IMG/VR virus record: IMGVR_UViG_3300020474_000010
Span: 1-63,316 of that record
Origin: a virus
Lineage: Duplodnaviria; Caudoviricetes
DNA length: 63,316 nt
Direction: 5' to 3' (one strand)
Positions 1 through 63,316 of this stretch are shown in pieces (within the stretch, counting starts at the first letter, position 1; each line of letters begins with the position of its first letter). The position numbers and the translations under genes were made by a program. The notes below the pieces were generated by a model. It had not been told where the DNA came from, did no database searches, and worked only from the letters and a program-made list of their open reading frames with translations.

Positions 1-992
1 CATATGTGAATTCTTCCTTCTTCTAGATTAGAATTATACCTGAGCGCTCCTGGGAAGTTCCTCCTTGAACCTTGTGATTTATTACTATATGCTTCGTTTG
101 CTCCACCTGTTACAGCAAAGAGTCCAGTACCTGTTTGTCCAAATGTAGGTTTAAATCTTTCAGATACTTCACCACGGAATCCAACAATAACTCCAGTTCC
201 AATCCATTCATACCTATTGATAGGCATATCAGGGATTCCTGTAGCAGTAGTCCTTGTTTGATAGCGTAAACCAGTTTCCTTACGCTCACCTAATGTAAAC
301 TTACCTCTAGCTGCTTCTACTGTTTGTGTATCATGAACAGTTCTGCGTCTCTGTCCAAATACTATAGAACCGTGGTCGTCCTCTCCCTCGCTGAAAGGTT
401 CTGTAATGCTTCCGCTATCTGGAGTTGGAAATGGGTCTACACCTGTACCCAGAAGCGCTTTTTGATTTTGTAGATAACCCTCGTGTAAGGGTTCTATAGT
501 TCCATAGTCTTCATCTGATAATAGTAGATCAGAATCGGTATTATAAGATGCGTTGAATATTTCTACCGCCGCACCATCAAATGCAGGTCCACCTGAACCA
601 ACCCAGAATGCGGAACTTCGTTCCATACCATCAGACATCTCGAATATGGTTCCTGAACCAATCCAGATACGTTTGAGTGACTGCCCAGCGATACCAGACG
701 CTGCGATACTACCAGAACCGAGATAACTCGTCCTAGCAAATGCTTCGTTCGTTGTAGAGGTCATAGACGCAACAGCGCCCATAGGTGTAATACTTTGATT
801 TACAATCTCTCCTCTATCTCCATCAATATTACTTTCTGCTAGGAGGGGAGTATTTGTTAATAAATTTGTTGGTGTTGCTGTAAGGTCTCCGTAATCTGCT
901 GTAGTTCCAGACGCAGAAATTTGACCTAAGTTTTCTGTCTCAAACGTTAGGTCTAGATCTGTATTCGTATCAGCATATACGTAGTTCGCCAT
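1..992 (-). CDS. Virion structural protein, N-terminal part (runs off window start)
   Basis: ATG at 992 (MANYVYADTNTDLDLTFETENLGQI...), S/T/G-rich reading frame continuing to the window edge; follows other virion genes. Absent from the ORF track because it is truncated. Confidence 0.7.
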   Translation of the reverse strand, partial: MANYVYADTNTDLDLTFETENLGQISASGTTADYGDLTATPTNLLTNTPLLAESNIDGDRGEIVNQSITPMGAVASMTSTTNEAFARTSYLGSGSIAASGIAGQSLKRIWIGSGTIFEMSDGMERSSAFWVGSGGPAFDGAAVEIFNASYNTDSDLLLSDEDYGTIEPLHEGYLQNQKALLGTGVDPFPTPDSGSITEPFSEGEDDHGSIVFGQRRRTVHDTQTVEAARGKFTLGERKETGLRYQTRTTATGIPDMPINRYEWIGTGVIVGFRGEVSERFKPTFGQTGTGLFAVTGGANEAYSNKSQGSRRNFPGALRYNSNLEEGRIHI

Positions 993-1000
993 ACAGTATC

Positions 1001-1032
1001 AAAAAAATAGGGGGACTATAAACAAGTCCCCC
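1001..1032 (-). terminator. Intrinsic terminator
   Basis: Minus strand GGGGGACT-TGTTTAT-AGTCCCCC followed by TATTTTTTT, just after the 1065..2099 stop. Confidence 0.8.
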
Positions 1033-1064
1033 ACTGAATTTATGATATAAAGAAAAGTCAGATA

Positions 1065-2099
1065 TCAGTCGAGACTGATGTTTAGAGTAACTTTAATTTG
1101 GTCACCGTTGTTCTGAATTGGATATGGACCATTTGTAAATCTTTCAGCGAACATTATGCTGCTATAAAGAGTTAGGTTACCAGTTCCATCAAGAGCAGGT
1201 GTAGTCTCGAATGTAGTACCTGAAGGAGTACTAAAGATAGTGTATGTATTTTCTGTAGTTGTAGTATTAGAAGAACCACGAGCAACGTAAATAACGTCTC
1301 CTGCCTGTAAACTATGCGCTGCACTTGTAGTGACTACAGTATAGTTTAGGTTGATTGTAGGATCAGTCGCTGCCTGAATGTTATCAGTAAGAAGAACAGC
1401 AACGTTACTAGAATCGCAAAGATAGATTCTACGAGTTGCACGGTCAATTCCTCCAACAAATACACCACTTGCTGCAATAGCACTAGTTGTTGCTGCACTA
1501 ACTTGCATACCAAGAGTAACATTGTCCATGATGGATGCAGTGTTAGGCAATGTGATGTAATCTTGTCCGATAACACCGATACATGGAGAACCAGAACTAC
1601 CTTTGTTGATAGTAGCGGCAGCAGCACCAGAAGCAGCATCAACAACACCATGTACTGAAACAGGCATGTCGTTTGCTCTTACAATATAGTAACCGTAGAT
1701 ATTACCAGCGGCACTAGTGAAGGTAAATGTCTGTTCGGGATATGTAGCAGTAGTTACAACGTTAGCAGAAGAGTCTTGGTTGATTTTCCAGCGAGCACCG
1801 TTTAGGAGAATACCATACTGAGCAGTGTAGTCGTAGCGAGCTTCAGTTCTGTTGTTAACAGCTAAAGGATAACCAGTTGAAGATGCACTACCGTACCCGT
1901 TGGTATTACCATTAGCATATGGTTCATAGTATGCAGTTGCAGAAGGAACGTCTCCCTCAGCAGGTGTTGTGTCGCTGCTATACAGCTTTAGAATTAGATC
2001 ACGGGGAGCATTATCCTCACGATCAAGAACATGATTGTTGTTATTAATTAGATAACGAAGCGACTCAAGTTCGCCAATATTAGGTACTAGCAGTGCCAT
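1065..2099 (-). CDS. Conserved cyanophage virion structural protein
   Basis: 344 aa; N-terminus MALLVPNIGELESLRYL and C-terminus AERFTNGPYPIQNNGDQIKVTLNISLD resemble cyanomyovirus structural proteins; late promoter upstream. Confidence 0.7.
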   Translation of the reverse strand: MALLVPNIGELESLRYLINNNNHVLDREDNAPRDLILKLYSSDTTPAEGDVPSATAYYEPYANGNTNGYGSASSTGYPLAVNNRTEARYDYTAQYGILLNGARWKINQDSSANVVTTATYPEQTFTFTSAAGNIYGYYIVRANDMPVSVHGVVDAASGAAAATINKGSSGSPCIGVIGQDYITLPNTASIMDNVTLGMQVSAATTSAIAASGVFVGGIDRATRRIYLCDSSNVAVLLTDNIQAATDPTINLNYTVVTTSAAHSLQAGDVIYVARGSSNTTTTENTYTIFSTPSGTTFETTPALDGTGNLTLYSSIMFAERFTNGPYPIQNNGDQIKVTLNISLD

Positions 2100-2139
2100 T
2101 TAACTTAACTCCGATGTTTGTGTTGTGCTTGCTTACGTT

Positions 2140-2147
2140 TATTTATA
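2140..2147 (-). promoter_or_regulatory. T4-type late promoter TATAAATA
   Basis: Exact TATAAATA on the minus strand ~40 bp upstream of the 2099 start. Confidence 0.8.
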
Positions 2148-2171
2148 AATCTTTCAACCGTAAATTATTTA

Positions 2172-2882
2172 TCATAACAAGACTTTCAGACCGACCATAA
2201 ATCTTCTAATGATCGTCACGCCTTGTACTTTGAATCTTAGGATGTCTCCTGCGATCAAATTTTTGTCCCATAATGTTAGGTTATCGTTAGTTCCTTTTAA
2301 ATTTCCTGCAATGATAGTAGGATAGTCCGTACTAACAATTGAAGAAAAACCATTTGGATAATCGTTATAACTGCATTTCTCAATATCTAATCTGAGAAAT
2401 CCAACGACATCACCAACGACAGTCCATGTATCGATTTGTCCTGTAACATCTATTTGTAATTCACCTTTGGTTCCAGCAGTCATATCCATAGATCCACTAC
2501 TATGAACAAAATTAATTGTTCTCGTTAGATCTGCAGTTGTTGCTAAAGCAACAATGAAAACTTTATCTCCTACAGAAGGAGCAGTACTAAAAGCAATTTG
2601 ATTGTTAGTTACTGAATAATCAACACCTGGGTGTTGAACTGCACCATTTACAGAAACAATGATTTGACTAGAGTCAGTTGGAACATATGTCTCGTTACTA
2701 GCTGTTAAATTAAAAACAGTTTGAGAATTGTTGAACTGACTAGTAAAGTCATCCAGAACAATATTATTATTCTGTAGATATTTAGCGGGTATATCATAGG
2801 TAACACCAACCGCATACTTTTTCTGCGCAGGAGTAACTACATTGTAGTTAGAATTCTGTACACTGACGTTATACGTAGGCAT
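2172..2882 (-). CDS. Virion structural protein (baseplate/tail-associated beta module)
   Basis: 236 aa; the module VSVNGAVQHPGVDYSV..IAFSTAP recurs in gp7 (DGVLQEP..YTISG..LRFAKAP). Confidence 0.65.
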   Translation of the reverse strand: MPTYNVSVQNSNYNVVTPAQKKYAVGVTYDIPAKYLQNNNIVLDDFTSQFNNSQTVFNLTASNETYVPTDSSQIIVSVNGAVQHPGVDYSVTNNQIAFSTAPSVGDKVFIVALATTADLTRTINFVHSSGSMDMTAGTKGELQIDVTGQIDTWTVVGDVVGFLRLDIEKCSYNDYPNGFSSIVSTDYPTIIAGNLKGTNDNLTLWDKNLIAGDILRFKVQGVTIIRRFMVGLKVLL

Positions 2883-3217
2883 CAGGATACTCCTGGGGTT
2901 ACTTCTATAATTCCTTCAATGACTCTTGACTTAGTTCCTGATGGAGCAGTCAAAAGTATATCATAAACATATCTTCGGGCTTCTAATGCAGCAGTTGTTG
3001 CATTTGCTAAAGATATTGATAAGGCACCATTATATCTATCTGGGTAATCGACAACAAAGTCAGTTGCAGTAGATGATGTGTAACTTCTTCTTAGCTTAGC
3101 AACAGCGGTATATCCAGTAAGATTCAAAGGGGTAGTGTTCGCTTCGTTCTGGATGTTGAACGTTGCAGCGAAATCTGTACCCTTCTCGCAAATCAAATTT
3201 ATAGGTATTGCCGCCAT
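2882..3217 (-). CDS. Small virion structural protein
   Basis: 111 aa; LTGYTAVAKLR...YVYDILL...RVIEGIIEVTPGVS pattern common in phage virion modules; late promoter upstream. Confidence 0.65.
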   Translation of the reverse strand: MAAIPINLICEKGTDFAATFNIQNEANTTPLNLTGYTAVAKLRRSYTSSTATDFVVDYPDRYNGALSISLANATTAALEARRYVYDILLTAPSGTKSRVIEGIIEVTPGVS

Positions 3218-3223
3218 TAGTCT

Positions 3224-3254
3224 AAAATAAAACCCCCCACTATTTAGCGAGGGG
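3224..3254 (-). terminator. Intrinsic terminator whose hairpin contains a late promoter (GCTAAATA, 3241-3248)
   Basis: Minus strand CCCCTCGCTA-AA-TAGTGGGGGG followed by TTTTATTTT. Confidence 0.65.
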
Positions 3255-3262
3255 AAAACTCG

Positions 3263-3490
3263 TTATGCTGGTTCTACACTTGCTGGTGTACCTGCTGCCT
3301 CTCCGTCTGTGTGTTCATGATCTTTGTTCTGTTCTTCTAACAGAGCAAGAGTTTCTAAACCACCAACTAGTTTTGTGCGGTACTCGTTAAGTTTAACCAG
3401 TTCTTCTTTTACTTTCGTAATTTTTGTATCGGCATCTTTGAGTTGTGCCTCAAATTCACCTTTCAGTTTTGTTGTATCTGTGCAAGACAT
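3263..3490 (-). CDS. Hypothetical coiled-coil protein
   Basis: 75 aa with heptad-like Leu/Lys/Glu pattern; in operon. Confidence 0.7.
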   Translation of the reverse strand: MSCTDTTKLKGEFEAQLKDADTKITKVKEELVKLNEYRTKLVGGLETLALLEEQNKDHEHTDGEAAGTPASVEPA

Positions 3491-3496
3491 AATAAT

Positions 3497-3703
3497 TCAT
3501 GAATAGTCTGATCTATTTATTATAGCACGTAAAAGCGATCTGAGCTCAGTTATTTCATCTTTGAGATTTTTTAGTTCCTGATCCTGAAGTTCCTGTCTAA
3601 CTCTAGAAGCTCTTACTTTTTCAAATAACTTTGTATCTTTATTAACTATAGCATTTGTATTGGGGTCTCTATACAGACCATCTTCGCCTTCAACCTTGTA
3701 CAT
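3497..3703 (-). CDS. Hypothetical protein (conserved cyanophage type, C-terminal coiled coil)
   Basis: 68 aa; KVEG..GLYRD..TNAIVN motif; TAATG overlap with the upstream gene. Confidence 0.75.
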   Translation of the reverse strand: MYKVEGEDGLYRDPNTNAIVNKDTKLFEKVRASRVRQELQDQELKNLKDEITELRSLLRAIINRSDYS

Positions 3704-6700
3704 TAGAAACTCGCCACCGCTCTCAGGTCTTGTACCTTAGGTACGTATGCTGGATTATCAGATTCCATAATAACTTTAACTGCAAATGATGTAAACTCTG
3801 GTAAATTACTTACACTGAATGGTAATTGTTGATAAGAATCTTGTTTTTCAAAGAGACCTGAGATCTCATTTTCTGCAGATGCTTCAATATCAATATCTGG
3901 TATACCTGTAATGTTAAAGAATGCCCACTCAATATCATCAAAGTTCTGTTCACTAGATGATTCTTTAATTTTGTAAAGGACTTTAATATTAGATACTTCT
4001 CTAATATTTGCTGTTAATTTAACATCAATAGTTGTTCCTGGATTCTCTAGAGAAATTTCTTTTGTTATGTACTTAGAAACACCAGATGTATTTTTAGATC
4101 TGTTTTCAGCAACAAATTCAACACCAGCAGTATAACCTACCGTCTTAACAATCCACCAATCATTTGTATTTGATGCTTGATTTACATACTGAACTGCATC
4201 TCCAACACGGAAAACGTCAGGTAACTGACTTGTAGGTGTTGCGTTTCTAGTAAATGCAGAACCACCTGTTACAGCAGCAGTGAAATCTCCATTGATTGCT
4301 TCTTTATCATTGAATACAGTCAATACCTGTGACTGTGCATCCCAGTCAACAATGTTACCACTTATCTTATCAAGATATAATTCATCATCAGCGATAGAAG
4401 AACTTTGTGATAGGTTGTATGCATTCAATGTAGTATTGATACTAAAGGATGGTTTAACTTCAGTTGCTCCAGAGTTTGTGATTGTAACACCAGTTAAAGA
4501 AGTCTGAGTAGAGAAAGTCAATGCTTCAGATGCTTTGAATTGTCCGCTATTTCTTAACTGTACAGTTACAGTATTAGTAGATGTATCCCATGCTAGGACT
4601 TTACCACTACCACCTTTCAAACCAGCAACCTCAGATGTATTAGTATTTGTTGTAGAATCAACTGTCTGACCTACATCTATATCAGTACCACTGTTTCCAG
4701 TAATAGCAAATTCATAAATTTTATAGAACTCTAAGAGTTGATTCTGTCTACCATATCTCTTTTCAGTTCCTACAGCAGATTCGATTCTATTACTAATAGT
4801 TTTAACAGAACTAGTTCTTAGATCAATAACTGGAGATAGATTAGATATATCAGATGATAGATCTAGTTTGTATACTAGTGAATTGGATAGACCATTGTAT
4901 AGTTCATTAACACGAGAAGCAACTACTTTTTGATTGATAAAGTAATGCTCTTGTTTGATGAAAGTTTTTTCGTATCCAGTTTGTGAATATGATGCATAGT
5001 TTACAGGTCCATTATCAATAGGAATAATATTAGTTGTTTTTACAGAAGAACTAATCTTAGTCTCTTTAAATGAAAGGTAACCAATATCAGCATATAGTTT
5101 TTCAAACTTTCTGTTATTAGAAACTAAACCTGCAACACCACCACCAATATCGTTAGAACTTGCTTCTGTAGGTGATACAATATTGAAACTATCAACACCA
5201 ACATTTTCTACTTGGAATAGATTAGTATTAATTGTAGACGCTGCAACACCACCTGTATCGCCTACACCTTTAAAGAATACGTAAGACTTACCACCTTCTT
5301 CAAAACCATGATCTCTATGATGGACACGAACATACTTATTGTTTCCTCTAAATTTCTTCAGTGTAGCACTACTGAACGCTTCACTACTTGTAGAAACAGG
5401 ATCAAGACTCATTGTTTCAAATCCAAGTTGATCGTTTGTTAGTAAGACACTAGCAGTTCTAGAATTATCAAACTCTGCACGCATTAAAGTAAACTTAATA
5501 TCTTCTCTAAGATCTTCTGTCCAACTTTCTACGTTTTGAGATCTGAATACAGATCCAAGACCAGAGATAGGAGTAACAGTTCCAGATCCAGAAACAGCAC
5601 CAACTTCTGATGCCCAAACTTCATACTCAGTAGAATCAGTTTCTACAACAAATGCATACTCAGCATTATTTTGTAAATATACTGGATATTCAAAATTAAA
5701 TACAGTTCCTATACTTCCTTGTACATCTGTTGAAAGATTTGTAGCAACACCCATTGATACACCAGGAGTATCGATATCAACAACACTTTGAATAGAGGCA
5801 CCTGCATTTCCTGAACCAGTACCATTGATTACAATAGATGGAGCACTAGTATATCCAGAACCAGAAATTGATACTTCTGAATTATAAATTTTACCACCAG
5901 AAACACCTAGACTGCCTGTAGCAGTTGTACCACCTGGTAATTGAGGACTTTCAATAACCATTGAAGCAGTATCATAATTTGTACCAGTTGCTAGAACTTT
6001 AAGATCAACCAACTTACCAGAGTCTCTAGCAATAGTCAGAGAAATTGTAGTGTTGTTTGTATTGTTTGCTAGTGTTAAAGATGGTACAGTTAATACTTCT
6101 CCAGCACTAAAGTTTGAACCATTATTATTAGAAAGAACTAAGGTATAAACCTGATCTGCAGAAAGAGGAATCTTATCTGCTGACCCTGGTAGTACTTCTG
6201 TACCAGTCCTATCAAATACTTTATAGACAGGACCAGATGCACCAGAAATAGATCCAATAATAGTTTCTGCAATTTCAATAGATGCATCTTGAGAAATGAA
6301 TACTTTTAATTTTGTTTCTGGAGCAATAGTAGATTCAGTACCAGGAATAATTGATTTCCCTGGTTTTCCACTAGCAGTGTTTGTTAGATATGTTCTAACT
6401 GGAACTTTAAGATCTTTTTTGTTAAAGAACAGTTTGATACCAGTTACAAAACATCCACCGTCTAAATTTTCAACCTTAAAGGTTTGTGTTAACGGAGAAG
6501 GTTTCTTACTTGATCCAGTGTCTGTATCAACAATTTGTTTTCCTTCATTTGTTTTGAGATTTGCAGGGAGTGTAGAAGTAACTGTAGATGTACTTGTAGG
6601 AAGGACTCCTGTTGGGTAATATTTGACTTCGGTAAATGTTTCGACATTCTCCTTAGGTTGGTCAGTTGAACTAGATGTGAATCTAATGGTTTTTTCGCCC

Positions 6701-9700
6701 ACAGTAAACTGCAGTTGTTCTGCATTTGTGTCGTACTGTGTATTGTAGATATAATTATTCCAAGTGCTACCTTGAACTGGTGGGTATCCATTTGGTATTA
6801 GAATTAATCCACTAGCATTACCAGCATCATCTGTGGTAATAGCAGAACCAAATGTAGACAATGAGTTACCAGCAACTCCACTATATCTAAGATCAGCATT
6901 AGTCCACCTAGAAATATCTCTTCCTTCAAGGAAAGGATATATTCTAGTATTAGGTTTCATTCTACGAACATTAAATTTAATTGCTTTAGATCTAGCAAAC
7001 TGTTGTAGAGAACTAGCAATAGCAGTTTCACCAATTACTTTGGTTTGTATACCTTTACCAGTCTCATTATTTTGAGGACTAATATTAGATGAACTTCCTA
7101 CATTAGCAATCTGTACAGAAGAAGTAACTGCATCAGAGTTTATTTCTGATAGAGAATTAATATTAAAGAAGTTTTGATCAGATCCTACCCAATTAACAGC
7201 ATAAGAATTATAGATGCTGGAATACGCTTCCCTTACATTATCCTTTGCTAAGAAAATTGTATAGAGTTGTGTATTATTATCTGTAATTAAAGGAGCATCA
7301 GTATTTTCATACCAAGAATCAACAGGTGCATCTAGAGATGCGTCACCCACATATTGAATAACAACAAATGGATTTGGATTGATCTTCTTAGTTGCGAATG
7401 GGTTTTCGAGGAGAGTTAATTCACTGTAAGGTAGAGTTAGAACGTCACCGTTTCTAACATAACCTGCTACAACTCTCTCATCTTCCTTAGTATTAACTTC
7501 TGTTAGATCAATACTATCTTCTCTTGCTTGTGATCTTAGTACAGACTGTTTAGTATCAATAGAACACTTATAGTCAATAGAACTTACTTTACCAACTTTA
7601 TGAGTTTCAAAATTATCTACAACAAAACCACTTTTAAATCTTTCAAATCCACTAGCATCTTTGATCTGCATGTTTAATGCTTGCTGCTCAAGAACACTAA
7701 GAAGTGTGTAATATTCTAGTCTTTCTACACGCTTTTCTAGTTTGCCGATATCACGCATTGTATAACGCTTGTTATCAACAGGTATAGTACGAACATCTTT
7801 GCTAGTAGTTGTGTACGCAGGGATATAAAGATATGCAAGTGCAATTGCATCATCTACCAATTCAGGTTTAGATGGGTTAAGTGATGAGTTACCTTCTTTA
7901 ACTAAGAATTCTCCCTTCTTGTTTAAGAATAGACCATCTATTCTATCTAAGTATTGACTCTGATAGAATGAAATTGTATATTGTAAATTAGTATCTGCTG
8001 CTGGGCATGCTGTTACAACACCACCCTCTCCATTGAATTCATTAAAGATATTTCTAGCAAAGTTAGACTGATCTTGGAATCCAGTGATTGTTGCTGCAGT
8101 ATCAACTTTTGGTCTGAAATCAATAACATCTCTTAGGTTTGTTACACCATAAACAGAAGAGTTGAATGTTGGAATCTCATCTGCAGTAACACCTGCCTCA
8201 TGAATATAAGAATCAACAACACAGAAATCTCCAGAAGAATGATCAAAATAATCAAACGAAATTAATATCTGACCTGTTGGATTATTAAATCCAGGTTTTA
8301 GAACAATTCTAGAAACATCATAGAAAGTGTCTCTTTGACCATCGTCAAATGTATATCTGTTTGTAACGTCAGTACCACTAATCAATGTACCTGCACTATC
8401 AATCTGTGGAGGTGCAGTAGTAGAACCTTCGTAAATGTAGTTAAGTTTAATTACATCAGAATATGAGATTGTATTAATCTCTGATGCATCCTGATCCTGT
8501 CCTCTGATAGGAATGACTCTATCACCAGCAGGAGTAATTACAACTTTTTTATTTCTAATAACAGTCTTTAGTCTAGGACGTGCCTTAGTAACTTCTAAAG
8601 TTGCTGTTAATTTTAGTTTAGGATATGTAGATCCACCAGACAATGAACCAAAGTAAGTAGATGATAGAGTAACTGTAACACTACCTGCAGTTAGACCTGT
8701 AGTTGTATCTGTAGAAGCTGCTACAGAAACTGCATCGGTTGGAACATAAACAACATCACCAGTTTCAACAGAGGTTGCATTACCTTTGTCTAGTACAGTA
8801 AGAAGGAAATGTTCTTCACTGAAAGATACAAATTTTTGAGTACCAAATTCAAGTTGTGCTTTAAATGTAATTTGACCACCTGAAGTAGAAGAATCTAATA
8901 CAAAATCTTTTCTAGCATAATACTTGAGAGCAGTATCATCAGTTCCTTTAACAAGAGACTTAATTTGCTTACTACCAGTTGGGAAAATTAAAGAAGACTT
9001 GGATACATTGTCTACTTTGGGTCTCACTCTGAGAACAGTAGTAGACGCAACGTTTTCTGGAAGTAAAGAATCTAAGTAAACTCTAGATTTTTTAACACCT
9101 TCAGGTTTTGTTGCTTGCTGTACAACTGCTTTTACTAGATTATTGTTAGTATCAGAGAATTGTACAATATCACCTTGTATTAAGAATTTGGATGCATCTC
9201 CTCCAAAACCTGTACACTCAACAAATGAATTACCTTGAGAACCACTGAATGTAAAGTCAGTTACGTTAGTAGATGTAATGTAAGAAGATCTAGTAAACTC
9301 AATATCAGAAGTAAACAGATTAGGTGCTTGTGCCCCTGCAGGAGCAACACCAAATCTAGAACTCATTGACTTAACATTTTGTGGTGTATAAGTTAGTACA
9401 ACATCTTGGAATAAAACTGCTCTAATAACAGCAGCATTACTGGAAGAAAATGTAGTAGATGTAGTTGTGATAGCTACAGAAGGTGGTTGAGCATACTCAA
9501 CTGAAACTCCTCCTCTATCTTCAATAGAGAGTTTGTAAATACCATTACTAGGATCTAGATTTGGTTTTATAATTGCTGGATCATATTTAACACCATCTAT
9601 AACTGCAGCAGTAAGACCACCATAGTTAATACCTCTAGAATCAACAACAAAATGAGATACTGTATTTTCTTTTGCAATTCTTAGAGAGTTACCTGCTTCA

Positions 9701-11856
9701 TCTACAATGGTTTCTCCCTCTTGGAATGTACCAGAAAGAGATTGACAGTAAATTTTATTACCAGAAGTTAAATATCCATTAGGAGATCCTTCGATAACAG
9801 CATATGCTCCACTTCTAGCTCCAGTAATATACTTACCAGTTTCAAATTGTCCTTGTGGAATTGTAGAATCAACAGTAAGTCTTGTTAAGAATGTTGGATT
9901 GAAATACGACATTTTGAAAGTCGCATTATATGCTGGGGTAGATCCAACTCTACCTTTAGATAAAATTCTATCTGAGTTTGGATCAAAACCAATACCTCTA
10001 GAAGCAAGAGAAATATTTTTTGGTTTTGCTAAACCAATTGTAGGAACAATAGATTCTTGATAACTAATAATATCTCCAAATAAATCTCCTGCAGTAGAAG
10101 ATTCTGCCCCACTCTCAGAGAAATATAATTGTGTTCTCTTGTTAGTATTAAATTCGCTATACTCTTTTAACAGTTCATCTACAACATCTCTTCTACCAAC
10201 AACAGTTAGTTCTAGGTAATTTCCTGATCCTAAGAAAGTATTACCATTAAATTTAGAAAATGCTAGAGTTGTTATTTGCTGAACATCATTGCTTTGAGAT
10301 GCTATTCTTAACCAGAAAGAACCGAATGTAGTTCCAATAGTAGTATCATCTATATCAGCATAAGTTTTACCAGTAGTACCAGAAGTAACACTTATAAGAA
10401 GAGTTTTGATTGCTTGATCTGCAGAAAACTCAGATGTTCTTCTAGAACGAGTTTGTTTATGTGCAGTAGTGGACTCTGTATCATTTGTACCAATAGATCC
10501 ATCACTAAATGTTTGATTTAATAATAGTGTTGGGTATGCGGTTAAATCTGCATCAAATGAATTTAACGGAATAGTATTATATGTGTTAGTGAGATAGAAA
10601 CTAGAAAGGTCACCATGCTTCAGTGTAATATTATCTCTTTCTAGAGACTCACGAGACTTATTGACAGTGAGATACTTACTTTCCTTATTGAGGATTTCAT
10701 ATCCCTTAATATATGCTTTACCAGTTCCAACAGAAAGAATCATCTTCTGTGCTGCTTCTGTTTCTGCTAGTCCATTTACTAAACCAGTCTCTTCATTCTT
10801 TTTGTAAATTCCTTTATTAGAACCAGACTGTATATACTCTCTTACTTCAGTATCAAATGGTTCTACAACATAATCACCAGACTCATCAAATGTTCTCCTT
10901 GCTAGAGTCTCTTCAATAATATTATAATCTGCCTGTACAATCTTTCTTTGAACAGATCCATTCTTAACAGAAATTAGTTGAATAAAATTACTGTCTGTTG
11001 TAGCATCTAAATCATATTTTGCTAGAGCTAGATCAACAGAAAGTCTATGTGCTCCAGGAGCACTAAAGTTAGCAAATCCTCTTGCTTGATCATATAATGT
11101 AGAATCTTCTTCAGGTGTAACTAAATCTTCTGTAATTTTAAAACCAACTTTTGCAGATGGTGAATTACTATATGAATCTAAAATTAAAAGTTCTGCGTTA
11201 TTGCGGACAAAATGTCCGTTTACAAAGTAAATACCTTCTTCTACCTTAACAGCAGATGCAAATCCCATTGCAGGACTTGTCTGTGATGTCTCTACGCCTG
11301 TATCAGGGTCCTTAAGAGTTACCGAGGTTGGTAAGACACTTCCGTCTGTTCCAACCACTAGAAGCGGCGTATTAACGCCATCTACAACTTCTAGAGTTTC
11401 ACCTTGACGGAAAGTAGATTCATTACTAGAGTTACCACTACTAGTATAGTTTACATAAACTGTATCTGCAGATGTTAAAGTTGAAAAACGTGTAGATACA
11501 ACAACACCCGTAACACCAGACGTTATGCCCTGAAGCGTCTGACCTACGAGTTGTGAAATATCATATTTTTTATAGACAATAGTATTCCCTTCCGCTACAG
11601 CAACTTCTGTAACAGATGATAACTTAACATAATCAAGTTTGTTATTTAATCCAACTTCTCCAGGAATTACTAAATCACCCTGTTTAAATTGACGTCTACC
11701 AAGAGACTCAATCTGATTTTGTAGGATGGATTGTAGTTGTGTTAATTCTCTAGCTTGGATTGAATATCCAGGACGGAAAAGAACTCTATAAAAGTTCTTC
11801 GCCGCATCGTAGTCATCGTAGTATGGGGATACGTTTAAATTCGTCTTTTGGGGCAT
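3703..11856 (-). CDS. Large virion/baseplate protein, DUF4815 / VrlC-like
   Basis: 2717 aa; N-terminus TNLNVSPYYDD..FYRVLFRPGYSIQARELTQLQS, internal RYTMRDIGKLEKR..RFKSGFVVDNF, C-terminus PKVQDLRAVA; directly downstream of gp8. Confidence 0.85.
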   Translation of the reverse strand: MPQKTNLNVSPYYDDYDAAKNFYRVLFRPGYSIQARELTQLQSILQNQIESLGRRQFKQGDLVIPGEVGLNNKLDYVKLSSVTEVAVAEGNTIVYKKYDISQLVGQTLQGITSGVTGVVVSTRFSTLTSADTVYVNYTSSGNSSNESTFRQGETLEVVDGVNTPLLVVGTDGSVLPTSVTLKDPDTGVETSQTSPAMGFASAVKVEEGIYFVNGHFVRNNAELLILDSYSNSPSAKVGFKITEDLVTPEEDSTLYDQARGFANFSAPGAHRLSVDLALAKYDLDATTDSNFIQLISVKNGSVQRKIVQADYNIIEETLARRTFDESGDYVVEPFDTEVREYIQSGSNKGIYKKNEETGLVNGLAETEAAQKMILSVGTGKAYIKGYEILNKESKYLTVNKSRESLERDNITLKHGDLSSFYLTNTYNTIPLNSFDADLTAYPTLLLNQTFSDGSIGTNDTESTTAHKQTRSRRTSEFSADQAIKTLLISVTSGTTGKTYADIDDTTIGTTFGSFWLRIASQSNDVQQITTLAFSKFNGNTFLGSGNYLELTVVGRRDVVDELLKEYSEFNTNKRTQLYFSESGAESSTAGDLFGDIISYQESIVPTIGLAKPKNISLASRGIGFDPNSDRILSKGRVGSTPAYNATFKMSYFNPTFLTRLTVDSTIPQGQFETGKYITGARSGAYAVIEGSPNGYLTSGNKIYCQSLSGTFQEGETIVDEAGNSLRIAKENTVSHFVVDSRGINYGGLTAAVIDGVKYDPAIIKPNLDPSNGIYKLSIEDRGGVSVEYAQPPSVAITTTSTTFSSSNAAVIRAVLFQDVVLTYTPQNVKSMSSRFGVAPAGAQAPNLFTSDIEFTRSSYITSTNVTDFTFSGSQGNSFVECTGFGGDASKFLIQGDIVQFSDTNNNLVKAVVQQATKPEGVKKSRVYLDSLLPENVASTTVLRVRPKVDNVSKSSLIFPTGSKQIKSLVKGTDDTALKYYARKDFVLDSSTSGGQITFKAQLEFGTQKFVSFSEEHFLLTVLDKGNATSVETGDVVYVPTDAVSVAASTDTTTGLTAGSVTVTLSSTYFGSLSGGSTYPKLKLTATLEVTKARPRLKTVIRNKKVVITPAGDRVIPIRGQDQDASEINTISYSDVIKLNYIYEGSTTAPPQIDSAGTLISGTDVTNRYTFDDGQRDTFYDVSRIVLKPGFNNPTGQILISFDYFDHSSGDFCVVDSYIHEAGVTADEIPTFNSSVYGVTNLRDVIDFRPKVDTAATITGFQDQSNFARNIFNEFNGEGGVVTACPAADTNLQYTISFYQSQYLDRIDGLFLNKKGEFLVKEGNSSLNPSKPELVDDAIALAYLYIPAYTTTSKDVRTIPVDNKRYTMRDIGKLEKRVERLEYYTLLSVLEQQALNMQIKDASGFERFKSGFVVDNFETHKVGKVSSIDYKCSIDTKQSVLRSQAREDSIDLTEVNTKEDERVVAGYVRNGDVLTLPYSELTLLENPFATKKINPNPFVVIQYVGDASLDAPVDSWYENTDAPLITDNNTQLYTIFLAKDNVREAYSSIYNSYAVNWVGSDQNFFNINSLSEINSDAVTSSVQIANVGSSSNISPQNNETGKGIQTKVIGETAIASSLQQFARSKAIKFNVRRMKPNTRIYPFLEGRDISRWTNADLRYSGVAGNSLSTFGSAITTDDAGNASGLILIPNGYPPVQGSTWNNYIYNTQYDTNAEQLQFTVGEKTIRFTSSSTDQPKENVETFTEVKYYPTGVLPTSTSTVTSTLPANLKTNEGKQIVDTDTGSSKKPSPLTQTFKVENLDGGCFVTGIKLFFNKKDLKVPVRTYLTNTASGKPGKSIIPGTESTIAPETKLKVFISQDASIEIAETIIGSISGASGPVYKVFDRTGTEVLPGSADKIPLSADQVYTLVLSNNNGSNFSAGEVLTVPSLTLANNTNNTTISLTIARDSGKLVDLKVLATGTNYDTASMVIESPQLPGGTTATGSLGVSGGKIYNSEVSISGSGYTSAPSIVINGTGSGNAGASIQSVVDIDTPGVSMGVATNLSTDVQGSIGTVFNFEYPVYLQNNAEYAFVVETDSTEYEVWASEVGAVSGSGTVTPISGLGSVFRSQNVESWTEDLREDIKFTLMRAEFDNSRTASVLLTNDQLGFETMSLDPVSTSSEAFSSATLKKFRGNNKYVRVHHRDHGFEEGGKSYVFFKGVGDTGGVAASTINTNLFQVENVGVDSFNIVSPTEASSNDIGGGVAGLVSNNRKFEKLYADIGYLSFKETKISSSVKTTNIIPIDNGPVNYASYSQTGYEKTFIKQEHYFINQKVVASRVNELYNGLSNSLVYKLDLSSDISNLSPVIDLRTSSVKTISNRIESAVGTEKRYGRQNQLLEFYKIYEFAITGNSGTDIDVGQTVDSTTNTNTSEVAGLKGGSGKVLAWDTSTNTVTVQLRNSGQFKASEALTFSTQTSLTGVTITNSGATEVKPSFSINTTLNAYNLSQSSSIADDELYLDKISGNIVDWDAQSQVLTVFNDKEAINGDFTAAVTGGSAFTRNATPTSQLPDVFRVGDAVQYVNQASNTNDWWIVKTVGYTAGVEFVAENRSKNTSGVSKYITKEISLENPGTTIDVKLTANIREVSNIKVLYKIKESSSEQNFDDIEWAFFNITGIPDIDIEASAENEISGLFEKQDSYQQLPFSVSNLPEFTSFAVKVIMESDNPAYVPKVQDLRAVASF

Positions 11857-11879
11857 CGTAAACCAAACCTAACATGGAA

Positions 11880-13697
11880 TTAGAATTCAATTACTAGTTT
11901 AATATCCTCGATTTGATCAGATGCTCTAGTAATAAGCCTTCTGTTCTCTATGTATACGAGTTCTCCTGAGTTCGCTTTGATCTCAGGGTATGCTAAACCT
12001 GATGCAAAAGTAACTCCGTTGAGTGTTTGACTGTATGTACCATCAACTGTGACTGATACACTTGTACTACCGTCTGTAATAGGATTAGCACCACCAGCAA
12101 AATCTCTTACGATTCCACTATCAGTATGTGACTCAGGTGATTGGAAGTAACGAAGCACTCCAGCAGTAGCACTTTCTCTTTCCCAAGCAACTACAGTTCC
12201 TTTAGCAGTACCACCAGTTACAGTTTGACTGATTTGGTTATCGTTTCCAAAACTACTATCAGTAAGTCCTGTACCAGTAACTCTAACTGCATATGTACCA
12301 GTTAAAGTATTGGAAGTTGCAAATGAAGTAGAACCCCACTGAAGAGGATCTTTAACAAGACCAATTCTACGGAAATCATTACTTACAGGGAAGTCACCTT
12401 GTCCTTCATTATATGTTAAGCGGACATTAACCATAATGCGTTTAGCATTTAGTTCTTGTGCTAAATCAGCACCATGTCCACCTTGAGGAGGAATAATAAC
12501 TTCTACTGCTGCTTTAGCAGATCCAGCAATAGTCTCACTAGTAGCAAGAGTATTGTCCGCAAATAGACCGTAAGCATCTCCACCTGCACCAGTACCAGTA
12601 CCAGTTACAAGTGCTACACTAGCATAAGTGTATCCAGTTCCTGCTGTCTCTACAGTTGCAGATGTGATAGTACCAGTACCATCAGTCTCAATCTTTGCGA
12701 CTCCACCAGTTCCATCACCTAAGATAGGACCATAAAGTGCAGAAGCACCAGTTTTGTTAGCAGGAAGACCTGTTCCAGCGTCTTTAACAAATACAGTATC
12801 AATTGCACCATCAACTACTGCAGGACCAGCATATGCACCAACAGGCATAAAGTCACTGGATAAGAAATCCATAACTTGTGCAGTAGTCATAGTATAAAGA
12901 TACTTCCAAACGTAACCGTCAGCAGGACCTGTATAAACACCATTAGCATAGTTATTTGCTGTTGTAGGCATATTCTGTGCATTGTTAGCACCAGGAGCGA
13001 GGTCTTCTTTATTGTATAAACACTTGAAGACTTCATAGTTGGTGTTCATCACATACAATTTCGCTGCACCAAGACTATTAAAGTTATTAGTAGTTTGTTT
13101 TGCAGTACCACCAGTAGAAGGTGCAGCACTGTAATCTGGTTTGTACATATCGAACGTTGGGTTCAATGCTGTATTCCAGTTTAAACGAGGTATAACAGAA
13201 ATAACATTAGATGATTCAACTCTCTTAGCAGCAATAATTTCTTTGTAGATTCTAAACTTTTCTTCTTGGTTATCTAGAGGAGCAGGAGCACTGTTCTCGT
13301 CGGCTTTACGATATACTCCACATAGTGCCTCAGCACCAGTATCAGATCCAGATCCATATCCTTTTAATACGTTTCCTGGTGTTGGGTTAGCAGACACAGG
13401 GTTAGGCGAAGAAATTAATACGTAGTTAGGAAATACCTTTTCAATCGTAGCTTTGAAAGTGGTTGCTCCGTATGCAGTAGCGCCACTTGCGCCTGCGTCA
13501 TAGATCTCGTTACCTACTGCTAGTGCTGTAGCGTTACCCGAGTAGTATTCAAGAATACCATACCACGCATCAGAGCGTCCGACGAAGAAGTACATCCTCG
13601 TTCTTTCGGTTGATGTATCGCTGGGTCCCTCAGTTAGAGACTCCAAAAATTGTTGTGCGTTGAAAATGCGAAACTTTTCAGAAATGATTGCCGACAT
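11880..13697 (-). CDS. gp8: Baseplate wedge subunit gp8
   Basis: 605 aa; MSAIISEKFRIFNA, YEVFKCLYN, DGYVWKYLY, NDFRRIGLV, YIENR..ITRASDQIEDIKLVIEF; synteny with gp6/gp7. Confidence 0.9.
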   Translation of the reverse strand: MSAIISEKFRIFNAQQFLESLTEGPSDTSTERTRMYFFVGRSDAWYGILEYYSGNATALAVGNEIYDAGASGATAYGATTFKATIEKVFPNYVLISSPNPVSANPTPGNVLKGYGSGSDTGAEALCGVYRKADENSAPAPLDNQEEKFRIYKEIIAAKRVESSNVISVIPRLNWNTALNPTFDMYKPDYSAAPSTGGTAKQTTNNFNSLGAAKLYVMNTNYEVFKCLYNKEDLAPGANNAQNMPTTANNYANGVYTGPADGYVWKYLYTMTTAQVMDFLSSDFMPVGAYAGPAVVDGAIDTVFVKDAGTGLPANKTGASALYGPILGDGTGGVAKIETDGTGTITSATVETAGTGYTYASVALVTGTGTGAGGDAYGLFADNTLATSETIAGSAKAAVEVIIPPQGGHGADLAQELNAKRIMVNVRLTYNEGQGDFPVSNDFRRIGLVKDPLQWGSTSFATSNTLTGTYAVRVTGTGLTDSSFGNDNQISQTVTGGTAKGTVVAWERESATAGVLRYFQSPESHTDSGIVRDFAGGANPITDGSTSVSVTVDGTYSQTLNGVTFASGLAYPEIKANSGELVYIENRRLITRASDQIEDIKLVIEF

Positions 13698-13738
13698 AAT
13701 TGTACGTAAGAATTGCTACGAAAGGATTGAATCCAAGT

Positions 13739-13752
13739 TATTTATATTTATA
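13739..13752 (-). promoter_or_regulatory. Tandem late promoters (2x TATAAATA)
   Basis: TATAAATA at 13745-13752 and 13739-13746 on the minus strand, upstream of gp8. Confidence 0.75.
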
Positions 13753-16700
13753 CCAGTCTAATTACACTACTTGCGGTAACTGTTCCACCTGTTGTAGGTT
13801 GGGTTGTACTACTGCTAGTATAATCAATGACGAAACGATCAGACAGTTTAGAACTATATTCTAGTTGATATAGACCTACCTGAATGATACCAGATGCAGG
13901 GAAACCACTAGTGGTTGCAAAGACATTCGGATCTGCTGCTGTATAATCAACATCCAAGACGGAAGCATTATAAACGTTTGCGGCAGCTACGCTTCCCATA
14001 CTAATTGCAGGGGGAGTGAAGGTTGGAAGATGTACTGTGGTCGCGGAACTTGTGGAGATTCCTTGAGTTAAAGTAATCTGTTTGATGTTATTTAACAACG
14101 TTACACTACCAGTTGCTAGAGTAGAAGTCTGTGGAGGTCTCTGTGTGGTGAGAGTCACAGCATGAGTCGTTGTTATAGCAGATGCATCTCTATGTAGAGA
14201 CTTTGTGAGTAAAACCTCGCGGAGTGAATTATAAGGACTTGATAATACTTCAGTCTGTTCAATTCTCTCATGCTTAAGTTCATCTACTACAACAGCAGAG
14301 GAAGCAAATGTTGCGAGTGCAGCAGGAGCAAGTCTATTGATCGTTTTCTGATACTTAGTATCAAACTGACGATGCTTCTTAATAATATTGTATCCACGAG
14401 TTATATTAACCTTAGGAGCAGTAGTATATCCACTACCACCTTGAGTCAAGATAACATCAATCACATCACCTCCCTCACAAATAACTTCTGCTTTTGCTCC
14501 ACCACCTGCTTGATCAACACTCTCAAACACCAACTGTGGTGCAATAGAGTAACCAGATGCAGTTGGGTTTTTAGTAATGTCTCTCTGATTCCAAGTCAAT
14601 GAAGTAACAACACCACCAACGATGTTTGCTACTACATCTAATCCTTCACCAGAAGTAACTCCATTATAGTTAGAAACAGATACAATACCAACAACATCAG
14701 AAAGTTGAGTGTTTGGATTGTACGCCAAACTTGCAAGTTCGTTTGGTACGTTTTTAACTATTCTATATTCTTCTTCACCATCAATCTGAATCCTGTCTCC
14801 AGGCTCTAGATCTTGGATGGTAGGCTTATCATGATGATATAACCAAGAAGCAGTGTTTTTTCTAAGATATCGTCTGTCATCTCTATCGTTGTATGTAATT
14901 GTTGCAGTTGCGCTAGACAAGTCAAGCAAATCAAATGCTCCACCAAAATCTAACCCCTTAGAAATTCTCAACGGTTCCGTCAAGTCAATCTCAGGGTTCA
15001 TACTAGTGAGCATTACAAACTTCCATCCAGTAGATGTTGTTTCCCAATATTTAACCTCACCAATAGTCTTAGTTATCACATTTGGTTGTCCTATGTTGAA
15101 CTTCTGATATACAGGAGCATTGTCCCTACCATTAATAAGTGATACAAATGTACTATATTGATCGGTACCAGTAATAGAAACAGTAACTTCATTATAGAAT
15201 GAATCAGTATCAACATTAAATGCATCGAGTAATTGATCTTGATTATCTCCAACTAATAACATCATATCAACACTTTGTCCTGCTCTTGGACCTTTAGAGA
15301 ATGTAATACTAGATTCATTAATACTGTATGCTTTTTCTCTCTCTTGTAAGACACCATCAACAAATACTAAAAGGAATCTATCATCATCAACAACAACAGC
15401 ATCTTTAGTCTCTTCATCTTTCATAATAAATGGTCCTCGTGCTTTACCATTAAGATTATTCTCATCAATTTGTAGACGTAAATATCTTCCAACATTATGT
15501 GCATAGAATTTCTCAACTGCTAGAGGTTCCTGTACAGTTAAAGTGTTTAGTTCTTGTTCCCACTTAGGTGCTTCTGCAAAAACAATTCTATCTGGATCTG
15601 ATCCATCTACTCTCTTGATGCTATAAGCATTAACTCTTGGGAAAGTATCATCATATTTTGCGTTTTGGAATACGCCATTAATAACTACAAATAAATCTTC
15701 TTTTGCAGATGTATTAACAATAGTATTATCATTGTAATACAATTCAAATTCAACGTTTTCTCCATTGAAATAATCAGGTAGAGATTTAGTAGCAGTACCA
15801 CCATTCAATACTGTCTCTATGTTAGAATATAAAGAGTCAAGTGCAGACTGAACATCACTACATTCTGCAAACAACCCAGGACCACCATCATAGTTGCCTG
15901 GAAGGATATTAAGATTAGAGAATGTTCTAGAAGTTGCCCAGTTACCAGTTCTCTGATTATTGTCTGGAGTCTTCTCAATAATATAAGGACCTTTGAGTAA
16001 TATCTCTTCTACAATATCAATGTAAGACTTAAGAGACTGCTCAACGTCAGCACACTGTGCTGCAAAAGATCCATTTGGATCGGGTAGTACAGTTGTATCA
16101 GTAAATGGTACAAATATAGTATGTTGACCTGTAGGTAGGTTCTGTCTCATAGCGAGAACCATGAGATCAGTTGCATACTTATATGCTGCAATACTTTCTG
16201 CCTTTTCAGATGAGATGTATGCTAGTTGACTCTTCTTAAAGTAAAACTCAGCAAAATCTACAACCTTAAAGTTTCCACCATATCTTAGATGATATACGAA
16301 TGCATCAACTAAGATACCAGTGTCTCTAACACACTTATCTTCATCAGGAATAGAAAGATTAGGATAAGTTTGTTTTGTCCACCCAATAGTTTCTTCTGTA
16401 ATATAAGATCTATTCTTCTCAATCAAACGTGCAGCATCCATATAGGTACCGTTATTGATTCTACTGAATGAGAATGTTACCTGATTAATGTTATTAACAG
16501 TATTGTAGATTGTAACAGTAGATCCAACACCAACATTTAATGTACCAGTATTGGTAACTTGAGTTGGACCATAGTTAGTTTGACCTGTAGTGGTGACTAC
16601 AGTACTAATAGTTTGTCCACTGTAATTAGAGTTTGCTGACCTACTGACTCTAACTTGATTACCAGATAAAATTTCTGTAATAATTGTTGGTTGATCAAAC

Positions 16701-19700
16701 TGACCACCACTAGAAACATTCATTCCTATACAGATACCTAACATAGAAGGTAATGTAATAACATCTGATCCAGGTGTTACTGTGCAATTTTGTAATGAGA
16801 TGTCCCAATTACGCATTGCTGCAACACATAGATTCATTGTATACTTGTAAGTTGCTAGACTCTCTGTTAGTTGTGCATTGATATATGCTAGAGCACCATT
16901 ATTATAATAAGACTCTGCTGCCTCTACAGTTTTTTGGTTTCCACCGTATCTCAAATCATGCTCAAATGAGTCTACAATGAGACCAATGTCTCTAACACAC
17001 TTAGTTTCTAAAGTATTCCATGATACTGATGGGTAAGTTGCTTTTGCATATCCAATTGCTTCTTCTTGAATGAATGCTCTATTAAATCTTAGTTGATTAG
17101 CAGCATCAATCCAAGTTCCTTCTTTCTGGAAGATCTGACGTACCTTCTTTAGATATTGTCCATTCTTAGCAGCGTCTTTATATTCAAATTGTCTACCAAT
17201 AAATTTTTGAGCAGGAATAGTTGCATTGTTTTCAGTGCGTGGACCAAGTGGTGCTTTAGCAAAACGAAGTGTATCACCTGATATAGTGTATGCAACTTCA
17301 GGTTCCTGAAGAACACCATCTAAGGTAATAGTCAACGCCATTGCATTATAAGGAGAAACTGATTGACCAGTCTTCTTATCTTTGATTACAAAGTCTCTAG
17401 TTCCTCGTTGTAATCCCATAAAATCAAAGATACCATCAAATGCTGGTTCTAATATAATTTCTTTAGCAGTTAGTCCCCTTGCATCGAATGCTTGTTCAAC
17501 AACAGAACCAGCACCACGAAGAATATTAATGTCTTTGTTAAGATTGATAGTATTAACTATCTGTCTAGTAGTATTAGTAACACTTGTATTGTTCTCATTT
17601 TCATTCCATAGATTAAGTTGTGATACTTGACCAGTGTTAGTATTATCATTAATACGAACAGATGCACTTATATCAAGATTCAATTCACCAAACATCTTAA
17701 ATCCTGCTGGGTGAACAGAATCTTTAATTAGATCTCTCCAATTATTAATACCAGTTGTAGATTCAATAACATATGAATAGTCTTGATAGAAATTATTATC
17801 TGCAACTTTATGAGTCTTAACACCAACCTTACCTTTATCAGAACCAAACTTACCTAAGTTATCGAAATATGAACGTGTGTCAACTGTGAATTCTGTTTCA
17901 AGTATGTCGTCGATGGCACCTATACTACCACTAGAAACACCAGTGATAGCAGCGCCTTTGACGAATTCACCTGTTAAAATTTTGACCTTGAGAACGTTTG
18001 AACCTTTTCTCCACCCTTTGTTAGAAACAATACCTGTTGTAGATCCTTGTGTGATTTGCTCACCTGATAGGAAGTCATCAGTAGTATTTAAAATTAATGC
18101 AATACTAGAAGAATGTCTTCTCTGTAAAGAAGAATCATTCCAAAGACCTGATCCACTAAATTCAATTTCTACATTTTTAGTAACACCAATAGAATTTGAT
18201 TTTGCATATACACGAAGATCACTCTCAATAACTTTTAATGTTGGTTTGTAAGTATAATTTTTACCTTTATTTGTAACAACAACATTAGCGAGACCATTTG
18301 CTGATGTTTTTAAAATATCAAATACTACCTCAGCACCGTCACCATCAGTAACAATAACTTTTGGTATAGAATAATTTCTACCAATAGTATTGATAGTAAC
18401 TCCAGCAATATTTTTGTTTACAGAATCCCATTGTGCTGTTACATGTGCTTCATCTAATGCTCTCATAGCAGCACCAAGAACTGCTGGAACTTTCTTGTAT
18501 CCAGTTCCTAAATTAGCAACAGAAACTTCAGCAACCTCACCAACTGCGTTTACACCAGATGTGGTGTATGATATACTTCCTGTACCATACCATCTAGGCA
18601 AAGTATCCATTGAGTATACAAATTGTGTAGGTGTAACAAATACAACTTCATGTTGACCTTGTAGAGGATCTTGTACAATCTCTACATAGTTGTCTTCATC
18701 TCTAATTACACTAGTAGGACCAATTCTAATAGACTGTACACCAGCAGATGTTGTAGTAACAATAGACTTATAATAATATCTTTGATATAACTGTTCTTTT
18801 CTATCTGTTAAAGTTCCTGCTAGATTGACTGTTCCTAATCTAGGACCATATCCAAACTTAGCGTATAGACATGCGTTTGCAGTACCTGGAGTTCCTTGTC
18901 TAACGAGTTCTGGAGCAATAATATTATCAGACTTACTTGGAGAGATTAAAAACTCAGAATGTACGTTTGTAAAATGACTTAAATCAAACTTATACTGATA
19001 ATGATCTTGGAACTGAATATTAGGAGAGATCTGATAAGGTCCATTTGCATTTTCAGAAATCTTTGTAACTATAATGTAATCAGATACTTGTTCTAGTTTT
19101 ACTAGTTTTTTAGGAACACTAGTATCAAAGAAACTAGCACCTAGACCAACTTTATAATCATCATATGTTCCAGTAGTAAAGAAGTTTTGATTATGCTCAA
19201 CAACTAGTTTACCATTGCTGTAAGATACAACAACAGGATCTAATGTACTATTACCAGTAATAGGAATACTGTCTCCTACAGTAAATCTGTAATCAGGAAC
19301 ATTTAGAGATACATCTACATTATGATAATGATCTTGTGCAGTTGTTCCTTTTTGTCCTCTGGTTACTACTAATTGTTTTGTTGTCTCTCTAACATCAGTA
19401 ACTTGTAATATTTCATCACCAATACTGAGATAATCGTTATCTGCAATATTAGATACGTCAAGTACAGTTAAAAGATTCTCTCCAGCACCAAAACCAATAT
19501 GCTCTATTCTAATCTGAACATCTTGAGAATCTGCAGGAGCACTACCACTCTTAGATAGAGCAACATCAGGCACTGAAAGAATGTCTCCTAGTTTATAACC
19601 AGTTCCTTTATCAACTAGTACAATTGTACTAACTTTACCATCTGAATTTGTAGTGATGTTTGCTGTTGCACCAGTTCCAGATCCACCAGACAGTGCTACT

Positions 19701-22700
19701 GCAGCAACAGTGTTGCTTGCTTGATAATCAGCACCACTATTTTGAATAGTAAACCTACCAATACCCTGATCATTAATTTTAGTAGTGAATGATAATGGAA
19801 TGATATCAATTTCTTGTATAGCACCTAGTTGTACATAATAATTTTTTGTAGTAAGACTATCATCTGGATCAATCTTAACAGTAACTAAATTTCCAATGGA
19901 AAGATCGTGATTAGTTGATGTTGTTACTAGAGCAACTTTAGTATCTACTTTAAAAGGAACTAGTCCTGTGCTCAAACTTTGTGTAGATAGAATCTCAGCA
20001 CCAATAGTGTTGAGTAAGTTGTTACTTCTTAAATAATAACTTGATGTGATAGTGAATGTGCCAGTTAATACTTTGACCTTTACAGAGTTTCTTCTATCAG
20101 TAGTTTCAATTACTTCTCCAGTAGCAATAACAGTAGTTCCATCAGTGTATTCTAAAATTGCACCTTTAGTAAAGGTAGCGTTTGTATTAAGAACAATATT
20201 TAATGATACTGTAGATGAATCAAATAAACCAGTAGAGTCAAATGTTCCACCGACAATATTTTTAAGTACAATAAACTTAGCATCTAATACATCACCAACA
20301 GCAGTACCAGAAACACCTGATGATGGTTGACTGATTGTATCTCCATCAAATATGTAACAATTCTCTGTGATTTGTAATGTAGCAACTTTTTGAGAAGCAA
20401 CTTCTTCGTTAGTTGCTTGTATAGTAGAAACAGTTTTTCCTTTGATCTGTGAAATAGATCCTCTAGCATCACGACCATTAGTATCAGTATTATCTAGTAC
20501 AACTGTACTACCTACTGAGAGGTTACTAGAAGACCCGTATACACTGAAAGACTCTACACTACCTGTTGATACATCTTTTGTTTTTGCTCTTGTTACAAGA
20601 CCGTTATCAGGGGTATTAGATCTTCTAATTCTAATAGATGCCTCTGGTAAATCAGCATGAGTTTGAAACTCATTATAATTTGCTGATAATGGAAGACTGT
20701 AAAAATTATCACCTAACAAATAAGGATATGCAGGATCTCCATTAACATCTTCAGTAGCAAAGTATGCATAGACACCATTAGGATATTCTGGTGTTACACA
20801 AAATCTACCATTGTTTCTATCAACATCACCAAGTCTATCTGCATAGTAGTAATCCTGAATAAAAGAACCTAAAGGATAAGTTACAACAGAAGGTCCATTG
20901 GAACGTGTAGTTCTCTTCCTGAAACCAGATTCAATCCTTTTAATTGCAGAAGTGTTATCAACTGGATCAGTGTAACCATAAGGACCGTAGATTGGATTAC
21001 CATCATAAGCAAAACCAATAATAGGAGAATGATTAGAACTAGTATCATTGAGACTAGTCTTTAAAGAAGGTGGATATGCAACTACACCATAATTTCTAAA
21101 CCCTCTAGAATTTAAGAATGAAAATCCATACTCTGTATCTTTATCATTACCTACAGTTTCATATCTGTTCTTGATCCATTCAAAAATAGATGCTGTTGCT
21201 GTTGCAGCAGATCCAGATGGAATTATTTCAATTAGAACTTCACCAGCAGTATAAAAAGAACCACCATTAGTTTTAACTAACTCTGTAATCTGTCCAGTAG
21301 CAGACACTGTTGCATGATAGTCTGCAAATCTACCTCTACCCTTTCTATCAGTAATTCTAATTGTAGGAGGAGCAGAATAATATTCACCAGGATCTGTAAT
21401 TGTAATGCTTGTAATTTCACCCGCAGTTACAACAGCATTCAATACAGCATTTCTACCAGATACAATATCTACAGTAGGTGCTGTTGTGTAACTACCAGGT
21501 GTATCAATTGTTACAGACTCTACAACTAAACCAGACATATTAGCTGTTGCTAAGTATGGTGTATTATTAACTAGAACAAATGGAGGTCTAGTATATCCAG
21601 TTCCTTGATTGTCTACCTTAATAGAAGTAATAGGTCCTGTGAGTACACTGTCCTCATGTTTATGGCTATATGCTAGTACACCATCAATAAAAATACCAAC
21701 ATCTTTTCTACTTGTCTCATAAGTCTCAGTTGTAGTCTCAGGAGACTTGCGAATGGTTCTCAATAAGGGTTGGTCTACTGGAGTATCACTAGCAGGAATA
21801 GTTTGATTGAAGAATACAGTTCTTCCTACAGGGAATCCGCTAGAGCAGATATAGTAATTATTATCATCCTCAAAAATCTCAGTGATACCAGGGATTGTCT
21901 TAGTATTAGCATTAGTAGTTCTAGTATCTCCACTTTGTACAACATCAGTTGAAATAGGAAACTTCCATCTAATAGTATTACTAGATGTCTTAATGATAGG
22001 ATCTACAGTATCAAAACCAGATTTCTCTACATTGATTACTTCATTCTCAATACCATATGGTGTAGATGTTTTAGGAATTAAGTTGTATACAACACCTAAA
22101 GGTATTAAAGATACATCACCAGATTTAATTACTGTATTACTATAAATTCTTGAACTAACAGCATGTGCAGTAGAAAGAGATCTATTCTTAATAACAAACT
22201 TTCTAGCAGTTTTTGATGCATAATTAATAAGTTCGTTATTAATATAAAAAGATCCTTCTTTATCCCAATCAAATGTTGAATCTACTTCAATAGTATCACC
22301 AACAGTATCTGAAGTAGAAATAATTTTTGTTAGAGTAGTTTTATTAGCAAGAGAGAATGTATTATTGATTGTTTCTCTATTGAGAATCACATCCCACATC
22401 TGTACACCATCTACAACCTGCTCTTTGATAACATTCTCAACAACAGCAGATGCATTACCTTCTGTAATAGTTTGACCAATCACATCTTCTGGGTTTCCAC
22501 TTAGAGCAGCAACTCTAAGAGAATAAACGTTAGTCCAATCAGATTCAGATGCTTTTAGTGTAGTTTCTTTTGGATAGTAAACATCTGTATCACCACTATT
22601 GATTAGAGCGTTGAATAGGAACTGTATAGAACGCTTTGTACCTTTTGCTTTATAGAAAGATCCAATGTTCTTGATAAGAGTTCTTTTATCAATCTCACCT

Positions 22701-23230
22701 CTTAGATACTTTTCTGGAATCCCTGCAAGATATTCTGACTCAAATCCTTGAATCAGACTATATAAGAACAAATTGCTTAAATTTTGTACTGGTGAATCTA
22801 CAGCATGATTGTCCGCTACCGTAGAAACAAAATTAGATGTATTGTATAGGTCTCCAAGTTTTATATTGCCATGTACACCTCGTCTTAGACCATCTAGAGA
22901 TGTCTCAGTCTTCGACGTATAAAAAATAATCTCATCATCAATTTTTACTAGTCCTTGATCAGGATACCCTTCTGTGGATAGTACATTTATACTAGTCTGT
23001 GAATTGCTAATAGCAGATGATAGAGTTGTTGTAGCAAATACTGACTTATCATAAAAGTTAATATCACGATAAGTAGACAGATTATTAATAATGTCTAGAA
23101 TACCACCTCTTACTTCCTGTTGCCCATAGTAAGACTTAAGAAAACTACCAAATAACTGATAATCCTCTACAATGAAATTAGGTAACTGACTTTCAATCAG
23201 ATATGATATATTTCTAGACTTTAAGTTCAT
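13748..23230 (-). CDS. gp7: Baseplate wedge initiator gp7-like, enlarged (contains YHYH-like domain)
   Basis: 3160 aa; IESQLPNFI, FYKAKGT..SIQFLF, YQDYSYVI..WRDLIKDSVHPAGFKMFG; HSPIIGFAYDGNPIYGPYG; lies between gp6 and gp8. Confidence 0.85.
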   Translation of the reverse strand: MNLKSRNISYLIESQLPNFIVEDYQLFGSFLKSYYGQQEVRGGILDIINNLSTYRDINFYDKSVFATTTLSSAISNSQTSINVLSTEGYPDQGLVKIDDEIIFYTSKTETSLDGLRRGVHGNIKLGDLYNTSNFVSTVADNHAVDSPVQNLSNLFLYSLIQGFESEYLAGIPEKYLRGEIDKRTLIKNIGSFYKAKGTKRSIQFLFNALINSGDTDVYYPKETTLKASESDWTNVYSLRVAALSGNPEDVIGQTITEGNASAVVENVIKEQVVDGVQMWDVILNRETINNTFSLANKTTLTKIISTSDTVGDTIEVDSTFDWDKEGSFYINNELINYASKTARKFVIKNRSLSTAHAVSSRIYSNTVIKSGDVSLIPLGVVYNLIPKTSTPYGIENEVINVEKSGFDTVDPIIKTSSNTIRWKFPISTDVVQSGDTRTTNANTKTIPGITEIFEDDNNYYICSSGFPVGRTVFFNQTIPASDTPVDQPLLRTIRKSPETTTETYETSRKDVGIFIDGVLAYSHKHEDSVLTGPITSIKVDNQGTGYTRPPFVLVNNTPYLATANMSGLVVESVTIDTPGSYTTAPTVDIVSGRNAVLNAVVTAGEITSITITDPGEYYSAPPTIRITDRKGRGRFADYHATVSATGQITELVKTNGGSFYTAGEVLIEIIPSGSAATATASIFEWIKNRYETVGNDKDTEYGFSFLNSRGFRNYGVVAYPPSLKTSLNDTSSNHSPIIGFAYDGNPIYGPYGYTDPVDNTSAIKRIESGFRKRTTRSNGPSVVTYPLGSFIQDYYYADRLGDVDRNNGRFCVTPEYPNGVYAYFATEDVNGDPAYPYLLGDNFYSLPLSANYNEFQTHADLPEASIRIRRSNTPDNGLVTRAKTKDVSTGSVESFSVYGSSSNLSVGSTVVLDNTDTNGRDARGSISQIKGKTVSTIQATNEEVASQKVATLQITENCYIFDGDTISQPSSGVSGTAVGDVLDAKFIVLKNIVGGTFDSTGLFDSSTVSLNIVLNTNATFTKGAILEYTDGTTVIATGEVIETTDRRNSVKVKVLTGTFTITSSYYLRSNNLLNTIGAEILSTQSLSTGLVPFKVDTKVALVTTSTNHDLSIGNLVTVKIDPDDSLTTKNYYVQLGAIQEIDIIPLSFTTKINDQGIGRFTIQNSGADYQASNTVAAVALSGGSGTGATANITTNSDGKVSTIVLVDKGTGYKLGDILSVPDVALSKSGSAPADSQDVQIRIEHIGFGAGENLLTVLDVSNIADNDYLSIGDEILQVTDVRETTKQLVVTRGQKGTTAQDHYHNVDVSLNVPDYRFTVGDSIPITGNSTLDPVVVSYSNGKLVVEHNQNFFTTGTYDDYKVGLGASFFDTSVPKKLVKLEQVSDYIIVTKISENANGPYQISPNIQFQDHYQYKFDLSHFTNVHSEFLISPSKSDNIIAPELVRQGTPGTANACLYAKFGYGPRLGTVNLAGTLTDRKEQLYQRYYYKSIVTTTSAGVQSIRIGPTSVIRDEDNYVEIVQDPLQGQHEVVFVTPTQFVYSMDTLPRWYGTGSISYTTSGVNAVGEVAEVSVANLGTGYKKVPAVLGAAMRALDEAHVTAQWDSVNKNIAGVTINTIGRNYSIPKVIVTDGDGAEVVFDILKTSANGLANVVVTNKGKNYTYKPTLKVIESDLRVYAKSNSIGVTKNVEIEFSGSGLWNDSSLQRRHSSSIALILNTTDDFLSGEQITQGSTTGIVSNKGWRKGSNVLKVKILTGEFVKGAAITGVSSGSIGAIDDILETEFTVDTRSYFDNLGKFGSDKGKVGVKTHKVADNNFYQDYSYVIESTTGINNWRDLIKDSVHPAGFKMFGELNLDISASVRINDNTNTGQVSQLNLWNENENNTSVTNTTRQIVNTINLNKDINILRGAGSVVEQAFDARGLTAKEIILEPAFDGIFDFMGLQRGTRDFVIKDKKTGQSVSPYNAMALTITLDGVLQEPEVAYTISGDTLRFAKAPLGPRTENNATIPAQKFIGRQFEYKDAAKNGQYLKKVRQIFQKEGTWIDAANQLRFNRAFIQEEAIGYAKATYPSVSWNTLETKCVRDIGLIVDSFEHDLRYGGNQKTVEAAESYYNNGALAYINAQLTESLATYKYTMNLCVAAMRNWDISLQNCTVTPGSDVITLPSMLGICIGMNVSSGGQFDQPTIITEILSGNQVRVSRSANSNYSGQTISTVVTTTGQTNYGPTQVTNTGTLNVGVGSTVTIYNTVNNINQVTFSFSRINNGTYMDAARLIEKNRSYITEETIGWTKQTYPNLSIPDEDKCVRDTGILVDAFVYHLRYGGNFKVVDFAEFYFKKSQLAYISSEKAESIAAYKYATDLMVLAMRQNLPTGQHTIFVPFTDTTVLPDPNGSFAAQCADVEQSLKSYIDIVEEILLKGPYIIEKTPDNNQRTGNWATSRTFSNLNILPGNYDGGPGLFAECSDVQSALDSLYSNIETVLNGGTATKSLPDYFNGENVEFELYYNDNTIVNTSAKEDLFVVINGVFQNAKYDDTFPRVNAYSIKRVDGSDPDRIVFAEAPKWEQELNTLTVQEPLAVEKFYAHNVGRYLRLQIDENNLNGKARGPFIMKDEETKDAVVVDDDRFLLVFVDGVLQEREKAYSINESSITFSKGPRAGQSVDMMLLVGDNQDQLLDAFNVDTDSFYNEVTVSITGTDQYSTFVSLINGRDNAPVYQKFNIGQPNVITKTIGEVKYWETTSTGWKFVMLTSMNPEIDLTEPLRISKGLDFGGAFDLLDLSSATATITYNDRDDRRYLRKNTASWLYHHDKPTIQDLEPGDRIQIDGEEEYRIVKNVPNELASLAYNPNTQLSDVVGIVSVSNYNGVTSGEGLDVVANIVGGVVTSLTWNQRDITKNPTASGYSIAPQLVFESVDQAGGGAKAEVICEGGDVIDVILTQGGSGYTTAPKVNITRGYNIIKKHRQFDTKYQKTINRLAPAALATFASSAVVVDELKHERIEQTEVLSSPYNSLREVLLTKSLHRDASAITTTHAVTLTTQRPPQTSTLATGSVTLLNNIKQITLTQGISTSSATTVHLPTFTPPAISMGSVAAANVYNASVLDVDYTAADPNVFATTSGFPASGIIQVGLYQLEYSSKLSDRFVIDYTSSSTTQPTTGGTVTASSVIRLV

Positions 23231-25029
23231 TCTGCAACAGCATTAAAGTTGGACTTTGAGATATCAACATCAAGATAAACTTCACGCATAGCATTTACAT
23301 CCTTAGATGCAGGTTCTACACGAATTTCAATTTTGTTATCAGAATAACTACCTGAGATAATGGTTAAGTTGTACAGTTGAATTTCACCTTTAGCATAATT
23401 AATTTCACCGACTTCTTTCTGTACGTATACCTTTTCACCAGTTAGAGAATTCAGTCTATATAGGTCAATTTTACCAAATGTATCGTCTTCCAAATACACG
23501 GTAAATGTTGGGTATTCAGAAACAACAAATCCAGTAGACTTCATGACTGAATTATCACAAGAAGTTTTAAACTCATTTAAAAAACACAACTCATAGTAGA
23601 ACGTAGAGTTGAGTGTTGGATAGAAGTCTTTTCTTAATGTAACATTTGTTACATTTGATGTAATTGAAGAATCTGCACCATCAATCACTGCAGCATATCT
23701 AGAATGACGGAATCTACCGTTAAACTTCTCAGTTTGACTAGATGCAGTATATTCATCGACTGCTGTTGTAACTTTTTTACTAATCTCAGATTTAGTCTCA
23801 GTAGTCTTAGAAGAATTGTAACTTACAGTAGAGTTTAGTTCAATGTATAGAATAGAAGGGTCAATTATCTCAGGTGTAACTGATGCAATCACATAATCCT
23901 TCAATTTATTTTTAATGCTTTGTTTTGTATATGAAGATAGAAAACTTCCTACCTTTGGTTTGATAGCAATCTTAACTTTACCAAACTCAGGAGGATCATC
24001 TTGCTCTCCACCAAATGTAATAATGTCTGAGGTTGCTGGATATACCTTTCTAATTACAGATGCGTAATCATCGCTTGTAACTGCCCTGTCTTGAGCAGCA
24101 AATGTTTTAGGAGCAGAATACTTAATAGAAGACACAGACTCAATTGCAGCACCTCCTTGTGCCTCTGCAGAGGTTGTTACGGTTGGAGTAAACTGAAACT
24201 GTGATCCTGACTTATTTGTTACTATACCAGAAAATGTAAATGTCTTAGCACCGTTTGCATCTTCACCATCAGTCACAACATAAGTAACTTCTACAAAATT
24301 ATTGTGTAATAATTTCTTACCATATACTCCATCACCAAAGAATACCTCATATTGTTCATCAAGACCTTCTTCAACAAAGAAAACCTTAGAAGTTCCGTCC
24401 AAGTCTAAAATATTCTCTGCAACGTCATATGTCTCATAAGATGTGCTACTCTCAGTTTCATATACTCTAATTCTGATTGTAGATGTATCAAGACCAGGAT
24501 TATTAAGAATAAACTTCTGTTTTTTAAGTCCAGTATTAATTGTAAACGATTGCTTAATTAAATTTCCTTCATAAGCATCAACTACACCAAAATTAGCAAC
24601 GTTACCACTAAGAGGTGCTTCGTGATCATCAATTACTACAAACTGATAGATAGCATCATCAAATGCTGTACTAAAACCAGTTCCTCTTTGTAGTAAAACT
24701 GTACTAGGTGCTGTTCCTCCTCCTTGATACGTTAAAGAGAAATCTAACTTAGCAATAGGTGCAGTAGTAGACCTAGGTCGATATCCAATCTGTTTCGCTA
24801 ATGATATTACGTTGTCCCTGAGAGATGCAGAGTCCAAGAACATCTCATTGATCACCATGTTCGTATTGAACGCAGTGTAATAGGTATTGTATGCTAGTAC
24901 ATCTAGCATTGTGCTCATAGTTGATCCTTCAAAGTCGTAATCAGTGAAATCACTGTTCGCTCTAAGATAGTCAACTAGAGATGATTTGATGTCTGCGAAG
25001 TCTAGATTCGCAAGTTGAGTATAAGGCAT
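23227..25029 (-). CDS. gp6: Baseplate wedge subunit gp6
   Basis: 600 aa; LDFADIK..L, DYDFEGS..LDVLAYNT..NEMFLDSA..R, QDRAVT..DY. Confidence 0.95.
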   Translation of the reverse strand: MPYTQLANLDFADIKSSLVDYLRANSDFTDYDFEGSTMSTMLDVLAYNTYYTAFNTNMVINEMFLDSASLRDNVISLAKQIGYRPRSTTAPIAKLDFSLTYQGGGTAPSTVLLQRGTGFSTAFDDAIYQFVVIDDHEAPLSGNVANFGVVDAYEGNLIKQSFTINTGLKKQKFILNNPGLDTSTIRIRVYETESSTSYETYDVAENILDLDGTSKVFFVEEGLDEQYEVFFGDGVYGKKLLHNNFVEVTYVVTDGEDANGAKTFTFSGIVTNKSGSQFQFTPTVTTSAEAQGGAAIESVSSIKYSAPKTFAAQDRAVTSDDYASVIRKVYPATSDIITFGGEQDDPPEFGKVKIAIKPKVGSFLSSYTKQSIKNKLKDYVIASVTPEIIDPSILYIELNSTVSYNSSKTTETKSEISKKVTTAVDEYTASSQTEKFNGRFRHSRYAAVIDGADSSITSNVTNVTLRKDFYPTLNSTFYYELCFLNEFKTSCDNSVMKSTGFVVSEYPTFTVYLEDDTFGKIDLYRLNSLTGEKVYVQKEVGEINYAKGEIQLYNLTIISGSYSDNKIEIRVEPASKDVNAMREVYLDVDISKSNFNAVAE

Positions 25030-25424
25030 TACTGACTACGATTTAAAAAGAATTCTATGGATATTGCTGGTATATCAGCACGACTTAAAACTAGAAAGTC
25101 AAGTCGCACGTCAAAACCATTAGCATCAAAATTAGGTTCGACTAAGCATCTCTCTACAGAGACTCTTGGTTCGTAAGTATCTATTGTCCTAATAATATTA
25201 TCTTTAATACTACCAGCAGTACCAAAATCTAGAGGTTCAAATAAATGACTCTTAAGATCAGATCCATATTGAGCATCGTATAATCTTTCGCCTTTTTCAG
25301 TTAGTAATAAATTTAAAATTGCCTGTTTTACTGCAGCATCTTCCTTCTTTACCAAAAGGTCATCAGTGACCTTATTTTTGGCGAAAGAAAGAGAAAGATC
25401 TTTAAACGGTACAGTCGAAGGCAT
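25029..25424 (-). CDS. gp25: Baseplate wedge protein gp25 (GPW_gp25 family)
   Basis: 131 aa; AVKQAILNLLLTEKGER....YGS.L...LFEP, YEPRV. Confidence 0.92.
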   Translation of the reverse strand: MPSTVPFKDLSLSFAKNKVTDDLLVKKEDAAVKQAILNLLLTEKGERLYDAQYGSDLKSHLFEPLDFGTAGSIKDNIIRTIDTYEPRVSVERCLVEPNFDANGFDVRLDFLVLSRADIPAISIEFFLNRSQ

Positions 25425-25446
25425 TAAGTGATTGCTAGTATCACTT

Positions 25447-25454
25447 TATTTAGC
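25447..25454 (-). promoter_or_regulatory. Late promoter-like GCTAAATA
   Basis: About 22 bp upstream of the gp25 start; same variant as at 3241. Confidence 0.6.
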
Positions 25455-25455
25455 G

Positions 25456-25587
25456 TTATTCCGCCAAGTGTTGCGGAACCTCTTTTTCCTTCTTAAGTTC
25501 TTCTAACCATTTCTCACCTTCGTATTCTGAGATGAGTTTCTTCCCACTCTTTTTAAACTCTTCACTTTTGTCCACTTTAATTACCAT
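25456..25587 (-). CDS. Small hypothetical protein (MVIKVDKSEEFKKSGKKLISEY...)
   Basis: Internal ATG of ORF 25456..25641 preferred because GATAAATA (25599-25606) lies just upstream. Confidence 0.6.
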   Translation of the reverse strand: MVIKVDKSEEFKKSGKKLISEYEGEKWLEELKKEKEVPQHLAE

Positions 25588-25597
25588 TGCTTTTCTA

Positions 25598-26329
25598 CTA
25601 TTTATCCCTCTTAGGAGCATCATGGAAAAAGAACCCGACATTCATTCGAGTATCATTATCATTGGTATCTTCAAACCTCCAATCCTCAACATGCATACCA
25701 TGATGATACCTTTGCGCATCAAATACAATACAACGATTAAATTCTGCATCAAAGTTCATTAACTTCTCATATCTCTCTTTTGGACGCCATGGTTCCTCAT
25801 GCTCTCTTACATCATCCTCATAATCAGGTTCCAAACATTTGTAGACATTTGTGCCCGTATTATCATTATGATTCAAATATACTAACGCGGAATACCCGTG
25901 ATCACGATGTGGCCACCAATAGTTATTCTCAAAGTCATTAAAAGGATTTCGACTCATTGTAAAACAATTTGAAAGAACTGCTCTACGATCCATGGGAATT
26001 TGATGTACACCCATATACTTTAATACATGAAACAGATGTTCATAAGTAGGGAGAATCATATCACTGTAGAACTCGTGACGCATGTCTTTAAAGTGCTCAC
26101 CGTTATAGTTCTTGATATGACTACGATCTTCCTCCTTTGGTCCTTCGTATTGATTCAATGATGTATTACTGTTACCACTCTCTTTATGAAAGTTTGGTGC
26201 AACGTGATGTAAAAGCGTAATCACATCATCAGGATTCTGAAAGAAGTTATCTATTACACAATATGGAGAATCCTCTAACATTCCATACTGAATGAGTTGA
26301 TTTGGATTGACCTCAAAGAAATTACGCAT
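25598..26329 (-). CDS. Putative 2OG-Fe(II) oxygenase-like protein (DUF6445-like)
   Basis: VIDNFFQNPD, WWPHRD (HxD), YSALVYLN..GT, FNRCIVFD..HHG, R..VGFF. Confidence 0.7.
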   Translation of the reverse strand: MRNFFEVNPNQLIQYGMLEDSPYCVIDNFFQNPDDVITLLHHVAPNFHKESGNSNTSLNQYEGPKEEDRSHIKNYNGEHFKDMRHEFYSDMILPTYEHLFHVLKYMGVHQIPMDRRAVLSNCFTMSRNPFNDFENNYWWPHRDHGYSALVYLNHNDNTGTNVYKCLEPDYEDDVREHEEPWRPKERYEKLMNFDAEFNRCIVFDAQRYHHGMHVEDWRFEDTNDNDTRMNVGFFFHDAPKRDK

Positions 26330-26919
26330 TATGCTAATACTAAATTAAATGAAAATGTTAATCGACCCTTTGGTTTCTGATGTTCCTGTCGATTGAGGAC
26401 TTCATGCTCCAAATAAGGAGGAAACAGAATGATTTGCCCTTCAGTTGGGTGAAAATGGTATAAGTCATACATTGACTCACGAATTCCACTTCTCTCAATA
26501 CCACGATACCTGATTGAACGGAAATGTGTTGAGATTGGATAGAAAGTTGTCGGAGTCGGGTTCTTACTGTAGTAAACACCACTCAGAAACACTGGACGTC
26601 TTCCATCCATGTGATCATGCCTCTCCTGAGACTGATCGTCATGATACATGTTATACCAGAACGTACAAATGTTACAAGGAAGCAATCCTTCTCGAGCAAG
26701 TTCAGTATTACATGCATTCTCTATATCTATCTTCAAACGATCACGCACTTCTGTCGTCACAAAGGAGTCATCGTCAGGAATATGAGGAAATGTGCTATTC
26801 ACCTTACACTTCCACCCTGCAGGTGTGTTATCTACCTTTCCTGGGTCTCTAAAAAAATACTTGCTATGCTTGTTGAAGTTAAAGCATATAATTTGGGTTG
26901 GAAAGATATCAATAATCAT
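26329..26919 (-). CDS. Putative 2OG-Fe(II) oxygenase (TIGR02466-like)
   Basis: IFPT, WYN..QERHDH, LSGVYY, EGQIILFPPYLEHEV, RLTFSFN. Confidence 0.8.
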   Translation of the reverse strand: MIIDIFPTQIICFNFNKHSKYFFRDPGKVDNTPAGWKCKVNSTFPHIPDDDSFVTTEVRDRLKIDIENACNTELAREGLLPCNICTFWYNMYHDDQSQERHDHMDGRRPVFLSGVYYSKNPTPTTFYPISTHFRSIRYRGIERSGIRESMYDLYHFHPTEGQIILFPPYLEHEVLNRQEHQKPKGRLTFSFNLVLA

Positions 26920-27455
26920 TTCAATTTAAACATCACGGGGTTATTCTTGCGAACATGTATATCAGTCGCCATCGTCACTCTTACATCGTCTCCTTCATAT
27001 GATTCAGTCCAGTGAGAGATACCTGCATGAAAGATCAACAACTCACCAACGTGATTCTCATAAGTCTTACCTTCATATATGGTACCACTGCTGGTATCGC
27101 CACCTAGGTATAAATTACATGACGTAAAGGGATGCATATTCACTTGTAATGGATCTCTTCGATCAAAATGCTTATGTGGTTCAATTCGATCTCCTTTTCG
27201 GAAAGCATTGAACCATGCTTGTAACCATTTCCCTCTACCAAACAGAACAAGATACTTCGGAAGTATAATCGGTCCGACGACCTCATCCTGCAACGCATTA
27301 TAATACTGGTAACGTCCAGTTAACTTATCTCCCTTGACGCTAGGGTAATTATGTTCCCCTAACGCCATCAGTTCATCTTCTCTTTCTAATACCCTCTCAT
27401 AACATATAGATGCTTCCCCTTCGGAGAGAAACTCAGGTATTCTAAATACATCCAT
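26916..27455 (-). CDS. Putative 2OG-Fe(II) oxygenase
   Basis: WFN..KGDRIEPHKH, NLYL, GELLIF....SHWT, RVTMA. Confidence 0.7.
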   Translation of the reverse strand: MDVFRIPEFLSEGEASICYERVLEREDELMALGEHNYPSVKGDKLTGRYQYYNALQDEVVGPIILPKYLVLFGRGKWLQAWFNAFRKGDRIEPHKHFDRRDPLQVNMHPFTSCNLYLGGDTSSGTIYEGKTYENHVGELLIFHAGISHWTESYEGDDVRVTMATDIHVRKNNPVMFKLK

Positions 27456-27537
27456 TTCTAATGCGGATCAAAGTATCTTATAAGTGCTCCAGTTCCAACT
27501 ATGAGCACGACTATTATGGTAAGTGCAATCATACAGA

Positions 27538-27669
27538 CTATTCAGAGCTTTCGGCGCTAGCTGCTGCCTCTCTTTCTTCCTTATCAATGTTTCCATCATT
27601 ATCTGTGTCCCAGTCACTACGATACTGTAAGTTCTTTGGTTTCCCAACAGTATAATTAAACTCGGTCAT
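27538..27669 (-). CDS. 43-aa microprotein with canonical EF-hand loop
   Basis: Hand-translated MTEFNYTVGKPKNLQYRSDWDTDNDGNIDKEEREAAASAESSE*; ATGA overlap with the upstream ORF; GAGGA SD-like sequence. Confidence 0.65.
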   Translation of the reverse strand: MTEFNYTVGKPKNLQYRSDWDTDNDGNIDKEEREAAASAESSE

Positions 27670-27806
27670 TTGCCTTGTCCTCGATATGGTTTACGCTTCC
27701 CATTACGGGAGCTTGCACTGTATTTAGTATGCTTACCGTTTCCTTGACGTGTCTTCTTTGGTTGCGCTTCAATTGTCGCAATACCCGATGAAAATCTAAC
27801 TGCCAT
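27666..27806 (-). CDS. 46-aa very basic protein
   Basis: Hand-translated MAVRFSSGIATIEAQPKKTRQGNGKHTKYSASSRNGKRKPYRGQGK*; resembles small basic proteins seen next to PAAR genes in cyanomyoviruses. Confidence 0.7.
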   Translation of the reverse strand: MAVRFSSGIATIEAQPKKTRQGNGKHTKYSASSRNGKRKPYRGQGK

Positions 27807-27829
27807 ATTGTATTATCTCTATAGAAAAG

Positions 27830-27903
27830 TGAGCAACACATTTACTTATCCGCTAGTCTTCGAGATGACAGATTGCTTTCAATCAAAGAGGTCGTGTTAC
27901 TCA
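27830..27903 (-). ncRNA. Candidate structured leader RNA / small RNA
   Basis: 10-bp closing stem UGAGUAACAC/GUGUUGCUCA enclosing a GAUUG-AAAG-CAAUC hairpin; starts just downstream of the extended -10 TGnTATAAT (27909-27917). Confidence 0.5.
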
Positions 27904-27926
27904 ATGATATTATATCACAAAATCAA

Positions 27927-28262
27927 TTATACTGCAAAAACTTTTGGTGATGCTGCAGAAGGACCAATCATAAGTCCTGTTGCTGCATTAAGGGGATCTC
28001 CAACAAAGCAAACCCTTCGACCACCAAAGCGAACTTTTGCACTCGAGGAAACTGCAATACGAGGAGTAGTGCAAGGAGTACCTCCAGGTGTAGTTCCAGG
28101 TGCAGGAGTCATGGTGTCTCCTTCTAATACAGGAGGAACACCTCCAATTAAATATTTTGGATTTGGTGGTATGGGGGCAAGAGGTGTTGGGGGTGTATTA
28201 CAAACACCTGCTCCACCAGTATCTGATGCTCCAGGGCGATAAACTGCGATTGCTCCAGCCAT
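27927..28262 (-). CDS. PAAR-like spike tip protein (gp5.4-like)
   Basis: 111 aa; KYLIGGVPPVLEGD and KVRFGGRRVCFVGDPL PAAR-type repeats; ends SPKVFAV. Confidence 0.75.
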   Translation of the reverse strand: MAGAIAVYRPGASDTGGAGVCNTPPTPLAPIPPNPKYLIGGVPPVLEGDTMTPAPGTTPGGTPCTTPRIAVSSSAKVRFGGRRVCFVGDPLNAATGLMIGPSAASPKVFAV

Positions 28263-28639
28263 TATCCTATATCCTCGGGTGATGGAATACCTTTACTCTT
28301 AATAAAGGAATCTCCTTCTATGTATTTCATTAACTCATCATTCTGGAAAACCTTCTCCCAGATCTGATTCAATGCCTCGGTCAACTTCAAATGTTCTTTC
28401 GCGTTCGGGGGACGGTAATACAGTTGCATCTTTTTCAATCTCATTAATTCGATCTCCTGCTGTTCCACTCGGGTGCGTAGGGCGAGAAGTTCGTTCTGCA
28501 GCGCTACTACTTGCTGCGTCGAAATAGTTGCAGAATTCATCAAAATTGTTGAGAGCGTCTTCGTAGCTCCAGGTTCTTGGGTCATTTTTTTCCACGGGAA
28601 ATTTTTTGATATTGAAGGTTTAGTAAAGTGACTTTCCAA
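28262..28639 (-). CDS. Hypothetical coiled-coil protein
   Basis: 125 aa from TTG (true start may be internal); TAATG overlap with the PAAR gene; LYYRPP motif. Confidence 0.6.
   Translation of the reverse strand: MESHFTKPSISKNFPWKKMTQEPGATKTLSTILMNSATISTQQVVALQNELLALRTRVEQQEIELMRLKKMQLYYRPPNAKEHLKLTEALNQIWEKVFQNDELMKYIEGDSFIKSKGIPSPEDIG
28338..28595 (-). CDS. Possible overlapping-frame acidic protein
   Basis: 85-aa ORF wholly inside 28262..28639 in another frame; protein-like N-terminus YEDALNNFDEFCNYFDAA. Confidence 0.4.
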   Translation of the reverse strand: MEKNDPRTWSYEDALNNFDEFCNYFDAASSSAAERTSRPTHPSGTAGDRINEIEKDATVLPSPERERTFEVDRGIESDLGEGFPE

Positions 28640-28642
28640 ATA

Positions 28643-28650
28643 TATTTATC
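28643..28650 (-). promoter_or_regulatory. Late promoter-like GATAAATA
   Basis: At the head of the PAAR operon, just downstream of the early-region terminator. Confidence 0.65.
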
Positions 28651-28704
28651 GGTCGTCTGGATACTTTTGTAGGTTAGCGATGCCTAGGAGTCCCAACCCG
28701 CATT

Positions 28705-28728
28705 AAGAAGGGGCATTTTACTGCCCCC
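28705..28728 (-). terminator. Probable terminator closing the early region
   Basis: Minus strand GGGGCA-GTAAAA-TGCCCC then TTCTT, immediately after the 28736 stop. Confidence 0.55.
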
Positions 28729-28735
28729 TGTGTCA

Positions 28736-29014
28736 TTAGCGTGCTGCTTCCATGGCAGCGTCTATGCTTTCGTCTTCGTCTACTCTGACCCACTTGATCG
28801 GATCACCTGCTGTCATCTTCCAGATCATTTGATCACCACCGCCAAAGATTGAATGGCAGATACGGTATGCTGTCTCTATGTCTGCACAGTATACACAACC
28901 GTCTGGATCAAAGTTGAACCATGCTGCTGGTTGTACTGCCCAACCTCTTGGATCTGTTTTCATTGCTTCACGCTCTGCTGCTATTCTGTCGAAGGCTTCT
29001 TTTTTTAGTGGCAT
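28736..29014 (-). CDS. Hypothetical early protein
   Basis: 92 aa, preceded by a consensus sigma70 promoter and an A/C-rich leader. Confidence 0.8.
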   Translation of the reverse strand: MPLKKEAFDRIAAEREAMKTDPRGWAVQPAAWFNFDPDGCVYCADIETAYRICHSIFGGGDQMIWKMTAGDPIKWVRVDEDESIDAAMEAAR

Positions 29015-29037
29015 GTGTTTAGTTTGTTTATATTATT

Positions 29038-29066
29038 ATTATAGTGTATCATGACGCATATGTCAA
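29038..29066 (-). promoter_or_regulatory. Perfect sigma70 promoter TTGACA-17-TATAAT
   Basis: TTGACA 29066-29061 and TATAAT 29043-29038. Confidence 0.85.
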
Positions 29067-29804
29067 GATCATTCGATTTGGATCTGTGGTCACGAACTGT
29101 CTCACGTTATCCTGTTGTATTTTGATTACGACCTGAGATGATTTATTTGCTTTGCTGAGTCCTAAGAATGCCTTGATACCGTTATTACTTGTTACTCTCA
29201 CTCTCAACCCTAGATCCACAGAACAAAATGATCCATTCAATAACATACGTCTGCTGCTCTTACCCTTACCTCTCACCAGTTGTGGTATGTGGTCTGCTTC
29301 TATGCATTGAGTCATAGTCAAGCGATCTGCTTCCATAATATGTAGCATCTCGTGCTTGGTGTCGTTGATTACAATTCCATATCCTCGCTGCTTCTCTACT
29401 ACGTGTGTCCTCATAAAGTCGAGCATCATATATGGATCGATTGTGTTTAATGCTTTCTCACAACAGTCGTTGAAGAGGTCGCGTGCTTGGTCGATAAGTG
29501 CTTTCCTATCTTCCTTAGGTAGCATATGAGCACCCTTAAGGAATGTGAAGAAGTTTTCAAAACAGGTTCGGTCAATGACGTCATTAATTTGTGAGGTGTT
29601 AACCCAATCGAAAGATCCATTTTTTAAACCTGCCTTATGCTTGATTGAAATTCCTTTCTCTCCTGCTACTGCATCTGCCTTATGTTTCGTTCCTCCCTTA
29701 TGAGTAACGTTTGTATGATAGACTGCGAACTCGTTTAAAATATCAATTGTGGCGTGCTCGTTTGATACGCCTTGATGATGTGTGCTTCCGTTGGTTTTGA
29801 ACAT
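29049..29804 (-). CDS. Putative PD-(D/E)xK-fold nuclease (restriction/homing endonuclease-like)
   Basis: Start moved to MFKTNG, downstream of the promoter at 29845; GVSNE helix, then GGTKHKAD and GISIK fit an E...D...SxK catalytic layout. Confidence 0.55.
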   Translation of the reverse strand: MFKTNGSTHHQGVSNEHATIDILNEFAVYHTNVTHKGGTKHKADAVAGEKGISIKHKAGLKNGSFDWVNTSQINDVIDRTCFENFFTFLKGAHMLPKEDRKALIDQARDLFNDCCEKALNTIDPYMMLDFMRTHVVEKQRGYGIVINDTKHEMLHIMEADRLTMTQCIEADHIPQLVRGKGKSSRRMLLNGSFCSVDLGLRVRVTSNNGIKAFLGLSKANKSSQVVIKIQQDNVRQFVTTDPNRMILTYAS

Positions 29805-29844
29805 ATTGTTTGGGGTGATCGACACCCTGATTGTGTATACTATA

Positions 29845-29903
29845 ATTATAAAGGATATCACCCGCTGTATGCATATGGGGTGTGCCAGTTCTATAACTGG
29901 TTC
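29845..29903 (-). promoter_or_regulatory. Early promoter with 22-bp palindrome #1
   Basis: Plus strand GTGCCAGTT-CTAT-AACTGGTTC at 29882-29903; 31 bp to TATAAT (29845-29850). Confidence 0.75.
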
Positions 29904-30064
29904 TCCCATACTGTTGTTTTAAATCTTTTGACTGCCTTGTCAAGTAATTTCATGTCACCGTCGCATATGTCGGCGCAATCCTCATCTTCCACATGGCAGA
30001 AGGCATTATTGATGTCACCGATTAGTGTGAGTAATGCGGTGTAATTGCTTGCGGGTGTTACCAT
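29891..30064 (-). CDS. 57-aa hypothetical protein
   Basis: Hand-translated MVTPASNYTALLTLIGDINNAFCHVEDEDCADICDGDMKLLDKAVKRFKTTVWENQL*; TAATG coupling to the upstream gene. Confidence 0.65.
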   Translation of the reverse strand: MVTPASNYTALLTLIGDINNAFCHVEDEDCADICDGDMKLLDKAVKRFKTTVWENQL

Positions 30065-30222
30065 TAGAATTCGTCCCTAAAAAGTTGATAATAAAAGTCG
30101 TCAAAGATTTTGAACTGGTAAGCGGTGTCACTCAGTGTCTCGTCTTGATTCCATCCCCTGCCAACTGTGGCGGGGGTGTGATTGTAACAGTCGAGGACTG
30201 CTTGATATGTGGTCTCGTTCAT
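30064..30222 (-). CDS. 52-aa hypothetical protein
   Basis: Internal ATG (MNETTYQ) gives TAATG coupling with the upstream ORF. Confidence 0.6.
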   Translation of the reverse strand: MNETTYQAVLDCYNHTPATVGRGWNQDETLSDTAYQFKIFDDFYYQLFRDEF

Positions 30223-30389
30223 TAGTGTCTGTCCGAGATGTACCATGTTCCACCAGTAGGAACTTCGAGTGCTTGGAACTGACGTTTTTCCATTGCATCA
30301 AGTGCCATTCTTACAACGGGGTCGTTTGCTGCTGTCTCATTCATGAGTACTGCACCGTTGTAATAAGAAGAGAGTTGTTTGTTGTTCAT
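30222..30389 (-). CDS. Hypothetical early protein, probably leaderless
   Basis: MNNKQLSSYY...; ATG 6 bp downstream of TATAAT. Confidence 0.65.
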   Translation of the reverse strand: MNNKQLSSYYNGAVLMNETAANDPVVRMALDAMEKRQFQALEVPTGGTWYISDRH

Positions 30390-30395
30390 GTACTT

Positions 30396-30453
30396 ATTAT
30401 AATGGAGCGGTGGCAGTGTTGCCACCACTTGTAGACAGTTTGTGAAGTGTCAC
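30396..30453 (-). promoter_or_regulatory. Early promoter with palindrome #2
   Basis: TAGACAGTT-TGTG-AAGTGTCAC at 30432-30453; 30 bp to TATAAT (30396-30401). Confidence 0.7.
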
Positions 30454-30701
30454 AGCTCCTCTAGCATTTCGTCCATCTCGACCGCGTTGATCTTTGGATT
30501 GTCCCATCTTACACCGTCTCCTGTGTTTGGGATGTCGTAGTTCATGAAGATCTCAAGAAGGTGTTCCCAATCCATTGCCTGACGTGCTATGTCATAAAGA
30601 CCACTGTCAGATCCGATCCATAGTGCTGCGTTCCATGTCTCGTAGTTAGTCCAACCGTTGTATTCTGTGTCGGTTAGATTTGCTTGATAAGTTGCGGTCA
30701 T
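30450..30701 (-). CDS. Conserved phage hypothetical protein (YNGWTNYETW family)
   Basis: 83 aa, acidic; YNGWTNYETWNAALW motif. Confidence 0.8.
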   Translation of the reverse strand: MTATYQANLTDTEYNGWTNYETWNAALWIGSDSGLYDIARQAMDWEHLLEIFMNYDIPNTGDGVRWDNPKINAVEMDEMLEEL

Positions 30702-30727
30702 GAATACCTTTGTTTGTTTATACTATT

Positions 30728-30785
30728 ATTATAGCAGTGGCAGTTGCCACCGCAACGTACTATGTGCCACTAGTTGAACTGGTAC
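30728..30785 (-). promoter_or_regulatory. Early promoter with palindrome #3
   Basis: GTGCCACTA-GTTG-AACTGGTAC at 30764-30785; 30 bp to TATAAT (30728-30733). Confidence 0.8.
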
Positions 30786-31053
30786 ACTTCCATGCAGCTC
30801 CATGTGTTTGTTTGTTCCATGTGATTTTACCCATACGATCCATAGAATTGAAACAACGTTGGCACATGCATGTGACATCATCACCTTCCGAGTTGGTCAG
30901 CTGCCCCCAGTCATAGTCGCACCAATCTTTCCCCATCACCTCTATGCTATAATAATAATCATATGTTGGTTTGTACCATCGCCCCCGTTGCATATCAGGC
31001 TCGCCATCTGTATGCTCATCGTCATACACATGGCATAGGTCACAGTATGCCAT
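30760..31053 (-). CDS. Hypothetical Cys-motif (probable Zn-binding) protein
   Basis: Start MAYCDLC (TAATG coupling); CxxC and CxCxxC motifs. Confidence 0.65.
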   Translation of the reverse strand: MAYCDLCHVYDDEHTDGEPDMQRGRWYKPTYDYYYSIEVMGKDWCDYDWGQLTNSEGDDVTCMCQRCFNSMDRMGKITWNKQTHGAAWKCTSSTSGT

Positions 31054-31265
31054 TATATGATACCTACTGCACCGAGGTCGCCATAGCAACCCTCAACAAC
31101 TCTCTTACCATTGAGAGCATACCAAACAACCTCGGCATATCCGTAGTCGTCTGCAATCTGTAAGCATAGTTCATCTGCCCATTGATTGTTTAGGACTGGT
31201 TCCTTAATGTTTGTGTTTGGAACTTCAATAAATCTTTCGATATTGAATGGATAATTTTTGATCAT
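31053..31265 (-). CDS. Hypothetical protein
   Basis: 70 aa, in a tightly packed operon. Confidence 0.7.
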   Translation of the reverse strand: MIKNYPFNIERFIEVPNTNIKEPVLNNQWADELCLQIADDYGYAEVVWYALNGKRVVEGCYGDLGAVGII

Positions 31266-31267
31266 GT

Positions 31268-31501
31268 TTAGTTTTGAATTAACTCTGTATTAACTTCATT
31301 ATAAACCCTTACAGACAACTCTGCATCACCTGATGTGTCAATATTATTTCTGTCACACGCTTTCCCCACTATGCCCCATATAGTGTTAACTTCATCATCA
31401 GTGAGGAACTGTGCCATGCTGTAGTAAATTTCAACTTTATCATCATGTGTGCATTCCCCATAGGGATTGTCCTCTGGATACTCCCAACCTTTAACTAGCA
31501 T
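31268..31501 (-). CDS. Hypothetical acidic protein
   Basis: 77 aa; GGAGG SD upstream. Confidence 0.7.
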   Translation of the reverse strand: MLVKGWEYPEDNPYGECTHDDKVEIYYSMAQFLTDDEVNTIWGIVGKACDRNNIDTSGDAELSVRVYNEVNTELIQN

Positions 31502-31730
31502 AGTCCTCCTTCTTTGGGTATTGTCCCTGTTCGATCCAATGTGCTAAGGCATCAATCTCTTTGCCAATTGCGTGACCATCCCAAAATTCAAACGGTTCCC
31601 ATAGATGGTCGCCCATGAACCCCTCCTGTCCATTGTCTGTCCAGTCAAAAAACTTGTCTGGTACATGCTCTGTGAGATAGAATCCAGACGCCCACTGGAA
31701 ACACGCTTCTGCATATGTTAGTTTTCTCAT
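31491..31730 (-). CDS. Hypothetical acidic/aromatic protein
   Basis: 79 aa; ATGA overlap. Confidence 0.7.
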   Translation of the reverse strand: MRKLTYAEACFQWASGFYLTEHVPDKFFDWTDNGQEGFMGDHLWEPFEFWDGHAIGKEIDALAHWIEQGQYPKKEDYAS

Positions 31731-31939
31731 ACTGCTAATGATAGTTGAAATGGTTCTGGATCTTTTTCCTCGGTGATGTTGGTGATGACTTCATCATACC
31801 AACCATAGTCTGACTCCATGTCATCCCATGTCCCGTTGTTAAACTGTTCGATAGCATGCTCTTTGGATCTTGCCATGATTGTATAATCTGTATAAGTCCA
31901 GTGCTTTGCTTCGATGTAAAATGCTTTCTCGTCTACCAT
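31727..31939 (-). CDS. Hypothetical acidic protein
   Basis: 70 aa; GGAGG SD; TAATG coupling. Confidence 0.7.
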   Translation of the reverse strand: MVDEKAFYIEAKHWTYTDYTIMARSKEHAIEQFNNGTWDDMESDYGWYDEVITNITEEKDPEPFQLSLAV

Positions 31940-32097
31940 TAGTAATCCTCCCTTAGAAATCCGTATGCATCATAGATTGCCGAGTATTTACGCCCAATGC
32001 TGATAGCGTGTAAATACTGTTCAAATGTGGGTGTGGTGTGGTCGTCATCATCACACCTCTTAAACCATTCGGTTTTGTAGTCTGAAAAACTAATCAT
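31939..32097 (-). CDS. 52-aa hypothetical protein
   Basis: Hand-translated MISFSDYKTEWFKRCDDDDHTTPTFEQYLHAISIGRKYSAIYDAYGFLREDY*; fills the operon gap. Confidence 0.6.
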   Translation of the reverse strand: MISFSDYKTEWFKRCDDDDHTTPTFEQYLHAISIGRKYSAIYDAYGFLREDY

Positions 32098-32308
32098 CAT
32101 TAAGTACCTCTCGTGCTGCTGCTAGGATCTGATCTTGAAACCAGTCTGAGTCTGTGATCACATCAACCTCGTGCTGGACAAGTTGTTTAATGTAACGCTG
32201 CATCATGTGTGCTGATGTCTCCCAAATGAGAGGTGATTTTAAATTATCACCCATTGCTTCAATGAAAGCATCATCAACATCATTTCTCATTGGATCACTC
32301 ATAGTCAT
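32090..32308 (-). CDS. Hypothetical acidic protein
   Basis: 72 aa; ATGA overlap. Confidence 0.7.
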   Translation of the reverse strand: MTMSDPMRNDVDDAFIEAMGDNLKSPLIWETSAHMMQRYIKQLVQHEVDVITDSDWFQDQILAAAREVLNDD

Positions 32309-32505
32309 GCTACCCCCTGTGGGTCAATTGAATAATCCCACGGTGCGGGTTCGCAGATCTTCTCGACTAGAGAATGAAATGCTGGTAGATCTGATAATGG
32401 GTTATCAGAATCAACGAGAGATGTTGCCATCTTAACGAGGATCTTTTCCTCTGGTTCAGTCATTTCAAGAGACCTTAACCAATTTGTGTTTAGTTTGTTT
32501 TCCAT
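32305..32505 (-). CDS. Hypothetical early protein, possibly leaderless
   Basis: 66 aa; ATG 6 bp after TATAAT. Confidence 0.65.
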   Translation of the reverse strand: MENKLNTNWLRSLEMTEPEEKILVKMATSLVDSDNPLSDLPAFHSLVEKICEPAPWDYSIDPQGVA

Positions 32506-32511
32506 GTCTTT

Positions 32512-32569
32512 ATTATAAAGGATGATGTTGCCACTGTAAGGGGTTAGTAGACACTTTATAAATTGTCAC
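32512..32569 (-). promoter_or_regulatory. Early promoter with palindrome #4
   Basis: TAGACACTT-TATA-AATTGTCAC at 32548-32569; 30 bp to TATAAT (32512-32517). Confidence 0.7.
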
Positions 32570-32783
32570 TCTCTATTCGGTATTCCAACTCAGCTTGTTC
32601 TTCCCATTTCAACGCATTATCGCTAAACTCCATAAGGCGGTCCAATACTTCAACCATTGAATAGTCTCTGTTGATTGCATCATCACCAAAGGCAATTTCA
32701 TAAACTTCCTCTATGAATTGTTCCTGTGTGGTCACGTAGTCATAAGACCACGTGCCATCCAGTTTCTCATGTGGAACACCCAT
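32556..32783 (-). CDS. Hypothetical acidic protein
   Basis: 75 aa; EQFIEEVYEIAFGDDAINR motif; TAATG coupling. Confidence 0.75.
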   Translation of the reverse strand: MGVPHEKLDGTWSYDYVTTQEQFIEEVYEIAFGDDAINRDYSMVEVLDRLMEFSDNALKWEEQAELEYRIESDNL

Positions 32784-32932
32784 TACCCCATTTCCTCGAG
32801 GATCTGGTATGCTCTGATTGATGCAACTTCCTGTGCATTCTCTGACTGTGGATCAAATCCCGCTTCTTCTAATTGAGTTAGAAGATCCTCGAAAATGCCT
32901 TCGAGGATTGATTCGTTAGTTAAGCAACTCAT
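32783..32932 (-). CDS. 49-aa acidic protein
   Basis: Hand-translated MSCLTNESILEGIFEDLLTQLEEAGFDPQSENAQEVASIRAYQILEEMG*; ATGA overlap upstream. Confidence 0.65.
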   Translation of the reverse strand: MSCLTNESILEGIFEDLLTQLEEAGFDPQSENAQEVASIRAYQILEEMG

Positions 32933-33114
32933 GAGAATAAAGGTCTCATGTAGTTTTTGAACTCTTCACATCTGTGAGATGCTAGGACTCTCATTTCCTT
33001 TTCTGTGATTACTATGTCGTAACCCTCTGCTCTCATTTCATCGTAGCATGCCTGAGATACTCCCTTGTCTGTTAGGTCGTATTTGTGAAGTTCAATGTGT
33101 TTGAAAAAACTCAT
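32929..33114 (-). CDS. Hypothetical early protein
   Basis: 61 aa; own promoter and A/C-rich leader. Confidence 0.75.
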   Translation of the reverse strand: MSFFKHIELHKYDLTDKGVSQACYDEMRAEGYDIVITEKEMRVLASHRCEEFKNYMRPLFS

Positions 33115-33139
33115 GTTGTTTAGTTTTGTTTATACTATT

Positions 33140-33198
33140 ATTATACACACGCAGGGTGACAGATGCCACCCAGTGTGTACCACTTTCTAAACTGTCAC
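33140..33198 (-). promoter_or_regulatory. Early promoter with palindrome #5
   Basis: GTACCACTT-TCTA-AACTGTCAC at 33177-33198; 31 bp to TATAAT (33140-33145). Confidence 0.75.
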
Positions 33199-33202
33199 AC
33201 CC

Positions 33203-33631
33203 CTACTCGTTGGGGATAGTGACTGGTTCTATAATACTATCTGTGATGTTATAATCATCATCATATTTGTGATCTAAACTAAACCCGTTCCATTCGCCAT
33301 GATCAAATATGTATAGAAACTCTTCACATGCCTTTGCGTTCTTAGCAAATGACCTGAAATCCTTGTCAAGTCGTGGTGCTTCACTGTCACCCCCGTAGTA
33401 ACTAGGTTGTGGATCTCTTTTCACATATTCTTGCTTCTCGAAATCAAATTCATTATCTGAGTAGCATGATGACATGTTGCCACCGTCTAGTAACTCAGCT
33501 ATCTTTTCATATGTGTTGTAGTGTTCTTTAAGAACTACACCCAACCACTCGGGATAACCGTCCCAATGATGATAAGCTGATAATACTGAGCCGTCTTGTA
33601 GTTTAAGACCAATGCGTGAACGTGTTCCCAT
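33203..33631 (-). CDS. Conserved phage hypothetical protein (MGTRSRIG...HWDGYP family)
   Basis: 142 aa with MGTRSRIG, YHHWDGYPEWLG..L and EEFLYIF..GEW motifs. Confidence 0.85.
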   Translation of the reverse strand: MGTRSRIGLKLQDGSVLSAYHHWDGYPEWLGVVLKEHYNTYEKIAELLDGGNMSSCYSDNEFDFEKQEYVKRDPQPSYYGGDSEAPRLDKDFRSFAKNAKACEEFLYIFDHGEWNGFSLDHKYDDDYNITDSIIEPVTIPNE

Positions 33632-33660
33632 GTTTGTTTAGTTTTGAGAGAATAGGGTGC

Positions 33661-33820
33661 GGAAAACAAAATGGATGGCGGTAGATTGGTGGCGATTTGC
33701 GTTATCTACCTTTAATAATAATGTGCTTGGTTATCTTCTGATTAACTGGACTAGTCTATTAATCAGTAGGGACTTTCACCTCTTCGGTCTTACACCTAAT
33801 TAACCATCATTTGTTTTCCC
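33661..33820 (-). ncRNA. Candidate ~160-nt structured RNA (leader or standalone)
   Basis: Ends pair (GGAAAACAAAUGAUGG with CCAUCCAUUUUGUUUUCC); internal hairpins CUGAUUAA/UUAAUCAG and GGUAGAU/AUCUACC; two GG-UGNAA-GN-CC T-loop-like hairpins; begins at the predicted TSS; no ORF. Confidence 0.65.
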
Positions 33821-33826
33821 ATTCTT

Positions 33827-33885
33827 AATATAACAGAATGGACCAGGGAATGCAACCCTGTGTGTGCCACTTAATAACGTGGCAC
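33827..33885 (-). promoter_or_regulatory. Early promoter with palindrome #6
   Basis: GTGCCACTT-AATA-ACGTGGCAC at 33864-33885; TTGCAT-17-TATATT (33827-33855). Confidence 0.75.
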
Positions 33886-34161
33886 AGGGTTTGGGTTTCC
33901 ATTGTGATCCCGTGGTAATCTCAACGTATGTGTCCCCTCGGTGAAGTTATCAACCGTGAACTTAATTTCCTTGTATAAACCACGGATTGCATCCTTACCG
34001 AAATAATCATGTTCAATGGTATCATGACCAGTGCATGAAGATCCCCATGATGTAACATCTGAATCGATCCTCGCAAAGAGTCCACGAACCATGTAATTCA
34101 GTAAACCGAGTTCACGTTTAGAAACTCTGATGTTGATGAATTTAGGATTATTCTCGTCCAA
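33871..34161 (-). CDS. Hypothetical early protein
   Basis: 96 aa; TTG start with GGAGG SD at 34171-34175. Confidence 0.65.
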   Translation of the reverse strand: MDENNPKFINIRVSKRELGLLNYMVRGLFARIDSDVTSWGSSCTGHDTIEHDYFGKDAIRGLYKEIKFTVDNFTEGTHTLRLPRDHNGNPNPVPRY

Positions 34162-34204
34162 GTGTAATTCCCTCCAATTGGTTTAAGATTGTTTGATACT
34201 GTTC

Positions 34205-34263
34205 ATTATACTGTCTTTGCAACCTAGCATCAACTAGGTCTATGACACTTTGTAATTCGGCAT
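34205..34263 (-). promoter_or_regulatory. Early promoter with degenerate palindrome #7
   Basis: ATGACACTT-TGTA-ATTCGGCAT at 34242-34263; TTGATG-17-TATAAT (34205-34233). Confidence 0.6.
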
Positions 34264-34284
34264 CAGTTAAAAAGATTGCGTGTC

Positions 34285-34545
34285 TCATTTTTTAAAATCG
34301 CATTTCATGTACTCTTTGACCTCTTCAACCACATCATCGAAGTGGTCATCCCAGTAGTCGCGGGCATCATTAAGGAAATCTTCATCGAACTGCGTTTCCA
34401 CATAGTGTGTCATATCACTATAAACGTATTCCATGAGATCTTCGGTGGTCATGTTATCGACATACCTTTCAACAAAGAATGCCTTTAACTCATCGATCAC
34501 CTCGGGGGTGAGTTCTTCCCCCGACTTCATTCTGTATTTTATCAT
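34285..34545 (-). CDS. Highly acidic hypothetical protein
   Basis: 86 aa, roughly a quarter to a third Asp/Glu; TAATG coupling. Confidence 0.75.
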   Translation of the reverse strand: MIKYRMKSGEELTPEVIDELKAFFVERYVDNMTTEDLMEYVYSDMTHYVETQFDEDFLNDARDYWDDHFDDVVEEVKEYMKCDFKK

Positions 34546-35012
34546 TAGAGGTAACCTGCGAATTCCATGGCAGGTTCATCATAGAACCATGATATGCTCA
34601 ACTCGGGAAACTTCTCTCGTAGTGCTGATACAATTCCCTCGGGTGGCGACCATGCTGTATCAAATGCGAACTGGACATAATCCTCGTGATCGTCTGACCA
34701 CTCAATATCCTTTTCTGAAATGTCCCATTTAGTTCCCCAATTCTGCACTCGCCAGTTATACCAGCGATCATCTTGCCTACCATCTGAGAATTCAAGTGCT
34801 GTATGTACATACTCACCATTAGGGTTCTTGTATGTTTTCTCAATTGGTAACTCACCACGATCAGGGCATTTGATCTTAGAGAAGTCAGGTTGTGGATATA
34901 TCACATTGAAAGGATTATCCTTAGAGAAGATCTCTTTTAACTCAGCGAGTTGCTTTTCTTCTTCTTCGTTACCAGCAGATGCTGTAACTCTGTTTTCACA
35001 CCAGTTAGGCAT
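34545..35012 (-). CDS. DUF1281 / YubB-like ferredoxin-fold protein
   Basis: MPNWCENR, WYNWRVQNWGTKWD, FDTAWSPP, YDEP..FAG motifs. Confidence 0.75.
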   Translation of the reverse strand: MPNWCENRVTASAGNEEEEKQLAELKEIFSKDNPFNVIYPQPDFSKIKCPDRGELPIEKTYKNPNGEYVHTALEFSDGRQDDRWYNWRVQNWGTKWDISEKDIEWSDDHEDYVQFAFDTAWSPPEGIVSALREKFPELSISWFYDEPAMEFAGYL

Positions 35013-35041
35013 AATTCTGTTGTTTAGTTTGGTATGTACTA

Positions 35042-35099
35042 ATTATAGTATATTTCCAGCACACATCAACACACCCTGTGCCAGAAATATAACTGGCAC
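35042..35099 (-). promoter_or_regulatory. Early promoter with palindrome #8
   Basis: GTGCCAGAA-ATAT-AACTGGCAC at 35078-35099; 30 bp to TATAAT (35042-35047). Confidence 0.8.
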
Positions 35100-35112
35100 T
35101 GGTCGCGTAACG

Positions 35113-35298
35113 TTAATGATATCCTCCCTTATCATTGAAACAATCTTCATTCCAATGCTCATCCTCTTCGAGGACCCCTAGGTATTGCATAATCTCATCG
35201 TAGCATTGCATACCTGAGCGGGACATGCGCCCCGCTGTATAATCCCAACCGAGATCTGATAGTTTGTCCAGCAGCACGGACATCTTAATTTTTCTCAT
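35113..35298 (-). CDS. Hypothetical protein
   Basis: 61 aa; ATGA overlap; LGWDY..RMSRSG motif. Confidence 0.7.
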   Translation of the reverse strand: MRKIKMSVLLDKLSDLGWDYTAGRMSRSGMQCYDEIMQYLGVLEEDEHWNEDCFNDKGGYH

Positions 35299-35510
35299 TT
35301 GGATACATCTCCATACATATGGTTCATAGTATCTCTCACACGCTCACGGTCGAGACTGTCCCCGTTACCCCATGTAACGACGTCATTACAACCATCGAGA
35401 TAATCAAGAGTTGCGTAAGCAATTTGCTCGCGGGTGCGTTTTTGATCGTAGAGACCGCCATCTCCATAGAATGAGTAAACATACTCGATAAATTCGTTAA
35501 ATGAGTTCAT
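35295..35510 (-). CDS. Hypothetical early protein, probably leaderless
   Basis: MNSFNEFIEYVYSFYG...GDSLDRERVRD; ATG 6 bp after TATAAT. Confidence 0.7.
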   Translation of the reverse strand: MNSFNEFIEYVYSFYGDGGLYDQKRTREQIAYATLDYLDGCNDVVTWGNGDSLDRERVRDTMNHMYGDVSK

Positions 35511-35516
35511 GTATAC

Positions 35517-35575
35517 ATTATAACCATATACATGCACGTAATGCATTCAACCAGTGCCACTAATTAAACTGGCAC
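35517..35575 (-). promoter_or_regulatory. Early promoter with palindrome #9
   Basis: GTGCCACTA-ATTA-AACTGGCAC at 35554-35575; 31 bp to TATAAT (35517-35522). Confidence 0.8.
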
Positions 35576-35715
35576 TCCATGGTCTCCCTTTCAAGCTTGC
35601 CCAGGATAGAATCCCTGGTATTGCGTCGATCGCTGGTTTGGTCCATGGTCCTAGTGAACCAGTGGACTGCTTCCTGGATCAGATACAGCTCATCTTCCTG
35701 GATATAAGTCTTCAT
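35560..35715 (-). CDS. 51-aa hypothetical protein
   Basis: Hand-translated MKTYIQEDELYLIQEAVHWFTRTMDQTSDRRNTRDSILGKLERETMECQFN*. Confidence 0.55.
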   Translation of the reverse strand: MKTYIQEDELYLIQEAVHWFTRTMDQTSDRRNTRDSILGKLERETMECQFN

Positions 35716-35726
35716 GAAATACTTCT

Positions 35727-35900
35727 TCATTTCTTATATGCTTCCTTGAGTCTTTTGTTAAAGGTCCTAGACTCTGATGGTGTCATACCACAAAAGTAAT
35801 TCATAAGGTTGCCATCATAGTCATCGAAGAGATCATCTAAGTCAGATCCTATGTTAATAGTATCTCTAGCTTTGATGTCATTATAATCTGAAAGGTTCAT
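35727..35900 (-). CDS. Hypothetical protein
   Basis: Internal ATG (MNLSDYND) preferred; the upstream extension is a low-complexity U/A leader. Confidence 0.6.
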   Translation of the reverse strand: MNLSDYNDIKARDTINIGSDLDDLFDDYDGNLMNYFCGMTPSESRTFNKRLKEAYKK

Positions 35901-35936
35901 TAAATTGAAAAAATTGAAGATTTTAAAAAAAGTGAT

Positions 35937-35982
35937 AAATCCCACTTTCTGAGACTAAACAAAAACTCAAAAAGTGGGATTT
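35937..35982. other. Strong intergenic hairpin (terminator/attenuator or sRNA element)
   Basis: AAATCCCACTTT-c-TGAG / CTCA-a-AAAGTGGGATTT with a 12-nt loop ACTAAACAAAAA. Confidence 0.7.
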
Positions 35983-36033
35983 TTAAAGGGGCGCTGTTTC
36001 TACAATACAGATCTTTTGTACTCCCCAGGGGAC

Positions 36034-36363
36034 CTATTGAAATAGGTATCCCTTAGAACTGTCGAATTGGTGAGTGTGACCTCTGTCAGATACGTACCAT
36101 GTGAAGTCTTTCTGATATACCCCGCAGGTGAATGCATCACAAAACTCATTGATGAGTGCATTTAACCTGGACTTGGTAGTAACTGACTGCCACCCGCCGT
36201 CGAAGATGTGTAAGAAGTTGGATCCAACGGTTGCTATATGGTTCCCGTGTAGATAAACGTTTGAGTAATCGTTATCTTCATCATAACTTACACCTGTGTT
36301 TGCCTTAGCGAAGTTGATTTTGCTCTTCACCGCTGCATTCATTTGTGCTTCAATCTTGCGCAT
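36034..36363 (-). CDS. Conserved cyanophage early hypothetical protein
   Basis: 109 aa; VYLHGNHIA, GGWQSVTTKSRLNAL, GVYQKDFTWY. Confidence 0.85.
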   Translation of the reverse strand: MRKIEAQMNAAVKSKINFAKANTGVSYDEDNDYSNVYLHGNHIATVGSNFLHIFDGGWQSVTTKSRLNALINEFCDAFTCGVYQKDFTWYVSDRGHTHQFDSSKGYLFQ

Positions 36364-36392
36364 TCTGGGTTGCCTGTTTTGTTTACTCTTCT

Positions 36393-36451
36393 ATTATGCA
36401 TCATCTGCATAACGATTGCAACCCACCTTGTGCCACTAGTTAAACTGTCCT
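36393..36451 (-). promoter_or_regulatory. Early promoter with palindrome #10
   Basis: GTGCCACTA-GTTA-AACTGTCCT at 36430-36451; TTGCAA-17-CATAAT (36393-36421). Confidence 0.75.
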
Positions 36452-36455
36452 TATT

Positions 36456-36599
36456 TTAACCATTCCCCTTTCCAGGATGGTATTCTTTAAACTTACGGAC
36501 ATTCTTCCTCTTATCACGTTGAAGATTCTTGATATCATAACCATAAAGGTCCCCTGACTCATCATGGTTCTTGAAATCGCCTTTGTAACTTTTAGACAT
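36456..36599 (-). CDS. 47-aa charged protein
   Basis: Hand-translated MSKSYKGDFKNHDESGDLYGYDIKNLQRDKRKNVRKFKEYHPGKGNG*. Confidence 0.55.
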   Translation of the reverse strand: MSKSYKGDFKNHDESGDLYGYDIKNLQRDKRKNVRKFKEYHPGKGNG

Positions 36600-36628
36600 A
36601 GCTTAATGACTACTGTACAATATTTAGA

Positions 36629-36889
36629 TTAGACTGTATCCTTAATAATAAGGGTCTTATCCTTAATTGATGCATTAATATATGCTCCAATGGACTTTTC
36701 AGGGTCATTTAGTATTATTTGCACGTTTTTTGCAAATCTTTCAAGATTTTCGCAGTTATATGCGTATTCTTTGATGTTTTTGCCCCTAAATGTGACAAAT
36801 ACGCCCTCATCATTGCCTTTCAGTGACAAAATAGCTGATGAATCAACGTCTTCATAAGTAAATGCGCTGCTCAATCTCATTGTGGTCAT
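36629..36889 (-). CDS. Hypothetical protein, KTSC-domain-like
   Basis: DSSAILSL...VFVTF.G...YAY...SIGAYIN..IK pattern resembles KTSC. Confidence 0.55.
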   Translation of the reverse strand: MTTMRLSSAFTYEDVDSSAILSLKGNDEGVFVTFRGKNIKEYAYNCENLERFAKNVQIILNDPEKSIGAYINASIKDKTLIIKDTV

Positions 36890-36997
36890 AAAATAGTTTC
36901 TGAACTTTTTTAAAAATCTTAAAAAGTCATTTTTTTAAAAAAGTCATTTTTTTGTTTTTTTGACTTTTTCAGTTTTCTGACTTTCTCGGATATCTGA

Positions 36998-37056
36998 ATT
37001 ATAGCAAATCTCGGCATTCTTGGTGGGTCTCTGTGTGCCACTTTGGGAACTGGCAC
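36998..37056 (-). promoter_or_regulatory. Early promoter with palindrome #11
   Basis: GTGCCACTT-TGGG-AACTGGCAC at 37035-37056; 31 bp to TATAAT (36998-37003). Confidence 0.8.
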
Positions 37057-37064
37057 ATTCGGGG

Positions 37065-37093
37065 TTGACTTTTCATACATAGCAGCCTAAGAC
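37065..37093 (+). promoter_or_regulatory. Possible divergent sigma70 promoter TTGACT-17-TAAGAC
   Basis: Starts 8 bp from palindrome #11 and points into non-coding DNA. Confidence 0.4.
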
Positions 37094-37129
37094 AACATCG
37101 ACACCGCCCCTTTACCTATTTGTCTCAAT

Positions 37130-37246
37130 CTATACACAGAACCTATACACATTTATTTACATATTTTAAATGTTTTCTCAGTCGAACTCCACACCCCCCG
37201 AGAACCCTTGCTATCACTCACGCGGAAGGATACTATCCTATACACA
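37130..37246. repeat. Three direct repeats CTATACACA
   Basis: At 37130-37138, 37143-37151 and 37238-37246, in a non-coding stretch. Confidence 0.6.
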
Positions 37247-37264
37247 CTTTAAGTACACTTTGGT

Positions 37265-37429
37265 TCAACTCCAATACTCATCCAATACATCAAAAACTCT
37301 GTTCAAAGATTCGTTCGCTCCTACACATTCCCACTTACCTTTCTCTCCTATTTCACACTTATAATGTAGTTCTCTCTTCAGTTGCATGAGTCTATTAGTC
37401 ATTGCAACTTTGTCTAGTCTACCGTTCAT
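37265..37429 (-). CDS. 54-aa hypothetical protein
   Basis: Hand-translated MNGRLDKVAMTNRLMQLKRELHYKCEIGEKGKWECVGANESLNRVFDVLDEYWS*; AAGGAG SD and AATAAATA (37454-37461) upstream. Confidence 0.7.
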   Translation of the reverse strand: MNGRLDKVAMTNRLMQLKRELHYKCEIGEKGKWECVGANESLNRVFDVLDEYWS

Positions 37430-37548
37430 GTGTATTCTCCTTAACCGTAGTCCTATTTATTTTATGCAGGACATGTTGGTGGTGGTATTTTAGGCATTCG
37501 TAACTTCTTCTTCCATCTTTCGATAAAGTCTTTGATCTTCTTATCCAC

Positions 37549-37845
37549 TTAAATTGTTCTCCTCTTGCTATTTTCTAACCCATCGTGTACACTAGGACGT
37601 GTGGTTACATATGTTAAATCCTTATAATCATGTGGGAAACATAGGATACATGTGTGTACTCGCTTATGTCTCCAAGTGGTTAGGTCACAGTCTGGTCTTG
37701 GTTTAGTTGATATTTCAATTGTGATGTACTGATCACTGACGAAATATACCCATCCTTCAAGATCTTGTCCTAGTTTAACCTTCCACTTGACGTAATCATT
37801 AAGTTGAGGTGTGTACAATGTTAGGTCCTCGAACTGTTCTCGCAT
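37549..37845 (-). CDS. Conserved cyanophage hypothetical protein
   Basis: 98 aa; PQLNDYVKW...EGWVYF....YITIE motif. Confidence 0.75.
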   Translation of the reverse strand: MREQFEDLTLYTPQLNDYVKWKVKLGQDLEGWVYFVSDQYITIEISTKPRPDCDLTTWRHKRVHTCILCFPHDYKDLTYVTTRPSVHDGLENSKRRTI

Positions 37846-38176
37846 AACGTACTGGTCCTGTTAATGGATCAGACATTGGTACCGAGACGTAACACTGTAA
37901 TTTATAGTCTCTTGGATTGAGATTTAATGTTTCAACTATCTTAACTGCATGTTCGTAACAACTCACCCATGTAAGATTAAACTTCTTTGTTTTGGGTTCC
38001 ATCCTCCATGGGAATGGATTGTGAGGAAATAGGTCTATGTCTTTTGTTCTTGTGAACTTGACTTTTAATTTTGATTGAGATTCCGAACTCTTGATAGAAC
38101 TCTTTTCTTTTGTTCTTGATGTACTCTTCGATAGAGTCTTCAAGTTCTTGTCCAGTGATCGTTGTGTTCTCGGCAT
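37799..38176 (-). CDS. Basic hypothetical protein
   Basis: 125 aa; TAATG coupling with the upstream Zn-ribbon gene. Confidence 0.6.
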   Translation of the reverse strand: MPRTQRSLDKNLKTLSKSTSRTKEKSSIKSSESQSKLKVKFTRTKDIDLFPHNPFPWRMEPKTKKFNLTWVSCYEHAVKIVETLNLNPRDYKLQCYVSVPMSDPLTGPVRYARTVRGPNIVHTST

Positions 38177-38340
38177 TACTCCTCATAGTACTTTTCATTT
38201 GGTGAATGGTACACTAATACAAATGCATCACACTTGGGACACGATAGATTAGTTACGATGTTATACTCTTCGTTGCAGTAATCCTCACCATTGTGATCAC
38301 CACCCCATATGAGTTCAGTTCCACATGCCCAACAGTTCAT
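38176..38340 (-). CDS. 54-aa Zn-ribbon protein
   Basis: Hand-translated MNCWACGTELIWGGDH...NLSCPKCDAFVLVY...; two CxxC motifs; ATGA overlap. Confidence 0.75.
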   Translation of the reverse strand: MNCWACGTELIWGGDHNGEDYCNEEYNIVTNLSCPKCDAFVLVYHSPNEKYYEE

Positions 38341-38474
38341 GATTGCATTTCCTTTAACTCATCATAGAGTCTTTGATTCTCAGCATCACGATCAAGTTGA
38401 AATGCTCCTCGAATGAGAGTCAGACCAACTACACCGATGATCACATATGCAAGTAATGGATACTTCTTATTCAT
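38337..38474 (-). CDS. 45-aa single-TM protein
   Basis: Hand-translated MNKKYPLLAYVIIGVVGLTLIRGAFQLDRDAENQRLYDELKEMQS*. Confidence 0.6.
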   Translation of the reverse strand: MNKKYPLLAYVIIGVVGLTLIRGAFQLDRDAENQRLYDELKEMQS

Positions 38475-38643
38475 CTGCAACCATTTGAACTAAGTACATA
38501 TACCCAAATGATCTTCTCTCTTTGGGGTCTTTGAGCATACTCGTGACTTGTTTATCACTGAGTTTCATTTTCATCACTCGTCTCATACATGCACTCGACT
38601 TGTTCAACATGTACACGACTTCTGTTCCGACTTCAGTTTTCAT
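38467..38643 (-). CDS. 58-aa hypothetical protein
   Basis: Hand-translated MKTEVGTEVVYMLNKSSACMRRVMKMKLSDKQVTSMLKDPKERRSFGYMYLVQMVADE*. Confidence 0.5.
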   Translation of the reverse strand: MKTEVGTEVVYMLNKSSACMRRVMKMKLSDKQVTSMLKDPKERRSFGYMYLVQMVADE

Positions 38644-38785
38644 TACATTTAGGGCAAAGTTTACGAATTGTTTCGAGGTGTGATTCCAACACCTTACGTT
38701 TTTCTACGTTCTGTTCCTTACAGATATCAATCAGTAGTTCACTGATCTGCTTCTCGTAAGCTGACGTAGAGTTTTCTGAGGGCAT
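38633..38785 (-). CDS. 50-aa hypothetical protein
   Basis: C-terminal part of ORF 38633..38923 from MPSENS; ends CPKC. Confidence 0.45.
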   Translation of the reverse strand: MPSENSTSAYEKQISELLIDICKEQNVEKRKVLESHLETIRKLCPKCNEN

Positions 38786-38972
38786 CTTCGTTATAGAAGT
38801 GTGTGGACTCATGTATGTAGTTCTCGGGATCTGCCCACTCAAAGAACTCATCACCGAGCGCCATTGCGTCTTCGATTCTTTTGTTCTCGAGGAGATATCT
38901 GAATCGCTCGACCATCCATCCACAGATGTCGTCGCGTTGCTCAGAGATTTGAAGAGTGAGTTCGTTGTTCAT
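38739..38972 (-). CDS. Hypothetical protein
   Basis: 77 aa, helical and acidic. Confidence 0.7.
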   Translation of the reverse strand: MNNELTLQISEQRDDICGWMVERFRYLLENKRIEDAMALGDEFFEWADPENYIHESTHFYNEDALRKLYVSLREADQ

Positions 38973-39219
38973 AAGTCAGAATGTTTTGGAGATGATCGTA
39001 GGTTACGAATTTAAAGGATCTGGATTGCTTGAGCATTAATTTGTTAATTGCTCCTGCAAATTCATTGGGGAAACGTTTGTGATACTTCCAGTATCTTCTT
39101 GTTTCCTCCTCGTCTAAATCAGTTCTTGGAACTATCCACGTAGTGTGTGTACCATAGAACGGATTTACATATGGTGGTTGGATAAGATTATCCACTAGGT
39201 CATCAGTGACGATGCTCAT
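38941..39219 (-). CDS. Hypothetical protein
   Basis: 92 aa; ATGA overlap. Confidence 0.7.
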   Translation of the reverse strand: MSIVTDDLVDNLIQPPYVNPFYGTHTTWIVPRTDLDEEETRRYWKYHKRFPNEFAGAINKLMLKQSRSFKFVTYDHLQNILTYEQRTHSSNL

Positions 39220-39458
39220 TTAATAAAAACCTCTGAGTTTAAGTGTTCTACCGTCAGATCATGAATCTGTTGTAGGTGGAGTATAATGTGTGCTACGTAA
39301 TCTAGATCCTCTTCGCAGGGGTCGAGATCAAAGCAAACAGACCAGTCTACTGTCCCATCATTAAATACGGGAGCGCCGAAAGGTGTACCGTCATCATCAA
39401 GTGCATAAGCATTACCTTCAGCAACGAGATAATAGGTGGGTGGGATTGGTGCAGACAT
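39216..39458 (-). CDS. Hypothetical acidic protein
   Basis: 80 aa; own sigma70 promoter. Confidence 0.7.
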   Translation of the reverse strand: MSAPIPPTYYLVAEGNAYALDDDGTPFGAPVFNDGTVDWSVCFDLDPCEEDLDYVAHIILHLQQIHDLTVEHLNSEVFIK

Positions 39459-39483
39459 GAGAGAAATGGTTGACTACTATACT

Positions 39484-39512
39484 AATTTAGCATATAATGC
39501 GATTGAAGTCAA
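39484..39512 (-). promoter_or_regulatory. sigma70 promoter TTGACT-17-TAAATT
   Basis: Canonical spacing, upstream of 39458; no 22-bp palindrome. Confidence 0.6.
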
Positions 39513-39860
39513 TCACATGTACAGATATCCGCCTGCCCAGTCCGCATTCTCAAACAGATATTCTCTGTCTGCTATCAGACGTAGGTCAAAACGGACATGT
39601 TTAGCAGGTCCTCTCCAACTTGCTGCCTTATATACTTCTCCTGTTTTCTTGTCTACGAAGGCATGCACGGAACGTTGGTTTCCAGTGTTCATAATGATCT
39701 TGTAGTACTTCTTACCTGGGTCAATGGTGAAACTATAACCTGATGATGAATCCTTCTCAAAATCTCTCTGAAGTGCGTCACATAGTGATTGAGTGTGCTT
39801 AAATATATTATCCTCGATTGTTTTGCGTGCTCTTTCTGCGGAAGTAAGTGTTGAGGTCAT
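39513..39860 (-). CDS. Conserved phage hypothetical protein
   Basis: 115 aa; GKKYYKI...RSVHAFVDKKTGEVYKAASWRGPAKHVR. Confidence 0.85.
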   Translation of the reverse strand: MTSTLTSAERARKTIEDNIFKHTQSLCDALQRDFEKDSSSGYSFTIDPGKKYYKIIMNTGNQRSVHAFVDKKTGEVYKAASWRGPAKHVRFDLRLIADREYLFENADWAGGYLYM

Positions 39861-39883
39861 GGAGTTCCTTTGTTTATACTATT

Positions 39884-39941
39884 ATTATAGCAATAAAAAA
39901 CCCCCTGTGAAGGGGGTGTGTGCAACTTGTTGAACTGTCCT
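39884..39941 (-). promoter_or_regulatory. Early promoter with palindrome #12
   Basis: GTGCAACTT-GTTG-AACTGTCCT at 39920-39941; 30 bp to TATAAT (39884-39889). Confidence 0.7.
39895..39916 (-). terminator. Intrinsic terminator inside the promoter spacer
   Basis: Minus strand CCCCCT-TCAC-AGGGGG-TTTTTT. Confidence 0.75.
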
Positions 39942-40152
39942 AGAATGGACAATCATCTGGTATCACGTACGTAGGAATTTGAGGTGACTCTCCACCCATC
40001 CACTTCGCACGCTGTTCATCTTTCCATTGAAGATGACTCACACGTTTGATCATCTCATCAACGTGTTCTTTCTCCTGCATTTGTGCAGTGGTCAGTTCTT
40101 TCTCGTATTGGTAGTCTGTCCAAACGATGTCGTAGTAATACTTTTGGTTCAT
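39940..40152 (-). CDS. Hypothetical early protein, probably leaderless
   Basis: 70 aa ending DDCPF; ATG 6 bp after TAATAT. Confidence 0.7.
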   Translation of the reverse strand: MNQKYYYDIVWTDYQYEKELTTAQMQEKEHVDEMIKRVSHLQWKDEQRAKWMGGESPQIPTYVIPDDCPF

Positions 40153-40158
40153 ATATCT

Positions 40159-40215
40159 ATATTACACTAAATTCTCTCTCTTGTGTAATATAGTGGACAC
40201 TATCTCAACTGTCCT
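40159..40215 (-). promoter_or_regulatory. Early promoter with palindrome #13
   Basis: TGGACACTA-TCTC-AACTGTCCT at 40194-40215; 29 bp to TAATAT (40159-40164). Confidence 0.55.
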
Positions 40216-40351
40216 CAGGGTGTTTACAATAACTTGGTTCTTCATCATACTTACGTTCATACTCAAATCCATCCACACTGATCACTGGTCCGATCACTGA
40301 ATGAAACTCACGAAAGTATTCTGCTCTGTCTTTTGCGTACTCTCTACCCAT
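40205..40351 (-). CDS. 48-aa hypothetical protein
   Basis: Hand-translated MGREYAKDRAEYFREFHSVIGPVISVDGFEYERKYDEEPSYCKHPEDS*. Confidence 0.6.
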   Translation of the reverse strand: MGREYAKDRAEYFREFHSVIGPVISVDGFEYERKYDEEPSYCKHPEDS

Positions 40352-40448
40352 AGGTCATGATGTTATAGTGTTTACGAACTGGTTTCACCTCTTTAATAGG
40401 TTTAACTCTCACTGCCTTATATATTCTAAGTAGTGTCTCTGTTTTCAT
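40344..40448 (-). CDS. 34-aa basic peptide
   Basis: MKTETLLRIYKAVRVKPIKEVKPVRKHYNIMTYG*; AGGAG SD; ATGA overlap. Confidence 0.55.
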   Translation of the reverse strand: MKTETLLRIYKAVRVKPIKEVKPVRKHYNIMTYG

Positions 40449-40549
40449 TTGCTCCTTTTGTTAACTGCTCTATAATCAATTTCAGTAGCAATCGCCATCC
40501 CTACTGTGTACAGTGCGTATGCACCTCCAAATATAATAAAAAGTTCCAT
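40445..40549 (-). CDS. 34-aa hydrophobic peptide
   Basis: MELFIIFGGAYALYTVGMAIATEIDYRAVNKRSK*; TGATG coupling. Confidence 0.5.
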   Translation of the reverse strand: MELFIIFGGAYALYTVGMAIATEIDYRAVNKRSK

Positions 40550-40839
40550 CATTCTATAATAGTCATACCATAATCTTCTGGTGTAGGTACAGGCATATAA
40601 TATCCTCCCCTATCAGGTATCACTGGAGTACCAGTTTTAGGTCTCGCAGGTATTTGTATGAGGTCAATAGTTTCTTCAAACCATCTGTTCATAGATTTCG
40701 CCATAGCACGATATGATGTACCAACATACAACTGTCCTCCTACAACTGCAACAGTTGCTGCTCCCCAGAACATATAATAGAATCTAGATTTCATTTGTGC
40801 TCGTATCTTAGCACGCTTTCTCATTAATTTGTTAGTCAT
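40549..40839 (-). CDS. Single-TM hypothetical protein
   Basis: 96 aa; basic N-terminus followed by FYYMFWGAATVAVVGG. Confidence 0.75.
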   Translation of the reverse strand: MTNKLMRKRAKIRAQMKSRFYYMFWGAATVAVVGGQLYVGTSYRAMAKSMNRWFEETIDLIQIPARPKTGTPVIPDRGGYYMPVPTPEDYGMTIIE

Positions 40840-41480
40840 CGTTTGTATGGTTTTCCATCTTTTTTAATTTGCATATCATCCTGTTCTGCAGCAATGAAAT
40901 TTGGTTCATAGAGGTGCATATCACCACATGGTTGAATCCATCCAGTGAGAATCTTTTTGGTCTTCTTCAATGGTGGATTACCTCTATGCATATGTGTGAT
41001 ACCACCTGGCCACACTACTCCTAGATTTTTTACTGGTTTGACTCTTCGACTTTGATATAAGAACTCGGTCTCACCACCATCATCCTCATCATTAAGGTCA
41101 TTCAAGTAAATCATCCATGCTAGGACACGAGTACTATTATACCATCCAGTTGCTTCCGCATGTAGAATATGATATCCACCTGTGGGTTCTGTCTTTTGAT
41201 ATAGAGTCGAACCACTAGTCCATCTTCCTTCCATTCTACTAGCAGGAAACTCAGCAAAATATGGTATAACCATACGATGCATCACTAGTTCCGTGATCTC
41301 ACGGGCAACCTCAGGATAGATTGGTTCTAACAGTAGTTGCATATCATTTACATGCTCCTGTTTTCTGTTAACAGAACGAGGAATTTGAAATGCTTTCTTT
41401 TGATCACAGATTGATATGACGTTATCGTATAACTGTCTCGTCAATACTTTATCATATGTTCTGATGAAATCTTCGCTCAT
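40836..41480 (-). CDS. 2OG-Fe(II) oxygenase (prolyl 4-hydroxylase-like)
   Basis: GGYHILHAE, RVLAWMIYLND...GGETEF, WPGGITHMHRGNPP, K.ILTGW. Confidence 0.85.
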   Translation of the reverse strand: MSEDFIRTYDKVLTRQLYDNVISICDQKKAFQIPRSVNRKQEHVNDMQLLLEPIYPEVAREITELVMHRMVIPYFAEFPASRMEGRWTSGSTLYQKTEPTGGYHILHAEATGWYNSTRVLAWMIYLNDLNDEDDGGETEFLYQSRRVKPVKNLGVVWPGGITHMHRGNPPLKKTKKILTGWIQPCGDMHLYEPNFIAAEQDDMQIKKDGKPYKR

Positions 41481-41665
41481 TTACCTGTAGATAGTTCAGC
41501 ATTCGCTGCATTTAAGTGTGCTTCAAGATGATTGTAAAGATCCTCTGCAATCACGTCATGTTGTCGTGAGTATGAACTTGTGTGTCCTAGAGGGCAACCC
41601 ATCATCATATCTAGAATAAATCTGATCTGATTTGTGTCTAACGGTACGTTTGTAGGAAGATCCAT
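41477..41665 (-). CDS. Hypothetical protein
   Basis: 62 aa; own promoter. Confidence 0.65.
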   Translation of the reverse strand: MDLPTNVPLDTNQIRFILDMMMGCPLGHTSSYSRQHDVIAEDLYNHLEAHLNAANAELSTGK

Positions 41666-41688
41666 GATTAATAGGTTGTATAATCTCT

Positions 41689-41717
41689 ATTGTAACTGAT
41701 AATGTGCATAAGGTCAA
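41689..41717 (-). promoter_or_regulatory. sigma70 promoter TTGACC-17-TACAAT
   Basis: Canonical spacing upstream of 41665. Confidence 0.65.
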
Positions 41718-42331
41718 GCAAGATTTGTTCCTTGTAATGTATGTCCTTCCATACAGAAGTCTCCAGTGAGGAAAGTATTGAATGATACAGTGACTCTATC
41801 TCCATCAGAACGCATAGTAGAATGCTCTAACATTGAAGGGAATACAAGGATAGTGCCTGCTTGTGCAGTAATTTGTTGATGAGTATGCTTCCTGTAATAA
41901 TCATTATTATCTTTTGTTATCATATTAATAGGTAGCGTTGGATCATGCCATGGATCTGGTCTATGAAACATCAACTTATCATCATCGTCAAAGAATACTA
42001 CTCCACTAAACTGTGAGTTTGGATGTACATGTACCTGTGCCGCTTCCCCTTTATCATACTGGTTTGCCCATGAATCTAAGAATTTAAAACCTGCATTTTT
42101 AGAATCTTTGTCGAGATTGTGTATAAGATTTTCTATTGTACCTGTAATCGTAGCTTTTAATTCTCTCATGAAAGGGAGATCTAAGATACGAGTGTTCTTA
42201 GTTTGTCTCGGACTTGAAAGAAACTCTAGTTCTTGTATCTGTTTCTTTATCCTCCATGCCTTAGAGGGTGGAAATTTCTGTGTAATAATAAATGTAGGAC
42301 AAATATTAATTACTTGTGGGTCTATCTCCAT
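41714..42331 (-). CDS. Putative 2OG-Fe(II) oxygenase (TIGR02466-like)
   Basis: SWAN, HVHPNSQFSGVVF, GTILVFPSMLEH, RVTVSFN. Confidence 0.8.
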   Translation of the reverse strand: MEIDPQVINICPTFIITQKFPPSKAWRIKKQIQELEFLSSPRQTKNTRILDLPFMRELKATITGTIENLIHNLDKDSKNAGFKFLDSWANQYDKGEAAQVHVHPNSQFSGVVFFDDDDKLMFHRPDPWHDPTLPINMITKDNNDYYRKHTHQQITAQAGTILVFPSMLEHSTMRSDGDRVTVSFNTFLTGDFCMEGHTLQGTNLA

Positions 42332-42621
42332 TTGTAATAATATGGTTTTTGATCGTTAACGTATTCTTTCTGCTCTTGTAACTTCGCTGCTTCTATTTCA
42401 TCACTCTCATCAGGATTAGTATGGTGTGTGACTTCCTTTAATGTTTTGAGATAGTCTAATACATGTGTCCTGATCTCCATGAGTTCATCGAAACATCCTT
42501 GGTTGTGAGCACAACCACGTAAATCAGCGTCAGGTTTCATTACTGACTCTGTGAATAGAGATAATGCTCTATCATACTTAATAGCAGAGGATTCATTCCC
42601 TACTGAACCTTGATCTTTCAT
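42322..42621 (-). CDS. Conserved cyanophage hypothetical protein
   Basis: 99 aa; LFTESV.KPD.DLRGCAHNQ.CF.ELM; extended -10 TGnTATAAT at 42643-42651. Confidence 0.75.
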   Translation of the reverse strand: MKDQGSVGNESSAIKYDRALSLFTESVMKPDADLRGCAHNQGCFDELMEIRTHVLDYLKTLKEVTHHTNPDESDEIEAAKLQEQKEYVNDQKPYYYKWR

Positions 42622-42654
42622 ATTAATAAGTTACTTAATTTTATTATAGCACAA

Positions 42655-43290
42655 TTACACAGCTTTTAGTTTTAAATTATACGAAATTGAGACTCTATCT
42701 TCATCTGATTCATTTCTGGATACCGAGTGAGGGAGTGATGACGGGTGTAACCATCCTTCTCTGACTTTTGGTGGTATGATATATTCTGACGCTGTAGAGA
42801 TTATATTTTCAATTCCATTTATATATGGTGACGGAATAAACAGATCTCCTGATCCCTCAGGTGCCTGTAGATAAAATGTACCACTTAAATTAGCGTTAGG
42901 ATGTGAATGTATCCTTTGATACCCTCCTGGGGGCATGACGTTAATCCAATATTCAGTTAGATCAATAGAGATAGGTGGTAATCCACCCTGCCCAGGTCCA
43001 TCTCCAAAACGATCGCCAACATTGCCTGCAGCATACTCTTGCATACAATATTGTTGTACTGCATCAACTACAACCTCATCCATAAATTTTCTCATCTCTT
43101 CATTACATATCTCATTAAGATATGCTTCACGTATTTGATATCCTCCTACCATGGTAGCGTTCTTAATACGTTTATCCCAACTTGTATCATAAATTGCATT
43201 AAGAATTTTTAACACATCAAATGTATGTGTAGTGTAATTAATGATACGACATCTAAAATCAAGAAACTGCTGCATTAAAATGATCTCCAA
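42655..43290 (-). CDS. Putative 2OG-Fe(II) oxygenase (TIGR02466-like)
   Basis: WINVMPPGGY..HSHPN..LSGTFYL..P..SGDL, PSSLPHSV..N.S..DRVSISYN. Confidence 0.85.
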   Translation of the reverse strand: MEIILMQQFLDFRCRIINYTTHTFDVLKILNAIYDTSWDKRIKNATMVGGYQIREAYLNEICNEEMRKFMDEVVVDAVQQYCMQEYAAGNVGDRFGDGPGQGGLPPISIDLTEYWINVMPPGGYQRIHSHPNANLSGTFYLQAPEGSGDLFIPSPYINGIENIISTASEYIIPPKVREGWLHPSSLPHSVSRNESDEDRVSISYNLKLKAV

Positions 43291-43976
43291 TGTGAAGGAT
43301 GAATAAGTCCTGTCTCTAGGTTAATATATTTTTCTTTCAATGATATCTTAATATCTCCTGCAATACTTCTTAAATACTTTCCTTTCTTATGTCCCTCTGG
43401 TGGTACTGAGTGACGCATGGACCCAGGAAATAATAATAGATCTCCTGCCTCTACTGGTAGGAATGTGCTACATGCATTAATAAAGTTATCCTCAAATGTA
43501 TGTGAACGTGGATCATCTTTAGGATCAAAGACTCCACCAAAATACTCATTTGGATTCTTTGGAACAGTAAATACTAGACCAGTTTTGTATGGTGTGTTAA
43601 CATAGTATACAAAGGATAGATCAGAACATGCATGGTTATGTTCAGACATAGTGTCTGTATACTCTTTGATAGTACACCACGACTTCATGAAGTGAACATC
43701 ATGCATGTCTGGTTTGATACCAGAACTAGTTAAGCATTCACGAACATTATCTGCTATAATAGTGAAGAACGAAGAGAGATCCTCATCTTTATGCATTACA
43801 CTCTTACCTCTTGCTTCACCAGTTAGATGATATCCTTTAGCATATTTGTCTGCAAATGTGCATGGGTCAAAATGATGTTCTGTTTTCGATTCCAACAATT
43901 CTTTCCATTTTTCATGTCCATCAACCTTACACTGGTAAATAACTGTAGGGAACAGCGGATGAATTTTATTAGTCAT
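43275..43976 (-). CDS. Putative 2OG-Fe(II) oxygenase (TIGR02466-like)
   Basis: PLFPT, KSW, EHNH...LSFVYYV, GDLLLFPGSMRHSV, RSIAGD. Confidence 0.8.
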   Translation of the reverse strand: MTNKIHPLFPTVIYQCKVDGHEKWKELLESKTEHHFDPCTFADKYAKGYHLTGEARGKSVMHKDEDLSSFFTIIADNVRECLTSSGIKPDMHDVHFMKSWCTIKEYTDTMSEHNHACSDLSFVYYVNTPYKTGLVFTVPKNPNEYFGGVFDPKDDPRSHTFEDNFINACSTFLPVEAGDLLLFPGSMRHSVPPEGHKKGKYLRSIAGDIKISLKEKYINLETGLIHPSHWRSF

Positions 43977-44775
43977 GAGTATTGAATCATATAATAATTA
44001 TCTCACTGAAGAGAGTGCTTTAGATCTACGTGTAGAAGCTAATACTATTCTAGCACAAGATCCAGAAGAAAAGTTAACTTGGTGGTATGAATTAAGCAAA
44101 CCACCATCAAATATAATTGAAAACTTTATATACAGATCTGCACATCAACATGGACTAGACGGATATCTAGGTGCTGAGTGGTGGATTAGATCACATGATA
44201 CTATTGATAGTCAATGGTATTTTCATGTAGACGGTGATGTCGATAGATTTAGACAAACTGGTGAGTATATTGCTGCACCTTTTTCTACTGTAACATATCT
44301 ATGTGACGGTGGACAACCCACTGTCGTATGTGACCAACATCATGATTGGTTAAAGAAAGACGGTGTGTATGTTACTGGTAATGATGATTGGACATTTTGG
44401 TCTTATCCAAAGATGGGTAAGCATATTTCTTGGACACTACCATACTTTCATGGAGTTCCCTCTGGTATGGGACATATACAACCTGGAGACAAAAGAGTTA
44501 CACTTATGTACAATTTATGGAACACTCGTCCATTTGAACCTGCATGTGTAGAATATAATTTACCACACAAAATTAAAGAAAGTGATGTATTATTGTATCC
44601 AAAGAAGCAAACTGATTTAGAATTTCGTAAACCTCATGGACACTTTACTGCTTGGTTAGAAGGTGTAGAGACTGCTATACAATTTCATGGGTTCCATGAG
44701 CCAGGAGATTCTTTTTTAGTTACTCAACTTCGTCCTTCTAACTTGTCGGAGGATCAGTATTTTCCCATACAATAA
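43975..44775 (+). CDS. Putative 2OG-Fe(II) oxygenase-like protein (only plus-strand gene)
   Basis: 266 aa; GAEWW, FHVD, STVTYL..GQPT, FHGV, RVTLMYNLW. Confidence 0.75.
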   Translation: MSIESYNNYLTEESALDLRVEANTILAQDPEEKLTWWYELSKPPSNIIENFIYRSAHQHGLDGYLGAEWWIRSHDTIDSQWYFHVDGDVDRFRQTGEYIAAPFSTVTYLCDGGQPTVVCDQHHDWLKKDGVYVTGNDDWTFWSYPKMGKHISWTLPYFHGVPSGMGHIQPGDKRVTLMYNLWNTRPFEPACVEYNLPHKIKESDVLLYPKKQTDLEFRKPHGHFTAWLEGVETAIQFHGFHEPGDSFLVTQLRPSNLSEDQYFPIQ

Positions 44776-45103
44776 CACCATTTTTATATACACACGCATA
44801 GACATAGTGATCAGAATCAACAGATAGTGCAGGACGTGGGAAATAGTCTTCAGCAAAATCTTGTGCTGAATATTCATCAGTGTAAGTTATACCACCAAAG
44901 GATGACTTAAAAAACTCTGCGTATAATCCATCAGGCATTAAATTTTTATAGAACTCATAAACTGTGTTGAGTTTAGTAGTATTACCTGTTGCTTCTAAGT
45001 CTCTAATATTAGATGCATTATAGAACAAAATTACTTTATCGTTAGCATAAGATTGTAGTGATGATAGAGAAATTAATTCTTGTAGTCCTAGAAAATTTTC
45101 CAT
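44738..45103 (-). CDS. Conserved cyanophage hypothetical protein
   Basis: 121 aa in the tail-fibre operon. Confidence 0.75.
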   Translation of the reverse strand: MENFLGLQELISLSSLQSYANDKVILFYNASNIRDLEATGNTTKLNTVYEFYKNLMPDGLYAEFFKSSFGGITYTDEYSAQDFAEDYFPRPALSVDSDHYVYACVYKNGVIVWENTDPPTS

Positions 45104-45106
45104 GAT

Positions 45107-45796
45107 TTATAGTGGGGTTGAATACTGACGTAGTATTTTTTGTCTGAGTGCTCCAAGGTATGTAGCAGGATCCATTTGATTTCCTTGCTCATACCATTTA
45201 TCTTGATCTATACTATTTAAACATCTTGCAGATACATCCATATAATCATAGAACATTTCTCTCATCCATGCGTCTCGGATGAGTGCTTCTCCCCAAATTA
45301 CACACATTCTACGATGTCCCTTAGTAACTGGGGACACTGTATGCCATAAATTAGGGTCGAATACAATACTTTGACCTGCCTGTAGTCGGAAACCTACATC
45401 AATATTACCAACTTTGATTGTTAAATCACCACCTTCATACTCACTCTCATCATTCATAGCAGTAAGAATAACTAGATCAGTACGTAATCCATTCATGATA
45501 GCATTATCACAATGAAAATTATATACTCCATTATTATCTTTTACTGCATCATATTCATTGAACATGGGCATAGTATGATGTCTAAGATGTAGAGAAGTAC
45601 ACCATGGATCTTCTCTAAATGCTTTCATGAATAACTCAGTAGCTGTATCAACTGCATCTCCATCTAGTTCTCTATTTCTTTTAATGTCTCTGTTGTGAGT
45701 ACCAGACTCTTTACCGTCTACAAAATTACCACTATTATAAAGATCATTAATATTTTTACAGATTACTTCACTTAACCATTTATATTGTCGAATCAT
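45107..45796 (-). CDS. PKHD-type Fe(II)/2OG hydroxylase (PiuC/YbiX-like)
   Basis: FVDGKESG...KRN.EL, PMFNEY...YNFHCDNA..RTDL, EYEGGDL, WHTVSPVTKG.R. Confidence 0.85.
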   Translation of the reverse strand: MIRQYKWLSEVICKNINDLYNSGNFVDGKESGTHNRDIKRNRELDGDAVDTATELFMKAFREDPWCTSLHLRHHTMPMFNEYDAVKDNNGVYNFHCDNAIMNGLRTDLVILTAMNDESEYEGGDLTIKVGNIDVGFRLQAGQSIVFDPNLWHTVSPVTKGHRRMCVIWGEALIRDAWMREMFYDYMDVSARCLNSIDQDKWYEQGNQMDPATYLGALRQKILRQYSTPL

Positions 45797-46653
45797 TAGC
45801 CCTCTGCTGCTTTTGCTTCATCTAGTAGTGCTTGTTCTCTCTCAATTTGTTTGATTAGAACTTCAACTGGATCAGTAAGATGTGAAATATCAGATACGTT
45901 GAACAATGGTGAAGGTCTTGATAGTTGTAATGCGATATCAACATATCTTCTCATTGCTTCTTCCATTGCACCACCTGGGATATCTTTTCCTGGGAATGTT
46001 ACCCACTGATCATCACTTCCAAGATATGTTGCTCCACTATTATAGGGTAGATAATTCTTTTTGTAAACAATAGGGTCGATAGGTACTTTAATCTCAGCAA
46101 GAACTTCAGTACCAGATGAAAACAGATCTGGAAGTTCACGACATTTTTGTCTATATGTTTTCCATTGTACTTTTTCATCAGCAGTAACGGGTGCATCTTC
46201 TAACATTGTCCAATCACTAGAATGTAAGAAGAAGTCTCTCCATGATTTAATTCTTGAGAGAGATAAACCTTTAGCTTCATCAATAACTTGATTCATTTTA
46301 AGACTTTGATGCTCAAATTCAGTTGAGAGTTGTGCATCAAATGCTTCATCTATATCAGTAACAAACTTCTGTACTACATCGATCTCTACTTCAGTAAAAA
46401 TATATGGTTTCCAAAAGTATTCTCCTGTAGTATGATTACGAACATACTTTTTCTTATCACATGACCATGTTTCTACTGGAGAGTCAACATAGTTAAATGA
46501 TACTAAAAGATCTTTATCACTATCCCATAATGGGTAGATAAGAGGAGTTATGAACGTAGTCCAGTCTTTATCTGTAAAAGTTCTAGAGAAACCACCACGA
46601 GTGATAGTCTTATTCAATCCACTGATTGAAATTGTTTTATTTGTGAGAGACAT
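45796..46653 (-). CDS. Tail fibre assembly chaperone-domain protein
   Basis: RDFFLHSSDWTMLEDAP.....WKTYRQKCRELP matches the phage tail assembly chaperone motif. Confidence 0.75.
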   Translation of the reverse strand: MSLTNKTISISGLNKTITRGGFSRTFTDKDWTTFITPLIYPLWDSDKDLLVSFNYVDSPVETWSCDKKKYVRNHTTGEYFWKPYIFTEVEIDVVQKFVTDIDEAFDAQLSTEFEHQSLKMNQVIDEAKGLSLSRIKSWRDFFLHSSDWTMLEDAPVTADEKVQWKTYRQKCRELPDLFSSGTEVLAEIKVPIDPIVYKKNYLPYNSGATYLGSDDQWVTFPGKDIPGGAMEEAMRRYVDIALQLSRPSPLFNVSDISHLTDPVEVLIKQIEREQALLDEAKAAEG

Positions 46654-46656
46654 GTC

Positions 46657-47358
46657 TTAAACGGGTTGCTGATAGTACCATCCAGTTACAATATATTTAG
46701 TTCCTGAGAGTACTAAGTTTCCTTTATGTGTATGAGTATACCCTGCTGGCCATAGAACTACAGTGCCTGTGGTAGGTTTAATTCTACGCTTTTGATATAA
46801 AAATTCTGTTTCACCACCTTCAAATTCTTCGTTTAGATATATCATCCAAACAAGTTCCCTAGCAGTTTCACTCCATGAACCACGTTCATAATGATATACA
46901 TGATACCCACCACCCTCAGGAGTTTCTTGAAACTTAACTGCCCAAGAAGTTAGTGCTGTACCATTGAGTGTATTATATTGTTTACAGTAATCATTTACTA
47001 CAGATTGTAGATACTGATTAATTCTAGCAGTTAATGGTGTGTTGAGAGTCTCCAACATAATGGATAGATCTTTTCTCCCAAGTTCACCAGTAGCAAACTG
47101 ACCGTCTCCACTCATAGATTCTTCATAGTTATCAAATGCTTGACGACTACGAAGATCTTTTTCCATATGTTGCTTAACTGCCTGATCTTTCCATTGTTTA
47201 TAAAAACTTATAATATCATTACATACCGCAGAGGGCATAAAGTTTTTATAAACAGCAATAAAATCATCATATTCTGCTTTCCCACCCATCATATTAACAG
47301 GAATGATGGGACTGACCATCTCATTAAAATTCGATGATCCAGGAGTTGTAATCGCCAT
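46657..47358 (-). CDS. 2OG-Fe(II) oxygenase (prolyl 4-hydroxylase-like)
   Basis: GGGYHVYHYE, RELVWMIYLNE.FEGGETEF, WPAGYTHTHKGN, KYIVTGW. Confidence 0.85.
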   Translation of the reverse strand: MAITTPGSSNFNEMVSPIIPVNMMGGKAEYDDFIAVYKNFMPSAVCNDIISFYKQWKDQAVKQHMEKDLRSRQAFDNYEESMSGDGQFATGELGRKDLSIMLETLNTPLTARINQYLQSVVNDYCKQYNTLNGTALTSWAVKFQETPEGGGYHVYHYERGSWSETARELVWMIYLNEEFEGGETEFLYQKRRIKPTTGTVVLWPAGYTHTHKGNLVLSGTKYIVTGWYYQQPV

Positions 47359-47361
47359 AAT

Positions 47362-48435
47362 TTACCAAGCTTTAATTAAATATTTTACCCTAAAGTATTT
47401 TAGTACAAGTGGAACTGCAGTTTGTGGAATAATACCTGCAATTACACTAAGTTGCTCCCCAGGAGTCATAGTGATTGTCCCTTCATTAAGAGACATACCT
47501 GCCTGTGCAGGTGTAACTGCATTAGCACCAGTCAATGCTTGAGATTCAAACATATTAACTGTTTGTCCTCGTTGATTTACAACACCATCATTTACTTTTG
47601 TAGCACCATAGGCATTTGTATATGCATCAGGTGAATTTGTATATGGTGCAGAAGTACAGTAAGAATACTGTGAATCAGTTCCTGATTTAACAGGAGAATA
47701 TTCTGCTAAGTAATGAGTATGTTCTGCCTGTTGTCCATTTGTAGGATCAAACTGATCAATTGGTCCTGTGTTGGTGATATAGTTTGTAGACTTTTCACCA
47801 TCAGCAGGAGTACCATTTTGTCCTCCATTACGTTGATCCCTTTCAGAATTTAAAACAGTATGACCGTGTGCGGGTGGACCATTTATTATTCTTGATTGTA
47901 GAGGACCAATAGTAATTTCTGCTGTTCCTCCTAGTGTACCAGAAACAAATCCAATACAGTCACTATAACCTTGTACCCTTACTGATCCTACACCATATTC
48001 TTCGTTTTGTCTAGCTCTTGAAATATACCATTCACCACCAACATCACCTACGTTCATTGGTGCATTGTCTGGTGTGATAGATCCTACACCGTCTACACCA
48101 CCAGGACCTACAACTCTTTTCATTCTCATATCAGGTACATTAAATACAGCATTCTGTACACTACCTGCAGTGTTACCCCAATCAGATAATGTGACTGTAT
48201 TAGGAGCAGTACCACCATACTTATCCCCAATCACATCATATAACATTGGAAAATTATTAACACTATGTTGTGCTCCATCACAGTATAACCAGCCAGGATA
48301 GTTATTAGCAACATCGGCAGCACCATTTCCATTTGTATCTACAAAGACACACATGATAGTACCAATAGGTATTCCACTATCGTCATGCATATCACTATAA
48401 TGATGATTATATTTGTGTTCTAATCTTATAGCCAT
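47362..48435 (-). CDS. Tail-collar domain fibre protein
   Basis: PIGTIM...PGWLYCDG....FPMLYDVIG..YGG...FNVPD; HGH and HTH motifs; ends YLIKAW. Confidence 0.85.
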   Translation of the reverse strand: MAIRLEHKYNHHYSDMHDDSGIPIGTIMCVFVDTNGNGAADVANNYPGWLYCDGAQHSVNNFPMLYDVIGDKYGGTAPNTVTLSDWGNTAGSVQNAVFNVPDMRMKRVVGPGGVDGVGSITPDNAPMNVGDVGGEWYISRARQNEEYGVGSVRVQGYSDCIGFVSGTLGGTAEITIGPLQSRIINGPPAHGHTVLNSERDQRNGGQNGTPADGEKSTNYITNTGPIDQFDPTNGQQAEHTHYLAEYSPVKSGTDSQYSYCTSAPYTNSPDAYTNAYGATKVNDGVVNQRGQTVNMFESQALTGANAVTPAQAGMSLNEGTITMTPGEQLSVIAGIIPQTAVPLVLKYFRVKYLIKAW

Positions 48436-48436
48436 G

Positions 48437-49582
48437 TTAATACTTAATTAGGAATTCCATAACAACATAAGGAGATACAATGTCGTCAAACTTAGTATCA
48501 GTATCAGTTCTTATATTTACAGACGCTTGTAATCCGTCTGGTCTAATAGTTTCGACATCAGTTGTAGCATTAAAAGCAGTATCACCGATTTCTTTTTCAA
48601 TTCTATGAGAATGTATAGTCAAGTTAGTAGTATCAGCACCTGGGGGAGACGACACTACCTGCTCAGTATTTCTTACAAGTGGATATGCATAAGCACCAGT
48701 ATTTGATACAACATCATATGGTCTTAGATTACCAACTTGTTGATTTACAAGTGATGGCCAACTATTTGCAGTTATGGTTGAGATGGTCTTAGTTACTGGC
48801 CAGTTTGAAACAGCACCACCATATGAACCAATAAAATAAGAACCAAACCCAGCACACCCAGCATTACAATTATTTGGTCCACCGCCTCCTTGTACAGTCT
48901 GTTGATAAAATGCTGCAGCAATTTGATTACAGTCTGGAGTAGCAGTTGTTGCGTCAGCAGTTCTCAAATAATATGGTCTAGATGTATTTCCATAAGCTCC
49001 TGCTGGTTGCCCAGGATCTTCCTTAACAGTCACACGAGAAGTAGAAGTATAGTGCATATGAGGACCAATTGCTGTTGCAGCAACCTGTTCACTCTCTGTG
49101 TTTGTTGGTACGGTCCACCCTACATTACCGTTCAAAGCAAAAGTTTGGGATGGTACGGTAAACACACCATTGAATCCAACGTTTGCTGTATTACCTACAT
49201 TTGATACTATTTCTACACCAACACCCGCTTTTGTAATAGTAGTATTAGCAGTGGTTTTTTCAATGTTTCTATATGTACCAACGTTAGCATTAACAGATGC
49301 TTCAATATGTTTAGATCCCATGTCTGGAACTTGAAACTGATCTGTTAGTAAAGTTACATCACTTTTTTTGTAAATACACGCAGCACCTGTACCGAGAATA
49401 CGTGCTAACTCAGGATATAATCTCTCTGTGTATATTGAACCATCACATTTAAGATACCCTGCAGGTAAATCCACAACATTTGTAGATCCATCTGGATCAC
49501 CATCTTGAATAGGTAAAGCCCACTGAATAATAGTCCCAGGTGCAGATCCTAATTTTGATCTTTCTCGTGTTAAAAACTTCAT
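48437..49582 (-). CDS. Tail-collar domain fibre protein
   Basis: PGTIIQW...PAGYLKCDG...YPELA..G...FQVPD; HMH and HSH motifs; ends PYVVMEFLIKY. Confidence 0.85.
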   Translation of the reverse strand: MKFLTRERSKLGSAPGTIIQWALPIQDGDPDGSTNVVDLPAGYLKCDGSIYTERLYPELARILGTGAACIYKKSDVTLLTDQFQVPDMGSKHIEASVNANVGTYRNIEKTTANTTITKAGVGVEIVSNVGNTANVGFNGVFTVPSQTFALNGNVGWTVPTNTESEQVAATAIGPHMHYTSTSRVTVKEDPGQPAGAYGNTSRPYYLRTADATTATPDCNQIAAAFYQQTVQGGGGPNNCNAGCAGFGSYFIGSYGGAVSNWPVTKTISTITANSWPSLVNQQVGNLRPYDVVSNTGAYAYPLVRNTEQVVSSPPGADTTNLTIHSHRIEKEIGDTAFNATTDVETIRPDGLQASVNIRTDTDTKFDDIVSPYVVMEFLIKY

Positions 49583-51126
49583 TAGTATGCTCTAATTAGG
49601 TAAATCATGGACAATGCTGGAGTCCTAACATCTACGTTAATATTTAGTGCTGACGGGATGTTTTGTACACCAATATTGGTTGGAGCACCAGTTAAATTAC
49701 TCTGAATTTGAATGTTATCTACGGGAACAATTGTGGGTGGTGAAACATAACCAGCATTCATAACAACTTCAAATGAATAATGGTTATGAGAATTAATTGA
49801 GTTACCAACACCAGTCATATTTTCTTTATTATGATTTAGTGTAGTAGGATATGTTAATGATGTACCAGTTGCTTGGTTAATTTGATCAGCAGTCTGATTA
49901 CCATACCAGTTCTTTTTATTTGCAAAGAAACCTGACTGAGAAGATTCACGATAGTTACATTCGTTAGGATATGTACCGTTTAATGCTCTAGGAACAGGAC
50001 CAGTCCAAGTAGGCATTGGAACTTGTGTACCAACACTTGCAACATTCTGTGTTGTAGGTTGGAACGTAGTCATTGTAGTCACGCCTTCTTCATAATATGT
50101 GACTAAGAGAGTTCCAGGGTCAACAGTATCAATATCACCACCTGCACCAGCATCCAATCGTTTTTGTTTTTGATTAGATTCAACAGCACCTACAAGTCCA
50201 GGGCATTGAAATCCCTCAACATAACCTGCATCAGAGTCACCACGACTATATCCTGCTGCTGAACCATCGGGTCCTACGTGCCTATGTGAAGGCATATGAT
50301 CCTTACTTAATTTTCTAGGGATAGTATAATAACTTTTAAAATATGCAGGAGGATTAATACTAAAGTTTCTAATCTGTGCAGTCATGTTCTGAGAGTCAGT
50401 CACAACAAAATTCAAATCAGCAGTAGCATTTAATGCTGTTGGTGGAGTGACGGTAGATCCATCACCATCAATTAATTTTGTTGTTCCTGCCGCTGTTGGT
50501 GTAAGTACATCAGCAACAGATGGTAATACCCATGCAACCTGAAGAACAACATCATCATTTCCAGAGAATACAGTTGCTGGGATTGTTAATTTATCTCCTG
50601 TAGCAAATCCACTACCTTTATTAACAATATTAGATACATCAACACGTCCGTTAACATCACAGTCAACTGTTAGTTGTAATGCTGATCCAGTTACACCAGT
50701 TCCAAGAACAAGTTGAGCAGTGTTGCTCGTTACGTTAACAGTTTGTGAAGTACGAGTAGTATCGCTTTCACCTTGAATGATAACTAAACCACCAACCGCA
50801 CCACTGGGATATGTTTGTCCCATCTGTAGATTAGATACGTTGACTAAACTTGGTTCATAATCAGTTAGAACTCTACCATTTAATGAAGGTAGTCTGAACT
50901 GATCACCAAGTATATAATTACCATATGTTCTATTATTGAGTCCATTAGCAGGACCGTATGTGTTACCAATAACTGAAGCAAGAACAGGATAGTCAGTTGC
51001 CTCTATTGTTTGTCCATTGCATTCTAACCATCCATCAGGTTGAGTAGATAAATCTCCAACCCAAGGCATAATGGTGCCGACTTGAGCAGCACGCATTTTT
51101 TTCTGTGTTTCGTAATTAGAAGCCAT
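49582..51126 (-). CDS. Tail-collar domain fibre protein (short tail fibre-like)
   Basis: VGTIMPW...PDGWLECNG...YPVLASVIGNTYG...FRLPSL; HRH and HNH motifs; ends PALSMIYLIRAY. Confidence 0.85.
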   Translation of the reverse strand: MASNYETQKKMRAAQVGTIMPWVGDLSTQPDGWLECNGQTIEATDYPVLASVIGNTYGPANGLNNRTYGNYILGDQFRLPSLNGRVLTDYEPSLVNVSNLQMGQTYPSGAVGGLVIIQGESDTTRTSQTVNVTSNTAQLVLGTGVTGSALQLTVDCDVNGRVDVSNIVNKGSGFATGDKLTIPATVFSGNDDVVLQVAWVLPSVADVLTPTAAGTTKLIDGDGSTVTPPTALNATADLNFVVTDSQNMTAQIRNFSINPPAYFKSYYTIPRKLSKDHMPSHRHVGPDGSAAGYSRGDSDAGYVEGFQCPGLVGAVESNQKQKRLDAGAGGDIDTVDPGTLLVTYYEEGVTTMTTFQPTTQNVASVGTQVPMPTWTGPVPRALNGTYPNECNYRESSQSGFFANKKNWYGNQTADQINQATGTSLTYPTTLNHNKENMTGVGNSINSHNHYSFEVVMNAGYVSPPTIVPVDNIQIQSNLTGAPTNIGVQNIPSALNINVDVRTPALSMIYLIRAY

Positions 51127-51130
51127 ATAA

Positions 51131-54100
51131 TTAGATCTCTGTTAACCACCAACCACGGTATGTTGGAGGAATTACTGAACCGCCACCATCGTTAGTACCC
51201 ATGTAGACTAATCCAAATCCAGCATTTCTAGTTTGGATGATTAGTTCACCACCAGCATATGCAGTAGCAAGACCACCCGCATTAGTTCCAGTGCTATCAC
51301 CCATGATTGCAGTGCTTAGAGGAGCACGAATGATTAATGAAGTTTGATAGGATAGTGCTCCAGATACCTCAACAAATTTAATCATATCTCCTGTCTCAGC
51401 ATCACTTGGTAGAGTTAGAACAGTTGTCGCTGCTACAGCAACGATGTAGTTTCTACCACTACTTAGTGTTGTATCAGCATTAACGAAGTCCCATCTACGA
51501 CCACCGTTTCTATTAAAGAAGTTAGTGTTACCAAATGCATCAACAGCAGCATCCTGACGGATTCTAAAGTTTCTATCTGCACTGTTACCAAGATTGCTAA
51601 TATTAAGAGCGTAATCTGTAGCACTTGGAGTTGTAGTAGATGTGCTAACAATGTTAACATGACCACCATTGACTGTTAAATCACCATCACCTAGTGCAGA
51701 ACCAGCAACACCGATTCTTGTATCACCAGTTGACGCATCAACTTGGAATTTAGATGTAGAAGCAGAACCAAACTGAACACCAGTTGTTCCACTGAATACA
51801 TTAAAGTCATTGTCGATTGATAAAGAACCAGCAATCTCAGTATCACCAGATGTAGAGTTGACGTATAACGCCATATCTGCATCATCTACTGATGGAACTT
51901 TATCACCCAATAGAGTAATTCTTAAGTTACCTGCTAACCACTGGTTACCAGACTTATCAATTCTTGCTTTTGGATTAGTTTCAGTACCAGCTCCAACAAC
52001 ATTTAATTCACCATCACTATTGACTGTGAGTCTTGTGTTAGCAGTAGGTTGACCATTTACAATCTTAAACTGGTTATCAGTTGGAGCTGTAGCAGGATCA
52101 GATGTAAGGTTAATTGTAAAGTCTTGAGTATCAAGAATTGTAGAATCAACTCCACCATATACAGAATCAATAATGAATCTATCTTGGTTAGCACCATTGT
52201 TAACGATAAACTTCTCAGAGTTAGTATCGTTAACTGCAGTAATCTGTACAAATTCACCAGATGGGCAAGTAGAACCAGCACTTATTCTTAGATAGTCATT
52301 AACTTTAAATTGTCCACCAAATTCAGACAGTGCGACAAGAGTATCACTAAATGTGATAGTTGCACTGTTTACAGTACCTGCTAGAGGTAACGCTGCACCA
52401 CCTGGGTCAAGAGAAACATTAAATCTAGTGATGCTGTTAGGTGTATCATCGACTGCATTAACAACAAAGTATGTTGTGTTTGTGTTTACGCCAGTAATAC
52501 TACCAACACTACCGAATGTGATTGCATCACCCTCTTCTAGTTCACCGAGTGTAACTTCAATTACATCAGTTACATCAACAATTTGCTGTATAGCAATAGT
52601 ATTACTATTTTGTGGTACTCTACCAATTAAATGAGTCGCAGCTGCAGACTTACCAAGTTTAACGATAGGACTGTTATCATTGTGTTGTGTAACAGTTGTA
52701 CAATCAAAACCTCTAGTAACTTTAACAAGTCTATTGCTAGTATCAGCACCTGGGGATATAACTTGAACTAACTCATTATTGATGAGAAGAACGTCACCGA
52801 TCTCAATACCCTCTACGTTGTTAACAGGTAGATTAGTATATGATGCATCAACTGGGTTTGAAGTCCATGATGTAGTACCAGATCCAGTATCAACTAAAGT
52901 GTTTTGTAATGTGATACCAGTTGCAGTTCCAGGGGTTCCAGAAACAACGATTGGTGTACCACCTTCAGTTGAAGCAATCTGGAATGTACCACCAGCAACA
53001 CCAGTTGAATTAACAATGAAGTATGTTGTTACAGTATCAACGTTGTTTGAGAATCCAGTAGTGTCTGAGAATCTTACAGTGTTACCATCAAGGAAATAGT
53101 TATCAGGAACAGAGAATGTACCATTGACTGTATTCAATGCACTGATAATTTCAATACCATCAATATCGGCAATAAACTCGTAGAAGTCAACATTAAGGTT
53201 AGCAAGAGAACCCTTAGCGTGAGCAATCTTACTTGTACCAAATTTTGCTCTAGAAACTGTAACTGTACCACTGTTAGATCCACCATGCATGGTAACATCA
53301 CCGAACATATCGGTATCACCATTGACTTTAAGTGAGTTTCTAATAGTTGTTGAACCAGCAACACCACCAATATTAAATTGTGATGCTCTAGTAGCAAAGT
53401 TAACTGTAGAAGCAGTACCACCTCTTGTAAGAAGATTAATTATCTGAGAATCAGATTGAATATCTCCACCATTTACATCTAAATCACCATCTAAGATAGT
53501 CTGAGCATTCTTAACTGTTAATGTTGAATTAGCAGTATTACTAAATGCACCACCGATTGTGATAACAGATTTATTTGTAGCACCATCAGCAACAGTTCCA
53601 ATATTAACTATGGAATCAGTTGAACTAGTATGAAGATCAAAGATTGTTTGTGCAGTAACGTTAGTTCCAATACTAATTGATTGGGCGTTGACTGCTAGAT
53701 CAGCAATATGTAATGTAGTTGCCTGACCAAATGCATTGACTGTGAGTGCATTTCCTTGTAATAAGTTGAATACACCTGCATTTGTTGTGATATCACCGCC
53801 ATCAACATTAAGATCACCATCAATATCTAAGTTAGCACCTGATCCAAGCATTCTAACTGTACCTTGAACAGTCAGAGTATCAGTTAATTCACCTCTACTT
53901 ACATTAATACCAACTCTAGTATCTTGAGTAGAAACTCTAAGAAGTGCATTAGATTGTGGAGAATCGGAAGATCCACCAACTAAGAACGCCTCATCTAGGT
54001 TAGTCTCAGTCTTACTTGTAGTTGAGTTATTGAGGTAATCATTGATTGCCTTACCACTGATATATGCATTACCAACAACATCTAAGTTTGCTCTTGGTTC

Positions 54101-57100
54101 TTGCTGGTCATATGTGATACCACCAGCATTATAAGTTAAGAATCCATACTCATGTGCAGCATGTGCAGTACGTGCAAGTGTGTTAACGCCTAATTTGAAT
54201 TGACCATATGTATCTGTGGTTGTTCTAAGTGCTTCTGCACCAATAACGCCATACTCTTTGAAGTTTTCATCAGATCTTTCTAATACCGCTGTTGGTTCAG
54301 CAGCAGCAGTCCAGTTATATGTTGCAGCAGTGATAGCATTAGCAACAATAAATTCAATAAAGTCGTTATCAGTTCCAGTTAGATCTGCCTTAGTAATTAC
54401 CCACTTACCGTTAATTAAACTATTACTAAATCCTTGGATTCTAATTGTCTTACCAACACTAAGTCCAATACCTGTGCTTGCGTTAGTTAGAGAACCAGTC
54501 CAATTGATTCTGATCTTACTACTTCCATCTGTTACTAAATCAAGAATGCTTGACTCAGGAATATTAGTGTAGTAGTTAGCATACACCCAACCAAGAGAAC
54601 CACTTCTCTCAACAGAGTTACCCTTGAATAGGATATCACCCGCTTGTGGATTTGCTTCAACATCAGTAGAGTTGTAGTATCTTACAAACTGATCATTACT
54701 GAATGTTGTGTTCTGATCAGGAGTTCTGTTTGATGGGACATTCTCATTGAATGAGAAGTTAGAACGTAGACTGTATGCCTGTCCAGGGAATGCCGCAGTA
54801 CCACGACCTTTTACATGGAAAAGTGCAGCGGAAATTTTATTACGATCTATGGTAATGTCGCCTTCATTTCTGTTAGCGAAGTTACCTCTAGTTAGAGTAA
54901 GATCTTCAGCACCACCATCGTTCCTTGGGTTTGACTGAATAGTCAAAGCAGGATTTTCGTTAGGTGGTTGAGTGTTGATAATGACTCTATTATTAAAGAA
55001 TCCAACACCTTCAACTGTAATCTTATCTTTAAATGTAACAGGAGTATCGAAAGATGTAACCAGTGATGTAATTACATCGGTATCATCTTCAGATGCTGCA
55101 AGAACTGCTCTCTCGAGGAACTCTTCCTCACCAGTAATAGCATCAATCTTACGGTTACCAATATAAAGATCACCATTAGAGTTTAGACCAGTATAGAATA
55201 CGATACCACCATCTTCACGTTTTGCCTGTGCATAGTAATCTTGGAAGTCAGATAAAATAACTTCTTGACGTGCTGGTAGACCAGTAGAGTAGTTTCCTGG
55301 ACCAAATCCTAAGTATTCAAATGTATGGTTACCAGATCTAGCAATAGAAGGACGACGTAATTCAACGTAAACCTTCTGATCGTGGATAGATGCAGCATCA
55401 CCAGCGATAGAGATCTTTCTTTGTTCTGATCCAGATGTTGCATTACCTGTGGTTGCCTTGATCTCATTAGTACCAGTGTAGGTATAACCATCGAAGTATG
55501 CACTCTTAGTTAAATCTACAACAGCTTCCTTCGTCATCGAACGCTTGGCGTCGTTAACGTAAACTAAACCATGAGTATAGTTATCAGCATAAGAACTAGA
55601 CTCTTGAGGATCAGTAATTAATGTATCTTTTGTACCATTATTGTCTACAACCTGATACCAAGTTGGATCATTTTTGTAATCTAATGGATACAGAGAGGAT
55701 ATAGGTTGAGAGAACTTAAAGTTCTGGAAGTTGTTACCAATACCAGCACCACGAGGTAGAGGTGTGATATTACCACGAACAGCAGTTAGATAGTAAATAC
55801 CATCTTGCTGCCCTGAAACACGTTCTTGAATCTCTTCTGTGTTAAAGATATAGAATGTATCATCAATATCAGGAACATCATTTACAGAAATAACTTTATA
55901 TGTGTTACCAACTGAGTCATCTAAAGTATCACCAGGGGTTATAGTAAAGAGGTTAGCACCCTGTACAACATAAAGATAGTTATCTTTAACATCTCTACCA
56001 CCGTTAGCATCTTCCTGTAGATCAGCATATACTGAACCTTGTGTAAATCTAGTATTAGTTAAGGCATCAAAACTAGGACGAGCACTTACATCTTTTAAGA
56101 TGAGGTAATGTTCACTTCCTACAGAGAAGTATGCATGAATATAAGCAAAACCACTAGAGTATCCAGTCCACTCAACTCTATTAGTTGGAGTAGAAGTTGT
56201 CTTACTAGCAGTAAATGAACCTGCCTGAGGAGAGTTGATCTTAACTGTGTGGAATACAGTATTCTTTAATGAAGGAGCATTTGTATCATCAACAGAATGG
56301 TTGAATGCAGTAACTTCTAAAAGTTGCTGAGAACCAACAGTTTTTTCTCTAGCAGAACGAATACTGAAACGTAGATAGTTGCTAGTGTTAACAACTACTG
56401 GATTATTATCAGGATCATATACAAAATCAGGATCAATTGTACCTGCCTGTACTGCACTATCATATGCAGTTCTACTCATACCTAGAACTTCAGTTGCGTT
56501 GTTCTGTGTATATGGGTTACGGAATTCTGCCTTAGTAGGAGCACCACCAACAGGTTCTAGAACAATATTCTGAGGTAGAAGATTTCTCTTCTCGTCAGTT
56601 CTGATCTTAAGAACAAATCCGTTGTTTGGTTTTCTTACAGCACCAGGGAATTCCTTAGGTTGTACGTAACGTAAACGATATATTCTATCTTCTTTCTCTC
56701 TAGCATCAAGAAGTCTTCTGTAGTTAGAGTCTGTTGTCTGTGATTGACCAGATGCAGCATCATAGTCAGTCTGATTAAATCTAGAGAATATATTATCATC
56801 ATTAGTAGACTCGTCTTTAGTCTGTAGATACCATAGACCATCAGTGATAGCAGGCACTCTAGATGCACTAGTATCAACAAATGTAGGATCAAATTTTAGT
56901 GGAGATACACGCTTGTTAGCAAAGACATACCAGAACTGAGTTGTGCTATTAACAAGTGTTACCTCAGGAGATCCAGCGATCGCTTCCGCTGCAGTGTTGA
57001 ATATCTTAAATGTATCATCACTTGTATAACGTACAAAGAACTCTTTAGTTGCTGAGATCTGTTGACCACCAACACCTGAGAGTGTAGGAAGTGTTCCTAC

Positions 57101-60100
57101 CTGACCATCAGAACCTTCTGCTCTAAAGAATACTTTCTGTAGATATGCAGCTCCTAGTCCTGTTGTTGGTTTATCAAAGATGTGTGCAACATCAGTCTTC
57201 ATGACTGTACCGCTGCTACCATCAAAAGTTACACGATACTCAGTAAGATCAAATCTCTCATCAAGAACATACTGTTGAAGTAAAATCTCAACATCATCTT
57301 CAATTGACTCAGTTTCAGGTGAGTAGATATAGATACCTGCTGCAGCATTTTCTTTTGTGTTTGCAAGCATCAGTTTAGTTTGATCACCACCGTCAAAGAT
57401 ACCGTTGTATACACTTGCTTGGTTATAGTTGAATGGTTGTGTGTCTCTACCTGGGGCAATTACATAGTATACTCTGTTTGGTTGGAATCCTATTGGTAGA
57501 CGAACGTCTCTCTCATCAGGAGTCATTCCTGATTTTGGTCTAGCAACTAAACGAACTGGAGTTCCAGTCTCAAACTTATGTGGGTTACTACCACCAGCAT
57601 TGACTGTAAATAATGTCGCACGATTAGCAAACTGAGAACTATCAACAGTTGGATTCAATCTAGGAATGATTGTCTGTTGTGGTGAAGTTTTAGTTATAGC
57701 AGCGAACACACCAGCATTTGTGCTATTGACTGTACCAGCATTATCAATACCTGCTTCAATGATATTAAATAAAGTATTTTGCGCAGAAAGAACGTTAGCA
57801 CAGTAGTAAGTAGCAGAACCAGCAGCACCAACATTAACTGTAATTGTGTCTGCACCTACTGAATCAATATTGATAGCAGTATCATATGCAGGGTCACCTG
57901 ATCTAGGATAAGTATGCTGAGTTGCATTGTTATCCATTCCACAAGTGAATGTTAATGAGTTAGCAGCGATCTTAATACTTGTTCCTGTTGTTAAGGAATG
58001 AGTACCAATTGTTAGTACCATTACACCTGTTGCAGGATCATAAGCTGCATTTGTAACATCATGATTGACGATAGGTGATCCACCTACGTTTACAGTGATT
58101 GTATCAGTAGTGACTGAACTAATATTCAGTGCCTGTCCAGATGAAGGGTCAGTAGATCTTGGATATGTCTTAGTTGCAGTATTACCATCCATTGTACATG
58201 TGAATGATAATGCGTTATCAGCAATAGAAAGTGTGTTTGATGTACTTAATCCATGACCAGCAGAGGTAATAACCATCTCACCAGTTGATGCATTATATGT
58301 TGCATTTGTAACTGGGTTTGGTAAGTTACCTGAATTTGATGTAACTCCATTTCCTACAGCAGATACAAATGTATGTGCATAGTTACCACCAGACTGAACT
58401 GCACTAGTTGCTGTGCCTCCTGCCCATGTATGTGGAGTGTTACCACCAACAGGATTAGGATCTGTGGTGATAGTTAAATCTTTTTGTTGAGAGTATGTTG
58501 TAGTTACACCAGCACGAGGAGTGTAAGTAAGATTTTGAATTACTTTCTCGGCAATCTGTTTAGCAATACCAAAGGCATATACAGATTGTGCTTCTTCACC
58601 AGCAACGTGAGCACCTAAAACATAGAAGTTAGCAGCATCATATACTTGGTTGTTAGAACCATACTTAACGTTATATGCAATTGCTTCTATAACATCTACA
58701 ATATCATCAAAACAGTTAACAGAACCACCAGGGACATTGAATGTAGGATACTGAATTTCCATGTCCTTGACTGCTACATCAGCAATCCAGTTCTTGTTAG
58801 CAAGTAATAGATCATGTGCATCAGCAAAACGATCAGCAACAGGACTAAGACCATTGTTGATGATAGTTTTAATGTTACTAAAGAATGTAGTGATTGCATT
58901 AGCAGTTCCAGAACACTCAGGATATACAGTGTCTGTAGTAATAGATGCATCAATAGTTCCTGTTAAACCAGACCAGATACCCTTACGATCACCATTAGTA
59001 TCTTCTAGTTTGAATAATAGTTTACCAGCACTAGTTGTACCAGTTGCATTCTGAGCAACACCAACACCAAGATAACTTCTAGCATTAGCAACAACACCAC
59101 CAAGTTCAATCGTAGTTGCGTTAACGATGCTCTTAATATATGTGTTTGCTGGAATGTTAGATGTGATTAAAGAAGATGGATCAACTGTAGTATTATTAGC
59201 ATTTACAGTTGTATACTCCTCAACCTTCATACCGATTGATAGACCTTCAGTTGTAGGCACAGTAACATTTGGAGATCCATTAGTGATTACACAACCAGTC
59301 TGTAGGAAATCCCAGTTACGCATTGCTGCGATTGCTAAGTCACGAGCATATTCAAAACCTTCAATAGTTTCAAATAATTCTCCATCAATATAATTGAGTT
59401 GACCAGATGAGAAATAAGATTCTGCTGCCTGAACAGTATTGATGTTACCACCAAGTCTTAAGTCAGCAATAACTGCATCTAAAATATATCCAATATCTCT
59501 CTTACACTTAGTAATAGTAATATTCTTACTGAGAAGTGCAGGATACTTAGTAGTAATATATCCATATGCTTCCTCAGCAATTAAATCTTTATTCTCTTCA
59601 ATTCTGTTAGCAGCATCCTGATTCTTATTATCAACAACCACAGTTGTAGGGTTGAGGATCTGCATTGAACTACTGTATGATTTGAATCCAGATGGTTCTA
59701 GAGTCGCATTAAATACAGAATTTGCAGGAGTTGTCTTACCAGATGCAGCATCATATGGATCTAGTTCAACGAAAATCTTTTCATTTGACTTAGCACCGAT
59801 TCTATATCCATCAAGAGTAACAGCAGGACGTTTCTTAGGATCAGTAATACCAGATCCAGCATAGTATAATTTTGTATTTGTACCACGAGATCCTTGAACA
59901 TCAAATGTGTAGTAATCAATCTCGTCTTCGTTAGCAGCAGACTCAATAAGTTTCTCAGGTGGAATGATATCAGTAATGAATCCACCCTTATCCTGATTGA
60001 ATGCATAACCCTTATGTCCAATTGCATGGAGTGAAGTGTTACCAAAGTTAGAGTTAGAGTTGGTGATACTCATATCACCACCAGACTCCATCAAGAAGTG

Positions 60101-61552
60101 ATCAGCGAAACCAACAGCGAATATACTAACGCACTGAACGAATGAGTCATTAGACGCACGGATGTGGAAGTTTCTCCAGTCATCCTTCCAGTATGCATCA
60201 CCTTTTGTATGATATGGAACTGTTGCGAAGGCATCAGAGAATGATGCTTGGTTCCAAGTGTTAGTAAATCTATCGTAACGAATGAATGCTCTATCGTCTT
60301 TCTGTAGAGAAACACCAGTATACTGAGCACAAACCATTGATTTGAAACCAGATGCCTTGCTACCATCAGCATGTAGACCACAAATACCCCAAGTCGAACG
60401 AATCGACAAGTTAAACATATAAGGAGACGCAGACTCTACAGAGTCAACTTCTGCCTGTACAAATGCATTGGTAGATAGACCATTAGCAGTGGTATATGTC
60501 TGGTTATTTTGTAAACCTAAACCAGCAACACTGCCTGGGAGTTCAAACGTAAACTTTCTACGGTTATTACTATCAATAGCAGTAACATCAAACGTACCAT
60601 TTAGTCCATCATCTAGACCATTCTCTTGTATAGCAATGTATTGCCCTTTAATATACCCGTGAGCAATCTTAGTTGTTACATTAACAGTAACAGTACCAAC
60701 AGGAGAAGAGTTAACAACCTGAATCGATTCAATAGTTCTTAAGTCAGAAAGAGGTCCAACAATTCTAGTCTCTTGAACCTTAGTACCGAACTCATCAGCA
60801 TCATCAATAGTTGGTTGATATTGTGAGAATGCTTTAGCAATTTTCTCATAGTAAAGATCAAGATCTTTCTTTTGAGCATACTCAAATACAGTAATCTTAT
60901 GGTGAGAATACTCAGGAATTTCTAGTTTAGCAACATCTCCCTTACGTGCGTATACTTTACCGACACCATTAGTGGTATCATATAGAGGAGATTTACTTGT
61001 AGTATCACCATCTTTAATTGTAAACTGCCAGATATATGCACCACCAGTTACATTGAAGATAGATGTTCTCGCACACTCTTTATTAGCAGGATCGGGAACA
61101 TATAGAGGACGAAGAATTGTACGACGAAGATCGTAACCAATTAAAGAACAACCACGAGGAACGATTAGACCGCCATCTGAACCGTTAAATCTGTAGAGAA
61201 CATTATTAGAGTTAGACAGATCCAAAACCGAAGAATCTGCCCAAGCATTATTTTGCTGATCAAAACCGAATACGTCAATCAATGATGTATTTTCAAGACC
61301 TGGACGGTTATCAATGTAGTGGTCACCAGGCATTAGCATGATGGTGAACTCATCAAATCTATCGTTATCTACCCCAGGCAAATATGAATAACGTGCAACT
61401 TCTAGAAATGCTCTCTGAATAGTCACAAATGGGCGACTTGGAGAGTTACCTCTATTGTCTAGTTCATCACTAGCGTTAAAATCATCGGGGGATACATAAA
61501 GATATCGACCTGTCTTACTCGAAATCAGGTTATCTAGTCTTGTTAGCGGCAT
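51131..61552 (-). CDS. Giant tail-associated virion protein / tail fibre
   Basis: 3473 aa; MPLTRLDN..RYLYVSPDD..GNSPSRPFVTIQRA..E, ELRRPSIARSGNHTFEYLGFGPGNYSTGLP, ends GWWLTEI; late promoter upstream. Confidence 0.85.
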   Translation of the reverse strand: MPLTRLDNLISSKTGRYLYVSPDDFNASDELDNRGNSPSRPFVTIQRAFLEVARYSYLPGVDNDRFDEFTIMLMPGDHYIDNRPGLENTSLIDVFGFDQQNNAWADSSVLDLSNSNNVLYRFNGSDGGLIVPRGCSLIGYDLRRTILRPLYVPDPANKECARTSIFNVTGGAYIWQFTIKDGDTTSKSPLYDTTNGVGKVYARKGDVAKLEIPEYSHHKITVFEYAQKKDLDLYYEKIAKAFSQYQPTIDDADEFGTKVQETRIVGPLSDLRTIESIQVVNSSPVGTVTVNVTTKIAHGYIKGQYIAIQENGLDDGLNGTFDVTAIDSNNRRKFTFELPGSVAGLGLQNNQTYTTANGLSTNAFVQAEVDSVESASPYMFNLSIRSTWGICGLHADGSKASGFKSMVCAQYTGVSLQKDDRAFIRYDRFTNTWNQASFSDAFATVPYHTKGDAYWKDDWRNFHIRASNDSFVQCVSIFAVGFADHFLMESGGDMSITNSNSNFGNTSLHAIGHKGYAFNQDKGGFITDIIPPEKLIESAANEDEIDYYTFDVQGSRGTNTKLYYAGSGITDPKKRPAVTLDGYRIGAKSNEKIFVELDPYDAASGKTTPANSVFNATLEPSGFKSYSSSMQILNPTTVVVDNKNQDAANRIEENKDLIAEEAYGYITTKYPALLSKNITITKCKRDIGYILDAVIADLRLGGNINTVQAAESYFSSGQLNYIDGELFETIEGFEYARDLAIAAMRNWDFLQTGCVITNGSPNVTVPTTEGLSIGMKVEEYTTVNANNTTVDPSSLITSNIPANTYIKSIVNATTIELGGVVANARSYLGVGVAQNATGTTSAGKLLFKLEDTNGDRKGIWSGLTGTIDASITTDTVYPECSGTANAITTFFSNIKTIINNGLSPVADRFADAHDLLLANKNWIADVAVKDMEIQYPTFNVPGGSVNCFDDIVDVIEAIAYNVKYGSNNQVYDAANFYVLGAHVAGEEAQSVYAFGIAKQIAEKVIQNLTYTPRAGVTTTYSQQKDLTITTDPNPVGGNTPHTWAGGTATSAVQSGGNYAHTFVSAVGNGVTSNSGNLPNPVTNATYNASTGEMVITSAGHGLSTSNTLSIADNALSFTCTMDGNTATKTYPRSTDPSSGQALNISSVTTDTITVNVGGSPIVNHDVTNAAYDPATGVMVLTIGTHSLTTGTSIKIAANSLTFTCGMDNNATQHTYPRSGDPAYDTAINIDSVGADTITVNVGAAGSATYYCANVLSAQNTLFNIIEAGIDNAGTVNSTNAGVFAAITKTSPQQTIIPRLNPTVDSSQFANRATLFTVNAGGSNPHKFETGTPVRLVARPKSGMTPDERDVRLPIGFQPNRVYYVIAPGRDTQPFNYNQASVYNGIFDGGDQTKLMLANTKENAAAGIYIYSPETESIEDDVEILLQQYVLDERFDLTEYRVTFDGSSGTVMKTDVAHIFDKPTTGLGAAYLQKVFFRAEGSDGQVGTLPTLSGVGGQQISATKEFFVRYTSDDTFKIFNTAAEAIAGSPEVTLVNSTTQFWYVFANKRVSPLKFDPTFVDTSASRVPAITDGLWYLQTKDESTNDDNIFSRFNQTDYDAASGQSQTTDSNYRRLLDAREKEDRIYRLRYVQPKEFPGAVRKPNNGFVLKIRTDEKRNLLPQNIVLEPVGGAPTKAEFRNPYTQNNATEVLGMSRTAYDSAVQAGTIDPDFVYDPDNNPVVVNTSNYLRFSIRSAREKTVGSQQLLEVTAFNHSVDDTNAPSLKNTVFHTVKINSPQAGSFTASKTTSTPTNRVEWTGYSSGFAYIHAYFSVGSEHYLILKDVSARPSFDALTNTRFTQGSVYADLQEDANGGRDVKDNYLYVVQGANLFTITPGDTLDDSVGNTYKVISVNDVPDIDDTFYIFNTEEIQERVSGQQDGIYYLTAVRGNITPLPRGAGIGNNFQNFKFSQPISSLYPLDYKNDPTWYQVVDNNGTKDTLITDPQESSSYADNYTHGLVYVNDAKRSMTKEAVVDLTKSAYFDGYTYTGTNEIKATTGNATSGSEQRKISIAGDAASIHDQKVYVELRRPSIARSGNHTFEYLGFGPGNYSTGLPARQEVILSDFQDYYAQAKREDGGIVFYTGLNSNGDLYIGNRKIDAITGEEEFLERAVLAASEDDTDVITSLVTSFDTPVTFKDKITVEGVGFFNNRVIINTQPPNENPALTIQSNPRNDGGAEDLTLTRGNFANRNEGDITIDRNKISAALFHVKGRGTAAFPGQAYSLRSNFSFNENVPSNRTPDQNTTFSNDQFVRYYNSTDVEANPQAGDILFKGNSVERSGSLGWVYANYYTNIPESSILDLVTDGSSKIRINWTGSLTNASTGIGLSVGKTIRIQGFSNSLINGKWVITKADLTGTDNDFIEFIVANAITAATYNWTAAAEPTAVLERSDENFKEYGVIGAEALRTTTDTYGQFKLGVNTLARTAHAAHEYGFLTYNAGGITYDQQEPRANLDVVGNAYISGKAINDYLNNSTTSKTETNLDEAFLVGGSSDSPQSNALLRVSTQDTRVGINVSRGELTDTLTVQGTVRMLGSGANLDIDGDLNVDGGDITTNAGVFNLLQGNALTVNAFGQATTLHIADLAVNAQSISIGTNVTAQTIFDLHTSSTDSIVNIGTVADGATNKSVITIGGAFSNTANSTLTVKNAQTILDGDLDVNGGDIQSDSQIINLLTRGGTASTVNFATRASQFNIGGVAGSTTIRNSLKVNGDTDMFGDVTMHGGSNSGTVTVSRAKFGTSKIAHAKGSLANLNVDFYEFIADIDGIEIISALNTVNGTFSVPDNYFLDGNTVRFSDTTGFSNNVDTVTTYFIVNSTGVAGGTFQIASTEGGTPIVVSGTPGTATGITLQNTLVDTGSGTTSWTSNPVDASYTNLPVNNVEGIEIGDVLLINNELVQVISPGADTSNRLVKVTRGFDCTTVTQHNDNSPIVKLGKSAAATHLIGRVPQNSNTIAIQQIVDVTDVIEVTLGELEEGDAITFGSVGSITGVNTNTTYFVVNAVDDTPNSITRFNVSLDPGGAALPLAGTVNSATITFSDTLVALSEFGGQFKVNDYLRISAGSTCPSGEFVQITAVNDTNSEKFIVNNGANQDRFIIDSVYGGVDSTILDTQDFTINLTSDPATAPTDNQFKIVNGQPTANTRLTVNSDGELNVVGAGTETNPKARIDKSGNQWLAGNLRITLLGDKVPSVDDADMALYVNSTSGDTEIAGSLSIDNDFNVFSGTTGVQFGSASTSKFQVDASTGDTRIGVAGSALGDGDLTVNGGHVNIVSTSTTTPSATDYALNISNLGNSADRNFRIRQDAAVDAFGNTNFFNRNGGRRWDFVNADTTLSSGRNYIVAVAATTVLTLPSDAETGDMIKFVEVSGALSYQTSLIIRAPLSTAIMGDSTGTNAGGLATAYAGGELIIQTRNAGFGLVYMGTNDGGGSVIPPTYRGWWLTEI
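57826..58312 (-). repeat. Two tandem ~85-aa repeats in the giant protein
   Basis: VTNA.Y...TG.MV.T...H.L......IA.N.L.FTC.MD.N....TYPRS.DP starting at 58312 and 58057 (period 255 nt). Confidence 0.8.
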
Positions 61553-61590
61553 ATCAGCTTACCAAAGCGGTTTTAATTGGTCCTCTGGGT

Positions 61591-61598
61591 TATTTATC
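61591..61598 (-). promoter_or_regulatory. Late promoter-like GATAAATA
   Basis: About 40 bp upstream of the giant tail gene. Confidence 0.7.
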
Positions 61599-61617
61599 AG
61601 AGTTATTACCCGTCTCT

Positions 61618-61755
61618 TTAGTCAGACGAATCTTTTTCTAGGTCGTGAATGCGGTTTGTAATGTCTTCATGCAATCGTTGAATTGCTTTTTTAGCTTCAG
61701 AAGTTTCTTCCCACTCCCAAGTATCGCCTTTTTTGCTTACAAATTGTTTCTTCAT
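61618..61755 (-). CDS. 45-aa hypothetical protein
   Basis: Hand-translated MKKQFVSKKGDTWEWEETSEAKKAIQRLHEDITNRIHDLEKDSSD*; ATGA overlap. Confidence 0.6.
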   Translation of the reverse strand: MKKQFVSKKGDTWEWEETSEAKKAIQRLHEDITNRIHDLEKDSSD

Positions 61756-62039
61756 AACATTCCTTCCTTATTCATATAGTGTAGTGTTTCTTTCATGCTA
61801 CCGATATGTTTAGTATCAATAGCAACTTGTGGATATGATGCATCACCGCCGAACTCCATCTCAAATTGATATTGTTCAAATTCTTTTCCAACTGTATATA
61901 GATGAAATTCAGATACTTCTGGTAATGCTTTAAGTAATTGTGCAATGCGTTCACATTCTTGACTACCATTACTATAAATTACCGCTGTTCTAGTCACGCT
62001 GCCTCCAATCATCAGGTCTATCTGGTCTGAACCAGTCAT
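61752..62039 (-). CDS. Glutaredoxin-like protein (atypical active site)
   Basis: AVIYSNGSQECER..LL, SYPQV.I..KHIG; true start may be internal. Confidence 0.7.
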   Translation of the reverse strand: MTGSDQIDLMIGGSVTRTAVIYSNGSQECERIAQLLKALPEVSEFHLYTVGKEFEQYQFEMEFGGDASYPQVAIDTKHIGSMKETLHYMNKEGML

Positions 62040-62304
62040 TTATATCATCAGCACCTTCAAATCTATTTCTGTATCTGGATGGGTCAGGGTCTCCGAGTCC
62101 CATCCTATTGAGAAAATCCTCGGTACTTCCTTTCTCAATGTCTTGCGACGATTGCCGACGTGCTTGTTGTAACCAATTTCTAGCAGTTGTGTTTGCTTTA
62201 GACAATTTCTCTGCCCATATCATATCTTCTAGAGAGACTTCTTCATTGTTAACAATCTGCTTACATATTCCATCTAATCTGAGTCGATACTTGGTTGATA
62301 GCAT
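61990..62304 (-). CDS. Conserved cyanophage/picocyanobacterial hypothetical protein
   Basis: 104 aa; MLSTKYRLRL..IC..I...EEVSLEDMIWAEKL, DFLN.MGLGDPDP. Confidence 0.8.
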   Translation of the reverse strand: MLSTKYRLRLDGICKQIVNNEEVSLEDMIWAEKLSKANTTARNWLQQARRQSSQDIEKGSTEDFLNRMGLGDPDPSRYRNRFEGADDINDWFRPDRPDDWRQRD

Positions 62305-62305
62305 A

Positions 62306-62500
62306 TTACTCTCGTAATTTGGTTTCCAGGTCTGCGAGTCTCAAGGACTCAGCATGTGCCGCTTCTTGACGGTCACTTACTATATTTAGAATGTCTGCAA
62401 GGATAACTTCATTTTCTATCCCGTCATCAAGATACTTAAAGATTGCTTCTTTCAAATACCTGTGTCTATGCCACTCTGCTGAATATGGTTTGTAGTGCAT
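62306..62500 (-). CDS. Hypothetical protein
   Basis: 64 aa; YKPYS.EWHR.RYLKEA..YLDD. Confidence 0.75.
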   Translation of the reverse strand: MHYKPYSAEWHRHRYLKEAIFKYLDDGIENEVILADILNIVSDRQEAAHAESLRLADLETKLRE

Positions 62501-62522
62501 GATGTATAGTATACGATTCTAT

Positions 62523-62551
62523 ATTATAGACTAAATTTGTTCAAACGTCAA
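62523..62551 (-). promoter_or_regulatory. sigma70 promoter TTGACG-17-TATAAT
   Basis: Canonical spacing upstream of 62500. Confidence 0.75.
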
Positions 62552-63176
62552 GTTTGTAGATCACATGCATCTCGTTACGATTAAGTTGCATCATGTCTTT
62601 AATAGTGTAGTTAGAAAGAAACTCATTAACTGTTCGTAATGTGGAACTACTCTGATATCTTTCTGCATTAATATCAACTTCACAGTATATGGTTTTGACG
62701 TTTTTTAATTTATCTTTAAAACTACGAAGAACATTTATTTCTGCTCCTTGAACATCTATCCAGACTAGATCAATGGGTCGATCATCCAGATATTCATCCA
62801 TAGTTGTTGTAGGAACAAATGTTACACTATGATTAAAGTAAGGGAAGTTCATAGAAGATTCTCCACCATCACAGACGTAAAACGTGCTGTCTTCTGGTGT
62901 ATCAGTTACTAACTTCTCTACTAATGTAATTCTATCAGACTTCCTACTGTTATCTCTACATGTAGGTAGTAATACTGGATTACATTCAAATGCTGTAATA
63001 TGTGCGTTGGGGAATAGTCTGGTAAAAGTTAGAGACTCTTCACAATTATACGCACCTATTTCAAAAATATTCTTAAACTCATCAGGATTTTCTTTTTTAA
63101 GGTATCTCTCTAAAAAGAAAGTTTTATTCCAATCAATCCATTCAAGTTTATTATTAATAAGAACATGTTTTAGCAT
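62541..63176 (-). CDS. FkbM-family SAM-dependent methyltransferase
   Basis: IFEIGA, ITAFECNP, IDLVWIDVQGAE..VL; start moved to MLKHVL, downstream of the terminator and CATAAATA (63182-63189). Confidence 0.8.
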   Translation of the reverse strand: MLKHVLINNKLEWIDWNKTFFLERYLKKENPDEFKNIFEIGAYNCEESLTFTRLFPNAHITAFECNPVLLPTCRDNSRKSDRITLVEKLVTDTPEDSTFYVCDGGESSMNFPYFNHSVTFVPTTTMDEYLDDRPIDLVWIDVQGAEINVLRSFKDKLKNVKTIYCEVDINAERYQSSSTLRTVNEFLSNYTIKDMMQLNRNEMHVIYKLDV

Positions 63177-63193
63177 AGAAATATTTATGGTAC

Positions 63194-63219
63194 AAAAAAA
63201 GAGAGGATTTCCTCTCTTT
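63194..63219 (-). terminator. Intrinsic terminator
   Basis: Minus strand AGAGAGG-AAAT-CCTCTCT-TTTTTT. Confidence 0.75.
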
Positions 63220-63233
63220 ACCATAATATAAAA

Positions 63234-63316
63234 GGGGGAGGTTGGATTCCTGTATACCAACAAAGAACGGGCATTACTACAGTAGTAAAAACGTCCTTGC
63301 CTGAGACCCGACTGGT
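63234..63316 (-). ncRNA. 3' part of a structured RNA, possibly the manA RNA motif (truncated by the window end)
   Basis: Stems CAAGGACG/CGUUCUUUG, UUACUAC/GUAGUAA and GUUGG/CCAAC, followed by a terminator. The resemblance to manA is from recall, not a search. Confidence 0.5.

Follow-up and report, generated by a model that had tools for sequence, protein, structure and literature searches.

T4-like cyanophages rank with the most abundant marine viruses, and only a handful of their non-coding RNAs are known. The structured RNAs with which a further element may be compared include the purine riboswitch, a three-way-junction aptamer in which P1 closes two hairpins and conserved loops dock, and T-loop domains, which occur in the tRNA T-arm, in RNase P and in the distal stem I of T-boxes, interlocked pairs of them docking the tRNA elbow. 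In the accessible text of PMC9602691 and PMC12197685 the cyanophage non-coding RNAs named are CfrI, PhotoRC-II, wcaG, manA, glnA and abiF only. According to the same portions of these sources, manA (RF01745), wcaG, PhotoRC-II and the glutamine riboswitch are conserved structured intergenic motifs of T4-like cyanophages and marine metagenomes, as is the element described here; most of them are orphan motifs. The promoter-early stem-loops (PeSLs) of T4-type phages (PMC4122927, whose accessible text mentions cyanophages 0 times) share their layout with a stem-loop plus sigma-70-like promoter at 33891-33827 of our sequence, and the site of the latter likewise lies amid small variable genes with module shuffling, going by that part of the source. 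Lastly, PMC10690425 (main text) surveyed IMG/VR and predicts 8,495 candidate structured RNAs as novel.

The window, by which we mean the whole stretch of DNA analysed, is a 63,316-base IMG/VR virus record of 33% estimated completeness and is a fragment of a T4-like cyanomyovirus. The 6 kb around the element match cyanophage records only, 67 in number (Synechococcus 37, Prochlorococcus 16, Cyanophage 13, Marine 1). Genes in this part are encoded on the minus strand, and the element takes up most of a 239-nt gap that runs from ORF 33871..34161 to ORF 33203..33631, the HWDGYP-family ORF, which falls into PHROG 1987, a family of unknown function. Comparison of the neighbouring proteins with Pfam, PHROGs, PADLOC and the PDB returned only families of unknown function and therefore no partner protein is proposed. 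A tRNA/tmRNA scan of the whole window found no genes. Moreover, no transposase or endonuclease was found among the neighbouring genes searched.

We put at about 0.9 the probability that 33661-33820 (minus strand) encodes a genuine structured RNA, conserved and belonging to a new family. Its parts and those of its surroundings, in the direction of transcription, are as follows.

33854..33891, minus strand: upstream stem-loop of 13 bp with a 4-nt bulge (fold -20.4 kcal/mol, z -3.77, 0/200 shuffles as good)
33827..33855, minus strand: predicted sigma-70-type early promoter, from sequence; TTGCAT (33855-33850), 17-nt spacer, TATATT (33832-33827)
33820, minus strand: probable transcription start G, 7 nt past the -10 box; the end of one RNA-library contig (X1) coincides with it, as a hint
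33809..33820, minus strand: A-rich 5′ strand of the P1 extension ('clamp'), lineage-specific (MFE fold)
33803..33808, minus strand: 5′ strand of the P1 core, GAUGG and the innermost U (RNAalifold; pair counts)
33799..33802, minus strand: 5′ strand of P2, UAAU, partner 33719-33716 (two compensatory changes; also in the window's fold)
33796..33798, minus strand: UAG, with which the UAGGU in the loop (or internal loop) of P2 begins (invariant in 23/23 short forms)
33792..33795, minus strand: 5′ strand of P2a, GUGU, partner 33726-33723 (GCAC), closing the module (covaries in long forms; in the window's fold)
33727..33791, minus strand: inserted type-A module (RNAalifold, 13 copies)
33716..33726, minus strand: 3′ strands of P2a (33726-33723) and P2 (33719-33716) with AUU between them (fold, covariation)
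33711..33715, minus strand: junction strand J2/3, UUAAA (invariant in alignment A1, partly by construction of the search pattern; kept in hits retrieved without UUAAA)
33680..33710, minus strand: P3 hairpin with a 7-bp stem, a 17-nt loop (AAC GC AAAUC GC CACCA) and a 2-bp inner helix, P3b (covariation)
33674..33679, minus strand: 3′ strand of the P1 core, G and CCAUC (RNAalifold; pair counts)
33661..33673, minus strand: U-rich 3′ strand of the P1 extension ('clamp') (MFE fold; G-C to A-U change in L022)
33629..33660, minus strand: spacer and ATG (33631-33629) of the HWDGYP-family ORF, unstructured and G-poor (contig X1 bridges leader and ORF start)

A 171-nt RNA of the element folds at an MFE of -41.2 kcal/mol (z -3.67), a value that none of 200 shuffles equalled. 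The plus strand reaches a z of -3.51, and with the two so nearly equal, energy alone cannot choose the strand. Three stems that had been pointed out in an initial annotation, made from the letters of the sequence, are present in the MFE fold, namely the outer stem 33820-33804 / 33678-33661 and the stems 33766-33738 and 33710-33680. The outer stem is thus present in the window's own fold, but its conservation extends to three relatives only (L046, L022 and L102; loci are given by number). It holds the P1 extension, which in the window is a 17-bp A/U-rich helix that begins at the predicted transcription start and which, in its long form, is limited to these near relatives, L046 being identical, with a similar form in L101. 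The 7-bp stem 33710-33680 is P3 and covaries. A GGUUA/UAACC helix that had also been suggested is not conserved and is missing in the short forms of the family.

The first relatives came from a BLAST match of 36-46 nt to unannotated spacers of the cultured phages P-HM1 and P-RSM6, and more copies were collected by pattern scans of IMG/VR and of metagenomes. A covariance model, R1, was built from 23 short forms. The metagenome pattern scan gave 53 loci, 45 of them confirmed by the covariance model. Over the 79 sources searched, R1 gave 60 matches, at most one per locus, corresponding to 46 distinct sequences, with none in 11 decoy loci and none in 8 loci that are without the core. The false pattern hits, all rejected by R1, were L010, L014 and L015 together with the metagenome loci L021, L028, L031, L033, L041, L045, L050 and L063. 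Three cultured phages carry the element, namely P-HM1, P-RSM6 and MED4-213. Searching whole records with R1 gave exactly one match in each of these three, which are complete, and in each of two incomplete IMG/VR records. The window likewise has one exact pattern match and one strong R1 match, the element itself, where the 3′ half scores 49.6 bits (E 1.8e-9) and the 5′ half is offset by a 76-nt insert. All parts of the family motif (UAGGU, UUAAA and CGCCACC) lie in the window at 33808-33674, which makes its element a member. A weak R1 match at 33111-33187 on the plus strand (E 0.022) was read as chance. Representative bacterial and archaeal genomes gave 23 pattern hits, of which R1 confirmed 0/23; there is thus no evidence of the motif outside phages.

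The family was new to Rfam, as the initial annotation had thought possible. At the gathering threshold Rfam 15 matched the whole window at 63231-63316 alone, with manA; this manA RNA (RF01745) is truncated at the window's end. A search of 33400-34100 at E<=10 gave four weak matches, none of them within 33661-33820, and the motif was unmatched in 20 motif loci at E<=1, as was the type-A module in 7 module loci. The models of cobalamin and FMN riboswitches, T-box, RNase P and self-cleaving ribozymes did not match the element. We had considered that GGUGAAAGUCC and CGCCACC resemble what we take to be blocks of the cobalamin riboswitch; this likeness was dropped as it had no model support.

The core shared by the family is a three-way junction of ~62 nt, made up of P1, P2, a UUAAA strand and P3. 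P1 is formed by context-specific flanks and, outside the window's near relatives, is perfect over 3-8 bp. Two G-C pairs in it are constant, its third pair is Watson-Crick in 46/46 (G-C 23, A-U 20, U-A 3), its fourth in 37/46, and the innermost is U.G in 43/46 of the distinct sequences. P2 is a 4-bp UAAU/AUUA helix with all four pairs Watson-Crick in 46/46; it is otherwise invariant, save for two independent compensatory switches from U-A to C-G at different pairs (in the L029 group and in L102), and these two events constitute its support. Each of six positions in P3 is paired in 43-46 of the 46 sequences, by pairs of several types, and L112 and L114, where the search pattern left the first bases of P3 free, have compensatory changes even in its two outermost pairs. 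The P3 loop is near-invariant (AAYGCAA..CGCCACC). Compensatory changes are thus found in P1, P2 and P3.

Two further comparisons bear on the helices. Among the 23 short forms, pairing extends to 87.2% of cells, compared with 80.4% after shuffling, and the covariation score is 0.237 against 0.111 when shuffled, a value reached in 0/500, with partners slid by 1-3 columns giving <=0.089; this control overstates significance, because the sequences are related. RNAalifold, run unguided, recovers P1, P3 and P3b. Since members were collected by sequence patterns, invariance at pattern positions is partly by construction, which complementary search patterns ease in part only; UAGGU, though outside the metagenome search pattern, is invariant in 23/23 short forms. 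The folding z of the short forms is modest (-1.1 to -3.2). Alignment A4 misaligns the 5′ half of the long forms and was left out of the pair counts. G.U pairs occur on the gene strand at the innermost P1 pair and also in P2a and P2c (U.G). A coding reading was rejected because the linkers of 6-10 nt and the inserts of 24, 26, 48 and 74-80 nt break any reading frame. The notion of the core as a translation stop in all three frames fails for some members.

Inserts may be present or absent in P2 and in the inner portion of P3; in L102, P3b is lengthened by a 36-nt hairpin insert. The P2 content sorts the 46 distinct sequences into four forms, given here with their numbers.

Short form, P2 spacer of 6-10 nt: 32/46
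Small-hairpin form, P2 content of 24-26 nt: 2/46
Type B, P2 content of 48 nt (MED4-213 and L022): 2/46
Type A, P2 content of 74-80 nt: 10/46, the window's form

The window's type-A module is ~70 nt long and contains a T-loop-like hairpin (33783-33768, loop UGAAAGU) and helix P2c (33766-33758 with 33746-33738). Helix P2a, which closes it, covaries in the long forms as AUUGC/GCAAU, ACUGU/GCAGU, UCUGU/GCAGA and GUGU/GCAC. P2c has 9 bp in the alignment fold, rather than the 8 counted initially for the stem 33766-33738, with an innermost U.G and four pairs changed on both sides (RNAalifold, 13 copies); its loop in the window carries the palindrome GACUAGUC at 33756-33749.

This module bears on the proposal that twin T-loops are present, which would interlock and dock the tRNA elbow. 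One of the two hairpins, GG-UGAAA-GU-CC (33780-33770), is kept in 13/13 aligned module copies with a 7-nt UGnnAGU loop that follows the T-loop pattern, and the window carries a compensatory change from G-C to A-U in it. The other, GG-UGUAA-GA-CC (33796-33786), is there in the letters but not conserved: the invariant UAGGU of the window occupies 33798-33794, its G33795 and U33794 open P2a, and 33795-33792 pair with 33726-33723 in that covarying helix. Moreover, 28/46 distinct members (spacers of 6-8 nt) have no structured insert, a count made without the U of UAGGU, which is invariant, and without the A-Y-U conserved ahead of the 3′ strand of P2, and MED4-213 and L022 have the unrelated 48-nt insert instead. 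A tRNA-elbow dock of this kind calls for two conserved T-loops, and the idea fails here, where conservation is limited to one, in an optional module; neither the T-box nor the RNase P models matched and the window has no tRNA genes, all of which makes it extremely unlikely.

The type-A module also travels. It occurs without the core in other cyanophage non-coding regions, of which L099 and L104 have the appearance of ~190-nt RNAs, each equipped with a promoter and a terminator. In L101 and L105 the promoter reads TTGCAA, 17 nt, TATATT, 6 nt, G and the A/U clamp is similar to that of the window, but the cargo is different. In L102 the core, with its P3-loop hairpin insert, is followed by an L104-type RNA, and in L103 a 5′ part of the core is joined to the remainder of an L104-type RNA, an arrangement that looks recombinant.

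The element as a whole is portable too. P-HM2, a close relative of P-HM1, lacks it exactly at the P1 borders, and L101 has the same promoter and clamp with a different RNA, so the cassette-like behaviour that had been suspected is borne out. Several of the neighbouring gene families found elsewhere in the family cluster in the window at 33.2-35.3 kb, which indicates that the element moves within one variable early-gene cluster. Such behaviour could also mean that the element works at the DNA level, whether as a miniature mobile element, as a patch for recombination or as a hairpin site in single-stranded DNA, and that its structure is a by-product. That reading can draw on the discrete insertion relative to P-HM2, on TTAA at both sides of L042 and L026, on the swapping of modules between RNAs with L103 as a likely recombinant, and on the similar folding of both strands. 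However, the outer P1 pairs vary by site and yet stay complementary, unlike fixed terminal repeats or target duplications, the G.U pairs fall systematically on the transcribed strand, and there is one copy per genome with no transposase or endonuclease nearby. We regard a DNA-level element as highly improbable. P1 as a duplicated TTAA target was tried and rejected, the flanks being inverted and not direct repeats that vary by site.

The genes beside the element are varied. It precedes or follows at least a dozen different genes, in three kinds of context: 19-60 nt upstream of the start codon, for many small genes of different kinds; 0-14 nt past the stop codon, for other genes; and 10-25 nt upstream of terminator hairpins (L009, L048 and L114 included). 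A canonical -10 box (TATAAT/TATATT) stands 6-9 nt before P1 in about 10/46 contexts, and a T run follows P1 in 8/46. In P-HM1, MED4-213, L004 and others, a terminator-like stem-loop and promoters lie between the element and the next gene.

These contexts weigh most on a riboswitch, in which the junction would be an aptamer for a small molecule or ion and would control the downstream gene in cis, here the HWDGYP gene, for which the initial annotation had suggested a riboswitch-like leader as one possibility. The architecture is that of a conserved aptamer, with near-invariant junction and loop nucleotides, covarying helices and variable peripheral stems; in about two thirds of the context classes a start codon follows the element after 19-60 nt, and the T run after P1 in 8 of the 46 contexts could be fitted to such a role. 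However, consistent 5′ UTR placement before related genes is not what was found: the genes downstream come from a dozen or more families unrelated to one another, a diversity that speaks against a riboswitch specific to one gene, the intervening terminator-like stem-loops and promoters separate the next gene from the element, and the L009, L048 and L114 copies lie just before a terminator. Moreover, inspection by eye revealed no conserved alternative pairing or expression platform, and no Rfam riboswitch model matched. A riboswitch is therefore quite unlikely, and so is one dedicated to the HWDGYP gene in particular. Independence of neighbours, single copy, insertion and deletion as a unit and modules common to stand-alone RNAs point instead to an autonomous module, and our best reading is that the element is an autonomous RNA module that serves in the window as a 5′ leader.

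We then turn to how the locus may be transcribed. The proposed promoter, TTGCAT-17-TATATT with a start near 33820, is present in both hexamers and spacing, and its arrangement of -10 box, 6 nt and G recurs in L101, L102 and L022. A consensus promoter scan did not list it, because its -35 box fits at only 3/6 positions. The palindrome noticed at the promoter is the bulged hairpin 33891-33854, whose loop holds the stop codon of ORF 33871..34161 and whose 3′ arm enters the -35 box. The element thus sits directly behind a stem-loop that overlaps a predicted sigma-70-like early promoter in a variable region, which is the PeSL-type layout and agrees with the early-type promoter suggested beforehand.

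Part of the 1-kb stretch occurs in 17 public RNA-type runs from six studies, and four of these runs were compared, parts left uncovered and runs with small word shares being excluded as evidence. A contig of 221 nt from run X1 spans 33600-33820 without a difference and stops at the predicted +1; one from run X2, of the same study, covers 33641-33808, also with 0 differences. In a second study, runs X4 and X5 contain a relative in which 33681-33793 is swapped for 50 other letters, most likely the type-B form. DNA was possibly present in these libraries, contigs cannot prove starts and one contig alone stops at 33820, so that transcription of the locus from G33820 and on into the ORF is taken as a hint. 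The expectation of a discrete ~160-nt species fared less well, as both exact contigs pass the 3′ stem strand and one enters the ORF. The outer stem and its U-rich strand do not make an intrinsic terminator: the U-rich strand pairs with the A-rich strand in the window's fold, the RNA-library contigs pass through, and a terminator scan was silent. No terminator lies 3′ of the element in the window.

Two rivals are affected by these contigs. Small ribozyme classes are typically of such a size, with conserved unpaired nucleotides, optional peripheral stems, a patchy distribution and intergenic sites after stops or promoters. The element fits them in all these respects and its structure is well supported, so that it might be a small self-cleaving ribozyme cutting early polycistronic transcripts; yet no Rfam ribozyme model matched and X1 and X2 run uninterrupted across the whole core, and we think this very unlikely.

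The closest rival to our explanation is a trans-acting small RNA or RNA-protein scaffold, cut or terminated from longer transcripts and acting elsewhere, with a protein of the host or of the phage as an example of what it might bind. It would account for a single copy per genome that is independent of its neighbours and inserted or deleted as a discrete unit bounded by P1, for a type-A module common to stand-alone ORF-less RNAs with their own promoter and terminator (L104, L099, L101), and for an element often found at the start or end of a transcript. Against it, the window has no terminator after the element and an RNA-library contig runs into the ORF. We consider it unlikely here, if less so than the other rivals.

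The reading as an autonomous module that serves as a leader leads to the following mechanism. The RNA appears to be made from the early-type stem-loop-plus-promoter with its +1 at G33820, as the 5′ part of the HWDGYP-family mRNA, and the element would be a portable module, complete in itself, rather than a sensor that serves a single gene. P2 and P3 are probably packed next to each other; GGU in the P2 loop is invariant and complementary to ACC in the P3 loop. Such packing would make a compact knot, which some trans-acting factor recognises or which is nuclease-resistant, and at the 5′ end of a transcript, before a cistron or just before a terminator, it could define or protect RNA ends. Against this, a generic end-protecting module should recur within a genome, yet every record has a single copy, and near-invariant loops suggest a specific partner. 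That end protection or processing is the actual job of the element is tentative, and the explanation as a whole, mechanism included, stands a little short of even odds when set against the listed rivals.

A bolder proposal is that the 62-nt core represents a new class of functional RNA, be it an aptamer that senses a ligand or factor or a small ribozyme that cleaves itself, carried as a single-copy portable cassette by abundant ocean cyanophages, with the type-A module (T-loop hairpin and palindromic GACUAGUC loop) as a swappable docking or dimerisation domain common to several phage non-coding RNAs. We regard this as speculative and rather improbable. With three cultured phages of Prochlorococcus carrying the element and P-HM2 without it at the same site, its function is directly testable by comparison and phage engineering.

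In the literature we found no description of the motif, the main text of PMC10690425 included; the supplementary lists of that paper may contain it. As its survey, going by the same main text, used the collection that holds the window and many of the homologous contigs, the motif may already be among its candidates, unnamed.

In comparison with known systems, the element resembles a purine-type aptamer in overall shape, in that a P1 formed from the flanks closes two hairpins whose loops could dock. It differs from the purine riboswitch in having no Rfam match, no coherent gene association, no expression platform visible by eye and a single 5-nt junction strand. Its type-A module shares with T-loop domains one UGnnAGU loop closed by G-C pairs, but conservation is limited to a single loop of this kind, members may lack the module altogether, and it matches no family model. 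From manA, wcaG, PhotoRC-II and the glutamine riboswitch it is distinguished by the lack of any sequence or structure match, and further by occurring once per genome, by its portability between gene contexts and by its swappable inserted domains. To the few non-coding RNAs known from these phages it therefore adds a well-supported family with unusual traits, namely a single copy, movement as a unit and exchangeable RNA modules. Lastly, PeSLs are promoter and terminator DNA motifs present in many copies per genome, whereas the element is a single-copy RNA that lies behind one PeSL-type promoter and folds into a covarying junction.

The type-A module, the insert of about 70 nt in helix P2 of the element (window 33727-33791), also occurs within an unannotated RNA-like unit of about 190 nt in the IMG/VR loci L099, L104, L102 (positions 165-365) and L103. 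There it is accompanied by further helices and followed by a terminator hairpin with a U run, and in those loci that include the upstream flank the unit is preceded by a promoter-like -10 box. The unit contains no ORF and no family in Rfam matches it; it looks like a second undescribed non-coding RNA of cyanophages. Moreover, L101 (positions 340-680), and likewise L100, L105 and L106, contain a non-coding stretch that is at least 330 nt long. Its promoter and A/U clamp are the same as in the window, where the clamp extends P1; the cargo differs, yet includes the type-A module, and a strong terminator closes the stretch.

The loop of helix P2c within the module carries a self-complementary sequence:

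33749-33756, minus strand: perfect palindrome GACUAGUC, in the loop of helix P2c

Other copies carry GACAAGUC at this loop, with two central mismatches. The palindrome could be a site of loop-loop dimerisation.

At filled sites (L042 and L026) TTAA is found on each side of the element, whilst the empty site of P-HM2 (L108) has a single TTAA, which includes the stop codon. This pattern may have arisen by chance, or it may be left over from the unit's insertion.

Two neighbouring early genes match domains of unknown function:

34285-34545, minus strand: early gene, DUF7326 match (E 4.9e-16)
34545-35012, minus strand: early gene, DUF1281_C match (E 1.7e-8), the ferredoxin-like domain of Api92-like proteins

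In contigs of a related phage from the RNA-type libraries X4 and X5, window positions 34144-34284 (141 nt) are missing and 14 other letters stand instead; therefore, the small ORF 34148..34288 (46 aa) is absent from that relative.

R1, the covariance model of the element core, also gave a weak match on the opposite strand of the window (33111-33187, plus strand; 19.8 bits, E 0.022), overlapping another stem-loop-plus-promoter region, and this match is probably chance. Lastly, a copy of the known manA RNA (RF01745), partial because the window ends there and thus covering model positions 107-192 only, lies at 63231-63316 on the minus strand; its score of 73.8 bits exceeds the family's gathering score, which is 55.2.
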